The notes beneath the pieces were generated by a model that saw only the letters and a list, made by a program, of their open reading frames with translations, did not search any database and was not told where the DNA came from. The translations under genes and the position numbers were made by a program. Positions 1 to 64,000 of a stretch of 64,000 nucleotides of DNA are shown piece by piece. The DNA is from a virus, in the IMG/VR virus record IMGVR_UViG_3300037420_000246, positions 3,642 to 67,641 of that record; one strand, written 5' to 3'. Each line of letters starts with the position of its first letter. Positions within the stretch are counted from its first letter, which is position 1.

Positions 1-1
1 A

Positions 2-673
2 ACCTCGTGCAGTATTTGGCAAACATCTGGAAGTGCTGACAGCATATCCAGCGCAACAGGTGTAACACTCTCGATTACCTCAACTGAGGGTTCGGTAGTT
101 TGCTTGTCTGGTGTTACAGCCGAGGGAGTTGCAATTTGGCAAGTGGATGGAGCTTCTTACGGCACATCTGTTGCTAGCGGCACAGGTAGCAATGCACAGC
201 AAGATTCTATCGTGTCTGCTAGTGGCTCTTCTGCTGGAGCGTCTTCTGCAAATGCAACTGGTAATACCATTATTATTGCATCAGGCACCATTAGTGGATT
301 GTCTACAGCTAACGCGAACGGCGGAGCAGTTGTTTCGTCTTCTGGCAATACGACAGGTAATGGCGCAGTTACAGCAAGTGCAAACTCTGTAAGCACGACA
401 CAGGGTACATCAACAGGAACAAGCAACTCTCAACCTGTTACAATGATGATTGTGCAATCATCAGGGTTCTCTGCTGGCACTAGCGTAATAAGTACAATAA
501 CAGCAACAGTGGCAGCGGTAATGTGCAATGCCACAGGCACATCAACAGTGCATGGCACAACAGAAGGTGGTGTCCACTACACGGCGATTGGCGATAAATT
601 TAATATTGCGCTTGTGTTATCTCCGTACCAAATCACACTGTCTGGCAACCCATATAACATCTCCCTTAACTAA
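2..673 (+). CDS. Virion structural protein, Ser/Thr/Gly/Ala-rich repeats (5' end outside window)
   Basis: Frame is open from nt 2 with no upstream stop, so the gene starts before the window; low-complexity S/T/G/A repeats; directly followed by neck/tail genes. Confidence 0.5.
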   Translation, partial: TSCSIWQTSGSADSISSATGVTLSITSTEGSVVCLSGVTAEGVAIWQVDGASYGTSVASGTGSNAQQDSIVSASGSSAGASSANATGNTIIIASGTISGLSTANANGGAVVSSSGNTTGNGAVTASANSVSTTQGTSTGTSNSQPVTMMIVQSSGFSAGTSVISTITATVAAVMCNATGTSTVHGTTEGGVHYTAIGDKFNIALVLSPYQITLSGNPYNISLN

Positions 674-683
674 GGAATCATTT

Positions 684-1019
684 ATGCAAATAACTAGAAC
701 TAGGGGTGATACTTACGCAGACAGTTTCACCATCTCTAATGCAGCAACAGGTGATGTGGTGAATCTGGCGGGTTGCTCTTTCAAGTTGACACTTAACTCT
801 GTTCAGAACCCCGTAGATACTACAACACAAGTGTACCAACTTGACGGTGTTATTACAGACGCCGCAACAGGTGTTGTAGAGTTTGCCCCTACAGAGGCTC
901 AGGCAAATCAAATTGGATTTTTCTACTTTGATATTGAGATGACGGATGGACAAGGGTACAAACGCACACTTGTGAAAGACTCATACATCTACAAACAAGA
1001 CATCACTAAGAGTGCGTAA
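684..1019 (+). CDS. Small neck-module structural protein (hypothetical)
   Basis: ATG 684 with AAGGAA 8 nt upstream, right after previous stop; 111 aa; the track ORF 528..1019 is the same frame extended into upstream gene. Confidence 0.5.
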   Translation: MQITRTRGDTYADSFTISNAATGDVVNLAGCSFKLTLNSVQNPVDTTTQVYQLDGVITDAATGVVEFAPTEAQANQIGFFYFDIEMTDGQGYKRTLVKDSYIYKQDITKSA

Positions 1020-1072
1020 AATTTGACAAGAAGCCTTGTTGATGATATAATTCTGAATTAAAGGAGAAGGCA

Positions 1073-1516
1073 TTGGGAGTATTCTCAGACCATCTTAAGA
1101 AGAACATCGAACGTGTTCTGCAAGAAGTGAACTACAAGATTACTTGGGTTGCCTATCAATACTTTGTCCGTATTGTTCAGAATTCTCCCCATGTAGGTGA
1201 CGGTCCGTATGTAGCGGGCCATTTTGTTGCCAACTGGTTTCCTGCTGTGAACAGCTTCGACATGAGCATCATTGGAGCTACAAGCAACGGTTCAGATAGC
1301 ATAGCTAGGATTGAAAGCATTGTTAAGGAAAGCAATGCTTTCTTTCAGAAGGACGGGTTTGTTTCTTTGTCCAACAATCTTAATTATGCGTTCCGTGTCG
1401 AATACGCTGGCTGGCCTGCTGGTAAAGACCCAATCTCCGGTTGGACTTGGACTGGTATGCGCAGAGTGTATGCACCTGTGGCTAACTCGTTCACCTATCT
1501 GAAGACAATCATATGA
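1073..1516 (+). CDS. Putative head-tail joining/neck protein
   Basis: TTG start preceded by strong SD AAGGAGAAGG; 147 aa; position between capsid-proximal and tail genes. Confidence 0.5.
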   Translation: MGVFSDHLKKNIERVLQEVNYKITWVAYQYFVRIVQNSPHVGDGPYVAGHFVANWFPAVNSFDMSIIGATSNGSDSIARIESIVKESNAFFQKDGFVSLSNNLNYAFRVEYAGWPAGKDPISGWTWTGMRRVYAPVANSFTYLKTII

Positions 1517-1911
1517 ACATTCGGCAAGAAGCTGAAACGGCTGTAGCAACATTTGCAGCAGCACAAACGCCACCCATCCCTATCGCATACGAAGGCGTCC
1601 CTTTCGTTAAGCCTACCAATGGCCCCTATCTAGAAATCTTGTTCCTAGATAGCGCGTCAATGAATGCCACGGTGGATGCTTCTCGTATCAGGAAGTACGG
1701 CACCTTTCAAATCAATTGCTATACACTGGACGGCAAGGGCATGCGGGAGCTTGAAGCTCTCACAGAAAACATCATAGCACTGTTCCCTGTGAATGACAAG
1801 GAACGATACACAACTTTCTCAGTAGAATCTCCTCCGAATGCTAGTCCTCCTATGCAGGATGCAAAGTTCAGGATGGCTGCTGTGAGGGTGAAATATAGGC
1901 AAGAAATTTAA
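1513..1911 (+). CDS. Putative tail completion/tail terminator-like protein
   Basis: ATGA overlap with upstream gene; 132 aa; size and position typical for tail terminator upstream of major tail gene. Confidence 0.45.
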   Translation: MNIRQEAETAVATFAAAQTPPIPIAYEGVPFVKPTNGPYLEILFLDSASMNATVDASRIRKYGTFQINCYTLDGKGMRELEALTENIIALFPVNDKERYTTFSVESPPNASPPMQDAKFRMAAVRVKYRQEI

Positions 1912-1931
1912 CCAATTCTAAAGGAATTTAA

Positions 1932-2282
1932 ATGGCTGTTATTACGCAAACCAACAACGTCAGCACAGCTACTTCTGCTGTAGCCGTTACAACCACTGTG
2001 CTATCCGCTTCGGACACTCTTACTTATGTTGCTGGTTCGGGTCAAGTGCTAGAGCTTACGAATGATACCGCTGGCACTCTTACTGCGAATATTGACGGTA
2101 GTGGCTCTACCACTCTGTTTGTGCAGGGTCTTGGGCAGACTGTTGATGTCAGCGCTGGCTATAACGTTGCTCTGGCTGCTGGTCAGACTAAGCAAGTAAA
2201 ACTTGACAATATTTCTGCTTGGTTGCAGGGCGTTGTTACTGTCACCGGAGCTTCGGGCGTAAAAGCTCGGCTGTGGGTTTAA
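1932..2282 (+). CDS. Hypothetical structural protein
   Basis: 116 aa; RBS AAGGAA upstream; in structural operon. Confidence 0.5.
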   Translation: MAVITQTNNVSTATSAVAVTTTVLSASDTLTYVAGSGQVLELTNDTAGTLTANIDGSGSTTLFVQGLGQTVDVSAGYNVALAAGQTKQVKLDNISAWLQGVVTVTGASGVKARLWV

Positions 2283-2307
2283 TTTTTAAAATTTAAAAGG
2301 AAATAAA

Positions 2308-2760
2308 ATGGCTGGCTCTTCTGCTATTACTAGCGCAACTACAAAACTGTATATCTCGCCTAACCTCCCTTCTTCGTTTGACCAAGCTGGCTATACTGCT
2401 GTCTCAGGTTGGATTCTTATCGCTGAGGTCAGCAATATGGGTACGTTCGGTGCAAAAGCGGGCACCGTGAAGCACGTTCCGATTGACACCGCAGTAGTTG
2501 TCAAACGTGCAACAAGTGTCGATGCAGGCACACTCTCGGTCACTTTGGCTCGCCACGCTGGGGCAGATGTCACTGCACTGCAAACTGCTGCTAACAATCG
2601 GACCTCGCAGTCGTTTAAAGTGGTCTATCCCACCGCACTTGGGGTGTCGGACTACTTTACAGGCATCGTACTTGGTACACCCACCACAGTAGGAACTGCG
2701 GAGCAGATTCTGCAAATGAACGTTGACATCGAACTGGATTCGATTCCGGTTACGTTCTAA
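2308..2760 (+). CDS. Putative major tail tube protein
   Basis: 150 aa; strong SD (AAAGGAAATAAAATG); followed by strong hairpin terminator as typical for abundant MTP; precedes chaperone and tape measure genes. Confidence 0.5.
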   Translation: MAGSSAITSATTKLYISPNLPSSFDQAGYTAVSGWILIAEVSNMGTFGAKAGTVKHVPIDTAVVVKRATSVDAGTLSVTLARHAGADVTALQTAANNRTSQSFKVVYPTALGVSDYFTGIVLGTPTTVGTAEQILQMNVDIELDSIPVTF

Positions 2761-2764
2761 TAGG

Positions 2765-2786
2765 AGAGGGCTCACGCCCTCTTTAA
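2765..2786 (+). terminator. Rho-independent terminator-like hairpin
   Basis: AGAGGGC-TCAC-GCCCTCT 7-bp stem followed by TTTAAG directly after stop codon of putative major tail gene. Confidence 0.5.
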
Positions 2787-2930
2787 GTAACAAGAGTACC
2801 GCTGTGAAGCGCCTCTTAAGTTATTTTCCTCCACAAGATGACTTAATATAAGTTTTACACTGACACTTACGGGAGTGTAGGCCGGATACCTACCTCCCGC
2901 CTAAGTGTATCTAATAAAGGTACACAAGGG

Positions 2931-4301
2931 ATGCCAAAGAAATTAACACAAGAAGAATATCTAGCTAACTGCATTAACGCCCACGGCTCGACGTACAATT
3001 TAGAAAGAATTGTGTATCGCGGAACGATGTCGAAAGTTACTGTCGGTTGTCCAATCCATGATTGGTTTGAAGTGAAAGCCGGATCATTTATGAGAGGGAC
3101 TGGTTGCGCCAAGTGTGCTGCAGATAAGCGGGGTCTTAACAGACGACTCTCAGAGGGAGAATTCTTATCGCGGAGTGTCGCGCGGCATGGACAAGACTAC
3201 GGATACCAATTTGTAAACTACGTGAAGACGGATGTTAAGGTCAAGATTCTCTGCAATCGCTGCGAATGCACCTTCGAGATGACGCCAGAGTGTCATATGG
3301 CAGGACAAGGCTGTCGTGATTGTGGATACGAGAAGAATGGCTTGAATAAGCGCAGCAAGTTTGAAGAATTCGTCAAAGCCTCGCGTGAACATCACGGACA
3401 AAAGTTCAATTATGATGGTGTTGATTGGAGAGGAAATAAACAATCTATTGAGTTGTTTTGCCCTGTCCATCAAGAATATTTCACGACTACGCCAGCACTG
3501 CACGCGAAAGGAGCGGACTGCCCTAAATGCGCTAAACAACGAGGTGGTCTGAAGAACCGCAGTAATACCGAGAAGTTTGTCAAAGATGGAACTGAGAAGT
3601 TTGGAACACGATTTGACTACTCTGAAGTGGACTACATCAAAAGCAATCTTAAAGTGAAGATTCGTTGTGTTACGCATAATAAGTGGCTTTCTGTGACTCC
3701 GAATATGCATCTAGCAGGTTTTGGAGGTTGTGCGGATTGCGCTAAAGAAGCCACGAGTGAGCGTTGTAAGAAGTCAACGGAGCGTTTTGTCCTTGACGCC
3801 ACTAAGGAGCACGGTTCTCGGTATGGCTATGATCGTTCCATTTACAACGGTGCGTACAACAAAGTAGAAATTCATTGCAGAGAGCACGGCTATTTCTGGC
3901 AGAGCGCTGGCGCTCACATAGCAGGCCGAGGTTGCTCTAAATGTGGTAACAACGGGTATAAAGTAAACAAATCTGGGTATCTTTATGTTCTATACGATGG
4001 TGAATTAACTAAGGTTGGCATTACAAACAGGAACCCTGAAATCCGTTGCAAGTTTATTGCTAAGAAGTCTGAACGCCCATTCGAAGTTTTGAAGTTTTAC
4101 CACTTCGATGACGGCGGAGTTCCGTTGAGTCTTGAAACAAAACTGCTGAGTGAGTTGTGGCAAACATATAAGTCTCCAACAGAGAAATTTTCAGGATACA
4201 CCGAGTGCTTTTACCATGTTGACCAAGCCGCCCTACTAAACCGAATTGAATCACTAATCAAAGAGCAACATAGCTCTTACTCCGCTTCACCAGAAGCATA
4301 A
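2931..4301 (+). CDS. Homing-endonuclease-like protein: four zinc-ribbon repeats + C-terminal T5orf172/GIY-YIG-like domain
   Basis: Four ~60-aa repeats each ending G-x-G-C-x-[KD]-C-[AG]; C-terminal GYLYVLYDGELTKVGIT motif resembling GIY-YIG/T5orf172; inserted between tail tube and chaperone genes with its own flanking hairpins. Confidence 0.6.
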   Translation: MPKKLTQEEYLANCINAHGSTYNLERIVYRGTMSKVTVGCPIHDWFEVKAGSFMRGTGCAKCAADKRGLNRRLSEGEFLSRSVARHGQDYGYQFVNYVKTDVKVKILCNRCECTFEMTPECHMAGQGCRDCGYEKNGLNKRSKFEEFVKASREHHGQKFNYDGVDWRGNKQSIELFCPVHQEYFTTTPALHAKGADCPKCAKQRGGLKNRSNTEKFVKDGTEKFGTRFDYSEVDYIKSNLKVKIRCVTHNKWLSVTPNMHLAGFGGCADCAKEATSERCKKSTERFVLDATKEHGSRYGYDRSIYNGAYNKVEIHCREHGYFWQSAGAHIAGRGCSKCGNNGYKVNKSGYLYVLYDGELTKVGITNRNPEIRCKFIAKKSERPFEVLKFYHFDDGGVPLSLETKLLSELWQTYKSPTEKFSGYTECFYHVDQAALLNRIESLIKEQHSSYSASPEA

Positions 4302-4325
4302 CATAACTAAGAAGGAAACTCTACC

Positions 4326-4724
4326 ATGACTTTTGAACTGAACACTCTGGCGCTTGAAGACCAAGCTGCACTGCACCTCACCCATCCGGCAACTGATATG
4401 CCACTGTACGCTGACAAGGAAGAAACCAAGCCTGTACAAATTATCCTCAAGGGCCAAGCTTCGCAAACCTATGCACGCGCTGTGGACGCGATGATGAAAG
4501 CAGCAGCGAAGCGCGGCAAGCGTGAAGCCACTCCAGCAGAGGCGCGCGAACAAAGCGTAAACTTCCTTGTTGCTCTGTCGGTCACTGCTGAGAATCTTAC
4601 GCTTGACGGCGAGCCTGTAGATTCCCAAGAAGCTTTCCGTAAACTGTACTCGGACGAGCGTTTTGGTTGGATTAAAACGCAGGTTAATGAGTTCTTGGGA
4701 AAGACGGAGGCGTTCTTGAAATAA
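4326..4724 (+). CDS. Tail assembly chaperone (gpG-like)
   Basis: 132 aa acidic protein immediately upstream of tape measure; contains slippery heptamer GGGAAAG near 3' end. Confidence 0.7.
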   Translation: MTFELNTLALEDQAALHLTHPATDMPLYADKEETKPVQIILKGQASQTYARAVDAMMKAAAKRGKREATPAEAREQSVNFLVALSVTAENLTLDGEPVDSQEAFRKLYSDERFGWIKTQVNEFLGKTEAFLK

Positions 4725-5227
4725 TCGAAGAACAGCTTCTGCTATATGTCAGACAAATGGCGTGGCTTGGTGCTACGCCTGACAAGCAAAGCTGCTCTCG
4801 ACTAGAGGCCATTCAAAACAATGTGCCTCTTATTCAAGAACGAATAGATTCAGATTTACCTGAAGACAATATAAGCAGTACAACAATAGCTCCTTTAGAG
4901 GTAAATTTGCCCGAAATCCCCTCGGCTTATGCACACCTAAAGGAGCTATTCTTTTTATCAGGCCAAGGAACTAGCACTGGCATGGGCCTTGCTCCGCTAT
5001 CTTGGCAGGAGTTGCAAGCCTTCCGTACAGAGAACAAGCTAGAGCTAACTCTTTGGGAGCGGCAGACACTGAAGAAGATGTCAGAAGCATACTGTGCTGA
5101 AGCATCTCGTGCAACGGACCCGAAACGTCCTGCACCATACGCACCACAAAAAGAAGATGAAGAAGTAGACAAGATTGCATTGGCAATAAAGATGCGCGAT
5201 GCGTTGAATGCATTTAGAAAGGCTTAA
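4326..5227 (+). CDS. Tail assembly chaperone G-T fusion made by programmed -1 ribosomal frameshift
   Basis: Zero-frame G GGA AAG at 4697-4703 (identical to lambda G/GT slip site); -1 frame is open from 4691 (stop TGA 4688-4690) to 5227 and contains ORF 4757..5227; G stop at 4722-4724. Confidence 0.65.
4697..4703 (+). promoter_or_regulatory. Slippery heptamer GGGAAAG (-1 PRF site)
   Basis: X XXY YYZ in the gpG reading frame, 25 nt before G stop. Confidence 0.65.
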
Positions 5228-5229
5228 AT

Positions 5230-8200
5230 ATGGCACTAGAGGCAAGCTCACTACAAGTCGTGGTTTCCGGGTCGGGAATCGAGGCGACAACTAAACAACT
5301 TAACGACCTCGCAGCGGCTGGCGAGAAAGCCGAAAAGAGTACAACTAAGCTTGCTCAATCCTCTAAGGATAGTTCCAAAGCCCAAGTAGATGCTGCCCAA
5401 CAAGCTGCCTCTCAGTACAACGCCATCATTGATATGATGACGGAGAAATCCAACACATATTATGCCGACAAAGCTGCCAAAGCTGCTATTGCTGCTCAGC
5501 AGGAGCTTTACGATGGCATGGTAATGATGGATAAGTTGCGTGCCGGTGCTGAAGGTTATTACGCCGATCAGGCGGCCAAGCGAGAGAAAGACCATCAAGA
5601 TGTATTGGCGAAACAGCAAGCTCAGAAGAACGCTGCTGAGGCACGCTATGCTGCTGAACAAGAGCTTGCCAATCGCATGAATGCTGCCTTCGATAAGCGG
5701 CAAGCTCAGACTGAAGCTATGGCGATTAATGCCAAATTGGATGCTGACACAAAAGCTCTGAAAGCCGATGGAGATGCGTTCACAGCTATGCTTAAGACGC
5801 AAGCTGAAAAAGTTGGCTTGACTACTAAAGAACTCCGCGAATATAACGCAGAACAGCTTCGTACTAAAGCAGCACAGCTTGGACTTATGCAGGCAGGCAG
5901 TGAGTCCAAGGATAAAATTGACGGTTATATCAACACCATCAAGAATGCAAAAGGCCCGCACGAGTCCTTTAACCTCCTCACCGCAGGCTCTGCACGCGAA
6001 CTGATGGTGTTGACTCACGAGCTTAGCCAAGGGCAGTTTCAGCGCTTTGGTGGCTCTCTTATCGTGTTGGCAGAACGTATTAACTTCTTGCCTAGCGTGC
6101 TTGAAAAAGCTGGTGCTTTTGCAGCAAGCCTTGGAGTGAGTTTGGGAGTGCTTGTTGCTGCTGTGGCTGCTGTTGTTGCAGTGGTGGGTACAGCAATATG
6201 GACATTCACTAAGAGTGGTACCGCACTGAAAGAAATGCGCAATGAAGTGATTTTGACAGGTCACTCAATCGGTGTTACAGGCGATCAACTGTATGACATG
6301 GCTAACAAGATTGGCGAGGCTACAGGCAAGTTTGGTGCTGCTCGTGAAGCTGTTATCCAACTGGCATCCACTGGCAAATTCACTGCTGACCAAATCAAGT
6401 TGATTACTGAAGCTGCTGTAGGTCTTGAAAAGTATGGTGGTGTTGCAATTGACAACACAATCAAGCAATTCGAAAAGCTTGCTGCTGAGCCGATTAAAGG
6501 CGCTCAGCGTGGATTCAAAGGTGTGTCTGAAGCAGCAATGGAGCTTGATAAGCAGCTTCATTTCCTCACTCCACAAATGCTGGATGAAATTATCCATTTG
6601 GAGCGTATTGGAGATGCAGCAGGGGCATCCAAGAAAGCAATTGGTAGTTTGGCCGAAGAAGAGAAAAAGCGTGTTCAGGAGCTTAAGAACAACCTTACTC
6701 CTATTGGCGTCCTGTTTGACACCATTGCCGAGAAGGCTTCTAAGATGTGGAATAACGTATTCCATAAGAAGTCGCTGACAGAGCAACTGGAAGATGCCAA
6801 GGACAATCTCGCTCAGATTCAAGGTGTGAATGGTGTACATCCTGAACAAACCCACCAAGCCAATGCTATTGCAGAAGTGGCTAGGCTTGAAAAGAAAATC
6901 AGGGATCAAGCTGAGAAAGAAAAGCAAGAGCAGCACAACAAAGAGGTTGCTCGCACAGCAGAATTGGCGCTTATCCATCGCCGTACTCTGCTTGATATGG
7001 GCAAGGATGAGGATACTCTAACAGCACAAACTGCGCGCGATGCAGCAGACCGTGCAGCGATTAAGGCAGCAGGGCTTAAGTCTGAACTATTCTCTGCTGA
7101 AGCAGATGCCGAAGCAATGGCAATCATTGAGAAGAAATACAAGCAGAAAGTTACACCAACTCCCGGCCTTGGTATGTCCAAGGTGAATTCGCGTATCGCT
7201 GAATTGCAAATGGAGTTTGAGAAGGCTTCTTATTTCGCAGATAAGGAAATGAAGCTGGAGCAAGACAAGGCTAAGCATCATGAAGTGTCTGCCCTCAAAC
7301 TTTATAACGATCAGCAGAAGTATTTCAATGATCGACAGAAACTGATTGATGATACAGAGGCAAAAGAGATTGCTGCCACTAACCTATATGACCACGGTGC
7401 GAAGAACAAGGACAAGCTGGCAGAAGAGGCTGCAACCAAACGTTTTGAAATTGAGAAGCGCTACGACATGCTGCGAGGAAAACTTGCTGCTGATCGAGAC
7501 GCCGCCGACACTGCATTGGAACGTGCAAACAAAACTGCCGAAGACAACCGGGAAGAAATGTATGTCAAAGGCACTCAAACTATCAATGCTGAGACAAAAG
7601 CCCTTCAAGACAAGATCGCTGGCTACAATCTGATCCCTGAAGCCATCCGTAAGGCTGGCATCAGTGAGAAACAGATGCAGGACTATTTCACTCAGGCTGA
7701 GATTGACAACATCCAAGAGCGCATTGATGCTCTGAAGCAGTTCGATGGGGTTGACGGCACAATGATGGCGGCTGAAATCGCTCGTCTGAATGCTCGGAAG
7801 AATGCTTTGGATGACAAGCGCAAGGCTCAGAAGGCTTGGGAGGATGTGCAGGCTGGGAATGCTGCCGCCCTTAACACCCCAGCAGCAATGAAAGCCAACG
7901 CTGCTGAACAAGTGAAACTGTGGAAAGACGCTGGCAACGAGATTCAGAAAGCGCTTACACAAGCTTTTGGTGAATCTGGTAAAGCTGCTGGTGAAATGTT
8001 TAAAGCATTCTCGGAAGGCCAAGCTAATCAAATCGATTTGACACAGAAAGTTGCTGAAGCTAACAGGCGCACCGACCTCTCAAAAATTGAGCAAACACAG
8101 CTTATCACAGCCCTGCAAAATCAGCAAGAGCAGAATCAGTTGAACATGTATGGCAACATGGCGAATGCTGCATCACAGTTTTTTGACCATCAGTCTAAGG

Positions 8201-11043
8201 GCTACAAAGTGATGCAGACGGTTTCGCAAGCATACCACTTGGCTGAAATGGCCCAAGCGCTTGCTTCGATTCCTGTAAAACTGGCTGCTGGTGCTGCAAC
8301 AATGTTTGCACAATCTGGCTTTGGTGGCTTTGCCGGTGTGGCTGCAATGACTGCTCTTGTTGCGGGCTTTGGTGTGGCTATCAGTGGGGGTGGCAGCAAA
8401 CCTCCTTCTGCGGCTGACCGTCAAGCTGCGCAAGGCACTGGTAGTATTCTTGGGGATGACAAAGCTAAGAGCGATAGTATTGCCCACTCCATCTCCGTCC
8501 TTGAAAAAAATAGTGGTTTGGGGCTGGCGCAAGGCAACGAAATGGTTGGGTATCTGAAGAATGTTTCGGATAACATTTCAAGTTTTGCTGCCTTGGTTGT
8601 CCGTACAACAGGCATTACAGGCAATCTGGCAGACACCACTAAAGGCGGTGCTGCAAGTTTTGCAAGTTCTGCCCTTGGTACGACACTCATAATGGGGCCA
8701 ATCACTGAGATTCTGAACAAACTCTCTGGTGGTTTTATTGGAAACGCAATTGGTAAAATTGCTAACTCTATCTTTGGTGGCAATGTACATACAATTGACA
8801 CTGGCTTCACGTTAGGTAAAACCTCTGTTGCGGATGTGATGGCAAATGGTGTAAATGCTAGTCAGTACACAGACACAAAAACGGATGGTGGATGGTTCCA
8901 TAGCGATAAGTATAACACCAGCCTAACCTCCCTCGGCCAACAAGCAAACGATCAGTTTGCAAAGATTATTGTCGGGATGTCTGACACCATCACTGCTGCT
9001 GCAAAAACTCTTGGGGTTTGCACTGATGATTTTACAGCACATCTGCAAAGCTTTGTTGTAGACATTGGAAACATCTCGCTTAAAGGGCTTTCTGGAGACG
9101 AGATTCAAAAGCAACTGCAAGCTGTATTCAGTAAGCTTGGTGACGACATGGCGCAATATGGTCTGTCTGGATTCGATAAGTTTCAGAAGGTTGGTGAAGG
9201 GTATCTTGAGACGATTGCTCGTGTTGCTAACGACTTCATGCAAGTGAAGGATGTCTTTGCTGTTCTTGGCAAGTCTCTCACTGCTGTAGGTGTTGATGCA
9301 GCAAATGTATCCGAGGGTTTGATTAGTGCAGCAGGTAGTGTAGAAGCTCTTACGAAGAATACAAAAACCTTCGTTGACGGCTTCCTCACTAACGCTGAGA
9401 AGATTGCCCCAATTGCCAAGTCTGTTGATGCTGAATTGGCGAAATGGAATCTGTCTTGGGTGCAAACTCGTGAGCAATTTAAGCAAGTGGTGCTTGGCCT
9501 TGATCTTACAACCGAAGCAGGGCAAAAGGAATACGCAGCACTGATTAATCTTGCGGGGGCATTCGCCCAAGTGCATGACGCTATTGTAGACACTACAATG
9601 ACGGCCCAACAGATTGCTGACCAACGTAAGAGTTTGCAAGACCAGTATGACCAACTGACGATGACCTCTGCTCAATTACATGAGAAAGAACGTAATGCTA
9701 TAGACGATAGTAACAAGGCGCTCTATGACAATATATATCTTCTTACACAACAAGCACAGGCCATCAAAGATATGCAGGATGGCGCAACTACGAGTCTTGC
9801 TAATGTGGATAATGCTTTCAATGTGTTCCAAAAAGCTGTAGATCGACAGAAAACTGTGCTGAAGAATGCTTTCGACGTTCAGATGAAGCAGATTGACGAC
9901 AAGATTACTCTTGAAACCAATGCTAACCAGAAGCTGAAAGCACTGGCATCTAGCCTTCAATCTACGCTTGATGGTATGAAGCCATCTGTGCAAGCAGCCG
10001 ATGTAACAAGGGCGCTGCGAGTTCAAGCACAGCAGCAGCTTCGAGATGCTTTGACGTTGTTTAAGTCTGGTGTTGTTCCTGATGCAGACAGCCTGAAGAA
10101 TCCTCTGAGTGTTGCTGCAAGCGACTCTACGGCGATGTTCTCAAGTGCTGAGGATTACCAACGTGATTTCTACCGCACTCAGAACACCATCTCTGATTTG
10201 GCGAAATACAGCAACGACGCCGCATCAACAAGCGACAAAATCCTGCAAACTCTTAACGATCAGAAGACTGCTGCACAAGCTGCATATGACGCTGAGATTA
10301 AGAGCTTAGATGACACAGTTGCTAAGGCTCAAGAGCAAATTGACATCCTGAAAGGGCAGTCTACAACGCTGTTGAGCATCGATCAAGCATTGAACGCCCT
10401 CGGCTTGGCTATCAGCGAAGCTAACAAGAATCCTCTTGTCAGTGGACAATCTGCTATCTCTCAAGCTTATCAAACTTCTTTGGGGCGTGCTCCAGATCAA
10501 GCAGGGTTGGACTTCTGGAAGAATCAAATCACAAAAGGGACGCCTATCGAAGACATCCTGAATGCGATTAACAATTCTCCTGAAGCTCAAGTGCAGAAAT
10601 TGTACCAGTCGTTGTTCAATCGTCCTGCTGATGCTGGTGGATTGGGATTCTGGACACAACAGATGAACAATGGCGTGGACATTTCGGCTATCAAGCAAGC
10701 GATGATGTCGAGTGATGAGTATCATGACTTAAAGAACAAGATTCCTTCGTTTGACAAAGGGACGAATGAACTCCCTGAAGACATGCTTGCTATGGTTCAT
10801 AAAGGTGAGCGAATCGTGCCCGCAAGTGATAACTTGGAATTGATGCAACGTCTGAAGAGTCCTCAATCGAATGCTGAAGCCTTGAGCAACGAAGTGGTGA
10901 ATCTGCGTGAAGAGATTGCTTCCCTTAAAGAGACAATCCGTGCGGGGGATGTTGCTAATGTTCAGACATCGAAGGAAATCGTAAAAGTGTTGAAGCGCTG
11001 GGACGTAGATGGTCAGCCTGAAACTCGTGATGTATCAGCGTAA
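5230..11043 (+). CDS. Tail tape measure protein (1937 aa)
   Basis: Very long ORF after G/GT; Ala/Lys/Glu/Gln-rich coiled-coil N-terminal third, hydrophobic Gly-rich segment (AFAASLGVSLGVLVAAVAAVVAVVG), C-terminal tandem ~60-aa repeats. Confidence 0.9.
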   Translation: MALEASSLQVVVSGSGIEATTKQLNDLAAAGEKAEKSTTKLAQSSKDSSKAQVDAAQQAASQYNAIIDMMTEKSNTYYADKAAKAAIAAQQELYDGMVMMDKLRAGAEGYYADQAAKREKDHQDVLAKQQAQKNAAEARYAAEQELANRMNAAFDKRQAQTEAMAINAKLDADTKALKADGDAFTAMLKTQAEKVGLTTKELREYNAEQLRTKAAQLGLMQAGSESKDKIDGYINTIKNAKGPHESFNLLTAGSARELMVLTHELSQGQFQRFGGSLIVLAERINFLPSVLEKAGAFAASLGVSLGVLVAAVAAVVAVVGTAIWTFTKSGTALKEMRNEVILTGHSIGVTGDQLYDMANKIGEATGKFGAAREAVIQLASTGKFTADQIKLITEAAVGLEKYGGVAIDNTIKQFEKLAAEPIKGAQRGFKGVSEAAMELDKQLHFLTPQMLDEIIHLERIGDAAGASKKAIGSLAEEEKKRVQELKNNLTPIGVLFDTIAEKASKMWNNVFHKKSLTEQLEDAKDNLAQIQGVNGVHPEQTHQANAIAEVARLEKKIRDQAEKEKQEQHNKEVARTAELALIHRRTLLDMGKDEDTLTAQTARDAADRAAIKAAGLKSELFSAEADAEAMAIIEKKYKQKVTPTPGLGMSKVNSRIAELQMEFEKASYFADKEMKLEQDKAKHHEVSALKLYNDQQKYFNDRQKLIDDTEAKEIAATNLYDHGAKNKDKLAEEAATKRFEIEKRYDMLRGKLAADRDAADTALERANKTAEDNREEMYVKGTQTINAETKALQDKIAGYNLIPEAIRKAGISEKQMQDYFTQAEIDNIQERIDALKQFDGVDGTMMAAEIARLNARKNALDDKRKAQKAWEDVQAGNAAALNTPAAMKANAAEQVKLWKDAGNEIQKALTQAFGESGKAAGEMFKAFSEGQANQIDLTQKVAEANRRTDLSKIEQTQLITALQNQQEQNQLNMYGNMANAASQFFDHQSKGYKVMQTVSQAYHLAEMAQALASIPVKLAAGAATMFAQSGFGGFAGVAAMTALVAGFGVAISGGGSKPPSAADRQAAQGTGSILGDDKAKSDSIAHSISVLEKNSGLGLAQGNEMVGYLKNVSDNISSFAALVVRTTGITGNLADTTKGGAASFASSALGTTLIMGPITEILNKLSGGFIGNAIGKIANSIFGGNVHTIDTGFTLGKTSVADVMANGVNASQYTDTKTDGGWFHSDKYNTSLTSLGQQANDQFAKIIVGMSDTITAAAKTLGVCTDDFTAHLQSFVVDIGNISLKGLSGDEIQKQLQAVFSKLGDDMAQYGLSGFDKFQKVGEGYLETIARVANDFMQVKDVFAVLGKSLTAVGVDAANVSEGLISAAGSVEALTKNTKTFVDGFLTNAEKIAPIAKSVDAELAKWNLSWVQTREQFKQVVLGLDLTTEAGQKEYAALINLAGAFAQVHDAIVDTTMTAQQIADQRKSLQDQYDQLTMTSAQLHEKERNAIDDSNKALYDNIYLLTQQAQAIKDMQDGATTSLANVDNAFNVFQKAVDRQKTVLKNAFDVQMKQIDDKITLETNANQKLKALASSLQSTLDGMKPSVQAADVTRALRVQAQQQLRDALTLFKSGVVPDADSLKNPLSVAASDSTAMFSSAEDYQRDFYRTQNTISDLAKYSNDAASTSDKILQTLNDQKTAAQAAYDAEIKSLDDTVAKAQEQIDILKGQSTTLLSIDQALNALGLAISEANKNPLVSGQSAISQAYQTSLGRAPDQAGLDFWKNQITKGTPIEDILNAINNSPEAQVQKLYQSLFNRPADAGGLGFWTQQMNNGVDISAIKQAMMSSDEYHDLKNKIPSFDKGTNELPEDMLAMVHKGERIVPASDNLELMQRLKSPQSNAEALSNEVVNLREEIASLKETIRAGDVANVQTSKEIVKVLKRWDVDGQPETRDVSA

Positions 11044-11048
11044 TGCGA

Positions 11049-11077
11049 AGAGAATCCTTTCGGGGATTCTCTCTTTA
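11049..11077 (+). terminator. Hairpin after tape measure gene (terminator/attenuator-like)
   Basis: AGAGAATCC-TTTCGG-GGATTCTCT 9-bp stem followed by CTTTAAT. Confidence 0.4.
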
Positions 11078-11093
11078 ATAAGAGGCAAATGAA

Positions 11094-12941
11094 TTGAAAA
11101 TTGTAAAGCCTGTCCCTGTTACACAAGCAGGTACATTTTCTCGTGCCTCTGTAGGCACTTATTTTGATAATAATGGTGTACTACAAACTGCTGCTGTAGA
11201 TACGCCAAGATATACGTATGATCCTAGTGATTTAACGAAGGCTCCTTATTTGTTATTGGAGGCCGCTGCAACGAACTTACTGCCGAATTCAGGGCACCTA
11301 GCCGCGTGGACAAACGCGGGGGCACCTTATATGAGCACTACAACGGGGGCAACAGCAGCCCCGGACGGCACATTATCCGGTGATCTTATTGTGAATAGCG
11401 GCGGCACCGATTTTTGTTCGTTCTACCAAGCTGCTAGCGTAACATCTGGCAACAACTATGTTGTGTCTCTGTTTGTTAAAGCAGGAACGTCTTCCAGATT
11501 TGACGTTCGTATGATCTCCGGCAGCACGGATTGCTACGCGACTTATGCCCTAGATGTCAGCAGCGTGGTGTATGTCCAACCCGGCGCAATTGCAACGAAG
11601 TTTACAAATATCGGTGGAGGTTGGTATAGAGTAGAGTTGTCCGTTACTGCGCAGAGCAACACCCTAACGGTGTATGTTTATCCTAAAACACAGTACGCAT
11701 CGTCCAGCACAGGCGGGATGTATTACTGGGGCGCTCAGCTAGAGGCAGGCTCCGCAGCAACCAGTTACATCGCTACAACCTCCACTGCGTCCGCACGAGC
11801 AGCAGACTCCCTCAATGGAAGCGGCCTGCTTGCTTCCTCTGTAGCAGAAAATGATTACGCAGCATATTCTAGCAGCACAAGCTACACATTAGGTCAGCGA
11901 GTGATTGTAACGAGTCTGCATAAAGTGTTTGAATCGCTTCGTGGAGGCTCATCTACCGTAACAATCAGTTATGCATCTCCTGCTGTTATTGGATGGACTG
12001 CGCATGGACTGCCTAATGGTACAGCAGTGACGTTCACCACAACAGGAACGCTGCCAACAGGGTTGACAGCAGGCACAACTTATTATGTCGTGAATGCTAA
12101 CACAGATACGTTCAATGTAGCAGCAACATTAGGTGGCACAGTAATCAACACTACAAGTGCAGGTAGTGGTGTTCACACAGGACACGATAGTGCCAACCTG
12201 AACAACGACCCATCAACAAGCCCAACGTACTGGCTCGATTGTGGTAGTACAAATAGGTGGAAGCCGTTCGACTCTGTTGTGCAGTCGCAGCTTACAGCGA
12301 CAACCAACGCAGCATTCACTGTAAATGTTCCACAGCTTATTGACACCGTAGCGCTGCTGAACACTAATGCACAATCTGCACGAGTGACAGCATATTATGG
12401 CTCGACACAAGTGTACGACACGAATGTTAGTTTGTACACCGATGAAGTGGAAATTACAGATTGGAGCTTGTATTTCTTCACTGACTTCAGGCAGCAGACA
12501 GACATTATTCTAAACGATCTTCCTCCGTATCTCAACATGAATGTTTCTGTCTCTCTTGCGGCAGCTTCTGGCAATCCTGTAGCAGTTGGTGCAGTGATAT
12601 ATGGCAAAGCTAAAGACATTTCTAGCGAAAAGAAGGGCGTGGAGTTTGGGGCTAAGATTGGTATTACAGACTATTCTGTGAAGACAAAAGATGCATTCGG
12701 TAACTACACAATCACTCCTAGGGCGTTTGCTAAACGTGCTAATTGGGATGTGTATGTGAATAATGAAGACATTGACTTCACGTTCAATCTGCTTTCCAGT
12801 ATTAGGACAACACCTATTCTGTTCATCGGCAGTAGCCAGTATAAGTCTGCTGCAATTTATGGTTACTATAAGTCGTGGGATGTGACTATCCCCTACCCGG
12901 ATGTGAGCATTTGTACTATTGAAATTGACGGACTTGTGTAA
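11094..12941 (+). CDS. Tail tip/baseplate protein (putative, 615 aa)
   Basis: TTG start 11094 (an ATG at 11088 is immediately followed by TGA); first large ORF after tape measure; T/S/G/A-rich. Confidence 0.5.
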   Translation: MKIVKPVPVTQAGTFSRASVGTYFDNNGVLQTAAVDTPRYTYDPSDLTKAPYLLLEAAATNLLPNSGHLAAWTNAGAPYMSTTTGATAAPDGTLSGDLIVNSGGTDFCSFYQAASVTSGNNYVVSLFVKAGTSSRFDVRMISGSTDCYATYALDVSSVVYVQPGAIATKFTNIGGGWYRVELSVTAQSNTLTVYVYPKTQYASSSTGGMYYWGAQLEAGSAATSYIATTSTASARAADSLNGSGLLASSVAENDYAAYSSSTSYTLGQRVIVTSLHKVFESLRGGSSTVTISYASPAVIGWTAHGLPNGTAVTFTTTGTLPTGLTAGTTYYVVNANTDTFNVAATLGGTVINTTSAGSGVHTGHDSANLNNDPSTSPTYWLDCGSTNRWKPFDSVVQSQLTATTNAAFTVNVPQLIDTVALLNTNAQSARVTAYYGSTQVYDTNVSLYTDEVEITDWSLYFFTDFRQQTDIILNDLPPYLNMNVSVSLAAASGNPVAVGAVIYGKAKDISSEKKGVEFGAKIGITDYSVKTKDAFGNYTITPRAFAKRANWDVYVNNEDIDFTFNLLSSIRTTPILFIGSSQYKSAAIYGYYKSWDVTIPYPDVSICTIEIDGLV

Positions 12942-12962
12942 AAGAATTTAAAAGGATTATAA

Positions 12963-13991
12963 ATGGCAATTACATCTCTACCAGCAGTACCACAACGGAG
13001 CGATCCGACCAACTTTGCTACGAAGGCAGATGCCTTTCTTGCTGCACTGCCCACTTTTGTTAGCGATGCTAATACGCTTGCTGCTAACTTGAATAGCATT
13101 GCAGCAGGCGGGGCGTATGCGATTCCGTACACTTATGCAGCTACCCCAACACCAGTCGGACAAGCTGCAGGTGGGCGGCTTTCGTTCAATAGCGGCGGCA
13201 CGGTCACAACAGCCAACTCCATCTATGCCGACGTAAAGAGCTCTGGCGGCTCTACAGTTACTGCAATTCTCAATGACTTCAATGCTTCGTCTAGCACAGT
13301 TAAAGGTGTGATCCGACTAGTGAAGGTTGGAGATACAACTAAGTGGGCCACATTTAATGTAAGTGCGTATGTTTTGAACGGCGGAGGATTGTACGGCATA
13401 GCTACAGTTACGCCTGTTGCACAGAGTAGTGCAACCCCATTTAATGATGGCGACTCTCTCGTACTACTCTTCCAGCGCACAGGTGACATGGGGGCTACAG
13501 GGGCTGCTGGTCAATCAGGAGTTCTGGTATTCCACGCTCGTGAGGAGCAGGCAGCAGGTACAACGGGGGCAGCAGGGACATCTGTTACTGGAGGTTACCG
13601 GCGCGTTTTGAACACTGTGAAGACTAACCAGATTAGCGGCGTTGCACTTTCAGGCAACCAGATCACAGGCGTGCCAGCAGGTGTGTATAAGGTTCGCGCA
13701 AGGTCGCCACTCCATCTCAATAGTGCCGTTATGAGGAAGCTGGCGCTGTACAACGTAACGACTAGTAGCTATGTAGCGATTGGCTCGCCAGCCTTTAACT
13801 TCGATTATTCAGGTGCTTCTGATATCTACGGTGAAGTGTCCGAATTAATGGCTGTAATCACCTTGGCTGGGACAACAACACTTGAACTTCGTGACCTTTG
13901 GTCCGGTGCGTCGCCGGCATTTTGGGGTCGATCCGGGAACCAAGGCCAAGTAGAAGTGTACACAGAAATTATGATTGAAAAGATTGGTTAA
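12963..13991 (+). CDS. Putative tail fibre protein
   Basis: N-terminus LPAVPQRSDPTNFATKADAFLAALPTF typical of phage tail-fibre N-termini; short collagen-like G-X-Y run (GDMGATGAAGQSG); position after tail tip protein. Confidence 0.55.
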   Translation: MAITSLPAVPQRSDPTNFATKADAFLAALPTFVSDANTLAANLNSIAAGGAYAIPYTYAATPTPVGQAAGGRLSFNSGGTVTTANSIYADVKSSGGSTVTAILNDFNASSSTVKGVIRLVKVGDTTKWATFNVSAYVLNGGGLYGIATVTPVAQSSATPFNDGDSLVLLFQRTGDMGATGAAGQSGVLVFHAREEQAAGTTGAAGTSVTGGYRRVLNTVKTNQISGVALSGNQITGVPAGVYKVRARSPLHLNSAVMRKLALYNVTTSSYVAIGSPAFNFDYSGASDIYGEVSELMAVITLAGTTTLELRDLWSGASPAFWGRSGNQGQVEVYTEIMIEKIG

Positions 13992-13994
13992 GAT

Positions 13995-14567
13995 ATGGAC
14001 GACACGACAGAATTTCCTATCCCATTTAGCTACGTAACTTACCTGCCAGACGGCACACTCGACGGCTGCTACTTTCAAATGCCGCCAGAAGACCACATTA
14101 CCCGTATGATTGTTGTAGACGATGCTACACGCGATGTGTGGGTAAACTACCGTGCTAATGACACACGAGACGGCTTAGAGCCGGTGATTGTTGTGCCGCG
14201 CGTAATAGACATTACGACTATTAAAGCAGCCAAAAACGTCCAAATCAACGTATGGCGAGCATCAGCCAACCTCTCCACATTCCCCTACAACGGTAAGCTT
14301 ATTGCTTGTGATGCCCTGTCCCGCTCTGACATTGACGGCGTAGCCAATCACATTGCCTTGTTCGGTACATTCCCTGAAGGCTTTCCGGGCGCATGGAAGG
14401 CCACAGATAACACTTTTATCCCGATGACTGACATTGACGCTTTCAAAGAAATGTACGCTGCCATGACTGCACAAGGAACTGCCAATTTCTCTTATTCACA
14501 AGAGTTGAAGGCTGCATTGGCGACAGCTACAACACAAGAGGAAATCGCAGCGATAGTGTGGCAATAG
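13995..14567 (+). CDS. Tail fibre assembly/chaperone-like protein (DUF4376-like)
   Basis: 190 aa directly downstream of fibre gene; C-terminal half resembles tail-fibre-associated DUF4376 pattern. Confidence 0.4.
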   Translation: MDDTTEFPIPFSYVTYLPDGTLDGCYFQMPPEDHITRMIVVDDATRDVWVNYRANDTRDGLEPVIVVPRVIDITTIKAAKNVQINVWRASANLSTFPYNGKLIACDALSRSDIDGVANHIALFGTFPEGFPGAWKATDNTFIPMTDIDAFKEMYAAMTAQGTANFSYSQELKAALATATTQEEIAAIVWQ

Positions 14568-14613
14568 TTCTGCTCTTGTAGCCATTCAAAGGAACGTCCT
14601 GTAAAGGAACAAT

Positions 14614-15120
14614 ATGAAATTCTCTGAATTTAAAAATGTTGTACGGAGTGGTGACCTCATCGCACTCTCGCATCAGTCATGGGCTTCTGAAAAAGATATT
14701 GAGTCCCAAATCGTTAGGATGGCTACGAGGTCCGAGTTTAGTCACGTATGCGTCGCTCTTGTAGAAGATGGAGATGCCTACTGCATTGAAGCGATTGTAC
14801 CTCATGTTTCAATCACTCGCCTAGAAGAGCGCCTTAGTGAAGGGTTCTACCACATTCCGACACCAGATAAGCCCATGACCGAGGAAGAGAAACAGTATGG
14901 GTTGTCTAAAGTCGGGGACGGGTATTCCAAGCTCGAAGCAATTGAGGGATATTTGGATTTGCTAAAAATAGGCTATGACGGGCTGTGGCAGTGTTCAGAG
15001 CTTACCATTGCTATGCGCAGACTGTCTAGTCTCGACCTTGGGCCTATCGCAACACCAGCGAAAGTAGTAGAGAAAGCCATGAAGCTTGGCTACGAGATGA
15101 GACTTATTACAAAGGATTGA
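14614..15120 (+). CDS. Papain-like cysteine peptidase (permuted YiiX/C92-like), possible peptidoglycan endopeptidase
   Basis: GDLIALSH...SEFSHVCVAL...AYCIEA motif order resembling permuted papain-fold amidases; heads lysis cassette. Confidence 0.45.
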   Translation: MKFSEFKNVVRSGDLIALSHQSWASEKDIESQIVRMATRSEFSHVCVALVEDGDAYCIEAIVPHVSITRLEERLSEGFYHIPTPDKPMTEEEKQYGLSKVGDGYSKLEAIEGYLDLLKIGYDGLWQCSELTIAMRRLSSLDLGPIATPAKVVEKAMKLGYEMRLITKD

Positions 15121-15121
15121 G

Positions 15122-15397
15122 ATGGACTACAGTGTGCTTATTTGGCCTTTACAGGCTTTGATCGGGGCGTTCTGCGCCGTGATATGGGCGAACTACTTAG
15201 ATGTAAAGAAGACGGCTGATAGGGCCATTAAAGAGCTTGGAGAGTACCGTGTGCATGTAGCGGAAACGTACTCCACAAGTGCTGAGCTTAAAGATGCAGT
15301 CGAGTCCATCAATAAGGCTTTTGAATCTTATTCCAGTAAGCTTGATGTTCGTCTCGACCGGATCGAAAGTAAGATTGACAACAAGGCGGATAAATAA
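15122..15397 (+). CDS. Holin or i-spanin-like membrane protein (N-terminal TM + charged coiled coil)
   Basis: 91 aa; one N-terminal hydrophobic helix (LIWPLQALIGAFCAVIWANYL) then K/E-rich helix; immediately upstream of endolysin with ATAATGG overlap. Confidence 0.4.
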   Translation: MDYSVLIWPLQALIGAFCAVIWANYLDVKKTADRAIKELGEYRVHVAETYSTSAELKDAVESINKAFESYSSKLDVRLDRIESKIDNKADK

Positions 15398-15942
15398 TGG
15401 AACTGACGCTCGCACAACTCGTAGCTATTATGCCATACGCTAAGAAGCGTGCAAGCCTTTTCTTGGCCCCTCTAAATGCAGCTATGCAGGAATTTAGCAT
15501 CAACACTCATCTGAGGATGGCTGCGTTCTTAGCTCAGACAGGTCACGAGTCTGGTCAGCTATTGTACACCGAAGAGATTGCTTCTGGAAGCGCTTACGAA
15601 ATGCGCAGGGATTTGGGCAACACACATCCCGGTTGGGGCGTCTTGTACAAGGGGCGTGGACTAATTCAGATCACAGGCTTCTACAACTACACGGCTGTGA
15701 TGATGGCTCTTGACATTCCTTGTGTGGAGCATCCAGAGATTCTTAAAGAGCCTGTTAATGCTTGTAGGAGTGCAGCGTGGTATTGGAGTGATAGGGGACT
15801 GAATGCGTTAGCTGACCAAGGCACTGATGAATCTTTTACAACCATAACAAGACGGGTTAACGGAGGTCTGAACGGCATCCAAGACCGCCTATCACTCTAT
15901 CACACTGCAAAGGAAGTGTTATGTTCTCAATCACAAAAATGA
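15397..15942 (+). CDS. Endolysin, glycoside hydrolase family 19 (chitinase-like lysozyme)
   Basis: FLAQTGHESG...YKGRGLIQITGFYNY matches GH19 catalytic signature; no signal/SAR sequence. Confidence 0.8.
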   Translation: MELTLAQLVAIMPYAKKRASLFLAPLNAAMQEFSINTHLRMAAFLAQTGHESGQLLYTEEIASGSAYEMRRDLGNTHPGWGVLYKGRGLIQITGFYNYTAVMMALDIPCVEHPEILKEPVNACRSAAWYWSDRGLNALADQGTDESFTTITRRVNGGLNGIQDRLSLYHTAKEVLCSQSQK

Positions 15943-16397
15943 AAGCCTTGTGGGAGTTGTTCCAACAAGGGAAAGCTGTAGCGGACCCTGCGAAGTGGAA
16001 AGCTCACCAAATCACTGCCACGATGCTTGGTGGCTTCATCATCGCCATTGTACAACTTGCGAAAGCCTTCGGTCATGAAATTCCTGTGGACTCGGACTCT
16101 GCCACAGCAATTGCTGGTGGCGTTGTCGCTGTCACTAATATTATTTTCACCATCACTACAAGCAAGCACGTTGGACTGCCAGCCACACAACAAGCTGTGC
16201 CAAGCGTACAACAAGACACTCCTACAGAGCCAACACAAAGCTCCGTGCAGCCTAGCCCTGTCGCCCCTGTGGAACAACAGCCTGTTGGCCCTAATAGCTC
16301 AGAAGAACATGCTGCTCTCGTTGAACGGGCAAGAGAGTGGGCAGCAAAGCATAGAAAATTTGACAACGACCAAAATCCAAATTACGAGAATGGTTGA
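15921..16397 (+). CDS. Two-TM membrane protein with Pro/Gln-rich tail (holin-like / lysis accessory)
   Basis: Two hydrophobic helices (ITATMLGGFIIAIVQLAKAF; ATAIAGGVVAVTNIIFTITT); overlaps endolysin 3' end; last gene of + structural/lysis operon. Confidence 0.4.
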   Translation: MFSITKMKALWELFQQGKAVADPAKWKAHQITATMLGGFIIAIVQLAKAFGHEIPVDSDSATAIAGGVVAVTNIIFTITTSKHVGLPATQQAVPSVQQDTPTEPTQSSVQPSPVAPVEQQPVGPNSSEEHAALVERAREWAAKHRKFDNDQNPNYENG

Positions 16398-16586
16398 CGC
16401 TGTAGAAGGAATAAGCTTACGAGTGGAATGTAAGCTATAAAAGACAAAAAGGAGGCACCCTACACTATTAATGTAAGAAACCTCCCTTGTAACAATCACG
16501 TTTGTACATACAATCGCTAACGCTCTTGGTAGAGCATCTTCGCCTCGCCTTCCTTATGGGACGCGGGGCTTCTTTTTGCCTATTGT

Positions 16587-16856
16587 TTACGCAGCCTTGG
16601 CAACTTTAACAAATGCGCCGATTTGATTGTAGAATTGCACCAGCGCCGCAATCACAGCCGTTACATGACCAACAACTTGATCAAATGGCATGACAGGACT
16701 AGAGGCATCGTAAACAGATTTGATGATGTCAAGCGCAAGTTGCAGTTTTGCTTGTCCGTTACCCGGAGTTTGTGACTCTGCTTCAACGGCCTTCACAGTG
16801 TCGCTTACGACTGGCAGCAGGGTGAGGACAACCTTGGAGATGGTGATGAGGTTCAT
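16587..16856 (-). CDS. Small two-helix membrane protein (holin-like?)
   Basis: 89 aa, hydrophobic segments VVLTLLPVV and HVTAVIAALVQF; terminal gene of leftward operon, convergent with lysis cassette. Confidence 0.35.
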   Translation of the reverse strand: MNLITISKVVLTLLPVVSDTVKAVEAESQTPGNGQAKLQLALDIIKSVYDASSPVMPFDQVVGHVTAVIAALVQFYNQIGAFVKVAKAA

Positions 16857-17069
16857 TGTTAATTCTCCTTCAAGAAATTTATTGTTTACGTTTAGCCCTA
16901 GAAGAGAGCGTGTTCATTTTGTGTTCAATTATTGTGTGGAATCAGTATCCACCCTGCATCTGATTTTCGTCAAGCATTTTCTTGCGTTGCGGAAAAGATA
17001 CCACACAAACAGTGTTGTTTCTGAACAGCGTTTACTAGTGCTTGACGGAATTTAGCTCAGATTGTAGTG

Positions 17070-17333
17070 TCAGTTGTCAATAAGGTTATCAATCGCTGCG
17101 AACAGTTCGCCTTGTTCTGCAACTTCCTTCGTCTGAGCCTTGTAGCGAGCAGCGAAGTATTTGTTAATGATCTTCTTGTCAAGCTTGTTCTTTTCAGATG
17201 CCTCTAGAACAATAGTCTTCAGGTCTTCTTTCAGTGCATCCATCTCGGCCTTGACACTGATGTAGCGACGGAGGCTATTGGTGAATTCAGATGCTTGGAT
17301 GGTTGCGTCATTGATGCTGATTACTTTAGTCAT
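17070..17333 (-). CDS. Hypothetical protein
   Basis: 87 aa ORF in leftward operon. Confidence 0.5.
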   Translation of the reverse strand: MTKVISINDATIQASEFTNSLRRYISVKAEMDALKEDLKTIVLEASEKNKLDKKIINKYFAARYKAQTKEVAEQGELFAAIDNLIDN

Positions 17334-17342
17334 GCTTTCTCC

Positions 17343-17534
17343 TTAGTTTACTTCTTTAACAATCATGTAACGAGTGCTAGTCAGGTATTCGTTTGCCATG
17401 TCGGTCGGGTTATCCAGCAGAATCGTTCTAGCTAGTTTATCCGGCTGGCCTTCTGGGTAGCCCTTGTCCCACACCTCCACTACAACTTTGTAATGCGAGA
17501 GGTCAGCGTTTTCGATACGTACATGTTTAGTCAT
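17343..17534 (-). CDS. Hypothetical protein
   Basis: 63 aa ORF, tightly packed in operon. Confidence 0.45.
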   Translation of the reverse strand: MTKHVRIENADLSHYKVVVEVWDKGYPEGQPDKLARTILLDNPTDMANEYLTSTRYMIVKEVN

Positions 17535-17719
17535 TAGTTGGTTTCCTTGTTCATACGTTGTGCCATAATGTGCCCTTGGTACATCTTCAGAAGCTCGTTG
17601 GAAGATACCTCCACATCTTCAAGGGCTTCGTCCATAGACAAAAAGTCGTCAGGGCTATCCTTCAGTGCTTGATAAAAATCTTTGATTGCTTGGTACAGTT
17701 CGTCACTAGTGATGTTCAT
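17534..17719 (-). CDS. Hypothetical protein (acidic, 61 aa)
   Basis: ATG at 17719 (GTATGAAC) overlapping upstream stop; track ORF extends to GTG at 17740. Confidence 0.45.
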   Translation of the reverse strand: MNITSDELYQAIKDFYQALKDSPDDFLSMDEALEDVEVSSNELLKMYQGHIMAQRMNKETN

Positions 17720-17877
17720 ACTTCCTCCATAATTTTCCACGCACGAATGTGGTCAATGTTTACGAAATGTTTGTCGTTGTTTTGGATGAAAAGAATGTTA
17801 TCCTCAGTGCCCCAATCTTTAACTTCTGTGAAACTTCTGATTGTGCCGTCCGTATAAAGAACATCGATGCTACTCAT
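17716..17877 (-). CDS. Hypothetical small protein (53 aa)
   Basis: Not in >=60-aa track; ATGA overlaps at both ends (17874-17877 and 17716-17719); MSSIDVLYTDGTIRSF... Confidence 0.35.
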   Translation of the reverse strand: MSSIDVLYTDGTIRSFTEVKDWGTEDNILFIQNNDKHFVNIDHIRAWKIMEEV

Positions 17878-18095
17878 GCCTGCACCCCTCGTTTAGCAGC
17901 ACGTTTCGCTGCACGTTGTTTCTTCAGTTCCTGCTTCTCTTTGTTCACATATGTGCCAGCGTAGGAAGAGTCCCAAAATTCCTTGCCGTACTTAAGAGCT
18001 TTGACAGCCTTGTTAGATGCTGCTCGACGGATTTTGTAATCATCGAACGATTCGTCTGCCCCGCGTTCGAGGCTAGTGTAAATTTGTTGCGTCAA
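17874..18095 (-). CDS. Hypothetical basic protein
   Basis: 73 aa, K/R-rich C-terminus. Confidence 0.5.
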   Translation of the reverse strand: MTQQIYTSLERGADESFDDYKIRRAASNKAVKALKYGKEFWDSSYAGTYVNKEKQELKKQRAAKRAAKRGVQA

Positions 18096-18194
18096 TCTAG
18101 TTCTCCTTTACGTTGTTTGTGTTGCTCACACATCTTGTGTCAACGAAGGGCATTGTACGCTTTGTTATGCCCTTCGTCAACAAGTTTCTTAAAA

Positions 18195-18446
18195 TTACTT
18201 CAGCTTGTCGTACAATTCCTGCTTCTCAAGCTTCTCCAACCAGCTAAGACCACCCGGAGCAAACAGCCTTCCCTCTACATAGAACTGAGGGACACTTCGA
18301 TGCTGCTCTCCGAGAAGGAATGCCTTAGCGTCTGCATCTTCGTCAATCTTTACCACCTCAAACGGAATGCCATAATATTCTAGAAGGGTGATAGCCTTAA
18401 CACAGGCAGGGCAGTTGTTCTTAGAGTAGATTGTTACAGTCTTCAT
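18195..18446 (-). CDS. Glutaredoxin (NrdH/Grx-like)
   Basis: MKTVTIYSKNNCPACVKA CPxC thioredoxin-fold motif; start at 18446 with SD AAGGAAG (track start 18560 would overlap RNR gene); adjacent to RNR. Confidence 0.75.
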   Translation of the reverse strand: MKTVTIYSKNNCPACVKAITLLEYYGIPFEVVKIDEDADAKAFLLGEQHRSVPQFYVEGRLFAPGGLSWLEKLEKQELYDKLK

Positions 18447-18513
18447 TTCTTCCTTACGTGGATAGTTGTAGAGATTAATTGGAGGCATCCAATCGTTCCA
18501 TGCCTCCATTGTG

Positions 18514-20394
18514 TTAGATGATTTCGCAGGCACCACCAGCACACGCACTCTCAGCAGCAAGGTCTACGGCGTTCCCGTTTTCTTCAAACACTTGCCCAAT
18601 GTCGATTCCTTCAAGAAGCGGAAGCAGAGACTCGTAGCGCTCTTTCGTAATATCCTCAAAAGGAAGTTGAGGATATGCTTCGGCCCCTGCAAAAGGCAAC
18701 ACGGAGATGCCATTGTAGTGATCCTTGTTTTCCCACATCCACTTCGTCAGTTCTGCCCATTCATCATTCTTGACAGAGATAGTACAGCTAACGTTGTGTT
18801 GATTAATGCCGGTACGATGCCCTGCTGACACCCAATTTTGAGACACATTCTTCACACGTTCCAGAAGAGAATTCATCGTCTCTGTCCTTACCGTTGCGCC
18901 ATCAGGGGCCTTCTGCGGGAAACTCAGTACAACTTGGTGGGGCACGAACACATCCTGCTCTACAAGAGACGGAGCGGCTTTCATCATATATTGTGCAAGC
19001 GCCTCATCTTTACCTGCGCGCATACGGCGGATGTAGTAGGGAGCATGCCAAGCGTGAATGCCACTCGAAGTGCCCAACACAAGCGACGTAGTACCCGCAG
19101 GTTTCACACACGTTACTCGTGCAGCCTTCTTAATACCAAGCTGTTTAGCCACAGCAGCGTTAGTATCAAGGGCGTGCTTTGCTGCTTCACTCATGTTCAA
19201 CGGTTCTACAGTGCCAGATGCAATACCAGTCATAGACACGCCCAGCAGCGCATCCTTTTCGCAAGCAATCTTCCATTTAGGATTCAAGTAGTGGAAGTCT
19301 GTATATCCTGCTTGAAGCGTGCCGATGAATGCTGCTGCTGATGCTGCTTCGTTGAAGCTTTGTTGGTCAGTGATGGCGCTTGCATTAATTTCCGAAAGAT
19401 TGCACATTTGGTACGGGCGCAAGGCAATTTCACAACATGGGTTCGTTCCCCAATCTTTGTTGTTCGTCCAATACACTCCCGGCTCTCCACAACCACTGTC
19501 TTCTACACGCTTCATCAGTTCAGCAAACTCTTCCTCAGTAACTTCCCCACGAGGCAGCACAGCAGAGTTATTAGAGCGAGCACGATACGGATGCGTCAGA
19601 TACCACTCACCGGATTTTGCAGAAAGCATTTCTTCATCATCACGATCAAACAAGCTAATCATAGCTGCACGGCGAATACCTCCTGCCAACACTGCATCTG
19701 CAATGATACAAGCCATGTCATGCACTTCAATAGGTTTCAGCTTTCGTCCGACAGCAGAACGGAGAAGCACAGTGAGCTTTTCTACACAAACTCGTAGTGG
19801 CTCTGGTCCCGGTGCTTGCCCACCAGTCGTAACCAACTCACTCCCTTTTTCCCGAATGTCCCGATAGTCAAATACAGGCAGAGTGCCCGCGTTGAAGAAT
19901 GCCTTGGCTACCACTTTAATAGCATCGCTCCAACCAATAATACTATCTTGCACTTGAAACTTGTATTCACCATCCGACTCAGGTAGTTTCACTTTAGGCA
20001 GCTTGCCTACATGACGCCTCTGCACAGAGTAGCCCATACCCGTACCGCCCAACAGCAGGAACATAAGCTCGCTGAAGAAGTGGGGAGACTCAGCAGGAGC
20101 ATACGCACAATTGAAGATACGTGCCTCATTCAATAGGATGGGACGACCACCAAATTGCAGCGAGCGCATCGACGGCAGTACACGCTTGGTATCAACAAAA
20201 TTCTTATACACGCCATGAATCTCATCAGCCATCTCTGGATACTTTTCGATGTGCATCGCTTGATTGCGAGCGCTAATCTCGATAAAGTTTTCCCGACGAT
20301 TCAGTTCAGGTACAAATTTTGCATACTTGTTAAAAACAGTAATATCCGACAGTGCTTTTTTATCCATTGATTTCATTTCCTTTTGATTGCTCAT
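18514..20394 (-). CDS. Ribonucleotide reductase catalytic chain (possibly class II/B12-dependent; no beta-subunit gene seen)
   Basis: 626 aa; NPCCEIALRPYQMCNLSEIN active-site region resembling RNR NPCGE/CNL motifs; C-terminal redox Cys pair ACAGGACEII; adjacent glutaredoxin. Confidence 0.8.
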   Translation of the reverse strand: MSNQKEMKSMDKKALSDITVFNKYAKFVPELNRRENFIEISARNQAMHIEKYPEMADEIHGVYKNFVDTKRVLPSMRSLQFGGRPILLNEARIFNCAYAPAESPHFFSELMFLLLGGTGMGYSVQRRHVGKLPKVKLPESDGEYKFQVQDSIIGWSDAIKVVAKAFFNAGTLPVFDYRDIREKGSELVTTGGQAPGPEPLRVCVEKLTVLLRSAVGRKLKPIEVHDMACIIADAVLAGGIRRAAMISLFDRDDEEMLSAKSGEWYLTHPYRARSNNSAVLPRGEVTEEEFAELMKRVEDSGCGEPGVYWTNNKDWGTNPCCEIALRPYQMCNLSEINASAITDQQSFNEAASAAAFIGTLQAGYTDFHYLNPKWKIACEKDALLGVSMTGIASGTVEPLNMSEAAKHALDTNAAVAKQLGIKKAARVTCVKPAGTTSLVLGTSSGIHAWHAPYYIRRMRAGKDEALAQYMMKAAPSLVEQDVFVPHQVVLSFPQKAPDGATVRTETMNSLLERVKNVSQNWVSAGHRTGINQHNVSCTISVKNDEWAELTKWMWENKDHYNGISVLPFAGAEAYPQLPFEDITKERYESLLPLLEGIDIGQVFEENGNAVDLAAESACAGGACEII

Positions 20395-21004
20395 TTACAA
20401 CTAATTTCTTCTTGCGTTTCTTCTTTACCACTTCTACTTCTGGATTTTTATAATCCTCTACCGTCTTAACACTTCCATCCTTCTTATACTGACTCCCACG
20501 GATATGAAACAGAATGTCTTCAAGCTGTTTAATCTGCTCCGTAATGGCGTTCTCTTCCTCTTCATATTCATTAGCATACTCAAGATGGCTCTTGTGTGAA
20601 AACCTCTCAGCTTTCTTGGCCTGTTTAGGAACATTCTCATCAAGCGCCATGTCACTACCATAAGAGACACACGCACTACTCATGGCATGTAATTGTTCAA
20701 ACAGGCTCTGATCACTATGACTTGCTGCGACTAGGACATCTTCAAGTGTGCTATATGGGCCTTTAATATGTTCCCTGCTAAGATTGTATTCTCCAGCAAA
20801 CACATAGCCAATCTTCACTTCATTCTTCAGCGTCCTATGTTGTGCTGCATAAATGTGGACAGGTTTCGTAACATCGAACCCAAGCGTTTCTAGCACAGCG
20901 TTCACCTTATCAATGTTGTCCAGATGGCACAGATCAAACTGATTCATACCTTGGAGCGTGTCTGCTAGGAGCAGATCATATGCGGAAATAACTTTACTCA
21001 TCAA
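20360..21004 (-). CDS. Hypothetical protein (acidic C-terminal coiled coil)
   Basis: 214 aa ORF between MazG-like and RNR genes. Confidence 0.5.
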   Translation of the reverse strand: MMSKVISAYDLLLADTLQGMNQFDLCHLDNIDKVNAVLETLGFDVTKPVHIYAAQHRTLKNEVKIGYVFAGEYNLSREHIKGPYSTLEDVLVAASHSDQSLFEQLHAMSSACVSYGSDMALDENVPKQAKKAERFSHKSHLEYANEYEEEENAITEQIKQLEDILFHIRGSQYKKDGSVKTVEDYKNPEVEVVKKKRKKKLVVNEQSKGNEING

Positions 21005-21417
21005 TACGCCTTCCCACCAGCAGCTTCACGATTTTCTTTCTTATGATCTGGACGCACGGCATTAAAAGCAAGCTTCTCTTCAATTGCGCCACCAAGATCA
21101 AGTCTCAGAGCACCAGCCAAATCGGCAATCCGAATCACGGCATCTGCTAGTTCCACTTCTAACATCGAACGATGTGGCAACTTATCGTCCATCAGACCTT
21201 TACGATGTCCTTCCATGCCTTCACTAACTTCGCTATGAGTGAGGCACAGTTTCTGCGCTACCAGCGCTCCAGCAAGCAACTCTTGAAAGGCGTCTTGCGG
21301 ATTGTTCACCACTTCTACAAGGTTCAGCCCCGTTTTACTGTGATGCCACCAGCCTGCACTATAGGACGCCCCGTGGCAAGTGTAAACAAGATTGTTGATG
21401 TTTGCTTTAATACTCAT
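21001..21417 (-). CDS. MazG-like all-alpha NTP pyrophosphohydrolase
   Basis: HSEVSEGMEGHRKG and EVELADAVIRIADLAGALRLDLGGAIEEKLAFNAVR resemble MazG/HisE EExxE...ExxDxL motifs. Confidence 0.5.
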   Translation of the reverse strand: MSIKANINNLVYTCHGASYSAGWWHHSKTGLNLVEVVNNPQDAFQELLAGALVAQKLCLTHSEVSEGMEGHRKGLMDDKLPHRSMLEVELADAVIRIADLAGALRLDLGGAIEEKLAFNAVRPDHKKENREAAGGKAY

Positions 21418-21624
21418 TTAGCCTCCGAATCGAGGTTCGTCAAATGCCAAATCTTTTGGCTTGTAGTAATCGTCTCCAACCCAAATCACCTCCCAGCCTT
21501 GCTGCTTGGCGAAGTTGAAAGCATTTTTACAGCGCTCCCATGTGTCATTGGCACCAGTGGGTTCTTTCATCCTATACCAACCATCCTCTAGGCCGTGCTC
21601 AAAACTAATCATTGCCTGCTTCAT
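21418..21624 (-). CDS. Hypothetical protein
   Basis: 68 aa ORF, adjacent stop/start with neighbours. Confidence 0.45.
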   Translation of the reverse strand: MKQAMISFEHGLEDGWYRMKEPTGANDTWERCKNAFNFAKQQGWEVIWVGDDYYKPKDLAFDEPRFGG

Positions 21625-21637
21625 ACACCCTCCTCAA

Positions 21638-21832
21638 TCAAACAAAACACCACTCACCATTCTTTAGCTTTTCAGCTACGTCATTATAACACAAATCCAC
21701 ACTTGCCTCACAATTCTTATAGCTTATTGTAATCGAATAGCCTTCTTGTGTGCGCTGTGCGAAATATGTGTCTGTGTCACCTTCGTAGGTTGTGGTGAAA
21801 TAGAAGCTTTCGCTCATTGGCTCATCACCCAT
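21638..21832 (-). CDS. Hypothetical protein
   Basis: 64 aa ORF. Confidence 0.4.
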   Translation of the reverse strand: MGDEPMSESFYFTTTYEGDTDTYFAQRTQEGYSITISYKNCEASVDLCYNDVAEKLKNGEWCFV

Positions 21833-22218
21833 TCAAGATGCCCAGCAAGCTCTGTAGTGACAAGCACGGGCTTTCCGATTCTAGCTGTTGCAACAAGTTC
21901 TTGCATTTGCTCGTATCTCTCCCATTCGAAACTGGACACATTGAAAGTCCACCAAAACCCACTATTACGCTCCTTAAGAATCTTAATGCACTGCTGCTCT
22001 GAGCGTGGGCCTACCTTGAAGCCGAGCTTGCGAAGAGCCTTGCGGAGCATTCCTCCCCACATAACTTCCCACACGGCTTCTTGTCGATTCTTTTCTCTTC
22101 GCTTTTCAATAAGCTTCATACCATTGAAAGCAGCCTCGTAGACGTATTCAGCAGGAAGCTCTACGAATCCGTTAATTTGTTGGGTCATATTCAATCCCAA
22201 CCCATTCGGTGTCGCCAT
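21814..22218 (-). CDS. Hypothetical protein
   Basis: 134 aa ORF in operon. Confidence 0.5.
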   Translation of the reverse strand: MATPNGLGLNMTQQINGFVELPAEYVYEAAFNGMKLIEKRREKNRQEAVWEVMWGGMLRKALRKLGFKVGPRSEQQCIKILKERNSGFWWTFNVSSFEWERYEQMQELVATARIGKPVLVTTELAGHLEWVMSQ

Positions 22219-22370
22219 CCATTTGTGCCGAAAACATCATCGCAGTCTCCCTCATCTAGCATGTCTGTAAATTTCAGCACAGTCTCAAAGAAACCATTAG
22301 CTTCTTCATCCTTTAGAGCACACCCTGCCAAAATCTTACCTAGAGCGATTCCATATTCTGTTTCAGTCAT
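22191..22370 (-). CDS. Hypothetical small protein (59 aa)
   Basis: Not in track; TAATG overlap with upstream gene at 22370; MTETEYGIALGKILAGC... Confidence 0.35.
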   Translation of the reverse strand: MTETEYGIALGKILAGCALKDEEANGFFETVLKFTDMLDEGDCDDVFGTNGWRHRMGWD

Positions 22371-22633
22371 TATTTATCCCATCCAATTTCTACAGCTTTC
22401 TCAAGGGCTTTGATGAGGTGTTTTACATCCTCTTTGCGGACAGTTGCATAATGACCATTAAGGGAGTTCTCAATATAGATAAATCGGTCGTTGACACCAA
22501 GCTCCGAATTGACAACATTGGTAATAAAATCTACCACAGCAGAGCCGTCTTCATTACAAGACGCTGCAAAATAAACTCGCGTAACTTCTCTCGATTCGCG
22601 CACATCAATACTTGCCATTGTTTTCTCCTTCAT
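22370..22633 (-). CDS. Hypothetical protein
   Basis: 87 aa ORF. Confidence 0.5.
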   Translation of the reverse strand: MKEKTMASIDVRESREVTRVYFAASCNEDGSAVVDFITNVVNSELGVNDRFIYIENSLNGHYATVRKEDVKHLIKALEKAVEIGWDK

Positions 22634-23580
22634 TTGCCATGATTCGTAAGACTGTTTTGTTTCGTATGCTCAGAAATATTCGTCCTACTCCTGTTCATCT
22701 TACCACAATCCATGCAGTTGTAGAGAGCAAATGTAGAAGCATTTGTATAGTATTTCTTATCAATCAGAGAAAGCTTCTCGCTTCCGCAGCATACACAACG
22801 CACCTTACCAGCAGGCTCATACAGAGCAACGTTAGGATGGGTCTTGCTCCAATGGCGCAGTCGCATATACACTTCTTCCAGCACCACGACATCTTGGACG
22901 TTGTACTCCAGCATCTCTTCAAACGCATCGTCGTCCATCGCCATACAACGAGTCCACAGTTCAAAGCCACTATGGCTCATCTTGCGAGGGAGGCCAAGAT
23001 ATGCGGCAATGCTGTCAAGGCTGTTGCTTGGGAATCGGAATTCAGCCTTAGCAATACGCAGCGTATCTACAATCTTAGAAGGGCTTGGAGGCGTCATGCC
23101 GAGTGCCACCATACGAGTCTTGATAAGAGGAATATCGAATTTCTGCGCATTGTGTGCTACGATTAGGTCGGCATTGCTCATCAACTCCGAAAGCTCTCGC
23201 ACCAATACTTCATCATTCCGTGCTTCATAAATACGATTAGAAACAATCGTTTCTTCACCAAGCCATTTCGCAGAGTAGGTGAGAAGGTAGCCTTCATTGA
23301 CAACCTGCTTCTGGCTCACAGTTTGATCCCACCTCCCCCACACATAAGCAGTGGTTGGAGCACATTCAATGTCCAGCAAAAGAATTTTAGCACTCTGAGG
23401 AACAGTGCCCTCTGCTGGCTCCACTTCCACTTTCTTGAATTTAAAATACTTGCGTAGATGGTCGCTAACCGTGGACTTGGCCTCTCCAATCAGTCGTGCA
23501 ATCTCTCGCCACGACATTTCAGGATGCTCGTTAGCAAGCTTCACGCTCAAAACTTTCCAATCCAATTGTTGCTCGCTCAT
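22630..23580 (-). CDS. DEDD-family 3'-5' exonuclease (DnaQ-like) with N-terminal HTH and C-terminal zinc ribbon
   Basis: Exo I LLLDIECAPT, Exo II VAHNAQKFDIPLI, Exo III YNVQDVVVLEEVY; N-terminal SWREIARLIGEAKSTVSDHLRKY HTH-like; C-terminal CVCCG...CMDCG. Confidence 0.65.
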   Translation of the reverse strand: MSEQQLDWKVLSVKLANEHPEMSWREIARLIGEAKSTVSDHLRKYFKFKKVEVEPAEGTVPQSAKILLLDIECAPTTAYVWGRWDQTVSQKQVVNEGYLLTYSAKWLGEETIVSNRIYEARNDEVLVRELSELMSNADLIVAHNAQKFDIPLIKTRMVALGMTPPSPSKIVDTLRIAKAEFRFPSNSLDSIAAYLGLPRKMSHSGFELWTRCMAMDDDAFEEMLEYNVQDVVVLEEVYMRLRHWSKTHPNVALYEPAGKVRCVCCGSEKLSLIDKKYYTNASTFALYNCMDCGKMNRSRTNISEHTKQNSLTNHGK

Positions 23581-23777
23581 TCATTCTCCTTATGAAACAG
23601 CTTATCAAATGCACTCCACCGACTACGCAACTCACTTGCAAAATCACTCTGAATGTGCGATTGCCCTACAATGTTCTGGTTGATCTTATGAAGCTCTGCT
23701 AAGATGTCCTTCAAATACGACACGATCCAGAAGATTGCAATAACCAGTGTTACGTACAATACGGTGAAATCACTCAT
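23577..23777 (-). CDS. Small membrane protein
   Basis: 66 aa, hydrophobic N-terminus VLYVTLVIAIFWIVSYL. Confidence 0.45.
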   Translation of the reverse strand: MSDFTVLYVTLVIAIFWIVSYLKDILAELHKINQNIVGQSHIQSDFASELRSRWSAFDKLFHKENE

Positions 23778-24409
23778 TCCTCCACCAATCCTTTCTTCAA
23801 TTCTTCCTTGCGCTCTTCATAACTCTGAATAAGTCTATTATGATGCTCGATGTTCTGCTCTGCAATCTTAATGCTGCTGTCAAGCTGCGCCAGTTGCTCG
23901 TTGATTTCCTTGTTGCGACGGAGTTGTTCGGCAGTGAGTGGCTTGGGTTCGTAGAGTGTCCACCAACCCCCATCAAACCTGTAGGAGATTTCAGACTCAC
24001 TGTATCGACATCCCGCACCTTCTTCTCCAATGTTCCCGTAGTGCCAACAGCGCCACTCATTGCCATCTCGGGTCATTGTGAGTTTGTCATTTCCACCAAT
24101 GGTGTTGATGAAGTGGAATACATCAGGATACTTGCTAGGCTTTTTACTTTCTTCTGCAATCACCCAGCCACCATCGCTCACACACCCCTCCACCTCATAC
24201 TTATAAGTTTCGCCCCAAGGAACCTCGTCAATCTCGTTGGCCCACCCTCGTGCCCACTTCACTTTCACAATATCTCCTTCTACTTTCGCACTGTGAGTGA
24301 AGCCGGGATTAGACCTGAGACGAAAGCTAAACTTGTTTGGCAATTTCATTGTTATTCCCTCCTTAAAATTGTTATGCACATTATACATTGAATTCTTGTT
24401 TGCTGTCAA
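23774..24409 (-). CDS. Hypothetical protein with C-terminal coiled coil
   Basis: 211 aa ORF; Trp/Gly-rich core, K/E-rich C-terminal helix. Confidence 0.5.
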   Translation of the reverse strand: MTANKNSMYNVHNNFKEGITMKLPNKFSFRLRSNPGFTHSAKVEGDIVKVKWARGWANEIDEVPWGETYKYEVEGCVSDGGWVIAEESKKPSKYPDVFHFINTIGGNDKLTMTRDGNEWRCWHYGNIGEEGAGCRYSESEISYRFDGGWWTLYEPKPLTAEQLRRNKEINEQLAQLDSSIKIAEQNIEHHNRLIQSYEERKEELKKGLVEE

Positions 24410-24975
24410 GAGGCGTTTCGTAAGATTTCCTCTAAAGCTTTCTTCCTCTTTGCAGCGTTCGATAGATTATTATATCCGTGCTGCTCTAGAAGAGCAAGAA
24501 GTTCTTCCTTGTTTTCCTTCTTCATAAGACGGATAACTTCTTTATCTATCTTAGCGTCCTCAAAACTCATCTTGGGGTGTTTCTGCATGTGAGAGACGAC
24601 CGCATGGCATGACTTACACAAGCAGCGCATGTCTGCGTAAGTGAGCATAAACAGGTGTCTTGCATACTTCTCGACATCATCCATGTTCCTGAGAGTGCTG
24701 CTGTCTCCGATATGATCTACTTCAATGTCTCCCTGTACATGAGGGGCACCACACAACTCGCAGTCAATGCCCCATATCATCGCATGATTGCTGGAGAACT
24801 TCTCTTTCGGGTTAGGAATCTTACGTCGCTTGGATTGCTTGTACAAGTGCTTCAATGGGTACTTAGACCACCCTTTTCTCAGAACTCCACGAACCCACGT
24901 AATGAACTTAGATTCGCTTCCCCAAGGGTTGTTTGGTTCTTCCCAAGGCTTTGCGTCTTTACGGCCTGTAGACAT
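24406..24975 (-). CDS. HNH homing endonuclease
   Basis: CELCGAPHVQGDIEVDHIGDSSTLRNMDDVEKYARHLFMLTYADMRCLCKSCHAVV contains the HNH C..C...(E)VDH...N...C..CH signature. Confidence 0.7.
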   Translation of the reverse strand: MSTGRKDAKPWEEPNNPWGSESKFITWVRGVLRKGWSKYPLKHLYKQSKRRKIPNPKEKFSSNHAMIWGIDCELCGAPHVQGDIEVDHIGDSSTLRNMDDVEKYARHLFMLTYADMRCLCKSCHAVVSHMQKHPKMSFEDAKIDKEVIRLMKKENKEELLALLEQHGYNNLSNAAKRKKALEEILRNAS

Positions 24976-25156
24976 AGCCCTCCGATTCGTTAAGAAACTT
25001 CGTTATCTTGTATGCCACCTCTTGTGAATATGCCGTGCAGATGATTTTCCCACACCCCTCAATTGAGGTGTCCTTAATATTGTAAAAATCGCTGCTGTAT
25101 GGTGTCACTAACACAGGCATGTATTTTACGGGGAAGGACTTTTGTTCTTCACTCAT
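24959..25156 (-). CDS. Hypothetical protein
   Basis: 65 aa ORF. Confidence 0.4.
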   Translation of the reverse strand: MSEEQKSFPVKYMPVLVTPYSSDFYNIKDTSIEGCGKIICTAYSQEVAYKITKFLNESEGYVYRP

Positions 25157-26109
25157 AGCTTAATCTCCAGTTTGTCTAAAAGCTTCTTCGTATCAAACAC
25201 ATCATCTTCAAAACGTTTCATGTGAGCACAAGCAGCATACATATCCATAATCTCAATAACACTCTTAGTATGCTCTGTGCCCTCCCATGCCGTGTAGGTA
25301 GTAGGCTCGGGATACCAAATCTTGTACTGATTGTACACTGCCTCAACACACTCCTTGTCGGTCTTGCAATCTTTAAGGAGGTTGTACATAGCAACTACAC
25401 CAAACTTTTTCTTTGCAAGCTCACACGGTTTAAAACAGTCCGTCGCATCCCCAAGTACCCATTGCGCATAGTAAAACTTGCGTCCGTAACCATCAAAGTC
25501 TTTATTATCCTTAACAAGCTCGATTTCACCAAGACCTGTAACAAGCTTAGGCTCGCGCATCTTAGTCCAATTGTACATCCACCCTGCCACTCCTTGTTGG
25601 TCGCCGTCGATGGTAACTGCAACAGTTTTAATCTTCTGCTGCAAACCTTCGTAACAACGTTGAGCAAGCATATCGTCAACCTCTCTGCCATGTACAATTT
25701 TTGCCTTGTATTTCTTTACAAGATACTCTCGGCAATCACTCAGTTGAAGCGGCTTGATTCCAGTACGATTGCTTTTGTACTTTGTAGGCAGCGGCAGGCT
25801 GTCTCTAAAGTTATCATCTCCGCTAACATAAACTTCGTAAGAACTCGCATCACATGATTTCATCCAAGCTTCTATGCAAGTGTTAATTGCATGGTATGCG
25901 TGACTGATATCCTCACAGGTTTGTACGTCTTCTACATCAAATTCGTCTACCTCAAAACTCCCACGAATGTGTTCTTTAAAGGCTGTTCGATGGGCGTGCT
26001 GCGTTTGCTGGCCTGTTACTTTGTGTGTTACGCGAATGCTGCGTGATTCATTGGCTGCTGCGCAGCGGAAGCTGAGAATGTCACCATCTATGATAAGAAT
26101 TGTTTTCAT
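25153..26109 (-). CDS. 5'-3' exonuclease / flap endonuclease (FEN, RNase H-like)
   Basis: N-terminal MKTILIIDGDILSFRCAAA resembles the LLLVDGSSLAFRA PIN-like motif of 5'-3' exonucleases; VLGDATDCFKPCELAKKKFGVVAM resembles GDxxDNIPGV helix-hairpin-helix region; start at 26109 with SD AAGGAGA. Confidence 0.55.
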   Translation of the reverse strand: MKTILIIDGDILSFRCAAANESRSIRVTHKVTGQQTQHAHRTAFKEHIRGSFEVDEFDVEDVQTCEDISHAYHAINTCIEAWMKSCDASSYEVYVSGDDNFRDSLPLPTKYKSNRTGIKPLQLSDCREYLVKKYKAKIVHGREVDDMLAQRCYEGLQQKIKTVAVTIDGDQQGVAGWMYNWTKMREPKLVTGLGEIELVKDNKDFDGYGRKFYYAQWVLGDATDCFKPCELAKKKFGVVAMYNLLKDCKTDKECVEAVYNQYKIWYPEPTTYTAWEGTEHTKSVIEIMDMYAACAHMKRFEDDVFDTKKLLDKLEIKL

Positions 26110-26123
26110 CGCTCTCCTTAAAC

Positions 26124-26155
26124 ACAAAACCCTGACTCCCTTTCGAGAATCAGGG
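26124..26155 (-). terminator. Rho-independent terminator downstream of SSB-like gene (minus strand)
   Basis: Minus-strand CCCTGA-(loop)-TCAGGG hairpin followed by TTTTGTGTTT. Confidence 0.45.
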
Positions 26156-26172
26156 CGATAAATTAAATTACA

Positions 26173-27201
26173 TCAGAATGGTGCATCGTCTTCCGGGTCA
26201 GTTACAGGAGTTTGCTGCTTCGTAGCAGGCTCGACAGAAACTGCACCACCTTGCCCATTAGGATACTTAGCACGAATCTCCTGCAAGTCCTTATCCGACT
26301 CAAGAATCTTCTCTGCAATCTCCTTGGCCTTAGCAATCAGCTCTTTCTCGCCGTCTTCGCCCATGCGCTCCAGAACAGCTTCACGCATCTTGGAGCCCTT
26401 ATACTCCTCTGCCAGAACAATCTTGCGCAGATCAGCAATTCGCACCAGATCAAACTTAGCCACACCACCAAGCTCTTCTTTCACTTCAAGCAGATCGTCG
26501 TCATCAAAATTCACGGACACAGCAGGCATCAGAGCAGGCTCAGGTTTCATGCCTTTCATCAGGGGCACAGGAGACTTGAGTTTGGTGTTGACAAATTTCT
26601 TGTCGTCCTTCTCCGTCACCTTGACATCCAGATTAAACATGAAAGGCTTACCCAGCAGTTGTGCGATGTCGTTAAGCTTAGGATTCTTGTAATCAGGCTT
26701 AAAAATAACATCACTCACCTTCTCACCATTCTCATACTTCACAACGCCAGCAATCTTGTAGAATTGCGAAGTGGATGCAAGAATCCAAGGTCGTCCTTTA
26801 ATGTAAGCATTCGTCTTCGGGTCACGAGGGGCTACAGTGGTGAAGTTGAGGCCATCCGACATACCACGGCTAACAGGGTGCAGAGGCAGACGAATGTTTT
26901 TCACACCAATGTCACCTTCGTAGTCATGCGTCTGGTCCAGCAGGTCAACATAGCAAGCAATCTTCTGTTCTACAGCATTCTCCTTGGGCCACAGAATCTT
27001 GTCTTCACCAGTGTCTTCATCCTTCTCACGATTGCCAGCGTTGTCCTTGGCAAACTTAGGCTGCTTCTTGTGCGAGCCAAGATCAACCAGAAGACCAATC
27101 TGAACAGCTTGCAAACCGTCTTCAGGAATGATTGGGACAAACTCTTTGCGTTCCGCGCTATCCGAATTTACAGCAGGAGCATTAATGTTACGTGGTTTCA
27201 C
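26173..27201 (-). CDS. Putative single-stranded DNA-binding protein (acidic SSB-like C-terminal tip)
   Basis: 342 aa; C-terminus ...TDPEDDAPF resembles SSB D-D-D-I-P-F tip; located between FEN and replication genes. Confidence 0.4.
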   Translation of the reverse strand: MKPRNINAPAVNSDSAERKEFVPIIPEDGLQAVQIGLLVDLGSHKKQPKFAKDNAGNREKDEDTGEDKILWPKENAVEQKIACYVDLLDQTHDYEGDIGVKNIRLPLHPVSRGMSDGLNFTTVAPRDPKTNAYIKGRPWILASTSQFYKIAGVVKYENGEKVSDVIFKPDYKNPKLNDIAQLLGKPFMFNLDVKVTEKDDKKFVNTKLKSPVPLMKGMKPEPALMPAVSVNFDDDDLLEVKEELGGVAKFDLVRIADLRKIVLAEEYKGSKMREAVLERMGEDGEKELIAKAKEIAEKILESDKDLQEIRAKYPNGQGGAVSVEPATKQQTPVTDPEDDAPF

Positions 27202-27274
27202 TTATATTTCCTTTCAATTTAAATTAAATGCGCAGAGCTTGCGCAAGCCTTGCCCATGATCCGCATGAGCTACG

Positions 27275-27709
27275 TTAAACATCAAACTTCAGCGTCTGCT
27301 TAGTATCAGAAATCACCATAAACTTCAGACCAAGCTTCTCAATCATCGGCTTCACAACATCGTTGATGTAAAACCGACCAGCAGCAGTTGTAGAGTTCTC
27401 ATCGTTGAACAGTATAATCTCCTTGCCCGGATTCTGAATTGCCTCCGCAATCTGCTTCATCGCATGCGCAGTGGTTTTCCCCATTCCGCGATTGTTGTCC
27501 ACAATATCTTTCAGCATCTCACGGGTGAATGAGTGTGCTTGGGAGCCGTACAGATGCTCTTGCAACTTATTCAGTTTTGGGAACTCTGAATTCATTGCAT
27601 CCTCAAAAGCTTTACGCAGATGAGCTTGAGTAAACCCTTCAATAGTTACAGTGTAGATAGGAAACCCAACCATCCGTGATTCTTCCTTTTTAACATAGTA
27701 GCCGCTCAA
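27275..27709 (-). CDS. Small P-loop-containing protein (hypothetical)
   Basis: 144 aa; NNRGMGKTTA Walker-A-like segment; too short for a canonical ATPase. Confidence 0.45.
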   Translation of the reverse strand: MSGYYVKKEESRMVGFPIYTVTIEGFTQAHLRKAFEDAMNSEFPKLNKLQEHLYGSQAHSFTREMLKDIVDNNRGMGKTTAHAMKQIAEAIQNPGKEIILFNDENSTTAAGRFYINDVVKPMIEKLGLKFMVISDTKQTLKFDV

Positions 27710-27939
27710 ACATCCTCCTTATTGTCCAGTATCTTCCAAAGCTCCTTCTCCACTTCCTCCAAGCCTTTCTTCCCCATGAGACGGACGATATCAAAATCGT
27801 CTACAAACACAGCCTCAATAAAAATCTCATCGGGCGCTTCAGGCTCATCGAGTGTGGCAGGAAACCCTTCGTAGTATTCAAATTCCACTTCAAGAGGAAT
27901 GCCCTTTACAACAACATTCCGTGTATAACGATTAGCCAT
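27706..27939 (-). CDS. Hypothetical acidic protein
   Basis: 77 aa ORF. Confidence 0.45.
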   Translation of the reverse strand: MANRYTRNVVVKGIPLEVEFEYYEGFPATLDEPEAPDEIFIEAVFVDDFDIVRLMGKKGLEEVEKELWKILDNKEDV

Positions 27940-28042
27940 TCAGCAAATCACTCCAAAAATCTTCCAGTGCATCACAGTACAGGTCGTAGCTCAATTGTAG
28001 CATGTCGATGTATGCTTTCATGTAGTCGGTGATTTCTTTCAT
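27932..28042 (-). CDS. Hypothetical small protein (36 aa)
   Basis: Not in track; overlaps downstream start by 8 nt; MKEITDYMKAYIDML... Confidence 0.25.
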   Translation of the reverse strand: MKEITDYMKAYIDMLQLSYDLYCDALEDFWSDLLNG

Positions 28043-28067
28043 GTTTTAGGCTCCCTCAGTAAAATGT

Positions 28068-28199
28068 TTAATCATTGCCGAAATCCTCAAGAATCTTAAC
28101 TATGAAATCATTCTTCTCATCTTGCCCAAGCTCATCCCACTGGTTGTGCTCGTCAGCCTCTGCATTCCACAAGGTCTTAGCTACTGCTTCAATGTCCAT
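28068..28199 (-). CDS. Hypothetical small acidic protein (43 aa)
   Basis: Not in track; start overlaps upstream stop region; MDIEAVAKTLWNAEADEH... Confidence 0.3.
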   Translation of the reverse strand: MDIEAVAKTLWNAEADEHNQWDELGQDEKNDFIVKILEDFGND

Positions 28200-28596
28200 C
28201 GCCACTCCCCTCCTCAATTTGTAAACGACATTCTACACTATCTTCTAGAGGGCTGTCAAGAATTTTATTTATCCTCCCCTCTAGATAAGCAAGCTCCCGC
28301 ATACTCTTCATAATATTCTTATGATCTTGCGGAAGATGGCCCTTCTCGAAGAGCCAGTTGGCGAGCTTCCACACTTTAGCTTTGTAGTAGTTGTGTTGGC
28401 TATCTTTCTTGACGATGATGCCTTTTGGGAAACTCTCGTCAAATTCTACGAAGTAGGGAAAGCGCAGCACAACATCCCGCTTACGCTCAATGATGGCTAC
28501 AAGGACGGCTTGGGCAAGCTTTGCGTAGTCTTCATCGCTGGCTTGATGAGTGGCATCTACAACGTCCTTGCGAGGCTTCCAGCGCTTAATCTGCAT
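28189..28596 (-). CDS. Hypothetical protein
   Basis: 135 aa ORF. Confidence 0.5.
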   Translation of the reverse strand: MQIKRWKPRKDVVDATHQASDEDYAKLAQAVLVAIIERKRDVVLRFPYFVEFDESFPKGIIVKKDSQHNYYKAKVWKLANWLFEKGHLPQDHKNIMKSMRELAYLEGRINKILDSPLEDSVECRLQIEEGSGDGH

Positions 28597-28753
28597 TCTT
28601 TGCTATCTGTTCTACTAAGGCGGCAATCCTCATGCTGCGTTCACGAGGTAGACGAACAAGTTTTGAAACATCTACAGCGTTTACACGAGAAATGGCCTCC
28701 ACCTCTTCTTTTCGGGCATATCTACTGCGCAGTCTCACTACCTTTAGTTTCAT
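28586..28753 (-). CDS. Hypothetical small basic protein (55 aa)
   Basis: Not in track; ends ...KNAD overlapping ATG of downstream gene. Confidence 0.3.
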   Translation of the reverse strand: MKLKVVRLRSRYARKEEVEAISRVNAVDVSKLVRLPRERSMRIAALVEQIAKNAD

Positions 28754-28765
28754 CAGTCCTCCTTA

Positions 28766-29020
28766 TCAACCAAACCAAGAATGCTGCTCAGTGGTACGCT
28801 CACTACATTTCCCACAACAGGCGCACTCATTCCAATATTCCGTATATGCTCTGTCGTAGTAGCTTCCGTCTACATATTGTTCTCGTGGAATAAGTGTAGT
28901 GTGCGGACATAGATCGTCACGAAGCGCCTTAGCAGCATTAAACGATTCCTTTGCTTTCTTAAACCGCTCGTCAGCTTTTAGGAAAGCCTCTTGAGATTGT
29001 TCGAATGTTTTCTTTGCCAT
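28766..29020 (-). CDS. Hypothetical protein with C-terminal Cys cluster
   Basis: 84 aa; CPH...CACCGKC zinc-binding-like. Confidence 0.45.
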   Translation of the reverse strand: MAKKTFEQSQEAFLKADERFKKAKESFNAAKALRDDLCPHTTLIPREQYVDGSYYDRAYTEYWNECACCGKCSERTTEQHSWFG

Positions 29021-29220
29021 TATTCCTCCTTATCAGAATACGCCTCGGGAATAGTGTGGCCTGCTTCATAGTAAGCCTCTTTGATCCAGTATTCCTCGTC
29101 CGTGCCTCCGTCTGAATACCACTCACAAGCAGTGTTGTAGAAGAATCGCAAGAATGCTAACTCTGCCGCTACTTCATCAATATCTGCTGCTTTGATTTCC
29201 AGTTGTATTGCTGTCATCAT
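29020..29220 (-). CDS. Hypothetical acidic protein
   Basis: 66 aa ORF, ATGA overlaps. Confidence 0.4.
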   Translation of the reverse strand: MMTAIQLEIKAADIDEVAAELAFLRFFYNTACEWYSDGGTDEEYWIKEAYYEAGHTIPEAYSDKEE

Positions 29221-29277
29221 TCCTCCTTAAAGAATTTCTCTGGCACTCGTTGATAAGTACGTCCATTCCATGCAACG

Positions 29278-29460
29278 TCAGCCATATTGCTCCATACTAC
29301 TCCTGTATTTCTCGTCTTCTTCTGCTGCGAACCAGCCGTTGTCCCATGCAGCCCATTCTTCATGTGCGCAGTATGCTCCGTTGTACGGGTTGGCATTTAA
29401 GTCCTTTCCTTCGTTGTATGCGTTGTGGCCCATAAGCCAGATATTAAAGTTGCGTTCCAT
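29278..29460 (-). CDS. Hypothetical protein
   Basis: 60 aa ORF directly downstream of DNA polymerase gene. Confidence 0.4.
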   Translation of the reverse strand: MERNFNIWLMGHNAYNEGKDLNANPYNGAYCAHEEWAAWDNGWFAAEEDEKYRSSMEQYG

Positions 29461-29470
29461 GTGATTTCCT

Positions 29471-31543
29471 TTATGGTTTAATTACCAGTTTCTCTGCTTC
29501 AGCGACGTAGTAGTCATAGTCAATGTCTCCAACAAAATCTTCCACATCATTACAGGGTTTTACAAACCAGTCAGCGTCAATAGAAAGCCTGCGTTCTTCG
29601 CCACCGGCTTCCAACGGAGGCATAATTTTAACAAGTTTACCACCTGACTTACACGGATAGTAACGGCAAATATTCTGCTGCTGGATTTCCGTACCATCCT
29701 CCATTACAAGCACAAGACGGCTGCTGCGTGGCACTTTTGTGCGAAGCATGAAATCAAACTTCTCTGTGTGATTTGTAATAAACTCACGGATATCAACCCC
29801 ATGAAGCATGTGCGCTTCTGCTGCCATTGGAATCACCAGTGACGAATGGTTTTTGTGCCAACCCAAATCCTTGTATTCGTAAGCACCTTTGTTCTTCGTT
29901 TTACCGTCTGTGTATAAGGCAATGTAGTTGTTGACATCCCTGATATACATTTTGTCGTACTCAGCAAACTCTAGTTGCAAACCAACCTGCTTCTGCCAGT
30001 CTTCACAAATCTTGTCGTAATGCTCTCGTGTATTACGTTTGAGGGCGACAGTAACACCATCCGTATTCACCTGAATCAGTTTCAAACCTTCAATCGTCAG
30101 CAGCTTTTCAGCCAGCAGGCAAAGCGACAACTGACCATTGATCGTGATTTTCATGGTGTACATCGGGTCAAAGAACGGGCTGTATTGGTTGTTTGAGTCG
30201 CCATACACACCATTCAGCGCCAGTTTAAGCATCGCGTTCTCAGCCGTTTTCTTGCCATACGATTTGCGTTGTTCGTAAACGTCTTTGTAAATCTCGCAAA
30301 ACTTCTTCGACAAGTGTTCGGGATAGACGTTATTAGCAATTGCAATGTTCGGGTACATTGAGCTAACGTCAGCGTCTACAATCTGATAAGTGCTCGTCTG
30401 CTTCGCAATCTTGCTATTCAAACTACCGTGAATTCCACCAGTACCAAAGTCAAAACGAAACCCATCAACTACAACATTCAAATTTTCCGCTACACGATAA
30501 CACGCCCAATATGAATATTGTGTTTCCCCTTTCTTCTTTGCCTTCAATTCCACCTTGTCAAACCACCCGCAAGGATGTTCACGTTTGAATTGGTCGTATT
30601 CTGCCCTAGTAGGTTCAGCTTTCCATTTCTTCCGCTTCACAACCATTTCAGCGTATTTCGCTACATCGCCAAGTTTGTGTTCTTCAATATCGGAAAACAC
30701 ACCTTTGGTTTCACGAATAACCTGCTTCGAAAGCCAGTCTTTGACAGCAATGAATTCAGGACGTTTGAAATCGTAATACGAGAAAAGACAATCTTTAATA
30801 CGAATACTGTCTCGTTTCGTCTGATTCATCTTACGCTTACCATCTACGATTTTATACACCGGAATCTTGCTCTCTTCCAGTCGCATAATGAAGTAGTCCT
30901 TGCCGATCTTCGTATCATTGTGGTTCATGAAGTCACGACCGTATTTCGCGGTAAGCTGCTCACGAAACTCCACTTGTGTAATGCTGTGTTTGTAGAAGGC
31001 TAACGTCATCTTAACGTCATGAGCATTATACTTAATCAGTGTGTCAATCTGTTCACTGTTTAATTCCATTCCAACAGGAAACGGAAGGTCTTCAATGTTC
31101 TTCTCGCGCATATTGAATTCCAGCATTTTCAAGCTGGTCATCTTCGCTTTGTTATCGAAGTGGTGAACCTTGAACAAATCGATTTGCTTTACATGACGAT
31201 CTTCAGCTTTCACAGTGTTGGCGAACTCACCCTTCATGCTCTCGATCTGTTCTTGTGCAAACTTATACACTCGCTTTGCAATCGTCTCTCCCTTCACAGG
31301 AAGCCTATCACGAATGGCAAGAAGTTTGTGGAGAACAGGATAGTCAAAGTTCAGATTGTTGAAACCAACAAGGAAGTCATCTTCATTTGCAATATAATCT
31401 AGGCAAGCAAAAATCCTGTTTGTTTCATTCTTGCGAGCACTCACCTCAAAAGTGTTGGCGAATTTTCCGTCTTCACGGATAACGCTGAAAGTGAATACGT
31501 TCGGGTAAGTCTCGATGTCAAATACCCATTTCCTATTCCCCAC
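29471..31543 (-). CDS. DNA polymerase, family B, with 3'-5' exonuclease domain
   Basis: Exo I FDIETYPN, Exo III YNAHDVKMT, polymerase motif A DADVSSMYPNIAIANNV (DxxSLYPS), motif B KLALNGVYGDSNN (KxxxNSxYG), motif C VNTDGV (DTD). Confidence 0.85.
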   Translation of the reverse strand: MGNRKWVFDIETYPNVFTFSVIREDGKFANTFEVSARKNETNRIFACLDYIANEDDFLVGFNNLNFDYPVLHKLLAIRDRLPVKGETIAKRVYKFAQEQIESMKGEFANTVKAEDRHVKQIDLFKVHHFDNKAKMTSLKMLEFNMREKNIEDLPFPVGMELNSEQIDTLIKYNAHDVKMTLAFYKHSITQVEFREQLTAKYGRDFMNHNDTKIGKDYFIMRLEESKIPVYKIVDGKRKMNQTKRDSIRIKDCLFSYYDFKRPEFIAVKDWLSKQVIRETKGVFSDIEEHKLGDVAKYAEMVVKRKKWKAEPTRAEYDQFKREHPCGWFDKVELKAKKKGETQYSYWACYRVAENLNVVVDGFRFDFGTGGIHGSLNSKIAKQTSTYQIVDADVSSMYPNIAIANNVYPEHLSKKFCEIYKDVYEQRKSYGKKTAENAMLKLALNGVYGDSNNQYSPFFDPMYTMKITINGQLSLCLLAEKLLTIEGLKLIQVNTDGVTVALKRNTREHYDKICEDWQKQVGLQLEFAEYDKMYIRDVNNYIALYTDGKTKNKGAYEYKDLGWHKNHSSLVIPMAAEAHMLHGVDIREFITNHTEKFDFMLRTKVPRSSRLVLVMEDGTEIQQQNICRYYPCKSGGKLVKIMPPLEAGGEERRLSIDADWFVKPCNDVEDFVGDIDYDYYVAEAEKLVIKP

Positions 31544-31554
31544 AACCCCTCCTG

Positions 31555-31779
31555 TTAAATCATCTCCGAAAGCTTCTTACCAATTTCCCGCAACAAACCT
31601 TCTGCTACAGCCTCTTTAGCATCCTCGTCATTTTCTCGCCAAGCCTCGTCAATAATTTCCTTGCTATGGAAATTAAACTTGCGAATGTAGTAGCATTTGT
31701 ATTCGTCATATTCCTCGCCAACGTACACCAATCCTAACGCCTCTGCAAAATCCCAAGCTGGAATTTTAATGTTTGCCAT
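31555..31779 (-). CDS. Hypothetical protein
   Basis: 74 aa ORF. Confidence 0.45.
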   Translation of the reverse strand: MANIKIPAWDFAEALGLVYVGEEYDEYKCYYIRKFNFHSKEIIDEAWRENDEDAKEAVAEGLLREIGKKLSEMI

Positions 31780-31791
31780 GCTTCCTCCTAT

Positions 31792-32043
31792 TCACTCATA
31801 ATATGAAGCCACCAACACTCTCCGCTTCAGCCGCTTCTTCAACGCAGATTGCAGTTCATGCATCTTCTTAAGCTTGTTTTCAAACTTAAGGATGTACGGA
31901 CTATATAATTTCGCATGCTCCAGCTCGCCCTCTTCATAGCACATTCGGCGATAAAACTTCAATTTTGCAAGCTCTTCAGACAGCCCTTGAATCACTTGAG
32001 CGTTGATGCGCAATTGGCGCTGGATAAGACTGCTAGTTTGCAT
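31792..32043 (-). CDS. Hypothetical basic helical protein
   Basis: 83 aa ORF. Confidence 0.45.
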   Translation of the reverse strand: MQTSSLIQRQLRINAQVIQGLSEELAKLKFYRRMCYEEGELEHAKLYSPYILKFENKLKKMHELQSALKKRLKRRVLVASYYE

Positions 32044-32404
32044 TCTTAATATCCTCCTCAGTAACTACATATTCCCGTACATTCTTAATCCAATAGAACG
32101 AAGGCTTGCAATGCTTCTCAATCCAGCCTTTGAGCATGTTATTCAATTCTTCAAGAGCTTCCTTTCCCACATTAGGGTAATCTTCTGCACATTCCCCAAA
32201 GTTGTCCCAAGTTCGTTCTGATATCATCTCAACAACATCATCAGCATCTACTAGGTGAAGACTGTCCTTATACGCATCCACTTTATCTCCTACATACACA
32301 CTGCTGCCGTAAGAAATATCATCGCCATAATTGTCCAGCAATTCTCCGAGACTATCGTAAGCGAAGTATTCCCCGTCATGGCTCCACACTTGTTCTTGCA
32401 TCAT
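32033..32404 (-). CDS. Hypothetical acidic protein
   Basis: 123 aa ORF. Confidence 0.5.
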   Translation of the reverse strand: MMQEQVWSHDGEYFAYDSLGELLDNYGDDISYGSSVYVGDKVDAYKDSLHLVDADDVVEMISERTWDNFGECAEDYPNVGKEALEELNNMLKGWIEKHCKPSFYWIKNVREYVVTEEDIKNAN

Positions 32405-32859
32405 TGTTGCCCCTCCACAGCCTTCTTAAGCCAATTCTCAAACTCTGTGCTGCAATTCGCGGCCCGAGAGTAATACGAATACTTTTCCCGTTCTTTAAAG
32501 CGGCGCGCGATCATCTCCTCCAACTCCTCCAAAGAACAATGTTCCACATCCCACTGACCTTCTAGTCCATAGCAGGAGCAATGACCACCATGCACTTCAA
32601 AGAATTTCTTTTCTTGTTTATCATACCCGAGGACGTAAGCGTCTCCTGAGTAGTCCTCGTATGTATAATCGCCATAAAGCAGAACAAAGCGTTTATCAAG
32701 AGCCTTGCGGCGTGCTGCAATTTCTTCTTCAGACGGACCGTCGCCACTCCAATAGTATTTGCCCACACCTTCCACTTCAAAACTTGCCCACACATCAAAG
32801 TTGACATCTGGCGTTGCTGCTAGAAGGGCTTTCTTAGTAAGTTTCATTTCTCCACCCAT
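32401..32859 (-). CDS. Hypothetical protein
   Basis: 152 aa ORF. Confidence 0.5.
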   Translation of the reverse strand: MGGEMKLTKKALLAATPDVNFDVWASFEVEGVGKYYWSGDGPSEEEIAARRKALDKRFVLLYGDYTYEDYSGDAYVLGYDKQEKKFFEVHGGHCSCYGLEGQWDVEHCSLEELEEMIARRFKEREKYSYYSRAANCSTEFENWLKKAVEGQQ

Positions 32860-33329
32860 TCTTGTCGTACACTCAGTTCAGCCAACTCGTTCACCCATTC
32901 ATGAGGAATCAACCATCCAGCCTCAACATATCGCAACATTTCTTCCAGCAGGTCTTGCATACGCTCTTTGTCGTGAATGCGTCGTGGTTTCAGACCGAAA
33001 AAGGGGCTACGCTGTTTGACGGGAGGCGTCTCAGGCTGTTTGAAATAATCTTCTGGCTTCATAAAGGTTCCTTGTGGAGTGAGAATGTATTCCTCCGAGT
33101 CATCGTGCTTAAATCCTTCTTCCACATCCTGCTCATTAAGACTAAAACGTACAATGCACCCGTCACCGTATGTTTTAATTCCATAACAATCATCCAAGAA
33201 TTTGTACTCGGACGAATCTGGCACCATTTCGTGCCAGAAGTAGTCAAGTTTATACAGCGCCTCTTGGACTTTCTGTGCAGTGGCAGGGTCTGTGGTGCGG
33301 ATTTTCATGTTCTTAAAATCGTTCATCAT
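32844..33329 (-). CDS. Hypothetical protein
   Basis: 161 aa ORF. Confidence 0.5.
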   Translation of the reverse strand: MMNDFKNMKIRTTDPATAQKVQEALYKLDYFWHEMVPDSSEYKFLDDCYGIKTYGDGCIVRFSLNEQDVEEGFKHDDSEEYILTPQGTFMKPEDYFKQPETPPVKQRSPFFGLKPRRIHDKERMQDLLEEMLRYVEAGWLIPHEWVNELAELSVRQEWVEK

Positions 33330-33344
33330 TCCTCCATAAGATTG

Positions 33345-34604
33345 TTACTGTATTTTACTTGGCAGGTTGTTGTGTGTCAAGGGGTTAGTGTCAACATTGT
33401 TGAATAGCCACTCGTCTACAAAGTCTACTACATCTTGGTACAGTTCTGGGTAGGTAGCTTCGGTCATAAAACCCTCAACCTCTTGCGAAAACCTAGGAAA
33501 AGTGGCTTTTATGGCTTTCTCCACCTCCCATGCTTGCCGACCTGTCATCTGGAAAATCTCCGTCTTACCCAATCTAAAGCCAGCCCTCCTAAGATTTCTA
33601 TCGTGATCCGTCAAGCGCCTGTCCGGTGCATTTGAAATCCCGTACCCTGTAAAACCGTGCCTGCCTTCTACGAGCAAGATGTACAAGTGCCCATCTTTGT
33701 TTGTATCAAACCCACCCTTAGCACAACTGGGACACCCACTGCAATTGTAGAGGAAAGCGTCAGCCCGAGCCAGCCAGTTGCCATGCTCCTCGCAGTGCAT
33801 CACGCATCTGCTGTCAAAACCTGAATACTCCCCATCCCAATCTACAAACTTGTACTTCAAGCCTCGTTCTGCAATCGTCTTTGTTATTAGATGTTGCCTT
33901 TGTTCGGGCGTCCATCTAAAGTGTGGTCCACACCGACACGATTTTGCCCCTCGCTTTAATGACTCTACGTGCTGCTCAAAAACTCCTGTGCAAACGCCTG
34001 CCTTCACAAAATCATCATTGCTGCACACGGAGCATGTAACATTCCAATAATTTCTTTTCTTTCCAGACCCTCGTAGACTTCTAGAGAAGGTAGTCCCTTC
34101 AGGGTACAACCCGGCCTCTAAAAACATAATAATCATGTCGTCATCAGATTTTCTGTAGCGATCCCCAGTAACCTTTGCTGCACAACTTGGACAGCCAACA
34201 TCCAACAAAAAGTTTGTTACAGTGGTTGAAGCCCAGCAAAACTGACAAGTCTGACACTCCAACTTCAGCTTAGTGGCAACCCCTTTGTATTCCTCTGCGT
34301 ACCCTATAAGTCTATACCCTTTGTCTTCTGCTGATCTTTGGACCTTCACCAACGTCTGTTTTTCTGTCAACCTTGCAAACTTAGAACATCCGCAAGGTTC
34401 AATGTTACGATCAATTATCGATTTTGGAGTTAGATAAATTCCATCACCGAACATTTCAGGGTCTTCACTACAAGTGTGGCACTTCACTTTGTAAATCCGA
34501 TCTTTCTTACCCCGGCGGTAGCCATCAAATGCTAGTATTTCTAACTGACCGTCCTTGCCATAACGTTTTCCTATAAATTTTGTATCATCAAATGGAGGAC
34601 TCAA
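33345..34604 (-). CDS. Homing-endonuclease-like protein: zinc-ribbon repeats + T5orf172/GIY-YIG-like domain (paralogue of 2931..4301)
   Basis: Repeated GCPSCA / GCSGCPSCA Cys modules; C-terminal GHLYILLVEGRHGFTGYGIS motif; same architecture as the + strand gene at 2931. Confidence 0.6.
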   Translation of the reverse strand: MSPPFDDTKFIGKRYGKDGQLEILAFDGYRRGKKDRIYKVKCHTCSEDPEMFGDGIYLTPKSIIDRNIEPCGCSKFARLTEKQTLVKVQRSAEDKGYRLIGYAEEYKGVATKLKLECQTCQFCWASTTVTNFLLDVGCPSCAAKVTGDRYRKSDDDMIIMFLEAGLYPEGTTFSRSLRGSGKKRNYWNVTCSVCSNDDFVKAGVCTGVFEQHVESLKRGAKSCRCGPHFRWTPEQRQHLITKTIAERGLKYKFVDWDGEYSGFDSRCVMHCEEHGNWLARADAFLYNCSGCPSCAKGGFDTNKDGHLYILLVEGRHGFTGYGISNAPDRRLTDHDRNLRRAGFRLGKTEIFQMTGRQAWEVEKAIKATFPRFSQEVEGFMTEATYPELYQDVVDFVDEWLFNNVDTNPLTHNNLPSKIQ

Positions 34605-34786
34605 ATTTCCTCCATCTCTTTAAGAATTTTACGCTGCTTCGCAAGGAGGCGTGCCTTCTTGATCTTTGCAACAATCTCTGCATTATCTTTTTTCTTATAA
34701 TACATTATTTGTTGCGTAATCGCGGCTACAGTGCTGGCGGCTACGTGGTCTGCAAGCTCTTCTACTGTGCAGGTTTTGTAATTCAT
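34601..34786 (-). CDS. Hypothetical small protein
   Basis: 61 aa; strong SD GAGGAG; first gene after an internal minus-strand promoter. Confidence 0.45.
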   Translation of the reverse strand: MNYKTCTVEELADHVAASTVAAITQQIMYYKKKDNAEIVAKIKKARLLAKQRKILKEMEEI

Positions 34787-34809
34787 AAATTCTCCTCGGT
34801 TAAAAGGAG

Positions 34810-34839
34810 ATTATAACATATTTATTGATTCTTGTCAAG
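34810..34839 (-). promoter_or_regulatory. Sigma70-like promoter (minus strand): -35 TTGACA, 18-nt spacer, -10 TATAAT
   Basis: Plus-strand ATTATA at 34810-34815 and TGTCAA at 34834-34839, between primase-helicase stop and the 61-aa gene. Confidence 0.5.
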
Positions 34840-34847
34840 TTTTAAGA

Positions 34848-36506
34848 CTAAAACGTAGGAGCTTCGTTATCTACAAGAACAACTTCCCCGGTTTCATCGT
34901 CAATATAGAATTCATCGCAGATGCCCAAATAGCCATGTGCCCGGTTTTTCATAACAGTTAGCCTCACATTACCACGGCTCTTGTCAGGGCGAATTTGAGG
35001 CTCAAGTCCAAGCACAGTCCAAGCAAGCTGCTCAAGACAAGAAGAACTGCGAAGTGCCTCCTTAGTAATAGGAACCCAAAAAGGTTCTGATTCCTTACCT
35101 TTGGGCGGTTTGAAGCCTTCTGCGATAGAGCGGTTAAGATGCGACACGAGAATTACACAAACATCACTAGCAGCGCAGAATGCCGCTAACTTGGTCATCA
35201 CCATATCCAGTTCACGGCGCTCATCTGTAATTCCTGCATCCCCAAGAATCATGCCGATGTGATCCAGCAGTAGGTACTTGACTTTGTTGGCGTGAACAAA
35301 ACTCTTAATTTTGTTCATGAGTGTGTCAAGTGGCATAGAGCCGAAATGGTCGAGCAAAAACACTTCTCGCTCTTTCGTCACCCAGTTATATGCATCTTGA
35401 ATCTCTTCTTGGGAGGCGCAGGCCAGCGGGTTCTCTTTGAAACGGTTGTAGTTCACCTTCAGCCTCATTGACATAAGCCGTTGGATAGACTCTTTAGCTG
35501 TTTCTTCCAACATCATCATTCCGATTCGTTCGCCAGCTTCAAGGAATCTATACATAAAATGGCTTGTGACGAGGCTTTTTCCAACATTCGAAGGCGCAGT
35601 GAATACAACAAGCTCCCTTGGTCGGAAGCCGTGTAGTTTGTGATCTAGCTTAGGGAAAACTCCGGTATATACGCCCTCTACTCGTGGTGCCAGAATTTCG
35701 TCTAGTTCAATACTACTTGCCGTAATGATCTTCTCAGCAGTGTAAGGCTTTTTACCAAACTGCACCAGTTTTGCCAACTCATCCGATTTTCCGGCTTGGA
35801 GCATGTCGGACGCATCTTTGAATCCGTCTGGATAATCAACCACTGTCAATTCCATATCGGACAGCACAGCGGCTACATCCTCTCGTGCCTCAAGTCCGCG
35901 CTTAATTTTCTTAAGACGCTCTACAGGTGTAGCACAATCTGAATCAAATGCGATACAGCAGGCTTCAAATGATCGAATAAACGCCTCATTGTGAATTGTG
36001 GCTTCTTGTGCGTTAGCTGTGCCCATTGGGACACTGACGACGAACGGCTCCAAGTCTTCAAACTTAGTCCCTTTAACTTGGTCCCGCATGGCTTGGTAGA
36101 GACTTAAACAGTCCAATTCACCTTCCACATAAGTTAGTGAAGACCTTTTACGTTTAATTCCTTCTGCAACATCTTGACCAAACAATTTATTTGTGATCTG
36201 GACTGATGCCACAACACTCCAATGACCCTTCTCCCCCTTGCTTTTACTAAGGTCCATCTTTTTGAAGCCGCGAACGACTCCTTTTTGGTCGTATGATGGG
36301 AAGTACAGAGCTTCAAGCGTGCGCCCGTCACGCTCAGATACAGCACCCCTAACACCGAATTTTTCGCACGTTTCTTTACGAATCTTCCGGTCTGGAATAT
36401 CCACAAACGGAAGTTCCAACACATCCTTCAAAGTTTCTTTCGGCACGAATTCAGTCATTTGTTTTGTCTGTCCTTTCCAATAACCCATCAACCCTCCCCA
36501 CACCAC
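34848..36506 (-). CDS. Bifunctional DNA primase (TOPRIM) / DnaB-like replicative helicase
   Basis: TOPRIM acidic motifs (YVEGELDCLSLYQ; IAFDSDCATP) N-terminal; Walker A APSNVGKS, Walker B LLLDHIG, VSHLNRS helicase motifs C-terminal. Confidence 0.8.
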   Translation of the reverse strand: MVWGGLMGYWKGQTKQMTEFVPKETLKDVLELPFVDIPDRKIRKETCEKFGVRGAVSERDGRTLEALYFPSYDQKGVVRGFKKMDLSKSKGEKGHWSVVASVQITNKLFGQDVAEGIKRKRSSLTYVEGELDCLSLYQAMRDQVKGTKFEDLEPFVVSVPMGTANAQEATIHNEAFIRSFEACCIAFDSDCATPVERLKKIKRGLEAREDVAAVLSDMELTVVDYPDGFKDASDMLQAGKSDELAKLVQFGKKPYTAEKIITASSIELDEILAPRVEGVYTGVFPKLDHKLHGFRPRELVVFTAPSNVGKSLVTSHFMYRFLEAGERIGMMMLEETAKESIQRLMSMRLKVNYNRFKENPLACASQEEIQDAYNWVTKEREVFLLDHFGSMPLDTLMNKIKSFVHANKVKYLLLDHIGMILGDAGITDERRELDMVMTKLAAFCAASDVCVILVSHLNRSIAEGFKPPKGKESEPFWVPITKEALRSSSCLEQLAWTVLGLEPQIRPDKSRGNVRLTVMKNRAHGYLGICDEFYIDDETGEVVLVDNEAPTF

Positions 36507-36658
36507 TCCAACACAGACTCGATCATATTAGCCTCAAATTTATCGAGCCATCGGATTACAACACCAGACCGAGTCAGGCACCAAACTTCAACATTAGAGT
36601 ATCCATACTGACGCTTCTCGTAACGTGCGTTATTATCGCCTTTAATCGGAATCTTCAT
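36488..36658 (-). CDS. Hypothetical small protein (56 aa)
   Basis: Short in-frame version of track ORF 36488..36784 starting at ATG 36658 (MKIPIKGDNN); overlaps both neighbours. Confidence 0.25.
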   Translation of the reverse strand: MKIPIKGDNNARYEKRQYGYSNVEVWCLTRSGVVIRWLDKFEANMIESVLEWCGEG

Positions 36659-36842
36659 TCGTCCCGTCCACAATTTTAGCTTCATGGCATAGCGCAGCAA
36701 GAAGCTCCAACACTTCCTGTGCAATATTTTCAGCGCCATAGCTGCAATCGAAATAAGCAAGCTCGTCAACGGAAAAACATCCACGCAACTGCTTTTCCTG
36801 AGTAACTAACACAGCACCTTTGTGTTTGCGAATTTTAATCAT
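36642..36842 (-). CDS. Hypothetical protein
   Basis: 66 aa; ATGA coupling with upstream gene. Confidence 0.45.
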   Translation of the reverse strand: MIKIRKHKGAVLVTQEKQLRGCFSVDELAYFDCSYGAENIAQEVLELLAALCHEAKIVDGTNEDSD

Positions 36843-37114
36843 ACACTCTCCAAAATCTTCCTATCAATTTCCTCAATCCTTTGCCGTGCCTCTCGCATAG
36901 CCTTTCGGTATGTGCTAAACAGCTTCTCCTTCCAAAACTTCTTCCCACACATATAAGGACCACTTTCTGTGCTGTAGTATACAGTGGTGTCGGTAACCTT
37001 CGTCACAAAGCATGTATAAACTGCTGCAACATGCCTGTCATCGTACCCTTCAATCTTTCCCGGCTCGTACACAACTGTCTTGTATTTAGTGTGCCCTTGC
37101 TTTACTTTGCTCAT
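36839..37114 (-). CDS. Hypothetical protein
   Basis: 91 aa ORF. Confidence 0.5.
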   Translation of the reverse strand: MSKVKQGHTKYKTVVYEPGKIEGYDDRHVAAVYTCFVTKVTDTTVYYSTESGPYMCGKKFWKEKLFSTYRKAMREARQRIEEIDRKILESV

Positions 37115-37305
37115 TCGTCCTCCTTAACTTCGTCCCACTTACCGTCACAGTGATAGTCGATACAGTCAAGCGCTTGTTCTACGCTAATGTATTCTTCAGG
37201 CGAGCAGTAATCTTCATCGTTACCAAAAGTCGCATAGAAAAACCTGCCTTTAGAATACACGCTGTTCCCGCTTGCTAGAATCTTTCGGGCGTCATCTCTT
37301 GTCAT
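37111..37305 (-). CDS. Hypothetical protein
   Basis: 64 aa ORF. Confidence 0.45.
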   Translation of the reverse strand: MTRDDARKILASGNSVYSKGRFFYATFGNDEDYCSPEEYISVEQALDCIDYHCDGKWDEVKEDE

Positions 37306-37315
37306 AATATCTCCT

Positions 37316-37519
37316 TCAGAAACACAAATATGCAGCCTTCACCTTGTCTTGCAGCTTATTCAGCTTCCGCAGCAAGTCCTTGTATGTTTCATAAAGCTGC
37401 GCATAATCCTCATACAGAACAAACTCGCCAGAAACACTTTCCACGGCTGCAACGGGAACGCTGTCAGGTGCATCGAAATCAAATCGCTTTACAGTCATTT
37501 CAATACCCATTAATGTCAA
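37316..37519 (-). CDS. Hypothetical protein
   Basis: 67 aa ORF. Confidence 0.45.
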   Translation of the reverse strand: MTLMGIEMTVKRFDFDAPDSVPVAAVESVSGEFVLYEDYAQLYETYKDLLRKLNKLQDKVKAAYLCF

Positions 37520-37753
37520 TTAATACCCATTCGGAAACCACTGCTTATACGTCCACTTGCGCAAATCCCAAAACATCCTATCATATGAAATGTCGCAATG
37601 ATAGCTGAGCCATGCTGATGAGTCTAAATCGAAATTGATTTTGTCAATCACTTGAATGCGCCGTCCCCGAATGTTGTACACAATTCTGTTACGAATTAAA
37701 AACGCAAGAAAAGTGACAATGCACAGACAAAGAATGTAATAAAGGGCGTGCAT
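37520..37753 (-). CDS. Small membrane protein (possible NfeD-like partner of SPFH protein)
   Basis: 77 aa; N-terminal TM YYILCLCIVTFLAFLI then beta-rich basic segment; directly downstream of SPFH gene. Confidence 0.45.
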   Translation of the reverse strand: MHALYYILCLCIVTFLAFLIRNRIVYNIRGRRIQVIDKINFDLDSSAWLSYHCDISYDRMFWDLRKWTYKQWFPNGY

Positions 37754-37762
37754 TTGTTCTCC

Positions 37763-38557
37763 TTAGTTTTTACCAACATTAACCATACCTTTGAAATCAT
37801 ACGGAATAACAACCGTCTGTACCTTACCTTCAGCAATACCTTCTGCAATTTTCATCTGTGCCTGAGCTTGCATATAGTTGATTGCGCCAGCATTCGCATT
37901 CAGAGCAGCAATGCGTTCCGCCTCCTTCTTGGCGGTCTGCACCTCCACCTCTTTTGCAGCGTACTCGCTCTTAGCCTGCACAAGACGATTAGCAGCATCC
38001 TTCACAGCATCCGATGGCTGAATACTTTTTACTTGCACTTGCGAGACAACAATCGCATTATCCAACTTCTCTTCTTTCAGCGTATCCTTCACTTGCAGCA
38101 TAATCTTCTGCTCGATTTCAGAGCGGCTGTCATTCATTTGCAGCGAAGGATACTCTCGTGCCACTTTATACACGGCATTGCGCACAGTGGTGTACAGATA
38201 GGAATGCATCAGGTAAGTAGTGCCGTCATCAGCAACAGTGTGGAAGCTATGACTCTTGTTCACGTACAGATCGCTAACACTTGCAGGATTGATGTTGTAG
38301 ACGAAGGTGACATCAAAATCCTTCATAGTGCTGTTGTCTGCTGCCAGAGGGGTGAGGTCAGACACTTCCGCTGCGATTTCCTTGACAGGAAACTTGATGA
38401 TGTCGCCTACAATGGTTTGGTTGAAGCTGCCCGGAAGACGCTCTTGTGCGTCAACAGTTTTGTCGAAATTGACACGCAGGCCCACTTCGCCAGTTGGTAC
38501 ACGAGAGCAAGCAGACAGGGACGCTACGATTGCTACAGCCAGAATAATTTTCTTCAT
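37763..38557 (-). CDS. SPFH/band-7 (stomatin/HflKC-like) domain lipoprotein
   Basis: Signal peptide with lipobox LSAC; SPFH-like core and C-terminal A/E/K coiled coil (VQAKSEYAAKEVEVQTAKKEAERIAALNA). Confidence 0.6.
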   Translation of the reverse strand: MKKIILAVAIVASLSACSRVPTGEVGLRVNFDKTVDAQERLPGSFNQTIVGDIIKFPVKEIAAEVSDLTPLAADNSTMKDFDVTFVYNINPASVSDLYVNKSHSFHTVADDGTTYLMHSYLYTTVRNAVYKVAREYPSLQMNDSRSEIEQKIMLQVKDTLKEEKLDNAIVVSQVQVKSIQPSDAVKDAANRLVQAKSEYAAKEVEVQTAKKEAERIAALNANAGAINYMQAQAQMKIAEGIAEGKVQTVVIPYDFKGMVNVGKN

Positions 38558-38625
38558 GTGTTCTCCTTAAAATTGTTAGGCTTCTCGCTAAGAAAAGCCA
38601 TTCTACATCACTTATAAGATTGTTG

Positions 38626-39279
38626 TCAAGTCACTTTGAATGTCTTGTTGATCTGCTCTGCAATCAGTCGTGCAAGAACAACGTGCTCAAGCTGCGTTAC
38701 ACCTTCCTCAAGCCTCACTTCTAAATAGTGAATCCACGAACGAATAGTTCCATTGACGTACAAGCGGCTCATCGTAAGACCTTCTGGCAGAATGACGCGA
38801 GCAACCTCTTTAGCAATACCGCGATCAAGAGCACGCTTGTACGTATCTTGTACAATTGCCAGCAACATTTTCTGTTCACTCTCCCACCAATCTTTCAACA
38901 ACTCATCGTCCGTTGCCAAACTGTTTTGCCGGTTCTTGGTGTCTTGCATTCGCAACTCTCGTAGACAGAAAGCTTGTTCTAGCTGAGTCACATCAGCGTA
39001 GCGCTGGCTAAACTCTTGAAACTTGAAGCTGCCATGCCGCAACAGTTGCCTTGCAATATCTCGCGGAGACTCCACCTCTACAACACAGTTTGCCATCTCG
39101 AACGGACTCCAGTGCTTATGCTTCTTGAGATAGTTAAGAAGCTTATCCGCCGTGTTCGTGTTCATCTGATTAGCGGGGTTGCTAACACGAGCACAATACG
39201 CGATAAGTTCTTGTGCATCCTTCATGCCAGTTTCTTCCACTGGTTGCGTAACAGCAATCAAACGTGCTTTAAAAGTCAA
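38626..39279 (-). CDS. thyX: Flavin-dependent thymidylate synthase ThyX
   Basis: ThyX signature RHGSFKFQEFSQRY (RHRx7SxRY). Confidence 0.85.
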   Translation of the reverse strand: MTFKARLIAVTQPVEETGMKDAQELIAYCARVSNPANQMNTNTADKLLNYLKKHKHWSPFEMANCVVEVESPRDIARQLLRHGSFKFQEFSQRYADVTQLEQAFCLRELRMQDTKNRQNSLATDDELLKDWWESEQKMLLAIVQDTYKRALDRGIAKEVARVILPEGLTMSRLYVNGTIRSWIHYLEVRLEEGVTQLEHVVLARLIAEQINKTFKVT

Positions 39280-39596
39280 TTCTTATCCTTTCGAAAGAAT
39301 ACATGCTCAATCAAATCCTGCACCACTTCATTACCCTTTTTCGTATCCACCTGTGCAAGACCATAACGCTCTCCAGACTCTTTGTCGCAGTCAAACACGC
39401 CTTGAATAGCGCCCATCTCTACAAGAGCTTCGTAGATGTCATACTCCCAACAACTGTCGCCAAAAGGACGCTTGCCCGAAAAGCCTTCCCCTTCCAGCCA
39501 CAACGTCTCCAGCAGACGGAAGAAATATTCTCTCAGGTTACATGCATCCACACCCCGAAATTTGTATTCGTACTTAAGAATTTCATCAAAAGTCAT
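39276..39596 (-). CDS. Hypothetical protein
   Basis: 106 aa ORF. Confidence 0.5.
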   Translation of the reverse strand: MTFDEILKYEYKFRGVDACNLREYFFRLLETLWLEGEGFSGKRPFGDSCWEYDIYEALVEMGAIQGVFDCDKESGERYGLAQVDTKKGNEVVQDLIEHVFFRKDKN

Positions 39597-39784
39597 GCCA
39601 CTTCCTCCTTCACAACAATCTTAACCTCATTCCCACCTTCAAACCTGAAGTGGTATTCCACATACCCCCAATACGGCATTCTCGTCGTATATCCCAACAC
39701 ATGAAGCTTCTGCCCATAAAACTCAACAGGCTTCACACACAAGAATGCTTCGTGTAGAGCTTTTATGTGTTCTAGTTTATTCAT
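39593..39784 (-). CDS. Hypothetical protein
   Basis: 63 aa ORF. Confidence 0.45.
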   Translation of the reverse strand: MNKLEHIKALHEAFLCVKPVEFYGQKLHVLGYTTRMPYWGYVEYHFRFEGGNEVKIVVKEEVA

Positions 39785-39975
39785 CGCTCACGCTCCACAA
39801 TCTTGACACAATTTTTAATGGTTTTCTTCTTAGTGAAATAGCCTTCATTGACCTCAAGAAGGAACACAATACCCAACACAGCATAAAACTTCCAACTGTG
39901 CCAATCGATGCCAACGGAGTCAAGAATAGCGCCAAGGAAGGCGTACCCGACACAACCAATAAGAAACTTAATCAA
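39781..39975 (-). CDS. Small membrane protein
   Basis: 64 aa; two hydrophobic segments. Confidence 0.45.
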   Translation of the reverse strand: MIKFLIGCVGYAFLGAILDSVGIDWHSWKFYAVLGIVFLLEVNEGYFTKKKTIKNCVKIVERER

Positions 39976-40229
39976 TTCAACCCTCCGTGTGACTCCATTA
40001 CTTTCCGTGGAAGCAGCCCAAATATCCTCTCTGCCTCGTTGATGGCGTCTTCCATATCTGTGAAATACTGGATAAATTCTGCCGGGTTACTGTTCTCCCG
40101 CAGTTCAACATGGTTGTCGTGTAGCTCAATCAACCACGCAGGGTCTTCGTCATCGGTCACTGGAGGGTACAAAAATACTACACCATCTTCATTCACACCA
40201 TAGTACAGTAGTTTTCCATTCTTGTTCAT
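39972..40229 (-). CDS. Hypothetical acidic protein
   Basis: 85 aa ORF. Confidence 0.45.
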   Translation of the reverse strand: MNKNGKLLYYGVNEDGVVFLYPPVTDDEDPAWLIELHDNHVELRENSNPAEFIQYFTDMEDAINEAERIFGLLPRKVMESHGGLN

Positions 40230-40402
40230 TATGCCTCCACCAAATATTGAATATCTGTGTGGTTGTACGTATGATTCTCGTCGGGATTATCCTCGAATTC
40301 TGCCCGTACACCATCTTCTGTAACAGACACAATCACGCCCTCAAGACCCGGCTCAATTACGTCAAACACTTTCATTCCTACTTTTGCATCGATCAAATTC
40401 AC
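40229..40402 (-). CDS. Hypothetical small protein (57 aa from GTG; 48 aa from ATG 40375)
   Basis: Not in track; SD AAGGAGA 6 nt before GTG 40402; stop overlaps downstream ATG (ATAATG). Confidence 0.3.
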   Translation of the reverse strand: MNLIDAKVGMKVFDVIEPGLEGVIVSVTEDGVRAEFEDNPDENHTYNHTDIQYLVEA

Positions 40403-40413
40403 GCTTGTTCTCC

Positions 40414-41448
40414 TTAACGTTTATTCGTCTCAATCTTGCCAACATCAACACAACCAGTCCCTCCACAAGCAGAGCATTCCTGCACAGGACGATTGATTTC
40501 CTCCATCAACTCTTCCAGATAGTTCTTAATTTGCACTGCCATCTCTTTCAGGTTGTTGGCCTGCCATCCTGCAATCGGCGTGTAGCCCTTGTAATTGTTT
40601 GGTGAATACGTCATCTCAAACAAATCCACTTCCTTGTGCTCTACAGATTGGGTAACAAACTTAGGTCGGCCGCGAGGAGTGTTCTTAACAGTCTTCTGCA
40701 CATTGTAAGGCTTAATAGCAATCTTACGCTTTACAGTGAAACAGAAATCATAGTCTGATGTGATTCGAGCGTATTTCCCATCGATGTGTGTGCGGACATA
40801 ATCACGAACAATCTTATACACCTGCTCTGAGGACAGCGAGCATGGACGCTCATGCAGCAAGAATTCTGGCGTCAGCATCTTCTCGATGTCACTGTAGCGG
40901 ACAATGCTGGACAACTCGTATTCCCCTGTACGACTGCTCCAACCAGAGCTTTCAAGCATGCTCACTTTCATCTCAATAGGGTTTTCCACCTTATCAATCT
41001 GAAGATGCTGAATAACGTTCACGCTAAACTCAATAGGCTCCCACGAGTCAGGAAGGGTTTCTGTAACAGGCTTATACAGAGCACGGTACTCGTTAAAGTG
41101 TTTCCATGCTGTGTCGTCCAGATCATCATTCCAATACTGCTCCACTTGCTCAATCGACAGATTCAGAGGAATTTCCTCGTTTGCCAGAGTAGGAAGCTTG
41201 AGGGTGAAGCCAATAGTTTGCGTGCTGCCTCGCTTCAAATCTTCAATGCTCGTGATTTCATCAACACCTTGCAAGAACACCCACTTTGGAAAGAAAGTTG
41301 GTTGTGCAATATCACTCAAAAGTTTTCCGTTCACCTTCCAACGATCCAAGCTGCCTACGGCACTGGTAAAGCCGGATGTGTAGCCATAGCTGCCACTCTC
41401 AGCAATGTACATGCCAAGATTGGTTTTGTATGCCATTAGGTTCTTCAT
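40414..41448 (-). CDS. Hypothetical protein with C-terminal CxxCGGTGC motif
   Basis: Start at ATG 41448 with SD GGAGG (track start 41469 lies inside upstream gene); about 344 aa. Confidence 0.5.
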   Translation of the reverse strand: MKNLMAYKTNLGMYIAESGSYGYTSGFTSAVGSLDRWKVNGKLLSDIAQPTFFPKWVFLQGVDEITSIEDLKRGSTQTIGFTLKLPTLANEEIPLNLSIEQVEQYWNDDLDDTAWKHFNEYRALYKPVTETLPDSWEPIEFSVNVIQHLQIDKVENPIEMKVSMLESSGWSSRTGEYELSSIVRYSDIEKMLTPEFLLHERPCSLSSEQVYKIVRDYVRTHIDGKYARITSDYDFCFTVKRKIAIKPYNVQKTVKNTPRGRPKFVTQSVEHKEVDLFEMTYSPNNYKGYTPIAGWQANNLKEMAVQIKNYLEELMEEINRPVQECSACGGTGCVDVGKIETNKR

Positions 41449-41726
41449 TTGTCCTCCGCACTCACCCATCGAACGACAGTGATGGTCTCTAGCTTAGGAG
41501 TCACTTTCCGCACCTCTGGTTCGTACCACTCGCTATCACTCCAATATCCGCTGTTCGAACGGGTAAAGTCCACAGCAAAGTGCTCTTCACCAACAGCGTA
41601 AATGTCAGTTTTGTATTGCATCTTGTGTTCGGTTTCCCAATCCCCTGCTTCTACGACAGTGCAACCGTCGCCACCCACTTCTGAGTGTCCAAGTACATAA
41701 AGATGCCTGAATTCTGATACATTCAT
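41445..41726 (-). CDS. Hypothetical protein
   Basis: 93 aa ORF, ATGA coupling. Confidence 0.5.
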   Translation of the reverse strand: MNVSEFRHLYVLGHSEVGGDGCTVVEAGDWETEHKMQYKTDIYAVGEEHFAVDFTRSNSGYWSDSEWYEPEVRKVTPKLETITVVRWVSAEDK

Positions 41727-41947
41727 TTGTTCAACCCCTCTAGTGTAAAATAAACTTCAGTTAAGTCCACCAACACATAATCCGCACAATCTTCCAGCGG
41801 CTCTCCAACATGCAGATTGAAAGCGCTCTTGGCAGGGCCGCTACCATTCCATGCAGCCTTTGCACCAAATGAGATAAACTGGTTAGTGGGGCTGTGCAGG
41901 ATGCCATAGATGTGTTTTGCTGGCTGTGCTCTATAAAAACGTGGCAC
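41723..41947 (-). CDS. Hypothetical protein
   Basis: 74 aa ORF. Confidence 0.45.
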   Translation of the reverse strand: MPRFYRAQPAKHIYGILHSPTNQFISFGAKAAWNGSGPAKSAFNLHVGEPLEDCADYVLVDLTEVYFTLEGLNK

Positions 41948-42228
41948 TATTCTTTATCCTCTGGCAGATAGTCTAGAGGATTGTAGCCAGTGCTCCAATT
42001 TTCGCCCAAGATGCTCTCAAACATTGTGATGAATTCCTGATTGTCAGTTTTAAGTTCAATGTCGCCTTCATCAAGCGTCCCAAACACCTCGGAGTGCTTA
42101 CCAAGGATTTCTCCAAAATAAACACTCTTCCCAATTGCTTTAGCAACTTCTTCACTGTCAGCAATAAACGTACCCGACACTTCGCCCATCCGACCACAAT
42201 CCCAAAAGAATGAATATAAACCTTTCAT
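41947..42228 (-). CDS. Hypothetical protein
   Basis: 93 aa ORF. Confidence 0.5.
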   Translation of the reverse strand: MKGLYSFFWDCGRMGEVSGTFIADSEEVAKAIGKSVYFGEILGKHSEVFGTLDEGDIELKTDNQEFITMFESILGENWSTGYNPLDYLPEDKE

Positions 42229-42237
42229 GTTTTATCC

Positions 42238-42591
42238 TTAGCTAATACGCACAGTATGAATAATTTCTGCTGGATGATTAGGGAACATTTTGTTCCATTT
42301 CTCAATAGCATCAGCCACATTTTCAGCAAAACGTTCAGTGTCTCGCGGATTCAGCTTAAACCCAATGTAATACGGATCGCCGTGGTACAAATCGAGACAC
42401 TCACAAGTGGGCCAATCCTTCTTGCTGTACAAAAACTCTGAAATCCCTTCATCATCAATGTAAGCTTCATCCTCGTCAGACAACGTTAGATATTCCCTTA
42501 CAAACTGCTCGACATCGTATTTTTCGTCAAACTCACGACCAACTGCCAACACTGCACTGTATGATACGCCCATGTTCTCTCTCCTTAACAA
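42238..42591 (-). CDS. Hypothetical acidic protein
   Basis: 117 aa ORF. Confidence 0.5.
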   Translation of the reverse strand: MLRRENMGVSYSAVLAVGREFDEKYDVEQFVREYLTLSDEDEAYIDDEGISEFLYSKKDWPTCECLDLYHGDPYYIGFKLNPRDTERFAENVADAIEKWNKMFPNHPAEIIHTVRIS

Positions 42592-42983
42592 TAGTAAATT
42601 TGATTACCTACACGTTTCCCCTTCTTGCCTCTCGCCCACCAAGGCTTAATCCTCCTGTGGTGAAAGAATTCCGTGCAGTCTTCTACAACAGCAGGCAGTG
42701 TAGCAGCGATCTTATACTTCTGCAAGAACTTTGTAGGTAGCTTCGTAGAAATCTTACCGCGCTTGTACCAGCTAAACTGATTGTGTTCCCTGATTGTCTC
42801 GCACACTGTCAGCCCACGCTTCCTTGCCCTGTTCTTGATGGTTTGCAGTGTTGCTGCTACACCGCGTACAGACTCACCGCTTGCCTCCCTAAACACACTG
42901 TACTGAAGGCAGGCTTCATCACTCACAGACGCCTTCACATGGCTCACAGAGGCAAGCAAGATGGCTGCTAGGGCGAGCCTCAA
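42585..42983 (-). CDS. Secreted SleB-like cell wall hydrolase (Hydrolase_2-like)
   Basis: TTG start; signal peptide MRLALAAILLASVSHVKA; VFREASGESVRGVAATLQTIKNRARKRGLTVCETIREHNQFSWYKRG resembles the SleB/CwlJ EARGE...NR...QFS motif. Confidence 0.5.
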   Translation of the reverse strand: MRLALAAILLASVSHVKASVSDEACLQYSVFREASGESVRGVAATLQTIKNRARKRGLTVCETIREHNQFSWYKRGKISTKLPTKFLQKYKIAATLPAVVEDCTEFFHHRRIKPWWARGKKGKRVGNQIYYC

Positions 42984-42986
42984 CGT

Positions 42987-43118
42987 TCAATCTCGTACAT
43001 TGTCGTCCCTATTTGTAGGTTTTAGTAAATTAAATCCAAGCTCTTCCAGAATTCTTTCGTCAACTTCTGGTCGTGTTTGGTCGTTATCGTGGCAAGGTTC
43101 GGGAGGGCGTTCAATCAT
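42987..43118 (-). CDS. Hypothetical small protein (43 aa)
   Basis: Not in track; ATG overlaps upstream stop; MIERPPEPCHDNDQ... Confidence 0.25.
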   Translation of the reverse strand: MIERPPEPCHDNDQTRPEVDERILEELGFNLLKPTNRDDNVRD

Positions 43119-43581
43119 CTTTCACCCCTTCATCCAAACCCTTTTCAGCATACTGCTTCACTTTCTCTTCCACATACTCCATCTGGACATTCAGATCATC
43201 AAAGAATAGATAGAGGAGCTTACCACACTCGTTATACCAAGTAGCAGTGATAATCTTTGATACCTCAGACTCGTTACTCACGCCCAATAACTTCTGGTGT
43301 GCCTTCGCTTCACAAGCTTCAGAAAATTTTTGAAGCTGAGTGAGGACATCTTGTTTCGTTGGCGTCTTGCGTTCTGTGTAAGCCTCTGCCAGTAAGCGCT
43401 TTAATCGCTCCACTTCTTTAGGAAGTGATTTCTCTAGTTGCTCTGTGTGGTATTTCTTTGCCCACCCATTATCTAAAGGTTTTAGACGCTCCGCTTTTTT
43501 CAATTCTTCCTTGTGGTAATCAGCAGTGCTGAACGATGGCGTTTTCTGCTTCAGGTTCTTGAACCACGCTGCAAGACTCAT
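43111..43581 (-). CDS. Hypothetical protein
   Basis: 156 aa, helical K/E-rich. Confidence 0.5.
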   Translation of the reverse strand: MSLAAWFKNLKQKTPSFSTADYHKEELKKAERLKPLDNGWAKKYHTEQLEKSLPKEVERLKRLLAEAYTERKTPTKQDVLTQLQKFSEACEAKAHQKLLGVSNESEVSKIITATWYNECGKLLYLFFDDLNVQMEYVEEKVKQYAEKGLDEGVKDD

Positions 43582-43790
43582 TCCATCTCCTCAATCTCAC
43601 ACTTAAGACGAATACCATTGGCAGATAGCGTCTTAAGTAGTTCAGAATATCGTTCGAAAACAATCATAGGATTACCTCCTACAGTGATGATGTTCTCCAC
43701 CAAAGTTTTGAGATTATCTGCGTACAGATCAATTACTTTGTTCATTTCAGATTTCATACAATTCCTCCGCAAGCTTCTTGATTTCCTCAT
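43578..43790 (-). CDS. Hypothetical protein
   Basis: 70 aa ORF. Confidence 0.45.
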   Translation of the reverse strand: MRKSRSLRRNCMKSEMNKVIDLYADNLKTLVENIITVGGNPMIVFERYSELLKTLSANGIRLKCEIEEME

Positions 43791-44058
43791 TAGGCAAAGG
43801 CTTCAGCAAATTCTTCATAGTGGTGTTGCACCATGCGTCTACGTCAGGAGGGTACCTTTTAAGTCGCAAACATTCATGCCTTGGTTTAAATGGCCTTCCT
43901 TCGTGTGTAAGATCACACGAATATCCTTCCCACCTCCCCACATCTGGTGCGTACCACTCGGTAAGTGGTTCTGTGATGGTCAGTTCAACTCCCCGGAGCT
44001 TGGGGAAGCGAGTCTCTACGATTACGCAGACGCTACCAACAGGATACTGCTGCTTCAT
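43747..44058 (-). CDS. Hypothetical protein (first gene of leftward operon)
   Basis: 103 aa; perfect SD CAAGGAGGAATG; downstream of minus-strand promoter. Confidence 0.55.
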   Translation of the reverse strand: MKQQYPVGSVCVIVETRFPKLRGVELTITEPLTEWYAPDVGRWEGYSCDLTHEGRPFKPRHECLRLKRYPPDVDAWCNTTMKNLLKPLPNEEIKKLAEELYEI

Positions 44059-44091
44059 AACATTCCTCCTTGTGTTGTAAGTTGATGTCGC

Positions 44092-44121
44092 ATTCTAGAA
44101 CACTTCTCTGAGCCCTGTCAA
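44092..44121 (-). promoter_or_regulatory. Sigma70-like promoter for leftward operon: -35 TTGACA, 18-nt spacer, -10 TAGAAT
   Basis: Plus-strand ATTCTA at 44092-44097 and TGTCAA at 44116-44121, about 35 nt upstream of the first minus-strand gene. Confidence 0.5.
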
Positions 44122-44189
44122 GCCCCTTGTTGTGTTCACTCTACAACTATGTTCACGTAACATGAACAACATTCTTACGCGAACAGCAC

Positions 44190-44218
44190 TTGACATCCCT
44201 CTACAAGCCCCGTACAAT
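44190..44218 (+). promoter_or_regulatory. Consensus sigma70 promoter for rightward early operon: TTGACA-N17-TACAAT
   Basis: TTGACA 44190-44195, 17-nt spacer, TACAAT 44213-44218; 40 nt upstream of ATG 44258. Confidence 0.6.
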
Positions 44219-44257
44219 GTCGATTGTCTCAACAAAATTCTTAAGGAGGAATGTAAC

Positions 44258-44731
44258 ATGAAACAAGTGAAGTGTGTAGACAACTACGATGGAGAAAATT
44301 ATCTGACAATCGGACGTGTGTATGACGTTCTGGAAGAGACGAAGGCTTGCTACACAATCATCAACGATGAGGGAGATTGTAGTGCGTACTATAAGACAGC
44401 CTTTGAGGCTGTAGGAAAGGATGCAGAAATCGCAGGCGAGCAGAAGGAATTTAGCGGAAACAATGTAGATTATTACATTGTCGAAATCAACGAACCAAAA
44501 CGTCTCGCTCCGTACTGCGCAGAAGCTGAAGACATCATTGAATCTTTAGGTATGACGTTTGCTGAAGGATGTGCATTCAAGGCAATCTGGAGGTCGTGTG
44601 CTGCCCGAACCCTTGGTAAAAAGAAGAAGGGGCAAGACGAAGAAGGCATCTACGACGCGGAGAAAGTAGTGTACTACGGAGGAAGGATGCTTGCAACACG
44701 TAAGAAAGCTGCCTATAAAAATGAATCTTAA
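44258..44731 (+). CDS. Hypothetical Cys-rich early protein
   Basis: ATG 44258 with SD AAGGAGG; 157 aa; track start 44132 would precede the promoter. Confidence 0.55.
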   Translation: MKQVKCVDNYDGENYLTIGRVYDVLEETKACYTIINDEGDCSAYYKTAFEAVGKDAEIAGEQKEFSGNNVDYYIVEINEPKRLAPYCAEAEDIIESLGMTFAEGCAFKAIWRSCAARTLGKKKKGQDEEGIYDAEKVVYYGGRMLATRKKAAYKNES

Positions 44732-44819
44732 ACAAATCCTTGCGTGGGTTGTTGTAGCAGCCTACGCAGTTTATTTAGTAGTATTGATTTCAAATAACTC
44801 TGGAGGGCTTGCGGCATGA
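44721..44819 (+). CDS. Small membrane peptide (32 aa)
   Basis: Not in track; overlaps both neighbours (ATGAATCTTAA and ATGA); MNLKQILAWVVVAAYAVYLVVLISNNSGGLAA has one TM helix. Confidence 0.35.
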   Translation: MNLKQILAWVVVAAYAVYLVVLISNNSGGLAA

Positions 44820-45259
44820 AGGTTAAAGTGATTAAAGCAGATGTTGACAATTGGTACAAAGTTGGTGAGGTACATGAGGTTGAAAACCGTGTTGTACAAT
44901 ACGATGGTTATAAAATGTACCCGCTCATCGAAGATAGGAATGTTGGCATTGATCCAGACGATTGTCTCGTTGTTGGAGACACCCTACCCGCTGAGACCTT
45001 CCTAGTTGGCGAGAAGTGCAATGAACATCTGGTAACAGAACACTTTGTAACAGAAGCCGACAAACTCGCATTGCGCATGGAAATGGCAACCCGCATGGCT
45101 GCTAACATTCCTGAGAAGACGCTGTGGGATGAATATGCGATGGTAACTCTTCAATCCATCCTCGTTGATCCTAGTGCGTTGATGCGCTCTCCTGATGTGC
45201 TAGCAAATATGGTGACGCGCGTTGTCGATGCCATGATGGAAGCGAGGAAGAACAAATGA
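44816..45259 (+). CDS. Hypothetical protein
   Basis: 147 aa ORF. Confidence 0.55.
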   Translation: MKVKVIKADVDNWYKVGEVHEVENRVVQYDGYKMYPLIEDRNVGIDPDDCLVVGDTLPAETFLVGEKCNEHLVTEHFVTEADKLALRMEMATRMAANIPEKTLWDEYAMVTLQSILVDPSALMRSPDVLANMVTRVVDAMMEARKNK

Positions 45260-45444
45260 AGAAGCACTTCTTCCTTATTCTGGCAGTGCTGCTGCCTGTA
45301 TTTATCTTTCTTGTTGGTGCATTCACTGTCGCTTCGTTCGATATTCGAGAATGGGAACCGTGGGGAAGGCTAATTGTTGGGGCGTACATGCTGATAGCAG
45401 TTATTGTGTGCGGTTTTGCATGGTGGAACACAGGACAAAGTTGA
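45256..45444 (+). CDS. Small two-TM membrane protein
   Basis: 62 aa; FFLILAVLLPVFIFLVGAF and LIVGAYMLIAVIVCGFAWW. Confidence 0.5.
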   Translation: MKKHFFLILAVLLPVFIFLVGAFTVASFDIREWEPWGRLIVGAYMLIAVIVCGFAWWNTGQS

Positions 45445-45497
45445 GATTCGATTTTTATAATTCAATATAAATCCAACTTCGATCCCCTCTTGAAACA

Positions 45498-45527
45498 TTT
45501 CAAACCTGTGTCACCAACGAGGGGGCT
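45498..45527 (+). repeat. Conserved 30-nt motif copy 1 (ATTTCAAACCTGTGTCACCAACGAGGGGGC)
   Basis: 28/30 identical to 53225-53254; opens a ~450-bp non-coding island. Confidence 0.6.
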
Positions 45528-45900
45528 TCTCCTTTTCCTGTATAATTCCCCTCCGCACGGCTTTTCTGCCCTGTGCAAATCCCCACAAAAGCCCTTCCAT
45601 ACTTGGCGCAGCGAGCCTGCTTTCGTTGAAAGCAGGCGAGCGTATCCCTGCCTATTTCCAGCATGAAAAATCGCCTTGAAGCATTGTTTTCCAATAGAAA
45701 CAATTCTTATAGGCAAAGCTTTCCCCTCCCCATCTAAAGGGATGTCTTGTGGTAATAATGACAATAATGTGACATCAGACAAGCGATAGCAGCCACAGCC
45801 GTGAGAGGCTACGGATACAGCATATGTCAGTGGTGGTAGTTCACATTGGGGCAGGAATGCCCTGTTAGAAAACCTTGTGTTACGTCATAGGAGCCTCCAG

Positions 45901-46212
45901 ATGGACAGCAAAGAGAACGTCATTCCCATTACGCGAGCAGGAAAGGAAACGGCTGTGAGCCGTCATTACACACCCTATCATACGGACGCAGAAGTGCCAT
46001 ACTGCTATGGCGTGGATGCCATAACAGGGGAGTGCGGGTGGTTTTGCTTTAAGGAAACCTCGGTCGGCCGCGTGGCGACAACGCCACTTTTCGAAGAGTG
46101 GTTTGAACTACTGTTTTATATGAATCAGGAGGGCTACACGTTCTCGCGTGTAAGGGAGAGGATGTTCGAGAAGAGGCCAGCAGTGCCGCCCCAAGAGGCA
46201 CAAGGAGAATAG
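45901..46212 (+). CDS. Hypothetical protein
   Basis: ATG 45901 with SD AGGAGCC; 103 aa. Confidence 0.5.
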   Translation: MDSKENVIPITRAGKETAVSRHYTPYHTDAEVPYCYGVDAITGECGWFCFKETSVGRVATTPLFEEWFELLFYMNQEGYTFSRVRERMFEKRPAVPPQEAQGE

Positions 46213-46236
46213 ATGTATGGGCAGGTGTCATACCTG

Positions 46237-46308
46237 CTACGACAGAGCTTGTCGCAAAATCTACGACAGGGGTTGTCGCTACAGGTGTGACAGAGCTTGT
46301 CGCAAATA
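46237..46308 (+). repeat. Three tandem 24-bp iterons (nnnnGACAGrGsTTGTCGCnnnnn)
   Basis: CTACGACAGAGCTTGTCGCAAAAT / CTACGACAGGGGTTGTCGCTACAG / GTGTGACAGAGCTTGTCGCAAATA; further GGGTTGTC half-site at 46322. Confidence 0.6.
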
Positions 46309-46684
46309 TGCAACAAAATATGGGTTGTCTGGTCATATCGTTTGCTGTGACATTCGGTTACTTTGTGTAGACACGATAACCCATTCATAAGAATCTTACA
46401 AGCACATTCTAGAGGGAGTTACACATGTGAGATTGTTGCATTGCCACATTCCATACAGTTGTCTTGTTGACCATAGGTAACTTCCCATAGCATGATGTAC
46501 AGCAAACGGCAATAGATTTTAGAGCGCACGGTTAAAATTTTTCTTGTGTTGCTGGGAATGTTGTTTTATAGTGTCACTCATGGACAGCAAGCAGAGACAA
46601 GGTGGAATGTCAAGATTGCCCTAGCTGCCCTGCTAGGTGGCTGTACAACAAACTAACTGAATACAAACTTAAGGAGAATTGAAC

Positions 46685-47365
46685 ATGAAAGACGCTACGA
46701 TGACCGCCGTAATCCCTCGCTTTGCACCAATTTCGAACAAGGCAGTGATTTTCCTTCCTGAGACGAAGGAAAACGGCAGGATTGACATGATTACGGAAGG
46801 GCAACGTATTACCGTTGGCATCGACTACTACATGGCTACAGAGCCCCTCAGTGCCGAAGATGCCAAGAAAGTGGCGCTGGCATTTGCACAACACGAGCAC
46901 ATCAATCCTGACATGCTCGTTATTCGTCAGCGTCTGCCCAAGACGATGAATAAACGTCCTAGCCGTCTGAATGACGCTAACCTTGTTCTTGTCCAACAGG
47001 AGCAACCTAAACAAGAAGCTGCACCAAGCTCGCTCGCGGAATTCGCGCAGGCACTACAGGATGAGCACAATCGCCGGCAGGGCGACAAGCAAGAAGGGCA
47101 GAAAGCCACTGCGCATCAGCCAGAAGGCGCTGTTGTAGAAACTAAAACCAAGAGGAAGTACAACAAGAAGACTGCTGAGGAACGTTCACGCCGTAGCGCT
47201 GCTGCCATGAAGCGTTACCAAGAAGAACTTGCCCGCGTAAGCTCGCAGTCTCCTACGTTGATGGAACCTGTTGCAACCGATGCACCAAAGCCTGTCGTTG
47301 ACCAAGCGATTCTTGATCTGGCTCAGGCTTTGGCCCGTATCCTGAAGGTGCCCGGTGCCGTCTGA
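46685..47365 (+). CDS. Hypothetical DNA-binding-like protein (basic helical region)
   Basis: ATG 46685, SD AAGGAGA; 226 aa; Gln/Ala-rich linker then basic segment KTKRKYNKKTAEERSRRSAAAMKRYQEEL. Confidence 0.5.
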   Translation: MKDATMTAVIPRFAPISNKAVIFLPETKENGRIDMITEGQRITVGIDYYMATEPLSAEDAKKVALAFAQHEHINPDMLVIRQRLPKTMNKRPSRLNDANLVLVQQEQPKQEAAPSSLAEFAQALQDEHNRRQGDKQEGQKATAHQPEGAVVETKTKRKYNKKTAEERSRRSAAAMKRYQEELARVSSQSPTLMEPVATDAPKPVVDQAILDLAQALARILKVPGAV

Positions 47366-47388
47366 TATACTTACCGCTGTGGTCCTTT

Positions 47389-47416
47389 GCCCGCCTTTGT
47401 GCGGGCTTTTTCTTTT
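47389..47416 (+). terminator. Rho-independent terminator
   Basis: GCCCGC-CTTTGT-GCGGGC followed by TTTTTCTTTT. Confidence 0.65.
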
Positions 47417-47435
47417 GTAGCTTCGAAAATTTCTC

Positions 47436-47464
47436 TTGACTCCTTAAAATTGTTATGGCAAGAT
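47436..47464 (+). promoter_or_regulatory. Promoter-like element TTCTCTTGACTC-N17-CAAGAT
   Basis: Same 12-mer -35 context as 53536 promoter; lies between terminator and alarmone-hydrolase gene. Confidence 0.35.
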
Positions 47465-47512
47465 AATGTCACTGCGTAACATATTGAAGATTCTTAACAA
47501 GGGAGAACTTGC

Positions 47513-47935
47513 ATGAATCATGGTGCTGCTGTTGGGCTGGCCCTTAAATATCACAACGGTCAAAAATATGGAGAACACACCTACATCTATCACTTGAGTT
47601 GCGTAGTGGACAGTGTGTTGGATGCCAATTATTATGGGGCAGAAGTGGATGTAGCCTACCTCCACGACATCCTAGAAGACACTGCCTGCACTGAAGAAGA
47701 GCTTCGCCAGAAATTCAGTGCTGAGGTTGTTGATGCTGTTGTGGCTATGACGAAACGTGAAGGCGAGGCTTACGAGGAATACATTAAGCGTGTCCGCAGC
47801 AATTCCATCGCCCATGTCGTAAAGATTCACGATACGATGTGCAATCTAGCTGAGAGCCTGAAGCAGAACCAGATTGGACGTATTGCGAAATATTCTAAGC
47901 AGATGTATTTGCTGACGAAGGGGGTTGACGAATGA
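47513..47935 (+). CDS. Small alarmone hydrolase: RelA/SpoT-type HD-domain (p)ppGpp hydrolase (Mesh1/SAH-like)
   Basis: KYGEHTYIYHLSCVV...VAYLHDILEDTACTEEELRQKFSAEVVDAVVAMTK matches the SpoT hydrolase HD motifs (H...HD..ED...FG..V..LV.GVTK); 140 aa stand-alone. Confidence 0.65.
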   Translation: MNHGAAVGLALKYHNGQKYGEHTYIYHLSCVVDSVLDANYYGAEVDVAYLHDILEDTACTEEELRQKFSAEVVDAVVAMTKREGEAYEEYIKRVRSNSIAHVVKIHDTMCNLAESLKQNQIGRIAKYSKQMYLLTKGVDE

Positions 47936-48108
47936 CCTACATCCTAGTTGTTTTCCTGAGCATCTACAGCAAGCCTTCCTCGCTCGTAGGCATCGAATTT
48001 AATTCACTAGAAGCTTGTCAAGCTGCTGCCACTGAAATCCGAAAGCAACGGAATAGTGATACATCCATTGGAATCCTGTTCTGCTCTGCAAAAGGTGAAA
48101 AGAAATGA
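47932..48108 (+). CDS. Hypothetical small protein (58 aa)
   Basis: Not in track; ATGA overlaps at both ends. Confidence 0.35.
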   Translation: MTYILVVFLSIYSKPSSLVGIEFNSLEACQAAATEIRKQRNSDTSIGILFCSAKGEKK

Positions 48109-48308
48109 CCCGCCAAGAAGCCACCATCATCTCAGCCTACACAGGCGTCATGTTCGGCAACAACTTTCCAGATGTCTGTGCCTACGCCGAGAAGCTTCTA
48201 GGCCGTAAAGTGGAGCCTTGGGAGTTTGTCAAGCCAAGCTTTTGTGAGCAACTGAAGCAAGAGGCTGAGAAGGATTTTCTGGCATTGAAAATTACTGAGG
48301 ACAAATAA
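48105..48308 (+). CDS. Hypothetical protein
   Basis: 67 aa ORF. Confidence 0.5.
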   Translation: MTRQEATIISAYTGVMFGNNFPDVCAYAEKLLGRKVEPWEFVKPSFCEQLKQEAEKDFLALKITEDK

Positions 48309-48433
48309 TGTGCTTCCCATTTCGTCATAAATACTCCGTCTGGAGCGAAGCTAAGTGGAACTCCGTGTGGCGCTATTACGAACAATTTCGCTCTTGCCCA
48401 TGTTGCGGTAAAATTCAACGGAGGTGTGTATAA
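48308..48433 (+). CDS. Hypothetical small Cys-rich protein (41 aa)
   Basis: Not in track; TAATG overlap; CPCCGK motif. Confidence 0.3.
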   Translation: MCFPFRHKYSVWSEAKWNSVWRYYEQFRSCPCCGKIQRRCV

Positions 48434-48434
48434 C

Positions 48435-48551
48435 ATGCAAAACAACTCCACATTCGAAAAGGCTTACAAGAAAGCCAAAGGGAAGGCTCCGCAAGGGAAA
48501 CATAAAGACGCTCGCAAATGGGAGCGTAGGGATAAGAGGGAGGAACAATGA
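48435..48551 (+). CDS. Hypothetical small basic protein (38 aa)
   Basis: Not in track; stop overlaps next ATG (ATGA). Confidence 0.3.
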   Translation: MQNNSTFEKAYKKAKGKAPQGKHKDARKWERRDKREEQ

Positions 48552-48865
48552 ACAACCGACAACGCCAGCTAGATAATGAACACTTACTGAACCCACAACC
48601 CGGAGACTACTGGCATGATAGATTCTGCCCTGCTGCACTAGTAATCGATTCTGGAGCATTCTTCGTAGCTTATCTCTCGGAGAGAAAGAGTGTGGATAGT
48701 GACCACTGGACATGGGATACCAGCCACGTAGAAGTGAAGTCTAAGAGTGATTTCAAGAAGTGGCTTAGCTACGAACACATCGAGGGAACTTGGGCGAGCG
48801 TGGTCCCTAATTGGAAAGGGTGGAAAGAGTTTGCTGAAGAAGCTTTGCAGAAGGAAGAACAATGA
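48548..48865 (+). CDS. Hypothetical protein
   Basis: 105 aa ORF. Confidence 0.55.
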   Translation: MNNRQRQLDNEHLLNPQPGDYWHDRFCPAALVIDSGAFFVAYLSERKSVDSDHWTWDTSHVEVKSKSDFKKWLSYEHIEGTWASVVPNWKGWKEFAEEALQKEEQ

Positions 48866-49104
48866 AACCGTTCGTAGTAGAATTTAGAATTAGGGCTGTT
48901 GTTATGGGCGAAGATGAAAGTGATGCCTATTGCAACGCAATGAACAACTGGCGTGAAATTGCTTCAGACAGCCCAGCTATTATTGACGTTGAGCGAGAAG
49001 TGTTTAGCGCCAAAGACCTGCCTTCTGAATGGGACTTGCAATGCATCCCCTATGGAGGGGATGGGAACACTCGCTTAGAAGCTCTCCTTGGAGAACAACA
49101 ATGA
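48862..49104 (+). CDS. Hypothetical protein
   Basis: 80 aa; ends ...EALLGEQQ with ATGA overlap. Confidence 0.5.
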   Translation: MKPFVVEFRIRAVVMGEDESDAYCNAMNNWREIASDSPAIIDVEREVFSAKDLPSEWDLQCIPYGGDGNTRLEALLGEQQ

Positions 49105-49271
49105 GCGACTTCCGCCAACAATTCCAGCAGCTAGAGCTTGATGCAGCAATGCGACAACTCACTTACGTAAAAACCCACCTCCGCAACCTCATCACGGATA
49201 TTGAGGAAGGTGAAATGTCGCAAGAGGATATTGTAGAGAACATTAAAGCTTTGATTGGAGAACAACAATGA
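49101..49271 (+). CDS. Hypothetical small protein (56 aa)
   Basis: ATG 49101 overlapping upstream stop; ends ...KALIGEQQ, same C-terminal peptide and junction as the previous gene. Confidence 0.4.
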   Translation: MSDFRQQFQQLELDAAMRQLTYVKTHLRNLITDIEEGEMSQEDIVENIKALIGEQQ

Positions 49272-49558
49272 ACTCATCCGAAACGCTAAACACAATGCTG
49301 TGGCTCTACCGACGACTGCCGCACATTTATGGCAGGCCTCCGTTTATTGAGGCTGTGATTAACTCTCTGGCAAAGGAGGCTGGTGTAGATGTGGCTGAGA
49401 GTCTTGCGGAGCGTGGGAATACAGAGACTGTTGAACGTGAAGTTGAGAAATGCAAAAAGATGCTAACAGAGCAGGATGTTGCCACAAAAAGGGAATTTCA
49501 GGAGAGGCTGAACGGTATGATTAACGAAATTCGTAATGCGCTTAAACATAATGCTTGA
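49268..49558 (+). CDS. Hypothetical protein
   Basis: 96 aa ORF. Confidence 0.55.
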   Translation: MNSSETLNTMLWLYRRLPHIYGRPPFIEAVINSLAKEAGVDVAESLAERGNTETVEREVEKCKKMLTEQDVATKREFQERLNGMINEIRNALKHNA

Positions 49559-49615
49559 CAGCACAACATAAGAATGTTATCGTGAGCAAATATTAACAAT
49601 TTGGTGGAGAAGAGA

Positions 49616-50194
49616 ATGGAACTTAACACTTGCGTGGGGTACTCAAGCCCACCCCGGCAGACGACAGCCAGAAAGGAGACAATCATGCATGAACTGGTAC
49701 AGTTTTTTGATGAATGGGAGCAAATCATCCCGCAAGACGCCCGTAAAGCGCTTCAGCCTATTGTGGACAAGGCCCGCGCCGTGAGCGAACAGGCGGACGA
49801 GCGGGCGCTGTTTGAGACCGAGTGGAGAATGCTAACGAGGCCGCATTTGTACGATTACAGGACAGATGCACACGGCGATTACAACGACCGCCACCTGTTC
49901 CGGGCATGGCGAATTTGGCAGGCCAGCACGCATGCTCTGCGCGACAGCTACACCGGCAGCACAATGGTGTCCGACCTTCAAGGTCCGAAGATTACCCTGC
50001 GCTATGCAACGAGTGCCCAAGCCGATGCCGCACACGAACTGCTGTGCCGAGTCATCGACGCGGCCGCACCTTTGACAGACGACCGTATTTTGCAGATTGC
50101 TGCTGAGCAGGATTATGGAGACGAAGACCCAAAATGCATCCTCCGACTAGCCAGAGCGTTGATCAGCGCAGCCCTCAACCAACAAAACAAATAA
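49616..50194 (+). CDS. Hypothetical protein encoded in a GC-rich island
   Basis: ATG 49616 with SD GGAGAAG; 192 aa; local GC far above neighbours, so several overlapping spurious ORFs appear in other frames. Confidence 0.5.
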   Translation: MELNTCVGYSSPPRQTTARKETIMHELVQFFDEWEQIIPQDARKALQPIVDKARAVSEQADERALFETEWRMLTRPHLYDYRTDAHGDYNDRHLFRAWRIWQASTHALRDSYTGSTMVSDLQGPKITLRYATSAQADAAHELLCRVIDAAAPLTDDRILQIAAEQDYGDEDPKCILRLARALISAALNQQNK

Positions 50195-50209
50195 AATTCT
50201 TATCAGCCC

Positions 50210-50238
50210 TTGACAGCCAATCTTAAAAGCCTTATGCT
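50210..50238 (+). promoter_or_regulatory. Early promoter TTGACA-N17-TATGCT with conserved downstream TACGTACATGG
   Basis: Preceded by ATAAAATTCTT box; 30 nt upstream of gene 50269. Confidence 0.45.
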
Positions 50239-50268
50239 TACGTACATGGGCCAATAATAGGAGAATAA

Positions 50269-50532
50269 ATGAACGAACAATCTGCAATTGCTGTGCATCC
50301 GGTGCAGCGCAAGCGTGACTACGAGCAAGCATACGCCCCACAAGTTGTGACGATGATGGCATACGAAGTTTACTGTCATGTTTACGCACCCCAAGAGGCT
50401 ATGGTTACTGGCCACTGTCGAGGAGGATTCTCTGCCGGGGAGTTAATTGCCTTCCTGTACGCACACAACTTCCCCAAAACTGAGTGGCGGGAGCGCGTGA
50501 CTGAAGCATTCCGTGGCATGAAAAGTTTGTAA
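50269..50532 (+). CDS. Hypothetical protein
   Basis: 87 aa; SD TAGGAGAATAAATG. Confidence 0.55.
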   Translation: MNEQSAIAVHPVQRKRDYEQAYAPQVVTMMAYEVYCHVYAPQEAMVTGHCRGGFSAGELIAFLYAHNFPKTEWRERVTEAFRGMKSL

Positions 50533-50542
50533 GGAGAACAAA

Positions 50543-50710
50543 ATGAACAACACAAACTCAAAGTTAGTAGCTGCCTACATCAGAACGCATTTTGTACGCT
50601 TCGAAATGGGCGATTTTATGGGTGTGGACGAATCTCCATCGCTCGACAAGCTGCTCAATTTGGAAGCTCTAGTTAAGATGGCTATTGAGGAAAAGCGGAG
50701 GGAAGGATAA
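50543..50710 (+). CDS. Hypothetical small protein (55 aa)
   Basis: Not in track; SD AAGGAGAACAAAATG; stop overlaps next ATG. Confidence 0.4.
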   Translation: MNNTNSKLVAAYIRTHFVRFEMGDFMGVDESPSLDKLLNLEALVKMAIEEKRREG

Positions 50711-50901
50711 TGAAAGATTACACCATCCCAACCCACGAACAAAACAACGTCATGCATTCTTTTTGGACAATGTTACGTGAGTGTGAAACGAAGGCTGAGA
50801 ATGAAAACGACATCATTTTGAAGAACTGGGTGGCTCAATGGTATCAACAATGGAATCGTATCACTGGCGATAACCTTTTGCCTAGTTGGGAGAAGAAATG
50901 A
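50710..50901 (+). CDS. Hypothetical protein
   Basis: 63 aa ORF. Confidence 0.5.
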   Translation: MKDYTIPTHEQNNVMHSFWTMLRECETKAENENDIILKNWVAQWYQQWNRITGDNLLPSWEKK

Positions 50902-51092
50902 AATACCAAATTAACGCCCAAATCACTGTGTCATGCTGGACAGAAGTGGAAGCAGAGTCTGAGGAAGAAGCATTGGAAATTGCAAAAGACAGGTGTGTTG
51001 CCGACATCCACATTGACGGCTCATTTCCTGAAGATGAGTGCTGGCATATCGCTGTAGACGGGGAGCCTGTAAACATTCGCGTGGGAGAATAA
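50898..51092 (+). CDS. Hypothetical acidic protein
   Basis: ATG 50898 (ATGA overlap); track starts at TTG 50886. Confidence 0.5.
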   Translation: MKYQINAQITVSCWTEVEAESEEEALEIAKDRCVADIHIDGSFPEDECWHIAVDGEPVNIRVGE

Positions 51093-51331
51093 TGAACAAC
51101 GCCCTCCGCAGCCTTTCAGCCATCTTCACGCTCTGTATCTCGCTCTTCCCTGTTGCGCTCTACGGAGGCGTGCTAGGCGTCACAATTACAGTGGTGTTGT
51201 TCTTTGCAGGCTTGATGTTGTTCGTGCGAGCGATGGAAAAGAATTCCGCCTTGTGGAATGTTGTGATGATTTACGGGACGTTCTTTGGCACTATGGCGAC
51301 TATTATTGTGTTGTGGACATGGGGAATTTGA
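51092..51331 (+). CDS. Small three-TM membrane protein
   Basis: ATG 51092 (TAATG overlap), 79 aa; track ORF 51038 starts inside upstream gene. Confidence 0.5.
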   Translation: MNNALRSLSAIFTLCISLFPVALYGGVLGVTITVVLFFAGLMLFVRAMEKNSALWNVVMIYGTFFGTMATIIVLWTWGI

Positions 51332-51393
51332 GGAGAATAATATGGATGATTCCGCCCACCAATTTACTGTGTGACATGGAAAGCCTGTACAGC

Positions 51394-51422
51394 TTGACAT
51401 TGCAAAGGCGCTCTCATAGCTT
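51394..51422 (+). promoter_or_regulatory. Promoter-like element TTGACA-N17-TAGCTT
   Basis: In 200-nt non-coding gap upstream of lipoprotein gene. Confidence 0.3.
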
Positions 51423-51531
51423 TTATTTTCTCTCTGTTCCAAATCAATTCCGGCCTCATCAAGTCGCATATTGTGGCATTGGCACTAGGCTTTTGCCATA
51501 GGTGCCTTTCCTCAACCCATTGGAGTGATGT

Positions 51532-52653
51532 ATGAGAAACTTGCTTTTAAGTGCATCCGTTGCGGCTTGCCTTTTAGCCTGTGGTGCGCGTGATGCCGGA
51601 ATTACTACTGCCTCTAGCACGCCCGCAGTATATCTCACAGGTGCAACGCTGTTCAAGGCTGGTTATTCGTTGCCTGTAGGAGCGCAAAGCTTAACAACAG
51701 GTAGTGGCTTTCGGTATTCAGTTGGTGTCAATGCAGACACTGGCTATTACGTCCTGTGCGGGAAACGTGGTAATGCTGAAGAAAAATGCTTGCCAATCGT
51801 TCCTGTCAAACTGATGCAAGGAATTTCTGTTCGTGCAGATATAGCGCTAGATGGGGAATCGCCCGTTGTCTGGTTTGAACAAAGCGAAAACCTAACGCCC
51901 GATGCAAGCGCTCGTCAATCGTTCGCCATAGGCGTATTTAATGAGCGCTTTTGGGATGTGTTAGAGCAATTCAATAGCGCCAATGTGGCAATGCCTACGA
52001 ATGCTGCAATGCGAAGCGGTCGGGAATCACGCACTGCGCCCCAAAAAGACGACTCAGGAAGTTCCGGCGAATCTGCCGACCCTGCCTCTGGTAGAACGCC
52101 ATACATGCAAACGGTTGATGTCCCCGGCGAGCGACCTGATCCTGAATATCCGTCGCCATATGATCCGCTACCGCCTCCCGATCTTTCGCCAACAGATAAT
52201 CCCGGCTCTAGTGGCGGGGAGGACCCCGGCAATGCATATTCTGATGAAAACCGTTATGAACGAATGGCTGCAAACTGTTTGCCCGCACCGGGCCGTCCTG
52301 CTGCAATAGCGTGCGTGTATGTTCCCGGTAAGCGGCCTCCGCCAATAGACCCGCTCAACCCACCTACAACTGATGTCCCACCACCACCGGGAAGCCACCC
52401 TGAATACGACTGGTGCGGCCTGTTGGGGATCGGTTGCACCGTGGGAGGGCAGCGCCCACCTGATCCGTCTGAGGATATACGGCGTGCAATGTGCAATAGT
52501 CGCTATATCGTCAAAGGTGCAGTGTGCGTGTATAAGCGTCTGATTGGCGAGTTTAACGAAATTGACGAGCAAAAATGTTTGGACATGCAATATAACGCGC
52601 TCGGACAATGCCTGACGAAAGAAACACCATTACTCGCGCCAGCGAAGCAATAG
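51532..52653 (+). CDS. Lipoprotein, Pro-rich linker and Cys-rich C-terminal domain (candidate superinfection-exclusion/surface protein)
   Basis: Signal peptide with lipobox LLAC (MRNLLLSASVAACLLACGA); proline-rich middle; GC-rich gene. Confidence 0.6.
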   Translation: MRNLLLSASVAACLLACGARDAGITTASSTPAVYLTGATLFKAGYSLPVGAQSLTTGSGFRYSVGVNADTGYYVLCGKRGNAEEKCLPIVPVKLMQGISVRADIALDGESPVVWFEQSENLTPDASARQSFAIGVFNERFWDVLEQFNSANVAMPTNAAMRSGRESRTAPQKDDSGSSGESADPASGRTPYMQTVDVPGERPDPEYPSPYDPLPPPDLSPTDNPGSSGGEDPGNAYSDENRYERMAANCLPAPGRPAAIACVYVPGKRPPPIDPLNPPTTDVPPPPGSHPEYDWCGLLGIGCTVGGQRPPDPSEDIRRAMCNSRYIVKGAVCVYKRLIGEFNEIDEQKCLDMQYNALGQCLTKETPLLAPAKQ

Positions 52654-52663
52654 CTGCAAATAG

Positions 52664-52685
52664 AGGCCCGACATCGGGCCTTTTA
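52664..52685 (+). terminator. Rho-independent terminator
   Basis: AGGCCCG-ACAT-CGGGCCT followed by TTTT. Confidence 0.6.
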
Positions 52686-52751
52686 GTCGAACCATTTTAG
52701 GAGAAATTGTGATATGATTGGTAATAATTATTTGAAGAGCAGGGAGAGATT

Positions 52752-52991
52752 ATGCCAGTAAGCGCAGCACATTCCGCAGCAACAAGCCCTCATGCAATCG
52801 CCCTCAGAGGGGCTATAGGGGCTGCTCATGGCACAGGCGGCAGTAGTGCCTACACAGAGCAACCTGCACGAGTTAGCGAGCCTCCTGTTGAGAGGCTACC
52901 TGACGAGTTTGGATTTGCAGTTGTTGTAGCAATCGTGTTTTGTGTAATGTTCTTGATTTTTGTTTTGGCATTTTATGAGGAAGAAAGTTGA
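52752..52991 (+). CDS. Hypothetical protein with C-terminal TM anchor
   Basis: 79 aa; FAVVVAIVFCVMFLIFVLAF. Confidence 0.45.
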   Translation: MPVSAAHSAATSPHAIALRGAIGAAHGTGGSSAYTEQPARVSEPPVERLPDEFGFAVVVAIVFCVMFLIFVLAFYEEES

Positions 52992-52992
52992 C

Positions 52993-53166
52993 ATGGAATA
53001 CCACCAAATCAAAGAAGGAATGCAAGTACTCGACAAACTCCCTCAGTTTGGATATGGTGAAGTTGTTAAGGTGAACAAGACAACTGTGTGGGTGAAGTTT
53101 TATAACTACCGTGACAAGCTAATCATTTACGACTTGGACCATATTCAGTTTTTGGAGAGGGTGTAA
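52993..53166 (+). CDS. Hypothetical small protein (57 aa)
   Basis: ATG 52993 with SD GAGGAAG; track ORF 52960 begins inside upstream gene. Confidence 0.4.
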   Translation: MEYHQIKEGMQVLDKLPQFGYGEVVKVNKTTVWVKFYNYRDKLIIYDLDHIQFLERV

Positions 53167-53224
53167 AGTTCATTTCCAAACTGTATAAAATTCTAGGAAA
53201 TGAATCTGGATTCCTTTGCCGATA

Positions 53225-53254
53225 ATTTCAAACCTATGTGACCAACGAGGGGGC
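53225..53254 (+). repeat. Conserved 30-nt motif copy 2 (ATTTCAAACCTATGTGACCAACGAGGGGGC)
   Basis: 28/30 identical to 45498-45527; opens a second ~440-bp non-coding island. Confidence 0.6.
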
Positions 53255-53535
53255 ATGTGAATCCCCTGAAGCTGTCAGAGACAAGGCTTTTCTAGGGACA
53301 TGCAGCATTTGTAGAGGGGCTGGCGAGAGCAGCCCTTTTGTTTGCCTGTAAAGCTGCGGATAGAATGCATGTTTGCTCTGGCTAGGGCTTATCGGCAGGC
53401 TTTACAGGGATTGTCTGTAGCTCCGATGTGTCTAGTATGAGGCAGGAGGGAGGCTTACGAACGGCAGGAACACTAATAAAAACAACGAGATAAGTGTTAT
53501 ATACAACTATTTTCTAACTTTCTTGCTACTTTCTC

Positions 53536-53564
53536 TTGACTCTGCCTGTTAGCTGGCCTAAGAT
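53536..53564 (+). promoter_or_regulatory. Promoter TTCTCTTGACTC-N17-TAAGAT
   Basis: TTGACT 53536-53541, 17-nt spacer, TAAGAT 53559-53564; 40 nt upstream of gene 53604. Confidence 0.45.
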
Positions 53565-53603
53565 GGACACATCAAACATACATTCTTACGGAGGGATGCA
53601 AGC

Positions 53604-53936
53604 ATGACACACAAGGAATTTCAAGCAATCTTGCAGCGTGCTATTTCATCCGGTGCCATCCACCATGCGGCGCAATTGATGAACACTGGTAATTTTAAAA
53701 AGCTTGAGGGCATCACCGTCGGAAACATGGGTGACATCACATATGCGAATCCGGACAAGCTGAACATTCGCGCACATGCTAGCAAGAAAGCTCGCATCAC
53801 TCACAAATTTGTATTGTTCTACACCTACCAAGGGCAACACAAAGTAATCTCGGCTGGCAGTCTTGAAAGCATTGCCGGATATGTCGAATATAGAGAGCGT
53901 ATCTATGCATTCGAAACAGAAACCTTTGGGGTCTAA
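53604..53936 (+). CDS. Hypothetical protein
   Basis: 110 aa; SD GGAGGG. Confidence 0.55.
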   Translation: MTHKEFQAILQRAISSGAIHHAAQLMNTGNFKKLEGITVGNMGDITYANPDKLNIRAHASKKARITHKFVLFYTYQGQHKVISAGSLESIAGYVEYRERIYAFETETFGV

Positions 53937-53937
53937 C

Positions 53938-54135
53938 ATGAAAGATTGGATTCTTCGTTGGACTAACCTCTCTGGTGACACGTTCGAAGGCTCTTACACA
54001 GAGCATGAAGCTAAAATTTTGTTTGACTACTATCAGGAAACGAATCAGCAAGTAGAGCTTGTGCCTCCGACTGGTAATTGGTACACTGTCTATAATCGCA
54101 CGCTCAATAGAATTTTTGATTGCTGGAAAAACTAA
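53938..54135 (+). CDS. Hypothetical protein
   Basis: ATG 53938; 65 aa; in-frame shorter form of track ORF 53863. Confidence 0.45.
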   Translation: MKDWILRWTNLSGDTFEGSYTEHEAKILFDYYQETNQQVELVPPTGNWYTVYNRTLNRIFDCWKN

Positions 54136-54147
54136 CAGGAGCAACAA

Positions 54148-54405
54148 ATGAGCCATAAAACTTGGACGTTCTTTCCTCTCTCTGCTACACGTTACAGCGA
54201 ACCGGCAGAGCATGACAAAGTAACTGGAGAGAAAATCTCCGATGCTTGCGCGCTGTACTACGGAAAGCAACCGGGCGTAGGCTGGCGCTTTGTTGTGTTG
54301 TGCGACGGTACATACTCGCAAGTTGGCGCTACATACGCAACAAAAGATGAATTGCTGGCAGATTTGCCGCGATACGCTGCCACTTGGTCTAAAAATTGGA
54401 GGTAA
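54148..54405 (+). CDS. Hypothetical protein
   Basis: 85 aa ORF. Confidence 0.55.
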   Translation: MSHKTWTFFPLSATRYSEPAEHDKVTGEKISDACALYYGKQPGVGWRFVVLCDGTYSQVGATYATKDELLADLPRYAATWSKNWR

Positions 54406-54407
54406 AC

Positions 54408-54521
54408 ATGAACCACATCACGCGCGCTGCATACAGAGCTTGGAAAGAGAGCCTCACGTCTGTTCCTTTTGATGAGTATTTGGAATATAATAAACGTGCC
54501 GGTCGCTATTGGGGAGCATAA
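54408..54521 (+). CDS. Hypothetical small protein (37 aa)
   Basis: Not in track; SD GGAGG. Confidence 0.3.
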   Translation: MNHITRAAYRAWKESLTSVPFDEYLEYNKRAGRYWGA

Positions 54522-54522
54522 A

Positions 54523-54738
54523 ATGAGCAAACACACTTTCATAGGTAAATTCGGAACACAATATGTCACAGATCGCTTTATGGCTGGCCCTGCCCTACAT
54601 GCTGGCTACTGGTGGAACGATGAGGCTCCGCTAGGTGCAGGCTTTAGCGTATGGCGTGAAGTGGTGCGACCACACAACACAGACGGAAAACTGTTCGGGT
54701 ATGATGAGCAGGAATTCATGGCGAAGCAATACAAATAA
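54523..54738 (+). CDS. Hypothetical Trp-rich protein
   Basis: ATG 54523, 71 aa. Confidence 0.5.
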   Translation: MSKHTFIGKFGTQYVTDRFMAGPALHAGYWWNDEAPLGAGFSVWREVVRPHNTDGKLFGYDEQEFMAKQYK

Positions 54739-54746
54739 GGCACATC

Positions 54747-55004
54747 ATGGCTAAACTCACTGCCGCGCAAGTGCGCTCAATTGAAACTGTTCTGTACCAT
54801 CTTGAGCGCGCGAACAAATACCTTCTTTCGGAAAATGTTGTATTGGCTATCCGCAACGATCGGGCGACGACTACGCTTGATTATTCCAACGTTGTAGGAA
54901 AGGCTTTGACGCCTGTAGACAAAGAGATTGGATCGGATATTGCTGGCTTAAGCATGGGGATTGAGTATCTAAAAAACTACCTAGCGTTTAACGCTAAACA
55001 ATGA
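54747..55004 (+). CDS. Hypothetical protein
   Basis: 85 aa ORF followed by terminator. Confidence 0.55.
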   Translation: MAKLTAAQVRSIETVLYHLERANKYLLSENVVLAIRNDRATTTLDYSNVVGKALTPVDKEIGSDIAGLSMGIEYLKNYLAFNAKQ

Positions 55005-55007
55005 CAC

Positions 55008-55033
55008 AGCCGCCTTCGGGCGGCTTTTCTTTT
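55008..55033 (+). terminator. Rho-independent terminator
   Basis: AGCCGCC-TTCG-GGCGGCT followed by TTTTCTTTT. Confidence 0.65.
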
Positions 55034-55182
55034 GTCTGCATTCTTACAAACCTTTCGCGCAGGGTTGGATTAGTCAAACCGTAGGTTAGCCGTGTTCCGC
55101 TCTTCGTCTGATACAAGTACAGCATATCCTACTCCGCCAACAAACGCAAGCATTATTTTCACAAGATTGTATAAAATTCTTC

Positions 55183-55210
55183 TTGATTGTTCCGTATCTT
55201 AGTCTAAGCT
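55183..55210 (+). promoter_or_regulatory. Early promoter TTGATT-N16-TAAGCT with shared GTTCCGTATCTTA spacer and CACACAACGGAG 5'UTR
   Basis: Preceded by TATAAAATTCTT box; spacer shared with 58335 promoter; UTR shared with 58390 and 61815. Confidence 0.4.
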
Positions 55211-55237
55211 ATAGAGACACACAACGGAGACGCCATC

Positions 55238-55444
55238 ATGACCAAGCAACAATCCTACCTTGCACAGAACAGCATAGATCGTGCTGAAGGCTACAGCGCA
55301 TGCGTTGCCTGTATAGCTGCTAACGGACTGGCAATAGCTCGTGCAATGCTTCGTGCTGAAGGAGTCAGAGAGCGGCATACGTTCGGTTATTGGTGCGGCT
55401 GGCTCCACGCTTGTGCGTGTTGCGTAGGTGCTACATCGAAATAA
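55238..55444 (+). CDS. Hypothetical Cys-rich protein
   Basis: 68 aa; CVAC...CGWLHACACC. Confidence 0.5.
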   Translation: MTKQQSYLAQNSIDRAEGYSACVACIAANGLAIARAMLRAEGVRERHTFGYWCGWLHACACCVGATSK

Positions 55445-55449
55445 AATTC

Positions 55450-55477
55450 TTGACAGAGTCTGTTAGTGTGCTATGCT
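55450..55477 (+). promoter_or_regulatory. Early promoter TTGACA-N16-TATGCT
   Basis: Preceded by AATAAAATTCT box right after stop codon. Confidence 0.4.
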
Positions 55478-55509
55478 GTGTTGCATAACAATTTTATGAG
55501 GAGCCTAAC

Positions 55510-55608
55510 ATGTCCCGCTACATTCCAGCCGTGTTTTACGTTTCCGTGTTTGTTGGGCTGTGCTATGCTTTTGCGTATGCCTGTGATACACAGCAATTCA
55601 TCGTCTAA
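55510..55608 (+). CDS. Small membrane peptide (32 aa)
   Basis: Not in track; SD GAGGAG; one TM. Confidence 0.3.
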   Translation: MSRYIPAVFYVSVFVGLCYAFAYACDTQQFIV

Positions 55609-55628
55609 TATTTAAAGGAATACACAAA

Positions 55629-55826
55629 ATGGCAACCTCTCATATTGACTTTACTTGGCAAACACCGGAATCTTCAGATGATGTGTTGTTCTCGCTAGAG
55701 CAGGCACTACTGCAAGCTATCCCGCACATTGGCGGAATGAATGTCAATCCTGCATGGGAAGCTAAGTATTCTCATCAAAAGATGCGTGTAACACTGACTG
55801 TTGAAATTATCGAAGATTTTAAATAA
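55629..55826 (+). CDS. Hypothetical protein
   Basis: 65 aa ORF. Confidence 0.5.
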   Translation: MATSHIDFTWQTPESSDDVLFSLEQALLQAIPHIGGMNVNPAWEAKYSHQKMRVTLTVEIIEDFK

Positions 55827-55839
55827 AGAGGGTGACAAA

Positions 55840-56067
55840 ATGAAAAACCTTCGTCATTTCACTGTCACGGCTGATCGTGCAACAGGTGAGTGGCTAGGCG
55901 TGCCACACTTTACAGGCCGCTACGTAGACGCGGAGAAATGGGTGAGGGGCTGCACATGGTCAAAGTATTATGACACGTTTGAGCGTCCTTTACCGTCTGA
56001 CACAACTCTTGACCGTGATGGAGTTGGAACGGAAACCTGTGCAATCACGGTCGTATGGCAAGACTAA
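55840..56067 (+). CDS. Hypothetical protein
   Basis: ATG 55840 (SD AGAGGGTG); 75 aa. Confidence 0.5.
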   Translation: MKNLRHFTVTADRATGEWLGVPHFTGRYVDAEKWVRGCTWSKYYDTFERPLPSDTTLDRDGVGTETCAITVVWQD

Positions 56068-56178
56068 GGCAGCTTGTATATAACACTTCTTTACTAAAAT
56101 CTCTTGCAAATTGTAGATAAGCCTGTTACGATGTGCTCATGTTCAACGAAACGCCCTACAGGGCAGAGAAAGAAATCC

Positions 56179-56493
56179 ATGCAAGCATTCAACATCAAAC
56201 GCGGTAGGAAAATCATTGACACTGTATTTTACAATGACTCTCCGAAAGAGTCGGCAGCAGATGTCGAGAAAGCTTTAAAGGCTCGCGGAGAAATGCCGGA
56301 TGATTGCACGGTGACAAAAGTAAGGCGCAAGCTGAAGGATGAATTTGAGATTCAAGGTAATTACGGACATGGCTGGGATGTTGAATGCACCGAAGAAACC
56401 CGCAAGGAAGCTAATCAGCGGCTGAAGGAATACCGCGAGAATGCGGGAACTATTGGGCAGCATCGCATTGTGCATCGTCGGGTTCCGGTTTAA
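56179..56493 (+). CDS. Hypothetical protein
   Basis: ATG 56179 in frame with track ORF 56104; 104 aa. Confidence 0.5.
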   Translation: MQAFNIKRGRKIIDTVFYNDSPKESAADVEKALKARGEMPDDCTVTKVRRKLKDEFEIQGNYGHGWDVECTEETRKEANQRLKEYRENAGTIGQHRIVHRRVPV

Positions 56494-56516
56494 CTAGCTC
56501 AAAAGGACAAAACAAA

Positions 56517-56726
56517 ATGGGCACTAACCATAAAGATTTAGCGAAGAGAACTGCAACGTACCTTCAAAAATTGCAGCAATACCAAGAATTGCAAGGGCTG
56601 TGCGCTCATCCTAGGTTTAATGTTGACAGAGACGTTGCTTTGTACGCACAGAAACAAAGTTTAGACAAATGGCTAAAGGAAGAGGCGGAAGACCTTTGGG
56701 CATTAGGTGTGAACGTCTATAAGTAA
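56517..56726 (+). CDS. Hypothetical protein
   Basis: 69 aa; preceded by AAAGGACAAAACAAAATG cassette. Confidence 0.5.
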   Translation: MGTNHKDLAKRTATYLQKLQQYQELQGLCAHPRFNVDRDVALYAQKQSLDKWLKEEAEDLWALGVNVYK

Positions 56727-56746
56727 TTATCAAAGGACAAAACAAA

Positions 56747-56962
56747 ATGACAACCTACAAAAACCCTTGGCACAAACGGTTTGAACCTATGTACGGACCA
56801 GCAGAATACATCACAAACGTTCAACCGGAGGAATACAAAGGTTTTCTGATCTATGAGCGTATCGACGAGGCTGTGTGGGACGTTGTGAAAGATGGTGCAT
56901 GTGTCACACAACGGGCAGGAATCAACGGTGCAAAACGGTATATTGATGAGGTAGCAGAATGA
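56747..56962 (+). CDS. Hypothetical protein
   Basis: 71 aa; preceded by second copy of AAAGGACAAAACAAAATG cassette. Confidence 0.5.
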   Translation: MTTYKNPWHKRFEPMYGPAEYITNVQPEEYKGFLIYERIDEAVWDVVKDGACVTQRAGINGAKRYIDEVAE

Positions 56963-57126
56963 ATACTTACGAAATCAAATTTCACGGACGGACTAAAAAC
57001 GCCATCGGCATTACATACTGGATAACAGATACGGTGGAAGTCGAAGACGAGAAAGCGGCAATTCTGAAGCTTTACGATAAATACGAGCATATCAGCCGCC
57101 CTGTTGTCAAACTCTTGAGTAAATGA
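56959..57126 (+). CDS. Hypothetical small protein (55 aa)
   Basis: Not in track; ATGA overlap. Confidence 0.35.
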   Translation: MNTYEIKFHGRTKNAIGITYWITDTVEVEDEKAAILKLYDKYEHISRPVVKLLSK

Positions 57127-57127
57127 A

Positions 57128-57295
57128 ATGAACATAGGCGACTACACAACACTTGTCAATCTTGTCCTTTCCGAACAGAAACAGCCGTTCCTGCTCAATG
57201 CTGACGAAAAGGAAGTCGTTAAGCGCTGCTACAAGAACGGCTTCACTGTGGCGGAATGTGTCCATGTAATTGTTCTTAGCAGGGTGGGAGACTGA
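57128..57295 (+). CDS. Hypothetical small protein (55 aa)
   Basis: Not in track. Confidence 0.35.
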   Translation: MNIGDYTTLVNLVLSEQKQPFLLNADEKEVVKRCYKNGFTVAECVHVIVLSRVGD

Positions 57296-57297
57296 TC

Positions 57298-57486
57298 GTG
57301 GCTGATGTAACAATGTGCCCCGGTGCAAATAACAATAAGAATTGCCCGATGAAAGACAATTGCTACAGGTACACGGCTAAGCCTGCTCCGCTGATGCAAA
57401 GCTGGTTTATCGTTATGCCTCTGGTGACAGTGGGGCTCACTGACAGATGCAATCATCATCTGCCATTGGAAAGGGTGAGGAAATGA
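57298..57486 (+). CDS. Hypothetical Cys-rich protein
   Basis: 62 aa; GTG start (ATG at 57313 in frame). Confidence 0.45.
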   Translation: MADVTMCPGANNNKNCPMKDNCYRYTAKPAPLMQSWFIVMPLVTVGLTDRCNHHLPLERVRK

Positions 57487-57710
57487 TGGATCAATTAGAG
57501 AAATTGGACGATGAAGCAATAGACGATCTTCGCCAACTTGAAAAAGAAATGTTCATGCAAGGTGACAGTAGGTCAAATGTTCTTCGGCGTGTGCTAGATT
57601 TACTCTGGATTAAAGAGATTATAGACGATGAATATGAACCGCCGAAGACTCGGTCTGATCCTGTTTTGAAAAAGGTTAAGTCTAATAAAAACCTGCAAGG
57701 GGTAAGATAA
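57483..57710 (+). CDS. Hypothetical acidic protein
   Basis: ATGATG at 57483 overlapping upstream stop. Confidence 0.5.
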   Translation: MMDQLEKLDDEAIDDLRQLEKEMFMQGDSRSNVLRRVLDLLWIKEIIDDEYEPPKTRSDPVLKKVKSNKNLQGVR

Positions 57711-58030
57711 TGAGCCGATACACAGAGGCACAGCTACACGAAATGATTGATCAAATTAACAGGCTGACATGCGCGCCAGACACAATGACTGTGCCAGTGC
57801 GAGAAGGTGTGCGGGTAGTATTCAATGTAGGCCACTACTACATGAAACGCAGTAGGAATGGATACATTCTATATAGGATTACTTCTGACGATGGCGAGTG
57901 TTCGGATGTGTTCGGCCAAGGGTGGATGACTAAGCCTGAGTTAGGGGCTATCCTACAAGCGTATGCGCTAGGGCTGGAGGAGGCCAGACGGTGTGTTGTC
58001 AAGCACAATCAAGCGATGGCGTGGGCGTAA
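57710..58030 (+). CDS. Hypothetical protein
   Basis: 106 aa ORF. Confidence 0.55.
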   Translation: MSRYTEAQLHEMIDQINRLTCAPDTMTVPVREGVRVVFNVGHYYMKRSRNGYILYRITSDDGECSDVFGQGWMTKPELGAILQAYALGLEEARRCVVKHNQAMAWA

Positions 58031-58033
58031 TGT

Positions 58034-58282
58034 ATGGGAAATTATAGCAAAACACGAACAGGCTCATTCAATGACAATCTAGCACGACTAGAGGTTGGCG
58101 AATACCTTTGGATTGAGACGACAGTCGAGGAGTATGCATCCGTACAGCGCAGAGTTACGGCTAGGTCTAGGTTTCCTGAGACAATGCAACACATGCGGTT
58201 TTTCTCTCAAGGGTTCACATGTATAAGCAATAGCAAGGTTGGAGACATACGAATAGCCGTCAGAATAGAACGTGTAGCATAA
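58034..58282 (+). CDS. Hypothetical protein
   Basis: 82 aa ORF. Confidence 0.5.
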   Translation: MGNYSKTRTGSFNDNLARLEVGEYLWIETTVEEYASVQRRVTARSRFPETMQHMRFFSQGFTCISNSKVGDIRIAVRIERVA

Positions 58283-58334
58283 GAGCAACATTAACGTTGT
58301 AAACGTGCCACACAATAAAAAGATTAAGAATCGC

Positions 58335-58363
58335 TTGCAATGTTCCGTATCTTACGGTATGCT
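58335..58363 (+). promoter_or_regulatory. Early promoter TTGCAA-N17-TATGCT + TCTGTACATGG downstream box
   Basis: Part of ~90-bp promoter/5'UTR cassette duplicated at 61745-61837. Confidence 0.45.
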
Positions 58364-58412
58364 TCTGTACATGGGCTGACGGCAAGCCTACAACACAACA
58401 CAGGAGCATCCA

Positions 58413-58616
58413 ATGAGCTACTACTCGCCAGAACTGAAGGCACAAGCAGAAGAAATAATAGAAAAGTGCTGGGATTACCATCCAGACGCAAAGCTTCCAG
58501 ATGGCTTGATTCTGGCAGCATATGAGGATGGGATTTGGGTGTGCGATACAATGGGAGAGTGTGATATGTTCAAATTCAAAAAGCTTGGGCAAATCACTTC
58601 GGAAACTTGGGCATAA
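58413..58616 (+). CDS. Hypothetical protein
   Basis: 67 aa; SD CAGGAG. Confidence 0.55.
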   Translation: MSYYSPELKAQAEEIIEKCWDYHPDAKLPDGLILAAYEDGIWVCDTMGECDMFKFKKLGQITSETWA

Positions 58617-58617
58617 C

Positions 58618-58746
58618 ATGCGAACAATAACAACATTTCTCCTGCTCAGCTTTCTCTCCTTCTGCCTTTGGGGAGCAGTGCATACGGATGAGGCTGGGAG
58701 CACAATAGAGAAGGCTTGGCAGGGAATAATACGGAAGATCAAATGA
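58618..58746 (+). CDS. Small membrane protein (42 aa)
   Basis: ATG 58618; TM FLLLSFLSFCLWGAV. Confidence 0.35.
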   Translation: MRTITTFLLLSFLSFCLWGAVHTDEAGSTIEKAWQGIIRKIK

Positions 58747-58955
58747 AACATAAAGACATCCTCCCCGGCGACCGGGTCACCTACCTTGACATCATCCACG
58801 CAACTGTCATGCACTCAAGCGCCAATGGTGTAGTGATTACATATTGGGGCAGAGGGAAACGCATGGGAGAGCAGATTCAGGAGAGAGTTAGCGCCAGATG
58901 GCTGGAAAAGGGCTGGAAAGCTATTGATGAATTTGAAAAGGGAGTGGCGAAATGA
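58743..58955 (+). CDS. Hypothetical protein
   Basis: ATG 58743 (ATGA overlap), 70 aa. Confidence 0.5.
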   Translation: MKHKDILPGDRVTYLDIIHATVMHSSANGVVITYWGRGKRMGEQIQERVSARWLEKGWKAIDEFEKGVAK

Positions 58956-59260
58956 GCACGTTCAATAAGCATACGCCGGGTCCGTTCCTCGTTGAAGGAA
59001 CCACAGTTTATGCCTTGGAATTCGATAGCTGGAGAGGTGGAAAGGAACTAATGCGCAATCGTATCTATGCCAATGTTCAAGGGTATAGGGACACTCCTAA
59101 AGAAGAGCTTGAAGCCGTCGCAACCCTGTTTGCAGCAGCGCCAGAGCTTTTGGAGGCTTTGGAAAAGCTTATTGATGCAGTTTCCAGAAACTCTCTCAGC
59201 GATGTTATATTGTGCAAGCACAGGGCGGTTGATCTTATTGCCAAAGTGACAGGAGAATAA
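58952..59260 (+). CDS. Hypothetical protein
   Basis: 102 aa ORF. Confidence 0.55.
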   Translation: MSTFNKHTPGPFLVEGTTVYALEFDSWRGGKELMRNRIYANVQGYRDTPKEELEAVATLFAAAPELLEALEKLIDAVSRNSLSDVILCKHRAVDLIAKVTGE

Positions 59261-59261
59261 T

Positions 59262-59465
59262 ATGACGCTCTCAGCAGACGCACGGTTTTACATGGAGAAA
59301 CGCGAAGAGATTTCTTTCAAAGAGCGTACATTAGTTGATAACATCATGGTTGAGCTTTTCGATGAAGCAATGCGGGCAGGGATTCCCGCAGCTAAGGACG
59401 ACAGAGCGGCAGAATTGGAAGCAGCAATCATCCGTTTCATTATTGAGAGCAGGGAGAAAGCATAA
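59262..59465 (+). CDS. Hypothetical protein
   Basis: 67 aa ORF. Confidence 0.5.
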   Translation: MTLSADARFYMEKREEISFKERTLVDNIMVELFDEAMRAGIPAAKDDRAAELEAAIIRFIIESREKA

Positions 59466-59743
59466 TGCCAGATGTTTATGAGCACATAATGATCAGTATT
59501 TATCAGTTTGCTGTGAATAACGTAAGAGAGTATATTCGGGGCGAAGAGAATCAGAAGGCTCTTGCACAAATGGACAAGAGCATGAACGCTTTTGATACTG
59601 CTCAAGTGCTGGCTGTGGCATTCATGAAGAGGCAAGAGGATGTGTTGGCGGATTTGATTGGCATCACTTCCGGCGCAGACAGGCAGCGACGCCAAATTGA
59701 CGAAGTGGCAAAGAAAATAACAGCACAGAGAGAGAAAGCATAA
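59465..59743 (+). CDS. Hypothetical protein
   Basis: 92 aa ORF. Confidence 0.55.
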   Translation: MPDVYEHIMISIYQFAVNNVREYIRGEENQKALAQMDKSMNAFDTAQVLAVAFMKRQEDVLADLIGITSGADRQRRQIDEVAKKITAQREKA

Positions 59744-60168
59744 TGTCTAATAAGTCCATTCGTCAATTCCTTGCTGATTTCGATGCAGGGAAGTTTGAAG
59801 ATAGATCAAGAGAAACACAGATTGAGGCTGGCTGGTATGACTGGTTTTGTGACGACAACGAGTTAGTTGTCAAAACAACGGAACTGGCAGGCAAGCTAAA
59901 AGAGATTATCAACTCTCCGAAGATTGACCAAGACAAGCATTATGTGTTCTTTAAAAACAATTGCCCGCTTGATGGAGATTTGTATGATGATTTCCGCATT
60001 TGTGACATTGAAAGCGGGAATGTCATCTACACAGTGGTTCCTGCAAGCGGGTACACTAAAAAGAAAAACTTTGCTGAAGTGTGGGGACAGGAGAATGGAT
60101 TCAATGAACCGCTAGCAGAGGGAAGCTGGCAGGATGTGTTAGAGTGGTTCAAGCCTAAAACGCACTAG
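59743..60168 (+). CDS. Hypothetical protein
   Basis: 141 aa ORF. Confidence 0.55.
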   Translation: MSNKSIRQFLADFDAGKFEDRSRETQIEAGWYDWFCDDNELVVKTTELAGKLKEIINSPKIDQDKHYVFFKNNCPLDGDLYDDFRICDIESGNVIYTVVPASGYTKKKNFAEVWGQENGFNEPLAEGSWQDVLEWFKPKTH

Positions 60169-60179
60169 AACGCCCCACA

Positions 60180-60200
60180 GGCGTCTTTCTATCCTTCTGG
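60180..60200 (+). terminator. Weak terminator-like hairpin
   Basis: ACGCC-CCACA-GGCGT followed by CTTTCT. Confidence 0.3.
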
Positions 60201-60337
60201 CTGGAGCCTGTAAAACAGTCTCCCTTGCTCGATTGAGTCTCGCAAGTAGGTAGACATCAACACAGGGCTGAAAACGTCTCTATGGGGCTGTAAACATGTT
60301 TAAACGATATGTCCATTACATGAACAGGTGAGGAAGA

Positions 60338-60511
60338 ATGAACAACACATTACCAACACCATATGATGCAGGGTATGATCATTTCCTGAACGGCGGAACA
60401 TTGGATTATGAGCCAATCAACAACGAAGCTGATAGGCAGTTTCGGGCAGGGTGGGAACAGGCGAGAATTGATGATTTTGTGCATGCCATAGTATTTGTGA
60501 GGGAAGAATGA
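60338..60511 (+). CDS. Hypothetical small protein (57 aa)
   Basis: Not in track; SD AGGTGAGGAAGAATG. Confidence 0.4.
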   Translation: MNNTLPTPYDAGYDHFLNGGTLDYEPINNEADRQFRAGWEQARIDDFVHAIVFVREE

Positions 60512-60864
60512 AACTAACAGACAAAGGGCTTTCCGAATATTGGAACAGTTTGCTAGATCGGAGAATGCCTGAAGGGCGCGAAGTGGAACGCCTTATTAGT
60601 GTGATGAAAGGCTTTTACTTTAGCTATTGCATCCATAATGAAACTCTCAATCAAAACCACGAGCAAGGGCTGATTGAGTTTCACAGCAGCAAACGCCCAT
60701 ACGGAAACAAAGATATTCCTGCATCGATTGCATTTAATCTTGGATGGGACTACAAGCGGCAATTATGTTATTATGCATTGCCTGATGAAATTGAGGCAAT
60801 TGCAGAAGATTTGCACAAGAAGGTTTTGGAAGAGCTTAAAAAGAATACGTCTCTTTATGTGTGA
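60508..60864 (+). CDS. Hypothetical protein
   Basis: 118 aa ORF. Confidence 0.55.
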   Translation: MKLTDKGLSEYWNSLLDRRMPEGREVERLISVMKGFYFSYCIHNETLNQNHEQGLIEFHSSKRPYGNKDIPASIAFNLGWDYKRQLCYYALPDEIEAIAEDLHKKVLEELKKNTSLYV

Positions 60865-60873
60865 GGGGAGACA

Positions 60874-61080
60874 ATGAGCCGAAACAAACGAGAAGGGCGC
60901 TATGCTGGGAAGTTTAAAGGGTATGAAAATAAGAGTCGTCATCGTCCCACAGGGTTAGATGGCTCTGCTCGTATTTTCTCGTGCAAGCCAGCTCGGCGGT
61001 ATGGATTGCAAAGTAGTTTGCAGCCTATTTATGATTTACTGTTGCAAAGTTTTCAACAGTGTGTTAGCTTATCAGCATGA
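60874..61080 (+). CDS. Hypothetical basic protein
   Basis: 68 aa ORF. Confidence 0.45.
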   Translation: MSRNKREGRYAGKFKGYENKSRHRPTGLDGSARIFSCKPARRYGLQSSLQPIYDLLLQSFQQCVSLSA

Positions 61081-61107
61081 TAAATCACAACAAGAAAGGA
61101 ATGCGCT

Positions 61108-61539
61108 ATGTATAAACGTCTCGTCAGCTTTATTCTCGTTTCAGCCTCTCTTGCAGCATGTGGTGGAGGAGGAACTAACGTTCCTGATAATTCCCAAGCC
61201 ATCAAGGATGCACTAGGCGGCATCACTGTTCCGGGTGGAGGCACAAACACTCCAGCATATACAGGGGCTGTTGTAGCTGTTGACGGCGTAGGTATTGGCT
61301 ACATTTCGGGCAAGGATGAACGCTCTGTTGTGGCGAATGCTGTGGCTCCTATTGTCGCCAATGTTGCACAGAATCAAGCTTTGTACAACAAGCTTCTGTC
61401 AGATGCGGGGCTGAACGTCACAGTGTTTGGCGACATCATTGGACATTCCAGCATCACAGGAGCGCCATTGTATGCGCCTGATAGCCATTACACTGTGAAG
61501 CTGGCGAAGGATGGGACATTGGGGATTGTGAAGAAATGA
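61108..61539 (+). CDS. Lipoprotein (Gly/Ala/Val-rich)
   Basis: Signal peptide with lipobox LAAC (MYKRLVSFILVSASLAACGGGG); 143 aa. Confidence 0.6.
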   Translation: MYKRLVSFILVSASLAACGGGGTNVPDNSQAIKDALGGITVPGGGTNTPAYTGAVVAVDGVGIGYISGKDERSVVANAVAPIVANVAQNQALYNKLLSDAGLNVTVFGDIIGHSSITGAPLYAPDSHYTVKLAKDGTLGIVKK

Positions 61540-61561
61540 CGAGGAACAGGACACGAAGAGG

Positions 61562-61590
61562 GAGCCGCAAGGCTCCTTTGTTGTTTCTGC
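61562..61590 (+). terminator. Rho-independent terminator
   Basis: GGAGCC-GCAA-GGCTCC followed by TTTGTTGTTT. Confidence 0.55.
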
Positions 61591-61667
61591 TCAAGGTATG
61601 TCGGAACACATTCCACTATTCTGTGCTCGTGACAAGCCATTGTCATTTCCAAGTAATGACCTCCTTT

Positions 61668-61699
61668 TGGGCCGGACCATACCATCCGGCCTTTTTCTT
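61668..61699 (+). terminator. Rho-independent terminator
   Basis: GGCCGGA-CCATACCA-TCCGGCC followed by TTTTTCTTTT. Confidence 0.6.
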
Positions 61700-61758
61700 T
61701 TGTGCAACTACAACGCACGTTGCACGGATGCCACACATAAAAATGTTATGAAATGCTC

Positions 61759-61786
61759 TTGCATTCTTATTTGAGTGTGGTATGCT
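61759..61786 (+). promoter_or_regulatory. Early promoter TTGCAT-N16-TATGCT + TCTCTACATGG downstream box
   Basis: Second copy of the promoter/5'UTR cassette. Confidence 0.45.
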
Positions 61787-61837
61787 TCTCTACATGGCAG
61801 GTCAACAGAGCCGAGAGGCACACAACAGGAGAACATC

Positions 61838-62029
61838 ATGGTCAAACTCGTCAACGCAAAGGCTGCACAAAAATTCCACGTAAGCACAGCCACAGATGAT
61901 TGCACCGTGGAAGCTGGCGATACAGTGGTAGTTATCGAAAAGGTTGACTTGCACACATATCGGATAGAAGTAAAGAACGGTATGCGCTGCATTGTGAACG
62001 AAGACCTATTGATTTTCAATCAATGCTAA
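61838..62029 (+). CDS. Hypothetical protein
   Basis: ATG 61838 with SD CAGGAG downstream of predicted TSS; track ORF 61775 would start inside the promoter. Confidence 0.5.
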   Translation: MVKLVNAKAAQKFHVSTATDDCTVEAGDTVVVIEKVDLHTYRIEVKNGMRCIVNEDLLIFNQC

Positions 62030-62052
62030 CCAGAACCAACAGGAGAAATGAC

Positions 62053-62187
62053 ATGACCAAGAAAGAGCTTGTAGCACTCGTCACGAAGTTTGGCGGGTGG
62101 ATGGAAGGCGATGTTGCACGGTTTCCCTCTGTGTATCAGAAGGAGCAGTTTGAGAAAGCGCTTGCTGCGAGCAAGGCGAAAATATAG
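62053..62187 (+). CDS. Hypothetical small protein (44 aa)
   Basis: Not in track; SD AGGAGAAATGACATG. Confidence 0.35.
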   Translation: MTKKELVALVTKFGGWMEGDVARFPSVYQKEQFEKALAASKAKI

Positions 62188-62229
62188 CAGAATTCAACGA
62201 ACCACAATTCAAACATTCAGGAGAATAAA

Positions 62230-62361
62230 ATGTTTCTGTTCAAACGTGAAACGGGAAGTATGGGCGGCTGGGAATTCGTCTCTTACGTGGAGAACGCCCC
62301 ACAAGAATTGACCAGCACTACCCACGAGTATTGCTATTTCTTCATCAGCACAGAAGTGTGA
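62230..62361 (+). CDS. Hypothetical small protein (43 aa)
   Basis: Not in track; SD CAGGAGAATAAAATG. Confidence 0.35.
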   Translation: MFLFKRETGSMGGWEFVSYVENAPQELTSTTHEYCYFFISTEV

Positions 62362-62480
62362 GCGAATTCTATTGCAATTCAGAGCCATCTAGGCGTTTTC
62401 TCGGCTGGGTGGCACTCGGATAGCACTTCGTGCCCGTTCGTTGAATGTGGCGTTATTTTGTGAAGATGAAAGGGGAAACA

Positions 62481-62798
62481 ATGAAACTGATAACAAAACA
62501 ATCGAAGGTGAAGGGAGCTATTCAAAGTTTCCTGAACAATTATCCATTATACAATAAGTCCAGTGCTCCATTCTACACACAAGAGCGTTACAACAAAGTA
62601 GTGGCACTCGATCCTGAGACGGCTACACCAGAGGATATTGAGATGGTGTTAAATCCTTCGTGGGTACAATGTATGTGCTACGAGTGTGGATGTTGTGTTG
62701 ATGCTGTGGTACAGATGGGACAAGAGCCGGATTATGAGAGTATTTGGGTGGAGGTTTGTAAGGGGTGTTTGCAGAGGGCTTTGGGGATGGTGGATTGA
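62481..62798 (+). CDS. Hypothetical Cys-rich protein
   Basis: ATG 62481 with SD AAAGGGGAAACAATG; CMCYECGCC...CKGC. Confidence 0.5.
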   Translation: MKLITKQSKVKGAIQSFLNNYPLYNKSSAPFYTQERYNKVVALDPETATPEDIEMVLNPSWVQCMCYECGCCVDAVVQMGQEPDYESIWVEVCKGCLQRALGMVD

Positions 62799-63115
62799 GA
62801 ATGCACATCAAATACCCGCTTTAAGCGGGGTTTCTATTATCTATGATTATCGTTGCACTCTTGCACCACAAAAATTAGTCTTACTCGCTGGCGCTCGCGC
62901 TTAAAGCATTGCACACAAACCAATCTTATCTATTCGTTGCACTGCGCGAGCCGTAGGCGAGAGGAGGGCAACACAGAGCGAAGCGATGGTTATCTGTTCC
63001 TCTGTGGAGGCGAAGCCGTAGCAGAGATAAGGTAAGAATGATTGTCTTAAGGATTGAACGTCCTTAAGTTATCTTTTCTCTTATCTATTCTCTTATCTGT
63101 TAGTACGGTAAAAAA

Positions 63116-63184
63116 GCGGGGTTTTGCACCTCTCTAATGCGGGGTTATCAACCTCTCTAAAGCGGGGTTTTGCACTCCTACGAC
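63116..63184 (+). repeat. Tandem 23-bp direct repeats GCGGGGTT(T/A)T(G/C)CA(C)CTCTCTAA(T/A)
   Basis: GCGGGG at 63116, 63139, 63162 (period 23) plus palindromic copies at 62817-62836 and 63197-63216. Confidence 0.55.
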
Positions 63185-63229
63185 ATATCCTAATACCCGC
63201 TTTAAGCGGGGTTTATGCATTCTGTAAGC

Positions 63230-63258
63230 TTGACAAATAGCATTGTTCATGTTACAAT
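63230..63258 (+). promoter_or_regulatory. Consensus sigma70 promoter TTGACA-N17-TACAAT
   Basis: TTGACA 63230-63235, 17-nt spacer, TACAAT 63253-63258; 30 nt upstream of ATG 63289. Confidence 0.6.
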
Positions 63259-63288
63259 GTTTCTGTAGTAAATCAATCAAGGAAAATT

Positions 63289-63474
63289 ATGCAACTTAAT
63301 CTTAACCCGGAAGTTGCCATCTGGATAGATGCGAACAGAGGCGAACTGTCTAGGCAAAAGTTTATTCTAACTCTTGTCAAGAAAATGATGTTGCAGGATA
63401 CTCAATCTACTAAGGATAACAATGGAAAAAACAATCTCCCCAATGGAGCTATCCACGCTCCTGTGCAAGAGTAA
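63289..63474 (+). CDS. Small DNA-binding regulator, ribbon-helix-helix-like
   Basis: 61 aa; N-terminal beta strand QLNLNPEV then two helices (AIWIDANRGELSRQKFILTLVKKMM); first gene after consensus promoter. Confidence 0.45.
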   Translation: MQLNLNPEVAIWIDANRGELSRQKFILTLVKKMMLQDTQSTKDNNGKNNLPNGAIHAPVQE

Positions 63475-63931
63475 TGATTCTTGTGTCAATCTGTCACTCG
63501 CAGAATTCCGCGTGCTGACATACCTCCTAGCCTGCGCCAATACCAAAGATGGTGAAGGATATAAATGCTGGCCCAGTACAGACGCTATATCCGAACATAC
63601 AGGCATACACATCAAAACAGTTGAGAAAGTAAGAAAGACACTCGTTGACAACGGCTGGATGCAGTATAAATCCGGCAAAGGTAAGGGAAACTGCAACACT
63701 TATTATGTTAATGGGTTTAAGATTGTCGAGTGCTACATTAAATCCGGCAATGAACGGCCAAAGGGTGCGATTGCTGCTGCAAACCTAGAGGCACCTAAGA
63801 AGGTACGAGACCGCAACATTAAGGGCTTGAAGCAAGGTAAGAGCACGCCAGTGCAGGAGAAGCCTGTAGAACCTCCTAAGCCAGCAAATAATGCGTATGA
63901 CCATTATGATAGCGACGAACCGCCGTTCTAG
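63422..63931 (+). CDS. Winged-helix DNA-binding protein, replication-initiator/organiser-like N-terminal domain
   Basis: LSLAEFRVLTYLLACANTKDGEGYKCWPSTDAISEHTGIHIKTVEKVRKTLVDNGWM wHTH-like; basic linker; acidic C-terminus DSDEPPF; overlaps upstream gene by 53 nt. Confidence 0.45.
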   Translation: MEKTISPMELSTLLCKSNDSCVNLSLAEFRVLTYLLACANTKDGEGYKCWPSTDAISEHTGIHIKTVEKVRKTLVDNGWMQYKSGKGKGNCNTYYVNGFKIVECYIKSGNERPKGAIAAANLEAPKKVRDRNIKGLKQGKSTPVQEKPVEPPKPANNAYDHYDSDEPPF

Positions 63932-63939
63932 CATACATT

Positions 63940-63960
63940 GCCGCCCGAAGGCGGCTTTTG
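63940..63960 (+). terminator. Rho-independent terminator
   Basis: GCCGCC-CGAA-GGCGGC followed by TTTTGC; same stem as 55008 terminator. Confidence 0.6.
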
Positions 63961-64000
63961 CTATTGTACCATACAAACAACACTCTTAAGGGACAAACAT

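Follow-up and report, generated by a model that had tools for sequence, protein, structure and literature searches.

A probable DNA-precursor island with a predicted class II ribonucleotide reductase, and a separate predicted small alarmone hydrolase, in an uncultured siphovirus-like phage

An island of nucleotide-metabolism genes in an uncultured siphovirus-like phage probably serves DNA-precursor supply, and a gene in a separate, presumably early region would encode a small alarmone hydrolase (SAH) acting against arrest by alarmones or toxins. We hold this, with moderate confidence, to be the best explanation of the data as a whole. A preliminary description of the same DNA had proposed two (p)ppGpp-targeting enzymes, a MazG-like protein of the island and the SAH. 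Our results supported it in part: the SAH is real, but the MazG-like half found no support, and (p)ppGpp is not established as the target of the SAH because its closest solved relative, Aph1, is specific for (p)ppApp.

Results

The window, that is, the whole stretch of 64,000 nucleotides that was analysed, is most of the phage genome, with the head and portal region lying outside it. The phage is known from metagenomes alone, an identical protein being present on JGI contigs of up to 67.6 kb, and a megablast search of 50,697 phage records with the island as query gave no match. On the minus strand, from 21417 to 18195, the island encodes a MazG-like protein of 138 aa (21001..21417), an orphan protein of 213/214 aa (20360..21004), a ribonucleotide reductase (RNR) of 626 aa (18514..20394) and a glutaredoxin of 79 aa (18195..18434), and the leftward replication module ends with it. 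All gene coordinates reported previously were borne out and the genes are real. The cluster of RNR, glutaredoxin and MazG-like genes is likewise real, but the three are not strictly adjacent, the orphan ORF lying between the MazG-like gene and RNR. This ORF was absent from the preliminary description.

The gene for the flavin-dependent thymidylate synthase ThyX (38626..39279, minus strand) had been assigned to the same operon. Its product matched PF02511 (E 1e-35, 123.7 bits; cutoff 24.8) and TIGR02170 (131.7 bits; cutoff 87.9), and it does belong to the same leftward replication block, but it lies 17 kb upstream of the island and a common operon was not shown. When 16-24 kb was scanned for promoters and terminators, the counts were not above the shuffled expectation, and operon boundaries could therefore not be set. 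The window yielded neither a canonical dUTPase nor a dCMP deaminase in searches that were partly by crude motif scan.

A class II RNR had been suspected, as no beta-subunit gene was seen in the window, and both observations held. The RNR matched phrog_367 'ribonucleotide reductase' (E 2e-119), the ribonucleoside-triphosphate reductase (RTPR) of Lactobacillus leichmannii (PDB 1L1L; E 6e-36, aligned residues ~128-625) and the RTPR model TIGR02505 (3.7e-69), compared with 6e-5 for NrdE/NrdA and only E 0.16 for the dimeric NrdJ 1XJE. The score of 233.7 bits is below the TIGR02505 equivalog cutoff of 340.05, and the enzyme represents a divergent phage clade; there was also a weak match to the insertion domain PF21995. 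N318, C320 and E322 aligned to N406, C408 and E410 of RTPR, the thiyl Cys with its Asn and Glu, and C331 aligned to C419, the second active-site or redox Cys; the counterpart of RTPR C119 was unaligned. At the C-terminus, CAGGACEI corresponds to CEGGACPI of RTPR, with C618 and C623 aligned to C731 and C736. A scan of window ORFs of at least 100 aa gave no match to PF00268 or to a PHROG RNR small subunit. The phage enzyme thus resembles RTPR in being a single chain with conserved NPCxE motif, second active-site Cys and C-terminal C-x4-C, and with no beta subunit found in the window, and differs from it in length (626 versus 739 aa). Judged by sequence, it is a monomeric class II RNR with full-length homology to RTPR of L. 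leichmannii, presumably dependent on adenosylcobalamin.

In related phages the same gene slot is occupied by a class I RNR, and the alpha subunit of the sister phage's class I enzyme had no significant similarity to the RNR of the window. Since the relatives keep the slot with a class I RNR, the two classes have been exchanged in place.

The glutaredoxin ORF (18195-18560, minus strand) has a likely ATG start at 18434, yielding the 79-aa product. Its CPAC active site, within NNCPACVKA, was read directly from the sequence, and matches to PF00462 (E 3.9e-14, 53 bits; cutoff 22.9) and TIGR02181 (3e-11) confirmed the earlier identification. The protein is 52% identical to the glutaredoxin downstream of the sister phage's class I RNR, and the linkage of glutaredoxin and RNR is kept even in relatives with class I enzymes. 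It is likely to be the reductant for the C-terminal cysteine pair of the RNR.

In the orphan protein an alpha/beta domain at the N-terminus is combined with a long helix and a tail rich in lysine. Its gene is conserved at this position in this phage group only. It had no Pfam match, a tblastn search in phages gave none, and the match to phrog_3506 was weak (2e-8); just 25 homologues were found, the sister-phage copy being 64% identical.

The MazG-like protein matched phrog_5658 'pyrophosphatase' (7.5e-62) and no Pfam or NCBIfam model. The MazG profile PF03819, proposed earlier as a check, gave no match to the protein of the window, even with E values of up to 10 allowed, nor to any of 46 family members; PF12643 gave weak matches below threshold in 12 of these 46 (best E 0.0026) and none for the window protein. 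The family comprises 4932 homologues and has no curated model. In the 46-sequence alignment, E63, E66, E69, E87, E89 and D92 are invariant; the metal-binding motifs are E63-x2-E66(-x2-E69) and E87/E89-x2-D92, and K115, N119 and R122 lie on the phosphate-binding helix. Among solved structures the family profile matched MazZ (7ODY; E 4e-4) and DCTPP1 (0.026), a similarity of marginal significance only. The alignment with MazZ of cyanophage S-2L and with human and mouse DCTPP1 includes the ExxD helix and the K-x3-N-x2-R helix after it, and the protein may also share an all-alpha bundle with these enzymes: its AF2 model (pLDDT 95) is a helical bundle, and the predicted fold is consistent with MazG, YpjD, iMazG and MazZ. 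Unlike MazZ and DCTPP1, the family has its own N-terminal GWW segment, a loop with the invariant sequence HRKG..DDKLPHR and, at the C-terminus, the tail RPDHK...GGKxY. We conclude that the protein belongs to the all-alpha NTP pyrophosphohydrolase superfamily.

The MazG-like gene is directly upstream of RNR in all four group members sampled, despite the replacement of the RNR class. More distant homologues are not adjacent to RNR and occupy varied early or replication contexts, and the family is found in Mu-like phages and is widespread in unrelated phages. The linkage to RNR may therefore reflect descent rather than function.

The SAH gene (47513..47935, plus strand) encodes a 140-aa protein of the RelA/SpoT-type HD fold and is located among small, presumably early, genes of the rightward block, the same early context as in the sister phage. 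Its earlier identification as a RelA/SpoT-HD small alarmone hydrolase stands: the protein matched PF13328 HD_4 (8.7e-7) with 29.2 bits, a narrow margin over the cutoff of 27.2, and H27, H51, D52, E55, D56, D107 and N111, comprising metal ligands, ED dyad and Asn, are invariant in 43 homologues. Searches of the PDB found Aph1 (7SMG; 4.6e-15) and PaSAH (1e-9), and the family profile matched 23 solved RSH hydrolases, the E values being 7e-30 for Aph1, 1e-18 for PaSAH and between 1e-10 and 1e-15 for Rel/SpoT/Mesh1. Like Aph1 and PaSAH (6YVC), with which it can be aligned over its full length, the protein is a compact single HD domain of ~140-150 aa with metal ligands and ED dyad. These features of its sequence argue that it is a genuine RSH-type small alarmone hydrolase.

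Aph1 is (p)ppApp-specific; it is phage-encoded beside the MuF-fused toxin Apk2 and protects against it. Its six-residue signature is D24, R96, D116, R119, K133 and Y134, and Aph1 mutated at D24 and R119 hydrolyses ppGpp (PMC10083569). The signature is incomplete in the SAH of the window. R96, K133 and Y134 have counterparts in R93, K126 and Y127, whereas D24, D116 and R119 have none, the D24 position falling in a shorter loop and D116/R119 aligning with A113/L116 or a gap. Because two ppGpp-excluding residues of Aph1 are missing, the SAH need not be strictly specific for (p)ppApp.

Among the closest known systems are the stand-alone phage SAHs PVP-SE1 PbcSpo and SSU5 PaSpo. The SAH of the window is homologous to gene 220 of Salmonella phage PVP-SE1 (32.8% identity; E 8e-6), which we infer to be the SAH used in the toxSAS assays. 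The PVP-SE1 SAH neutralises all toxSAS toxins tried, so that counter-defence by phage SAHs has an experimental precedent (PMC7229694). In the scanned window ORFs and the genes flanking the SAH we found neither an RSH synthetase domain nor a cognate toxSAS or (p)ppApp synthetase.

We rejected a Z-genome reading of the MazG-like and HD proteins as a MazZ/DatZ-like pair, since the HD protein is plainly of the RSH type, ThyX is present, and the window showed neither PurZ nor other genes of a Z-genome.

Discussion

In this study gene identities, folds and families, catalytic residues and synteny are what we observed, and from here on we infer every substrate and physiological role. In the explanation that we favour, the island would supply DNA precursors. 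Deoxyribonucleotides would be made by the monomeric B12-type class II RNR, which glutaredoxin would re-reduce through the C-terminal cysteine pair, and dTMP would come from ThyX. Cleavage of (d)NTPs by the MazG-like protein would clean up the pool and supply the synthesis of thymidylate. The SAH would act on (p)ppApp, (p)ppGpp or both, and possibly on pyrophosphorylated tRNA, by removing the 3'-pyrophosphate, and growth arrest by toxSAS-type or (p)ppApp toxins, or else the stringent response, would thereby be blunted.

The MazG-like protein most likely cleaves (d)NTPs, e.g. dUTP or dCTP, to (d)NMP and pyrophosphate. MazZ and DCTPP1, its closest solved relatives, are dNTP pyrophosphohydrolases, and a cyanophage MazG that was tested directly has dGTP and dCTP as its preferred substrates and is inactive on (p)ppGpp (PMC6850273). 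Degradation of alarmones is less likely, but keeps some probability because Atd1, a MazG-like protein of Pectobacterium phage PcCB7V, hydrolyses ppGpp (Km ~50 uM), depletes (p)ppGpp and protects against TIR effectors (bioRxiv 10.1101/2022.06.09.495361). Among phage MazG-like enzymes, Atd1 is the only one for which hydrolysis of ppGpp has been demonstrated; like the protein of the window, it is small, belongs to the MazG/HisE superfamily and has an ExxE...ExxD motif. An orthologous relationship was rejected, as no significant similarity was found (hhalign probability 4.9%) to the putative Atd1, taken from annotation to be the 86-aa ORF beside the nucleotidyltransferase (NTase) gene.

We regard it as unlikely that the MazG-like protein and the SAH both degrade (p)ppGpp or related alarmones and jointly suppress the stringent response or toxSAS defence, as first proposed. 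Besides the Atd1 precedent, this reading could draw on the invariant basic residues in which the MazG-like protein is rich and on the co-occurrence of the two families: both are present in the sister phage, in Pakpunavirus Adele and in Pseudomonas phage Pyxpy01, and their host counts are nearly identical for Pseudomonas phages. The phage lineages that have both families number at least two or three, which hints at a shared purpose. Beyond Pseudomonas, however, the host counts diverge (Vibrio 105 for the SAH family versus 22 for the MazG-like family; Burkholderia 13 for the MazG-like family, and outside the ten most frequent genera of the SAH). The lack of a PF03819 match, the dissimilarity to putative Atd1 and the dNTP substrates of the characterised relatives also speak against it, and the MazG-like gene, as part of the module for replication and nucleotides, is separated from the SAH gene by ~26 kb and lies in the opposite strand block. 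Pairing of the two families, with the same hypothesis, is already in print for Adele (2025; PMC12846349). The SAH of the window matched that of Adele at E 2e-19, and the MazG-like protein shares 49% identity with PaAdele_096 in the C-terminal domain of the latter. PaAdele_096 is a 269-aa two-domain protein whose gene lies next to an RNA ligase gene, in contrast to the single-domain protein that abuts RNR here, and Adele differs in phage type from the uncultured, siphovirus-like phage of the window. It is quite unlikely that the two proteins form a two-enzyme system dedicated to the disposal of hyperphosphorylated or defence-made nucleotides, in which the SAH would take off the 3'-pyrophosphate and the MazG-like enzyme would cut the 5' side, although such a system would account for the repeated presence of the pair, in unrelated Pseudomonas myoviruses as well as in this siphovirus group.

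It is very doubtful that the MazG-like protein acts in counter-defence against other nucleotides, such as viperin-made ddhNTP chain terminators or modified or signalling nucleotides. This possibility was raised in PMC12846349 and would suit a family that is spread over unrelated phages and varied contexts, in a phage group that has known genes for anti-defence (the window encodes Gad1 and the sister phage Gad2), but the MazG-like gene is not beside these genes and no characterised homologue with such an activity was found. For the SAH, a function as immunity protein against a (p)ppApp-synthesising toxin of the phage itself, as for Aph1 and MuF-fused Apk2, seems very improbable. Aph1 is its closest solved relative and is encoded next to such a toxin (PMC10083569), and a MuF toxin would be sited in the head and portal region, outside the window. 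However, the scanned ORFs and the flanking genes lack an RSH synthetase domain, and here, as in the sister phage, the SAH gene lies among small early genes and not by a structural toxin gene. Compared with these readings, precursor supply by the island together with a separate SAH is the better account: the DNA-precursor cluster is ordinary, and the SAH alone is a plausible degrader of bacterial alarm nucleotides.

None of these results overturns current understanding. The exchange of class I and class II RNRs in place, between otherwise syntenic phages, is a clean case of RNR modularity and could reflect the availability of oxygen, iron or B12 in the host niche. For annotation, 'MazG-like' should not be taken as 'ppGpp hydrolase'. 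The family is large, uncurated and common in therapeutic Pseudomonas phages, and a single enzymatic study would annotate thousands of genes. Moreover, an Aph1-like phage SAH may target (p)ppApp or the products of toxSAS rather than the stringent response.

Genome layout and the nucleotide-metabolism island

The window is organized in three strand blocks. A rightward structural and lysis block (1–16.4 kb) carries a 1937-aa tape measure protein, a tail assembly chaperone and a GH19 endolysin; a leftward replication block (16.5–44.1 kb) carries DNA polymerase, an exonuclease subunit, primase/helicase, nucleases and ThyX (38626–39279); and a block of many small genes runs rightward from 44.1 kb. 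The first gene of the latter (44132–44731, +) encodes a DUF6501 N-terminal region and a C-terminal domain with several PHROG matches, one labelled 3'-phosphatase/5'-polynucleotide kinase (phrog_7063, 2.5e-17). Two endonuclease genes (HNH or other) lie within the replication module, at 24406–24975 (−; phrog_1985, 8.7e-53) and 33345–34604 (−; phrog_681, 7.6e-66), and possibly encode homing endonucleases.

The island comprises four closely spaced genes that close the leftward block at its 3' end: the MazG-like gene (21417–21001), an orphan ORF of 213/214 aa (21004–20360), the ribonucleotide reductase (RNR; 626 aa, 20394–18514) and glutaredoxin (79 aa, 18434–18195). Overlaps of a few bases join the first three, and the gap between RNR and glutaredoxin is 80 bp. 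The coordinates in the preliminary description were all correct, including those of ThyX and of the HD protein in the rightward block (47513–47935). The ORF between the MazG-like gene and RNR had gone unmentioned there.

A class II RNR in a class I context

The Pfam RNR barrel matched only a short stretch of the RNR. The Lactobacillus leichmannii ribonucleoside-triphosphate reductase (RTPR; 1L1L) aligned across most of its length (E 6e-36), with RTPR residues N406/C408/E410 conserved as N318/C320/E322 and C419 as C331; the C-terminal motif is CAGGACEI, compared with CEGGACPI in RTPR. By far the best NCBIfam model was TIGR02505 (RTPR; 3.7e-69, under the equivalog cutoff), and no beta subunit was found among the scanned ORFs of the window. 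We conclude from this homology, the conserved residues and the lack of a beta subunit in the window that the enzyme is of the monomeric, RTPR-like class II type, confirming the earlier suspicion of class II. Its B12 dependence and the phosphorylation state of its substrate are presumed from homology. The neighbouring CPAC protein, described previously as a glutaredoxin, proved to be a bona fide one in Pfam and NCBIfam searches.

The nearest RNR homologues in isolated phages were those of Oceanospirillum phage PD0307 (64% identity; L002:4510–6357) and Vibrio phage VPs20 (60%; L001:7968–9863). Both are labelled 'recombinase' in GenBank, evidently a mis-annotation.

The order MazG-like gene, orphan ORF, RNR was kept in all three related metagenomic phages, whose MazG-like proteins share 90%, 83% and 78% identity with that of the window. 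Glutaredoxin follows RNR in two of them (L010 and L019). Only the 83% relative was compared directly for the other genes (orphan ORF 64% identical, glutaredoxin 52%). All three relatives encode a class I RNR, composed of alpha (PF00317/PF02867) and beta (PF00268) subunits, at L010:6995–9747, L019:5501–8198 and L020:6187–8972 versus 18514–20394 in the window. This conserved order around a class I enzyme indicates that class I RNR was replaced in situ by a monomeric class II enzyme in the window phage.

The MazG-like protein

Pfam and NCBIfam searches of the MazG-like protein yielded zero matches, whereas phrog_5658 'pyrophosphatase' was matched at 7.5e-62. Nearly all of its ~4,900 homologues lack any Pfam domain. 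An alignment of 46 family members showed E63/E66/E69 and E87/E89/D92 to be invariant, and ExxE...ExxD is the signature of all-alpha NTP pyrophosphohydrolases. Also invariant were a K115-x3-N119-x2-R122 helix and three elements peculiar to the family: GWW, HRKG..DDKLPHR and, as the C-terminal tail, RPDHK...GGKxY. Searched as a profile, the family matched cyanophage S-2L MazZ (E 4e-4) and DCTPP1 (0.026); PF12643 'MazG-like' was weakly grazed by 12 of the 46 members, and PF03819 was matched by none in the profile search. A high-confidence AF2 model (pLDDT 95) is helical, and its top Foldseek matches, none significant, were mostly MazG, DCTPP1, iMazG, HisE and DR2231. Taken together, the motif and profile matches make membership of the all-alpha NTP pyrophosphohydrolase superfamily secure, but not membership of 'MazG' proper.

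Does this enzyme act on alarmones or on dNTPs? Published work points both ways: one cyanophage MazG has dGTP and dCTP as preferred substrates and shows neither binding nor hydrolysis of (p)ppGpp (PMC6850273), whereas Atd1 of Pectobacterium phage PcCB7V hydrolyses ppGpp (bioRxiv 10.1101/2022.06.09.495361). An 86-aa PcCB7V ORF annotated 'phosphoribosyl-ATP pyrophosphatase', two genes from the NTase gene, is probably Atd1. Its profile similarity to the window's MazG-like family was not significant (probability 4.9%), and thus nothing specific ties the MazG-like protein to alarmones. With PF03819 and the probable Atd1 unmatched and dNTPs as the substrates of its nearest solved relatives, the proposal that it targets (p)ppGpp was not sustained; the enzyme is more likely part of a dNTP-supply module. 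No canonical dUTPase or dCMP deaminase was detected in the window by ORF profile scans and a motif scan, an absence compatible with, though no proof of, an enzyme that supplies ThyX with dUMP or dCMP.

Remoter homologues adjoin RdgC, RNA polymerase or Ant/HU genes, and Mu-like Burkholderia phages carry family members too; the RNR linkage is therefore specific to this phage group. PcCB7V also carries a gene annotated 'GTP pyrophosphokinase' (L004:17532–18773), which would give one genome both an RSH-family gene and a ppGpp-degrading MazG-like protein.

The small alarmone hydrolase

The HD protein passed the HD_4 threshold with a narrow margin, but further searches gave far stronger support: it matched the (p)ppApp hydrolase Aph1 (PDB 7SMG, 4.6e-15) and the Pseudomonas aeruginosa small alarmone hydrolase (PaSAH, 1e-9). 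With a profile of 43 family sequences, E values fell to 7e-30 for Aph1 and 1e-18 for PaSAH, and Rel/SpoT/Mesh1 hydrolases scored between 1e-10 and 1e-15. Neither the metal ligands nor the catalytic dyad vary in the family (H27, H51-D52, E55-D56, D107, N111). These results uphold the protein's description as a RelA/SpoT-HD small alarmone hydrolase (SAH).

Its base specificity is less settled. Aph1 has a six-residue specificity signature, D24, R96, D116, R119, K133 and Y134 (PMC10083569). Only R96, K133 and Y134 have counterparts in the window SAH (R93, K126, Y127); the loop around D24 is shortened by two residues in the window SAH (GQ-KYG), and D116 and R119 align to A113 and L116 or to a gap. 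Since an Aph1 D24R/R119A mutant gains ppGpp hydrolysis (PMC10083569), specificity is not predictable here, and broad specificity is plausible. The earlier view of this protein as (p)ppGpp-targeting stands as regards a credible alarmone hydrolase, but is not established as regards its base, the closest solved relative, Aph1, being (p)ppApp-specific.

The stand-alone phage SAHs of PVP-SE1 and SSU5 neutralised all tested toxSAS (PMC7229694). The window SAH is 32.8% identical to PVP-SE1 gene 220 (E 8e-6), and no RSH synthetase was found in or beside its gene. Directly upstream, a 228-aa protein (46679–47365, +; 48% identical to its sister-phage counterpart) contains a basic helical segment (residues ~150–191) with similarity to the C-terminal half of ribosomal protein bS21 (Acinetobacter bS21, E 4e-5); the likeness may reflect a genuine S21-like module or sequence composition.

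Both enzyme families are present in the sister contig Ga0395899_0000194 and in Pseudomonas phages Adele and Pyxpy01. The Adele SAH is 37% identical to that of the window, and the C-terminal domain of its MazG-like protein 49% (E 2e-28). Pseudomonas-phage host tallies were near-equal (MazG-like 53/25/19/10 records, SAH 51/25/18/10), but distributions differed outside Pseudomonas: Vibrio had 22 MazG-like versus 105 SAH records, and Burkholderia, with 13 MazG-like records, was not among the ten most frequent genera for SAH. The authors of the Adele study proposed earlier that the two enzymes might cooperate in modulating (p)ppGpp or (p)ppApp, cautioning that the substrate of the MazG-like enzyme was uncertain (PMC12846349).

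Counter-defence and significance

A 351-aa protein (40414–41469, −) matched PF25705 Gad1 (Gabija anti-defence 1; E 8.8e-63), and a Gad2 gene (PF26128) is present in the sister phage (L010:343–1095). Counter-defence proteins of known type are thus part of the gene content of this phage group. Of the two (p)ppGpp-targeting enzymes claimed in the preliminary description, one, the SAH, is a credible alarmone hydrolase, but the other more likely serves dNTP supply.

These genes are further members of kinds already known. The by-products of greatest interest are the MazG-like family, which is large, uncurated and in need of enzymology, and the in situ swap of RNR class.

Follow-up and report, generated by a model that had tools for sequence, protein, structure and literature searches.

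A phage SPFH/Band-7 lipoprotein of the PHROG 200 family, encoded in a variable genomic slot next to a separate 77-aa membrane protein gene

Cages built of SPFH proteins are structurally well understood, with HflK/C, prohibitin, stomatin, erlin and flotillin as examples, and NfeD partners are known for the SPFH1, SPFH2 and SPFH5 subfamilies only (PMC2636767). A classification of SPFH proteins published in 2009 mentions neither lipoproteins nor phages. The presence of SPFH/Band-7 open reading frames in phages was recorded in 2006 for the T4-like group (PMC1524935) and in 2011 for the Vi01-like group (PMC3220722), and peptides of the SPFH homologue of phage Sajous1 have been detected (PMC10892097). 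Such phage proteins are catalogued as PHROG 200 (“lipoprotein”), which comprises members from Vi01-like Ackermannviridae (PhiSH19, Sajous1 gp200, phiEa2809), Acinetobacter phages (AM24, Herod and the AbTZA1 group), the N4-like GIB1, and the cyanophages BUCT-ZZ01 and S-CREM1. As to function, the papers found on phage SPFH proteins offer annotations and speculation and assign no role, and we found in them no role for a lipoprotein-anchored, periplasm-facing SPFH protein in phages or in Burkholderiales.

The gene described here lies in a 64,000-nt stretch of viral DNA (IMG/VR record IMGVR_UViG_3300037420_000246, positions 3,642 to 67,641; hereafter the window). Two open reading frames are present on its minus strand exactly where a first-pass annotation had placed them, encoding proteins of 264 aa (37763..38557) and 77 aa (37520..37753). 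That annotation had recognized an SPFH-like domain in the larger product, and this was borne out by the Pfam search: Band_7 (PF01145) was matched with E=5.7e-17 and 62.8 bits (cutoff 23.6) over profile positions 2-176 of 176, the domain comprising residues 19-213 (37919..38503, minus strand) according to Pfam and the AF2 model. A profile search also retrieved PHROG 200 (E=2.5e-30, residues 3-243), and the gene is a new member of this already catalogued phage lipoprotein family. It resembles the other members in size (approximately 260-275 aa), in the order of lipobox, SPFH domain, long helix and short C-terminal tail, and in its location, since PHROG 200 genes are often found among replication or early genes. 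The gene was correctly assigned to the replication region at the outset: Pfam hits and the ORF context place it among replication and nucleotide metabolism genes, with ThyX upstream, a primase/helicase downstream, and DNA polymerase, exonuclease and RNR genes beyond. NCBIfam returned nothing meaningful for this protein (the HflK and HflC families were unmatched), and the defence profiles of PADLOC-DB matched neither it nor the 77-aa protein at E<=1.

The AF2 monomer model (pLDDT 84) displays the whole layout of a cage-type protomer, i.e. the SPFH domain, a long helix and C-terminal strands. The Ala/Glu/Lys-rich segment previously read as a coiled coil of the HflK/C and stomatin kind is predicted as a single long helix (residues 183-242; 37832..38011, minus strand), which in the model corresponds to the helices that form the coiled-coil wall and the cap in SPFH cages. 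It is followed by short strands formed by residues 248-260 (VVIPYDFKGMVNV; 37778..37816, minus strand; AF2 and homologue alignment), in which P252, F255 and G257 are invariant among the aligned homologues; these residues would sit where HflK/C and stomatin have their cap-forming C-terminal segment. Foldseek aligned the model over approximately 257 columns to full-length protomers, the best being HflK/C (9cz2, E=3e-13), with further matches to PHB1/2, erlin1/2, stomatin and QmcA; a probability of 1.00 was obtained for HflK/C, PHB, erlin, stomatin, QmcA, flotillin and MVP. Only the fold search succeeded in this respect, as searches with the sequence and with a profile of 74 sequences both failed to match any SPFH chain in the PDB. 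The protein is like HflK/HflC, the SPFH cage around FtsH in E. coli, in its predicted full-protomer fold, periplasm-facing position, long helix and closure strands, and unlike them in having a predicted lipid anchor in place of an N-terminal TM helix, in being encoded by a single gene and not a hetero-pair, and in sharing less than 20% identity with them.

The lipid anchor had likewise been proposed from the sequence, and the N-terminus (MKKIILAVAIVASLSAC) conforms to the lipoprotein pattern. The signal peptide (38507..38557, minus strand) reads MKK-IILAVAIVAS-LSAC, with the lipobox L-S-A-C, the predicted lipidation site at Cys17 and Ser at position +2, and satisfies a PROSITE-type definition (a basic n-region, a hydrophobic h-region and [LVI][ASTVI][GAS]C within the first 35 residues). 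The Pfam LPAM_1 match was sub-threshold (E=0.059). Cys17 is conserved in at least 90% of 74 SPFH homologues, and the lipobox pattern occurs in 72 of these 74, in 36/37 phage copies and in 36/39 bacterial copies. This conserved, predicted lipobox stands in for the usual N-terminal TM anchor. Residue +2 is Ser here and is never Asp among the homologues checked, for which the E. coli rule predicts sorting to the outer membrane. Since the Band_7 domain begins two residues past Cys17 (Pfam, AF2), there is no linker, and its absence could favour retention in the inner membrane; the two features point to different membranes. A P. multocida prophage encodes an HflK/C-like SPFH protein, PM0222 (Pmorf0222), which occurs in outer-membrane vesicles and acts via TLR1/2 (PMC9872710). 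Compared by description only, it is similarly phage-borne, and its vesicle location is compatible with an outer-membrane lipoprotein; the work on it, however, concerned virulence caused by a lysogen and not phage biology (PMC9872710).

The gene occupies a variable slot, which extends from thyX to the 77-aa gene. The 5' boundary is formed by the gene for the flavin-dependent thymidylate synthase ThyX (38626..39279, minus strand; Pfam Thy1, E=1e-35), homologues of which (86-92% identical) flank the cassette in sister loci L083 and L090-L092. In L075, L083 and L090 the same slot is filled with lipoproteins of 78-79 aa and signal-peptide proteins, and in L082 with another SPFH lipoprotein, which shares 23% identity with that of the window and matches Band_7 at E=2e-30. 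A segment of 42 nt (38528..38569, minus strand), which spans the RBS and codons 1-10 of the signal peptide, recurs with 100% identity at the 5' end of the non-homologous 78-aa lipoprotein gene of L075 (blastn-short). Such identity between non-homologous genes marks this segment as a likely recombination junction. In other close relatives the SPFH gene is placed elsewhere, either after PolA (L003) or after NAMPT, beside tail genes (L077). The best explanation is that the gene is accessory and moron-like.

A sigma-70-like promoter, TTGACA-18 nt-TAGAAT (38600..38629, minus strand), was recognized by consensus match only (11/12 positions). It overlaps the thyX stop codon, with the SPFH start codon following after approximately 40 nt, and may well serve as the promoter of the SPFH gene. 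The window contains nine sites matching at 11/12 or better, against 0.8 expected from shuffled sequences, and L075 has a 92%-identical promoter region at the head of its cassette. No terminator-like sites were found within 36400..39800.

Although the first-pass annotation considered SPFH proteins to be unusual phage cargo, PHROG 200, the listings of 2006 and 2011, and the 30 BFVD viral structure clusters that match at E<=1e-3 all contradict this. More than 3427 homologues were identified. With the protein as a tblastn query, 35 GenBank phages were matched, and identity to isolated phages was 24-45%. A megablast search of GenBank phages with the surrounding 4 kb gave no match, so no isolated close relative is at hand. 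The copy in the window groups with those of metagenomic phages of roughly 90 kb, a clade which in an NJ tree is sister to a chromosomal clade of Oxalobacteraceae. Chromosomal homologues of 57-71% identity are encoded by Massilia, Telluria, Duganella, Pseudoduganella and Rhodoferax, in conserved synteny specific to each genus. The phage gene is intact and under purifying selection (dN of 0.16-0.18, with dS saturated). Its GC content is 47%, compared with 46% for the phage and 61-65% for the bacterial SPFH loci. Recent capture from a high-GC host was considered and rejected, because the gene equals the phage in GC content and its synonymous sites are saturated.

Taking these data together, we tentatively favour the view that the gene encodes an accessory, lipid-anchored periplasmic SPFH scaffold, independent of the 77-aa gene, which conditions the envelope of the infected cell. 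The gene would be transcribed by host RNA polymerase from the sigma-70-like promoter, and for this reason its expression is probably early. The product would then be exported by Sec, lipidated and cleaved at Cys17, and held flush against a membrane leaflet that faces the periplasm, in the inner or the outer membrane. There the long helix and the C-terminal strands may mediate its oligomerization to a ring-shaped or dome-shaped assembly enclosing part of the membrane surface, and our best guess is that the envelope is thereby conditioned to the benefit of the phage. The leading guess, and the most likely one, is that this hinders the entry of competing phages (superinfection exclusion); mechanical or quality-control stabilization of the envelope during infection is a close second. 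Of the functions considered, the genomic context supports only an envelope or exclusion role, and this modestly. In PhiSH19 (Vi01-like) and phiEa2809, the SPFH gene is located near a superinfection-exclusion gene, as identified by annotation only.

Cor of phages phi80 and N15 and Llp of T5 are likewise lipoproteins encoded by accessory genes, and Llp is expressed early in T5 infection. The SPFH protein differs from these in being four times larger, in having the fold of an oligomerizing scaffold and in lacking homology to them in the mature domain; its match to PHROG 1119 (E=0.0047) covers only residues 1-21, i.e. the signal peptide. The 78-aa lipoprotein of the slot gave a weak, Cor-like match to PHROG 1119 (E=7e-5), which is also partly due to its signal peptide. 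A more far-reaching conjecture, which we regard as unlikely, is that phage SPFH lipoproteins constitute an uncharacterized class of periplasmic cage devices employed in phage-phage or phage-host conflict, with the cargo of the promoter-equipped slot being swapped in this phage group by recombination within the signal-peptide coding sequence, and a conserved 2-TM mini-protein, encoded directly upstream, acting as a partner in other lineages. Devices of this kind might, for example, work from the periplasm to shield receptors or sites of entry.

Among the alternatives, the one that survives best, although we still consider it somewhat unlikely, assumes that the gene is an AMG-like supplement of host functions: the phage copy would do what the chromosomal Burkholderiales orthologue does, putatively in envelope homeostasis or quality control, so that the envelope stays competent while the phage develops, with no part in phage-phage conflict. 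The chromosomal genes and their conserved synteny fit this assumption, as do the sister relationship of the phage and Oxalobacteraceae clades, the strong purifying selection, and the fact that lipobox and architecture are alike in phage and bacterial copies. It has to be set against the hypervariability of the slot and the dispensability of the SPFH gene in sisters with the same backbone, which one would expect of a conflict or accessory gene sooner than of a housekeeping supplement that the phage needs. The exclusion reading is in turn weighed down by the chromosomal homologues, which fit a copied housekeeping envelope function at least equally well.

It is quite improbable that the protein acts as an HflK/C-like modulator of host FtsH, forming an inner-membrane periplasmic cage that encloses the protease and alters membrane-protein turnover, although the same idea has already been raised for the Burkholderia phage CSP3 (PMC10269572). 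Its best structural match is indeed the HflK/C protomer within the FtsH complex (9cz2, 7vhq, 7wi3), it is predicted to face the periplasm as HflK/C do, and the missing linker after Cys17 could keep it in the inner membrane. However, HflK/C share no more than about 17-19% identity with it, both sequence and profile searches missed every SPFH protein in the PDB, the protein has no TM anchor, and the +2 residue argues for outer-membrane sorting. Moreover, no FtsH-related gene was found nearby in any of the phage or bacterial loci inspected.

Even more doubtful is a function in lysis timing, in which the scaffold would organize or restrain a holin or spanin. This possibility is suggested by phiEa2809, where Rz-like spanin genes directly precede the SPFH gene, and by many phages, in which a gene for a holin-sized 2-TM mini-protein is located immediately upstream of the SPFH gene. 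The window differs from these PHROG 200 phages in that no 2-TM gene adjoins the SPFH gene: the spacer between thyX and the SPFH gene is just 68 nt long, which makes an upstream 2-TM gene impossible, and a tblastn search of the window for the conserved 58-aa 2-TM partner or its analogues gave no significant match. The small 2-TM partners of the other phages matched no Pfam or PHROG family, and a small 2-TM ORF beside a bacterial SPFH homologue was found at 1/41 loci, where it is probably unrelated. A single lysis-like gene was found, an endolysin-like ORF (42585..42983), and as it is approximately 4 kb from the SPFH gene we gave this explanation less weight. In addition, the SPFH gene stands behind a sigma-70-like promoter among replication genes and not among late genes.

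The remaining alternative is the one from which the analysis started, i.e. that the two genes form an SPFH-NfeD-like module in which the 77-aa protein, as a mini-NfeD, binds or regulates the SPFH oligomer. The 77-aa ORF (37520..37753, minus strand) is a real gene, as shown by its strong SD (TAAGGAGAACAAATG), which lies 9 nt after the SPFH stop codon, by a dN/dS of 0.4 against its 81%-identical homologue in L075, and by further homologues. An exhaustive HMMER search exposed a family (phrog_25285) of 47 related cluster representatives, of which a word-indexed search had yielded two clusters only. The protein comprises an N-terminal TM helix, as stated in the first-pass annotation, an RN motif and a C-terminal motif, SYDxMxWDLRKWTYKQFYP. 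The “short beta-rich segment” also described there was not recovered, since the AF2 model (46 sequences, pLDDT 90.8) is all-helical (helices 2-42, 57-62 and 69-72; zero strands) and thus without the OB-fold beta-barrel of a mini-NfeD. It had no structural neighbour in the PDB by Foldseek, and the sequence matched no Pfam family at E<=1, including NfeD (PF01957); NCBIfam returned noise only. Given the strongly basic stretch that follows the TM helix (positive-inside rule), the conserved C-terminal domain probably lies on the cytoplasmic side, which would put it across the membrane from the periplasmic lipoprotein. As in QmcA-YbbJ, a small membrane-protein gene adjoins one for a protein with the SPFH fold (8z5g_A, E=8.5e-8), but, unlike in that system and the other SPFH-NfeD operons (SPFH1/2/5), the neighbour is not NfeD.

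The two genes are also readily found apart. The closest homologue of the 77-aa gene (81% identity, L075) resides in the same backbone, from which the SPFH gene is wholly absent, and the same holds for L083 and L090-L092. Members of the 77-aa family occur without SPFH in L075/L076, in L083-L095 and in phage IME207 (L082 excepted), and at least 10 loci of the family have no SPFH gene within 4 kb. Conversely, no 77-aa homologue adjoins the SPFH gene at more than 60 loci, i.e. at 29/29 IMG/VR loci, at approximately 40 bacterial loci and in the GenBank phages checked. The proposed pairing is scarcely credible in view of the evidence from profiles, fold, predicted topology and co-occurrence, which speaks against it throughout and in effect refutes a conserved module, even though the genes are adjacent (9 nt apart, co-oriented, in the same strong SD context), both products are membrane-associated, and in L082 an SPFH lipoprotein gene is also located one gene upstream of the 77-aa homologue. 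The best explanation is that the 264-aa SPFH gene is independent of its neighbour, a conserved backbone gene for a distinct membrane protein whose domain is predicted to be cytoplasmic.

The main present value of this analysis is one of correction: the NfeD partner is absent, and SPFH cargo is not rare in phages. The locus also provides a compact test case, consisting of a single gene with its own predicted promoter, for which there are sister phages with no SPFH gene, with a different SPFH lipoprotein or with a small lipoprotein in the slot, as well as close chromosomal orthologues in culturable Massilia and Duganella. Should the product prove to form a lipid-anchored cage in the periplasm that acts in exclusion or in stabilization of the envelope, this would provide a function for PHROG 200 and for thousands of metagenomic homologues.

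We found that the 264-aa ORF at 37763..38557 (minus strand) encodes an SPFH/Band-7 lipoprotein, as the first-pass annotation had proposed. The protein matched the full Pfam Band_7 profile (E=5.7e-17; 62.8 bits, curated cutoff 23.6) and PHROG 200, a phage family named 'lipoprotein' (E=2.5e-30), which is far above chance. The N-terminal sequence, MKKIILAVAIVASLSAC, is that of a textbook lipoprotein signal: Cys17 is kept in at least 90% of 74 aligned homologues, and the PROSITE-type lipobox pattern was recognized in 72/74 homologues, 36/37 phage copies and 36/39 bacterial copies. An AlphaFold2 model computed from the 74 sequences (mean pLDDT 84) comprises a signal helix (residues 2-15), an alpha/beta SPFH domain that begins at residue 17 with no linker past the lipidated Cys, a single long Ala/Glu/Lys-rich helix (183-242) and two short C-terminal strands (248-250 and 258-260), in whose segment P252, F255 and G257 are invariant in the alignment. 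Foldseek aligned approximately 257 columns of this model with full-length protomers of cage-forming SPFH complexes in the PDB, matching HflK/C with FtsH (9cz2, E=3e-13; 7vhq; 7wi3), prohibitin, erlin1/2, stomatin and QmcA-YbbJ (8z5g). Since no PDB chain was matched by the protein sequence or by its 74-sequence profile, the protein represents a divergent SPFH subfamily, in which the usual N-terminal transmembrane (TM) segment is replaced by a lipid anchor. In a few family members (locus L080 1429..2247, from Synechococcus phage S-CREM1, and homologue P0020) the lipobox Cys is missing and the hydrophobic N-terminus is longer instead; the type of anchor (TM or lipid) appears to have been switched inside the family.

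Contrary to what had first been assumed, such proteins are not unusual phage cargo. Besides the existence of PHROG 200, 30 viral structure clusters of BFVD match the SPFH protein at E<=1e-3, and SPFH/Band-7 ORFs have been listed in phages since 2006, when they were reported in the T4-like phages 44RR, Aeh1 and RB43 (PMC1524935). A further one was listed in 2011 in the Vi01-like phage PhiSH19, beside an annotated superinfection-exclusion gene (PMC3220722), and that of Burkholderia phage CSP3 was described as a moron (PMC10269572). The authors of the N4-like GIB1 study considered the reason for the presence of the SPFH gene unclear (PMC13239085). An HflK/C-like protein of a P. multocida prophage occurs in outer-membrane vesicles and signals via TLR1/2 (PMC9872710). 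Literature searches turned up no work on the function of a phage SPFH protein, and the gene of the window joins a known family of phage SPFH lipoproteins without a characterised function.

More than 3427 SPFH homologues were retrieved from a large database, many of them on phage-like contigs of approximately 90 kb and others on bacterial chromosomes. Among species-representative genomes, copies with 57-71% identity turned up in Massilia, Telluria, Duganella, Pseudoduganella and Rhodoferax, with chromosomal synteny conserved per genus; neither NfeD nor a small 2-TM neighbour was found beside these bacterial copies. In a neighbour-joining tree without support values, the phage clade of the window is sister to an Oxalobacteraceae clade, and the other phage clades lie further out. 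The phage probably infects a member of the Burkholderiales. The GC content of the SPFH gene (47%) is that of the phage (46%), the bacterial loci having 61-65%, while dN is 0.16-0.18 and synonymous sites are saturated. Base composition and saturation rule out a recent capture and indicate a phage gene of long residence, maintained under selection.

The adjacent ORF, 37520..37753 (minus strand), which like the SPFH ORF lies where the first-pass annotation had placed it, is likewise a real gene: a strong Shine-Dalgarno sequence (TAAGGAGAACAAATG) lies 9 nt past the SPFH stop, in the same context as at the SPFH start, and dN/dS against an 81%-identical homologue is 0.4. An exhaustive HMMER search gathered 47 cluster representatives of 72-99 aa, whose common features are a hydrophobic helix at the N-terminus, an invariant Arg (R21) followed by a nearly invariant Asn, and the C-terminal motif SYDxMxWDLRKWTYKQFYP. 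Because the stretch past the helix (RNRIVYNIRGRR) is strongly basic, the positive-inside rule predicts that the conserved domain should be cytoplasmic, across the membrane from the Sec-exported lipoprotein. The hydrophobic helix had been correctly noted in the first-pass annotation, but the beta-rich segment ascribed to this 77-aa protein is absent from its AlphaFold model, which is helical throughout (pLDDT 90.8) and for which no structural neighbour was found in the PDB.

The two genes had been interpreted as an SPFH-NfeD-like pair, which has to be abandoned. The 77-aa protein has no Pfam match at E<=1, hence none to NfeD, its model contains no beta fold, and adjacency is not conserved. No 77-aa homologue occurred near the SPFH gene in any of 29 IMG/VR loci, in about 40 bacterial loci or in the GenBank phages inspected; conversely, an SPFH gene lay within 4 kb in only one of 14 IMG/VR loci of the 77-aa family (L082), and IME207, the sole GenBank phage with a 77-aa homologue, has no SPFH gene. 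NfeD partners are documented for SPFH1, SPFH2 and SPFH5 only (PMC2636767). The decisive case is the sister phage L075, whose 77-aa homologue is the closest one (81% aa identity). Its backbone is that of the window (100% nt identity over the 3' end of the 106-aa gene upstream of thyX, 96% aa identity in a 67-aa gene downstream), and between thyX and the 77-aa gene it has no SPFH gene, only ORFs for 56 aa, 78 aa (a lipoprotein) and 89 aa, so the two genes do not form a conserved module. When the 77-aa genes of the two phages were compared, divergence was much greater in the first 25 codons (the TM helix; dS 1.07, aa identity 48%) than in the other 52 (dS 0.07, 96%); the 3' boundary of a mosaic region seems to fall inside this gene.

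The window is phage DNA with tail genes on the plus strand and a long minus-strand block encoding RNR, a DNA-polymerase exonuclease subunit, an exonuclease, DNA polymerase, HNH endonucleases, primase/helicase and ThyX (38626..39279). Two large HNH/endonuclease-family ORFs (PHROG 681 and 559), one in the tail region (2931..4301, plus strand) and the other between DNA polymerase and primase/helicase (33345..34604, minus strand), are likely homing endonucleases. In phages with this backbone, thyX is followed by a variable region, the 77-aa gene and primase/helicase, in this order. The variable slot holds the SPFH lipoprotein alone in the window. That of L082 encodes a 110-aa protein bearing a signal peptide and, at its C-terminus, a hydrophobic anchor, together with a 113-aa protein, a different SPFH lipoprotein of 293 aa (Band_7 E=2e-30; PHROG 200 E=2.7e-50) only 23% identical to that of the window, and a 62-aa protein; that of L083 proteins of 105 aa (secreted and anchored), 78 aa (a lipoprotein) and 54 aa; and that of L090-L092 106-aa, 113-aa, 79-aa lipoprotein, 119-aa signal-peptide and 55-aa proteins. 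The 78-aa lipoprotein weakly matched (E=7e-5, residues 1-41) the Cor exclusion family PHROG 1119. The 105-110-aa cassette proteins (L082 2186..2518, L083 3211..3528, L090 2396..2716), for which no family was matched, begin with a signal peptide, continue through a middle that is acidic or rich in Ser/Ala, and end in a hydrophobic stretch with an RRKK(Q/A)K tail, which resembles a C-terminal sorting/anchor signal. The thyX slot is itself mosaic: ThyX has approximately 217-227 aa in the window, L083 and L090, and a Thy1-domain protein of 341-349 aa occupies this position in L075 (110..1159) and L082 (1074..2099), with flanks in L075 near-identical to the window.

Directly upstream of the SPFH gene, and overlapping the thyX stop, is a near-consensus sigma-70-type promoter match (TTGACA-18-TAGAAT, 38629..38600, minus strand). 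It is one of nine matches of at least 11/12 in the window, against 0.8 expected by chance (plus strand: 1023..1051, 44190..44218, 63230..63258; minus strand: 24380..24409, 28230..28259, 33352..33380, 34810..34838, 38600..38629, 44092..44121), and the phage seems to depend strongly on host-type promoters, which partition the replication genes into several units. L075 has the promoter region at 92% identity, and 42 nt (the RBS and first ten signal-peptide codons) are identical between the SPFH gene and an unrelated small lipoprotein gene of L075, which points to cargo exchange via recombination inside the signal-peptide coding sequence. Close SPFH relatives occur in other contexts, after PolA (L003) or after NAMPT beside tail genes (L077). 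The variable slot, promoter, junction and shifting contexts mark the gene as mobile accessory cargo.

In many other phages a gene for a 49-64-aa protein with two predicted TM helices directly precedes the SPFH lipoprotein gene. It was observed at ~5800..5976 in L012, L014, L016, L019, L020, L023, L024, L026, L029, L030 and L032, and at L001 4778..4954, L080 1244..1405, L079 1053..1214 and 1208..1480, and L081 ~1300..1500 (unannotated); its carriers include a metagenomic clade (58 aa, MIKLIFVLALVTLIVAGVFFFFKESD...), cyanophages BUCT-ZZ01 and S-CREM1, T4-like Acinetobacter phage Bhz15 and Erwinia phage phiEa2809. These proteins matched no Pfam or PHROG family, and the gene was found neither in the window nor beside bacterial SPFH homologues. 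It is plausible that phage SPFH lipoproteins have their conserved partner in this mini-gene rather than in the 77-aa protein. In approximately 5/20 loci the 58-aa gene is frameshift-split at a poly-T run (FFFF) (L011 5800..5974, L013 21..195, L015, L017 3635..3807, L018 5801..5973), which could reflect a homopolymer error of metagenome assembly or phase-variable expression. A 64-aa ORF of the window (MIKFLIGCVGYAFLGAILDSVG..., 39781..39975, minus strand), approximately 1.2 kb upstream of the SPFH gene and past thyX, has two hydrophobic segments as judged by eye and no detectable similarity to the 2-TM proteins. Three related phages encode, 3' of the SPFH gene, an exported neighbour of approximately 335 aa (L003 5845..6849, L031 6819..7850, L034 1482..2492) that has one more hydrophobic segment besides its signal peptide and no assigned family.

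The fold, lipobox, purifying selection, promoter-like site, variable slot and independence from the 77-aa gene are directly supported, and on them a mechanism may be proposed. The SPFH gene would be transcribed by the host polymerase and, therefore, probably early; its product would be exported by Sec and lipidated at Cys17, placing the SPFH domain flush against a periplasm-facing leaflet, where the helix and C-terminal strands may drive assembly of a ring or dome enclosing a membrane patch. The +2 residue, Asp in none of the homologues examined, predicts outer-membrane sorting under the E. coli rule, whereas the lack of a disordered linker past the Cys, a feature that in E. coli favours inner-membrane retention, points the other way.

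We rank envelope conditioning or superinfection exclusion first, because the gene shares its slot with small lipoproteins, has a dedicated sigma-70-like promoter, is dispensable among sister phages and lies near annotated exclusion genes elsewhere. A close second is that the phage protein supplements host-like envelope homeostasis, since chromosomal orthologues keep a near-identical architecture. Modulation of FtsH is a weaker option, as is the setting of lysis timing, the only lysis-like gene found (endolysin-like ORF 42585..42983) being 4 kb away. Of moderate interest beyond this ranking are the swappable lipoprotein slot with its junction in the signal peptide, the two unrelated SPFH lipoproteins found in the same slot of sister phages, and the 2-TM mini-gene that recurs ahead of the SPFH gene in other lineages of phages.

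Follow-up and report, generated by a model that had tools for sequence, protein, structure and literature searches.

A conserved two-copy non-coding module at gene boundaries of an uncultured freshwater phage, with a possible role in transcription termination

Gene order and the two largest gaps

The 64-kb window, by which we mean the whole stretch of DNA analysed, is a fragment of a tailed-phage genome that encodes a tape-measure protein, a family-B DNA polymerase, a primase-helicase and a ribonucleotide reductase. Its polymerase shares 55-63% identity with the counterparts in an uncultured Caudoviricetes record, Limnohabitans phage DC31 and Curvibacter phage P26059A, and the source is an uncultured freshwater siphovirus-like phage. 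Leftward genes occupy 18.5-43.6 kb of the window, and from about 44 kb there follows a block of many small rightward genes, with sigma-70-like promoters and terminators interspersed. A 62-aa gene on the + strand (45256-45444) ends with its stop at 45444, and the next credible gene, of 103 aa and on the same strand, has an AGGAG Shine-Dalgarno sequence at 45889-45893 and its ATG at 45901 (feature 45889-45903). The initial annotation of this DNA had found no credible ORF in 45445-45900, and rightly so: a gap of about 455 bp, hereafter island 1, lies between the stop of the 62-aa gene and ATG 45901. It is also as striking as was claimed, for island 1 and its twin, island 2 (53167-53603, upstream of a 110-aa gene at 53604-53936), are the two largest of the window's 11 gaps that measure 150 nt or more. 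What does not hold is that all ORFs within it are antisense, as two TTG-started sense ORFs are also present (45490-45666, 58 aa; 45676-45789, 37 aa).

A further gap of 288 nt (46391-46684) is found upstream of a 228-aa gene. This gap and island 1 are fused into a single non-coding region of 700-900 nt in relatives without the 103-aa gene, which therefore appears to have been inserted into, or lost from, one long control region. Among GenBank phages there is no DNA match, near or distant, to 44800-46400, nor any homologue of the 228-aa protein. Relatives were instead gathered by exact-protein look-ups and profile searches, and they form three tiers of metagenomic contigs: identical copies (L002-L005), mosaic close relatives (L006-L012) and progressively more distant ones (L013-L032), in which flanking proteins are about 40-60% identical.

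A conserved module, two copies per genome

The gap had been described as opening with a 30-nt motif at 45498-45527 that recurs at 53225. The motif, ATTTCAAACCTGTGTCACCAACGAGGGGGC, is indeed there on the + strand, one base off at 45497-45526, and its recurrence stands, with a second copy at 53225-53254 of 28/30 identity (two mismatches); 100 shuffles gave no such match. Its family-wide core, TGnGRTCAAYGAGGGG, is at 45507-45524 in island 1 and occurs in about 20 islands of related contigs, on the + strand in all of them. The motif is in turn the core of a module of about 108 nt, whose two copies in the window lie at 45441-45548 and 53169-53276, both on the + strand. R1, a sequence-only covariance model built from 18 modules, gives them 74.9 bits (E 1e-21) and 62 bits (E 1e-17), respectively, both being members of its training set; two copies outside that set, in L024 and L025, reach E 2.5e-11 and 1.4e-9.

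Alignment A11 of the 18 module copies, from about 12 phages, is ungapped save for one 1-nt indel. Three boxes about 33-34 nt apart are seen in it: box 0, ATTT[GG/CC]AA, at the upstream stop codon; an AAnTTCGAT box about 34 nt past it (AACTTCGAT at 45477-45485 in the window); and, about 33 nt further, the motif, which is followed by a pyrimidine-rich TTTCC tail. Where enough sequence is present (about 12 related metagenomic contigs), each genome has two copies, always on the strand of the flanking genes, and the R1 search places the two copies of one genome 3.6-9.5 kb apart. The module starts 0-25 nt past the upstream stop codon or directly after a terminator. R1 found no module in two more distant relatives. 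An 18-mer scan of the genome_contigs collection gave 119 stretches, and the 80 of these that were listed and scored fit R1 only locally (10-20 bits, seed region); as the matches to bacterial genomes are limited to the seed, they are attributed to chance, and there is no host or prophage copy among the 80. Exact and degenerate motif scans of viral and metagenome contig collections, and a protein-profile scan of the metagenome collection, returned no match; the metagenome collection evidently does not contain the source samples. Multi-copy binding sites were also considered, and this idea is unsupported, since the core heptamer is no richer in the islands than in the rest of the genome.

A second conserved block, TTATAGGCAAAGCTTTCCCCTCCCC, with a small hairpin lies at 45707-45742 on the + strand and recurs in L016, L022-L025, L021, L027, L029 and L031. 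By eye, the arms of its hairpin vary yet stay complementary (CCCTC/GAGGG, CCGT/ACGG, GCCC/GGGC). Gaps of the island-2 type have another short box, GCTTATCG, and at times TTATCGTGATAA near-palindromes, about 130-150 nt past the motif; such boxes are found at 53380-53400 of the window, at about 3425-3445 in L026, 6995-7030 in L021 and 15560-15610 in L027.

Absence of a conserved reading frame

Is the island a real or recently decayed protein-coding gene? Gene callers do predict one on the antisense strand: a TTG-started ORF of 106 aa at 45462-45782 is called as a gene by JGI (L002 7024-7344, L003 8207-8527). The + strand is C-rich, as it is where the minus strand codes, and stops are few in the minus frame that crosses the module (13 vs 38 and 44). 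Against this, the ORF has a TTG start without a Shine-Dalgarno sequence, and its length in close relatives is 106, 82, 79, 58, 44 or 0 aa. None of the four candidate ORFs of island 1, counted on both strands, is conserved, and indels of 1 nt and 16 nt fall within every one of them among close relatives. Across the 18 module copies, each of the three sense frames is interrupted by stops, and the minus frame across the motif is open for 12 to 140 codons, depending on the copy, and lacks a start codon in 7/18. Conservation across module copies shows no 3-nt periodicity, and six-frame comparisons give short matches in many frames on both strands, which is a signature of nucleotide-level conservation. 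No Pfam or PHROG match in any neighbouring product hints at a split gene. The decayed gene that the initial annotation had held out as the finding that would speak against its proposal does not appear, then: the region is non-coding in every relative examined, with no conserved frame. On these grounds a small ORF, sense or antisense, was rejected. A coding gene here is largely refuted and scarcely credible, and the JGI-called ORF, with a length of 0-106 aa among near-identical relatives, is on sequence comparison almost certainly spurious.

Mosaic junctions within the island

Close relatives are about 100% identical in the 3' half of the island, and in the flanking genes as well; this identity equals the 98-100% background of these genomes and was rejected as a sign of function. 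The 5' 250 nt, by contrast with that background, form a divergent patch within an otherwise 98-100% identical genome. Mosaic junctions are located inside the island: the window and L011 are 96-100% identical over 45700-46600 and 0-88% just outside. Close relatives further differ by a 16-nt indel between 45736 and 45737 and by a 1-nt indel, and different or additional genes are found upstream of the island. Both islands of L011 open with the same 20 nt, AAAGTTGAGATAGGAATTTT (10472-10491 and 19080-19099), across the upstream stop codon, which suggests that both copies of the module in a single genome have undergone gene conversion or recombination with each other.

It is thus conceivable that the module is mainly a patch of homology for recombination with no regulatory function of its own, like the PeSLs of T4-type phages, which are composite terminator/early-promoter cassettes that shuffle gene modules (PMC2839356, PMC4122927). 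The breakpoints, the divergent 5' patch, the shared 20 nt of L011 and the changing upstream genes all speak for it. The islands resemble PeSLs in that an intergenic terminator and early promoter lie among small variable genes and coincide with mosaic junctions, and the order in island 2 is module, terminator, promoter, with terminator and sigma-70 promoter about 190 nt apart; island 1 has neither in canonical form. PeSLs, however, are small and occur in many copies, while here there are only two copies per genome in islands of 440-900 nt (455 nt for island 1), and the conserved ~108-nt module has no counterpart in PeSLs. Moreover, phages share the module even where their flanking proteins are no more than about 40-45% identical, and this needs selection beyond recombination. 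A pure homology patch is therefore quite improbable, although the module also marks recombination sites of these phage genomes.

RNA structure in and around the module

The gap had been proposed to hold a structured RNA or a regulatory element. The latter is supported by the clade-wide ~108-nt module as a non-coding regulatory element; a structured RNA is not, as neither an Rfam match nor covariation was found. The covariance search against Rfam 15 gave 0 matches at the gathering threshold in the 64-kb window; region 45300-46000 gave four matches only, of E 2-9 and thus at chance level, and six related loci gave none with E<=1. Folding together with homologues fared no better, since RNAalifold on close relatives showed no compensatory pair.

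The stems that had been pointed out do exist in the window, but they are not conserved features. GAGGGG/CCCCTC stems can be drawn there between 45519-45524 and partners at 45484-45489 and 45550-45555; runs of G and C are present as described. RNAalifold gives a bulged 10-bp helix, CCCCTCTTGA / (C)CAA-C-GAGGGG (45484-45524, + strand), in the window and its close relatives only. Its duplex energy is -14.6 kcal/mol vs -8.1 +/- 2.2 in shuffles, and two stem positions change from C-G to U-G or from U-A to U-G in the alignment of close relatives, changes that are tolerated in the + strand RNA only. Across the family, the CCCCTCTTGA helix is paired in 55.2% of cells vs 55.0 +/- 1.6% in shuffles. The longest in-register helix in the 18 modules is 4 bp, as it is after column shuffling, and only in three lineages, with differing registers, is there significant pairing between the motif and what lies upstream of it. 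A universal hairpin containing the motif was rejected on this evidence, and by the alignment what is conserved in the module is its linear sequence and fixed spacing, not a set of helices.

The hairpin of 10 bp, GCCTGCTTTC-GTT-GAAAGCAGGC, that had been noticed further downstream is real as well; it lies at 45615-45637 on the + strand, is GC-rich, has no U-tract and folds with a dG of -21.3 kcal/mol with its flanks, which makes it a candidate pause or processing hairpin. Its loop (45625-45627) reads TTTC-GTT-GAAA in the window vs TTTC-AAC-GAAC in L006, L008 and L011 (A3 columns 181-188), an inversion that a flip inside a DNA palindrome would produce, and in close relatives the loop shows TCAACGA, the core heptamer of the motif.

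What remains for an island that acts as a structured non-coding RNA or a riboswitch-like leader? Single-sequence folding is somewhat better than in shuffles (z -3.2 for 45465-45660, z -2.8 for the whole island 1), and transcriptional riboswitches likewise consist of a conserved segment with a terminator behind it. Yet island 2 over its module folds no better than shuffles (z -0.28), and Rfam and covariation are silent, as said above. The aligned island of the L021-L025 clade, about 780 nt long, has a weak consensus fold of -22.5 kcal/mol with an unfavourable covariation term. We regard this reading as very improbable and as refuted, if weakly.

Segments downstream of the module: terminators and promoters

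The sequence that comes next is the most informative feature of the islands. Copies of the module are of two types by their surroundings, the island-1-type copies being those upstream of the 103-aa/228-aa gene region. Just after the motif of island 1, a C-rich, G-poor and weakly structured rut-like tract runs over 45526-45603 on the + strand. Its C/G ratio of 3.88 is the highest of 19,900 windows of 78 nt on the + strand of the 44-64 kb rightward block, and the tract after the island-1 motif has a C-G excess of +22 per 100 nt vs a background of -4 +/- 8. The overlapping 85 nt at 45527-45611 have an MFE of -13.1 kcal/mol vs -17.6 +/- 4.9, that is, they are less structured than average. The hairpin at 45615-45637 starts 12 nt past the tract. 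The region thus presents the two parts looked for in a Rho-dependent terminator, an unstructured tract of about 78 nt with C>G on the transcribed strand and a pause hairpin within 150 nt. It resembles the RhoTermPredict model (PMC6407284) in its 78-nt window with C/G 3.88, its low structure and its GC-rich hairpin within 150 nt, and differs from it in that the 11-13-nt spacing of C residues is weak (a chain of 4) and the hairpin loop has 3 nt vs the 4-8 expected; these rut-plus-pause-site criteria are permissive, with 23,930 predictions in E. coli (PMC6407284). The C-richness of the + strand also resembles that of an antisense coding region in this genome, so that the rut reading is one of composition only. 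The same skew is kept among relatives: in 11/12 listed island-1-type copies, which span about 10 independent lineages, the sequence past the motif has a C-G of +10 to +29 per 100 nt. Such strand-specific composition, retained while the sequence diverges, argues for a constraint at the RNA level.

No intrinsic terminator was found inside island 1 by the stem-loop/U-tract criterion of the scanner, the hairpin at 45615-45637 being followed by GAGCGTATCCC, which is not a U-tract; the only match of the scanner around island 1, at 45282-45296, falls in the upstream gene. Island-2-type copies are of another kind. Those with a complete core have G>C in 5/5 cases, and several have intrinsic terminators 40-100 nt past the motif, clearly so in L011 and L027 (15482-15508). 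The one of island 2 (53317-53343, + strand), GGGCTG-GCGAGAG-CAGCCC followed by TTTTGTTT, was read directly and folded. It is to be noted that the simple scanner reported no terminator in 53000-53700 despite this textbook stem and its TTTTGTTT tail; automatic scans therefore under-report terminators in the window.

Past its terminator, island 2 carries at its 3' end a strong sigma-70-type promoter with a short leader for the 110-aa gene, TTGACT-17-TAAGAT (53536-53564, + strand). Homologous islands end likewise with TTGACA-17-TAAGAT, as in L026, L021 and the L022-L025 clade. In island 1, no consensus sigma-70 promoter was found in 45550-45900, and transcripts of the 103-aa gene must consequently come through the island. 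From the motif to the next promoter there are about 260 to 620 nt, depending on the copy. The motif itself was also considered as a promoter, with GAGGGG as a -35-like element and an A/T-rich box 17 nt later. This was rejected, since conservation of the -10-like box is poor, transcription of island-2-type copies would start within the terminator, and no sigma factor or RNA polymerase was recognised among the window ORFs.

A boundary between early transcription units?

How can these parts be put together? Every copy of the module, as read from its surroundings, is immediately upstream of a terminator-like segment, Rho-like in island 1 and intrinsic in island 2. An element that is conserved with fixed spacing, shares the orientation of its genes and in every case precedes a terminator is most readily explained as a cassette for boundary or termination control between early transcription units that would act on the rightward transcript, and this is what we tentatively favour for island 1. 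Rightward read-through from the upstream genes would be stopped or throttled at island 1, and the module would be recognised by a factor, from the host or the phage, that determines the amount of transcription entering the 103-aa and 228-aa genes. The sequence comparisons show that the region is non-coding, that the module is conserved in two copies on the gene strand, and that the composition and terminators are as described; that the region is transcribed, that Rho acts on it and that a factor binds is what we infer.

The logic would be that of lambda nutR-tR1, an N-utilisation site embedded in a Rho-dependent terminator. The likeness extends to two similar sites per genome on early transcripts (predicted as such here), to a short conserved element just upstream of terminators for which, as for nut/boxA-NusB-NusE, recognition as linear RNA is proposed, and to island 1, where a rut-like tract rich in C and poor in G comes after the element within a long gap between cistrons. 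There are differences, too. Sequences like boxA (GCUCUUUAACAA / CGCUCUUA, up to 3 mismatches) gave no match in 45445-45900 or 53167-53345, and the 94 matches overall compare with 78.5 expected by chance. The boxB hairpin is not conserved: a hairpin of its type, CCCCT[TGGGATCAACG]AGGGG, is found in L022, L023, L025 and L026 and is flipped in L029, while the window, L024 and others do not have it. No N-like protein is recognisable, with no Pfam match to an N-type antiterminator among the 100 window ORFs; N proteins are short and unconserved in sequence. Nor was any other antiterminator, sigma factor or RNA polymerase recognised among these ORFs. Unlike the lambda nut sites, both module copies have the same orientation in one gene block, and one copy in L027 is without a co-oriented downstream gene.

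The putL and putR RNAs of HK022 act in cis for antitermination that is independent of protein (PMC9378689). They are similar in that they, too, are cis elements of about 70-110 nt that occur twice, where delayed-early regions begin and upstream of terminators, whereas they are defined by two conserved stem-loops (about 70 nt) and the present module has no conserved helix. The lack of a boxA-like sequence in either island and of a conserved boxB- or put-type hairpin thus counts against the termination-control cassette. It may be that the cis-regulatory RNA in question is nut/put-like or Rho-antagonising without similarity to boxA, boxB or put. Whether the module is a new clade-specific family of cis-regulatory RNA, recognised linearly and controlling Rho-dependent and intrinsic termination, or else the 5' domain of a new family of phage small RNAs, is a possibility that we put forward with doubt. 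The element as a whole is a clade-specific form of the known intergenic terminator/promoter control cassettes, with the 108-nt module at its head unexplained.

Two relatives do not fit easily with a signal that serves only the next gene. A strong terminator precedes one module in L021, so that the module there needs its own promoter or acts as DNA, and in L027 the second module and its terminator are followed by a convergent gene, so that read-through would have no gene to reach. In these two cases the module behaves like a self-contained unit, as would be the case if the module were the 5' part of an independent small-RNA gene that ends at the downstream terminator. A weak promoter would then lie in the A/T-rich box 0, box 1 and the motif would form a seed or protein-binding segment, and the transcript would be about 110-150 nt long in island 2 and longer, or Rho-terminated, in island 1. 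Island-2-type copies do have the conserved single-stranded 5' segment, variable body and intrinsic terminator of terminator-ended small RNAs (window 53317-53343; L027 15482-15508), and weak promoter-like sites are present at the 5' ends of the window modules, AGGACA-18-TATAAT at 45432-45461 and TGTAAA-18-TAAAAT at 53162. These hexamers, however, are conserved neither in score nor in register across the 18 modules, which leaves a conserved sigma-70 promoter in box 0 unsupported, and island 1 lacks an intrinsic terminator. An independent small RNA is accordingly unlikely, yet a live rival of the cassette.

The other way out of the L021 case is that the module works at the DNA level, as a nucleoprotein site made of an array of protein-binding boxes (an operator, an enhancer of the downstream early promoters or a replication origin). 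An almost gap-free alignment over about 110 nt with three evenly spaced boxes and no covarying helix would suit such a site. Box 0 can be written as ATTTGGAA or ATTTCCAA, a near-palindrome readable in either orientation, and a second core, inverted or direct, is present in some copies (CTCGTTGAT in L027 and L021). The distal island of relatives has invariant palindromes and a LexA-type box, CTGT-N8-ACAG, upstream of a TTGACA promoter; in the L021-L025 islands these palindromes are, judging from sequence, DNA operator-like sites. What a DNA site leaves unexplained is the strand-specific composition, C>G or G>C, and the terminators after every copy. The varying distance from motif to promoter, the lack of enrichment of the core heptamer and the absence of iterons from island 1 do not favour it, either, and we give this reading a small chance, as the other live rival.

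The LexA/SOS-box-like CTGT-N8-ACAG and GTGAAnnTTCAC palindromes are seen upstream of the TTGACA-17-TAAGAT promoter in L021-L025 and L027. The LexA-like sites lie about 100 nt upstream of the promoter of a 227-aa gene (A7 columns 663-678; L027 9789-9804). CTGT-N8-ACAG is absent from the whole window.

Little is known of the timing of gene expression in the abundant, uncultured phages of fresh water; the closest of their relatives in culture have Limnohabitans and Curvibacter as hosts. A conserved module that is present twice and always precedes a terminator would give a handle on this timing, and could reveal a mechanism of antitermination or Rho control unrelated in sequence to the lambda and HK022 paradigms.

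Other features of the window

Elsewhere in the window, the gap at 63036-63421 contains three head-to-tail 23-nt repeats (AAAGCGGGGTTTTGCACCTCTCT and variants) at 63113-63181; a near-consensus promoter with an extended TG, TTGACA-17-TACAAT (63230-63258), follows about 50 nt later. By their arrangement, the repeats look like an iteron or operator array. The 351-aa product of 40414-41469 on the minus strand matches Pfam Gad1, the Gabija anti-defence protein (E 9e-63), and the window further encodes a protein with a CapR homology domain (E 3e-39) and an HTH_36 protein. A 456-aa HNH/endonuclease-like gene on the + strand (2931-4301; PHROG 681, E 5e-78) lies among the genes for virion structure, and its product may be a homing endonuclease.
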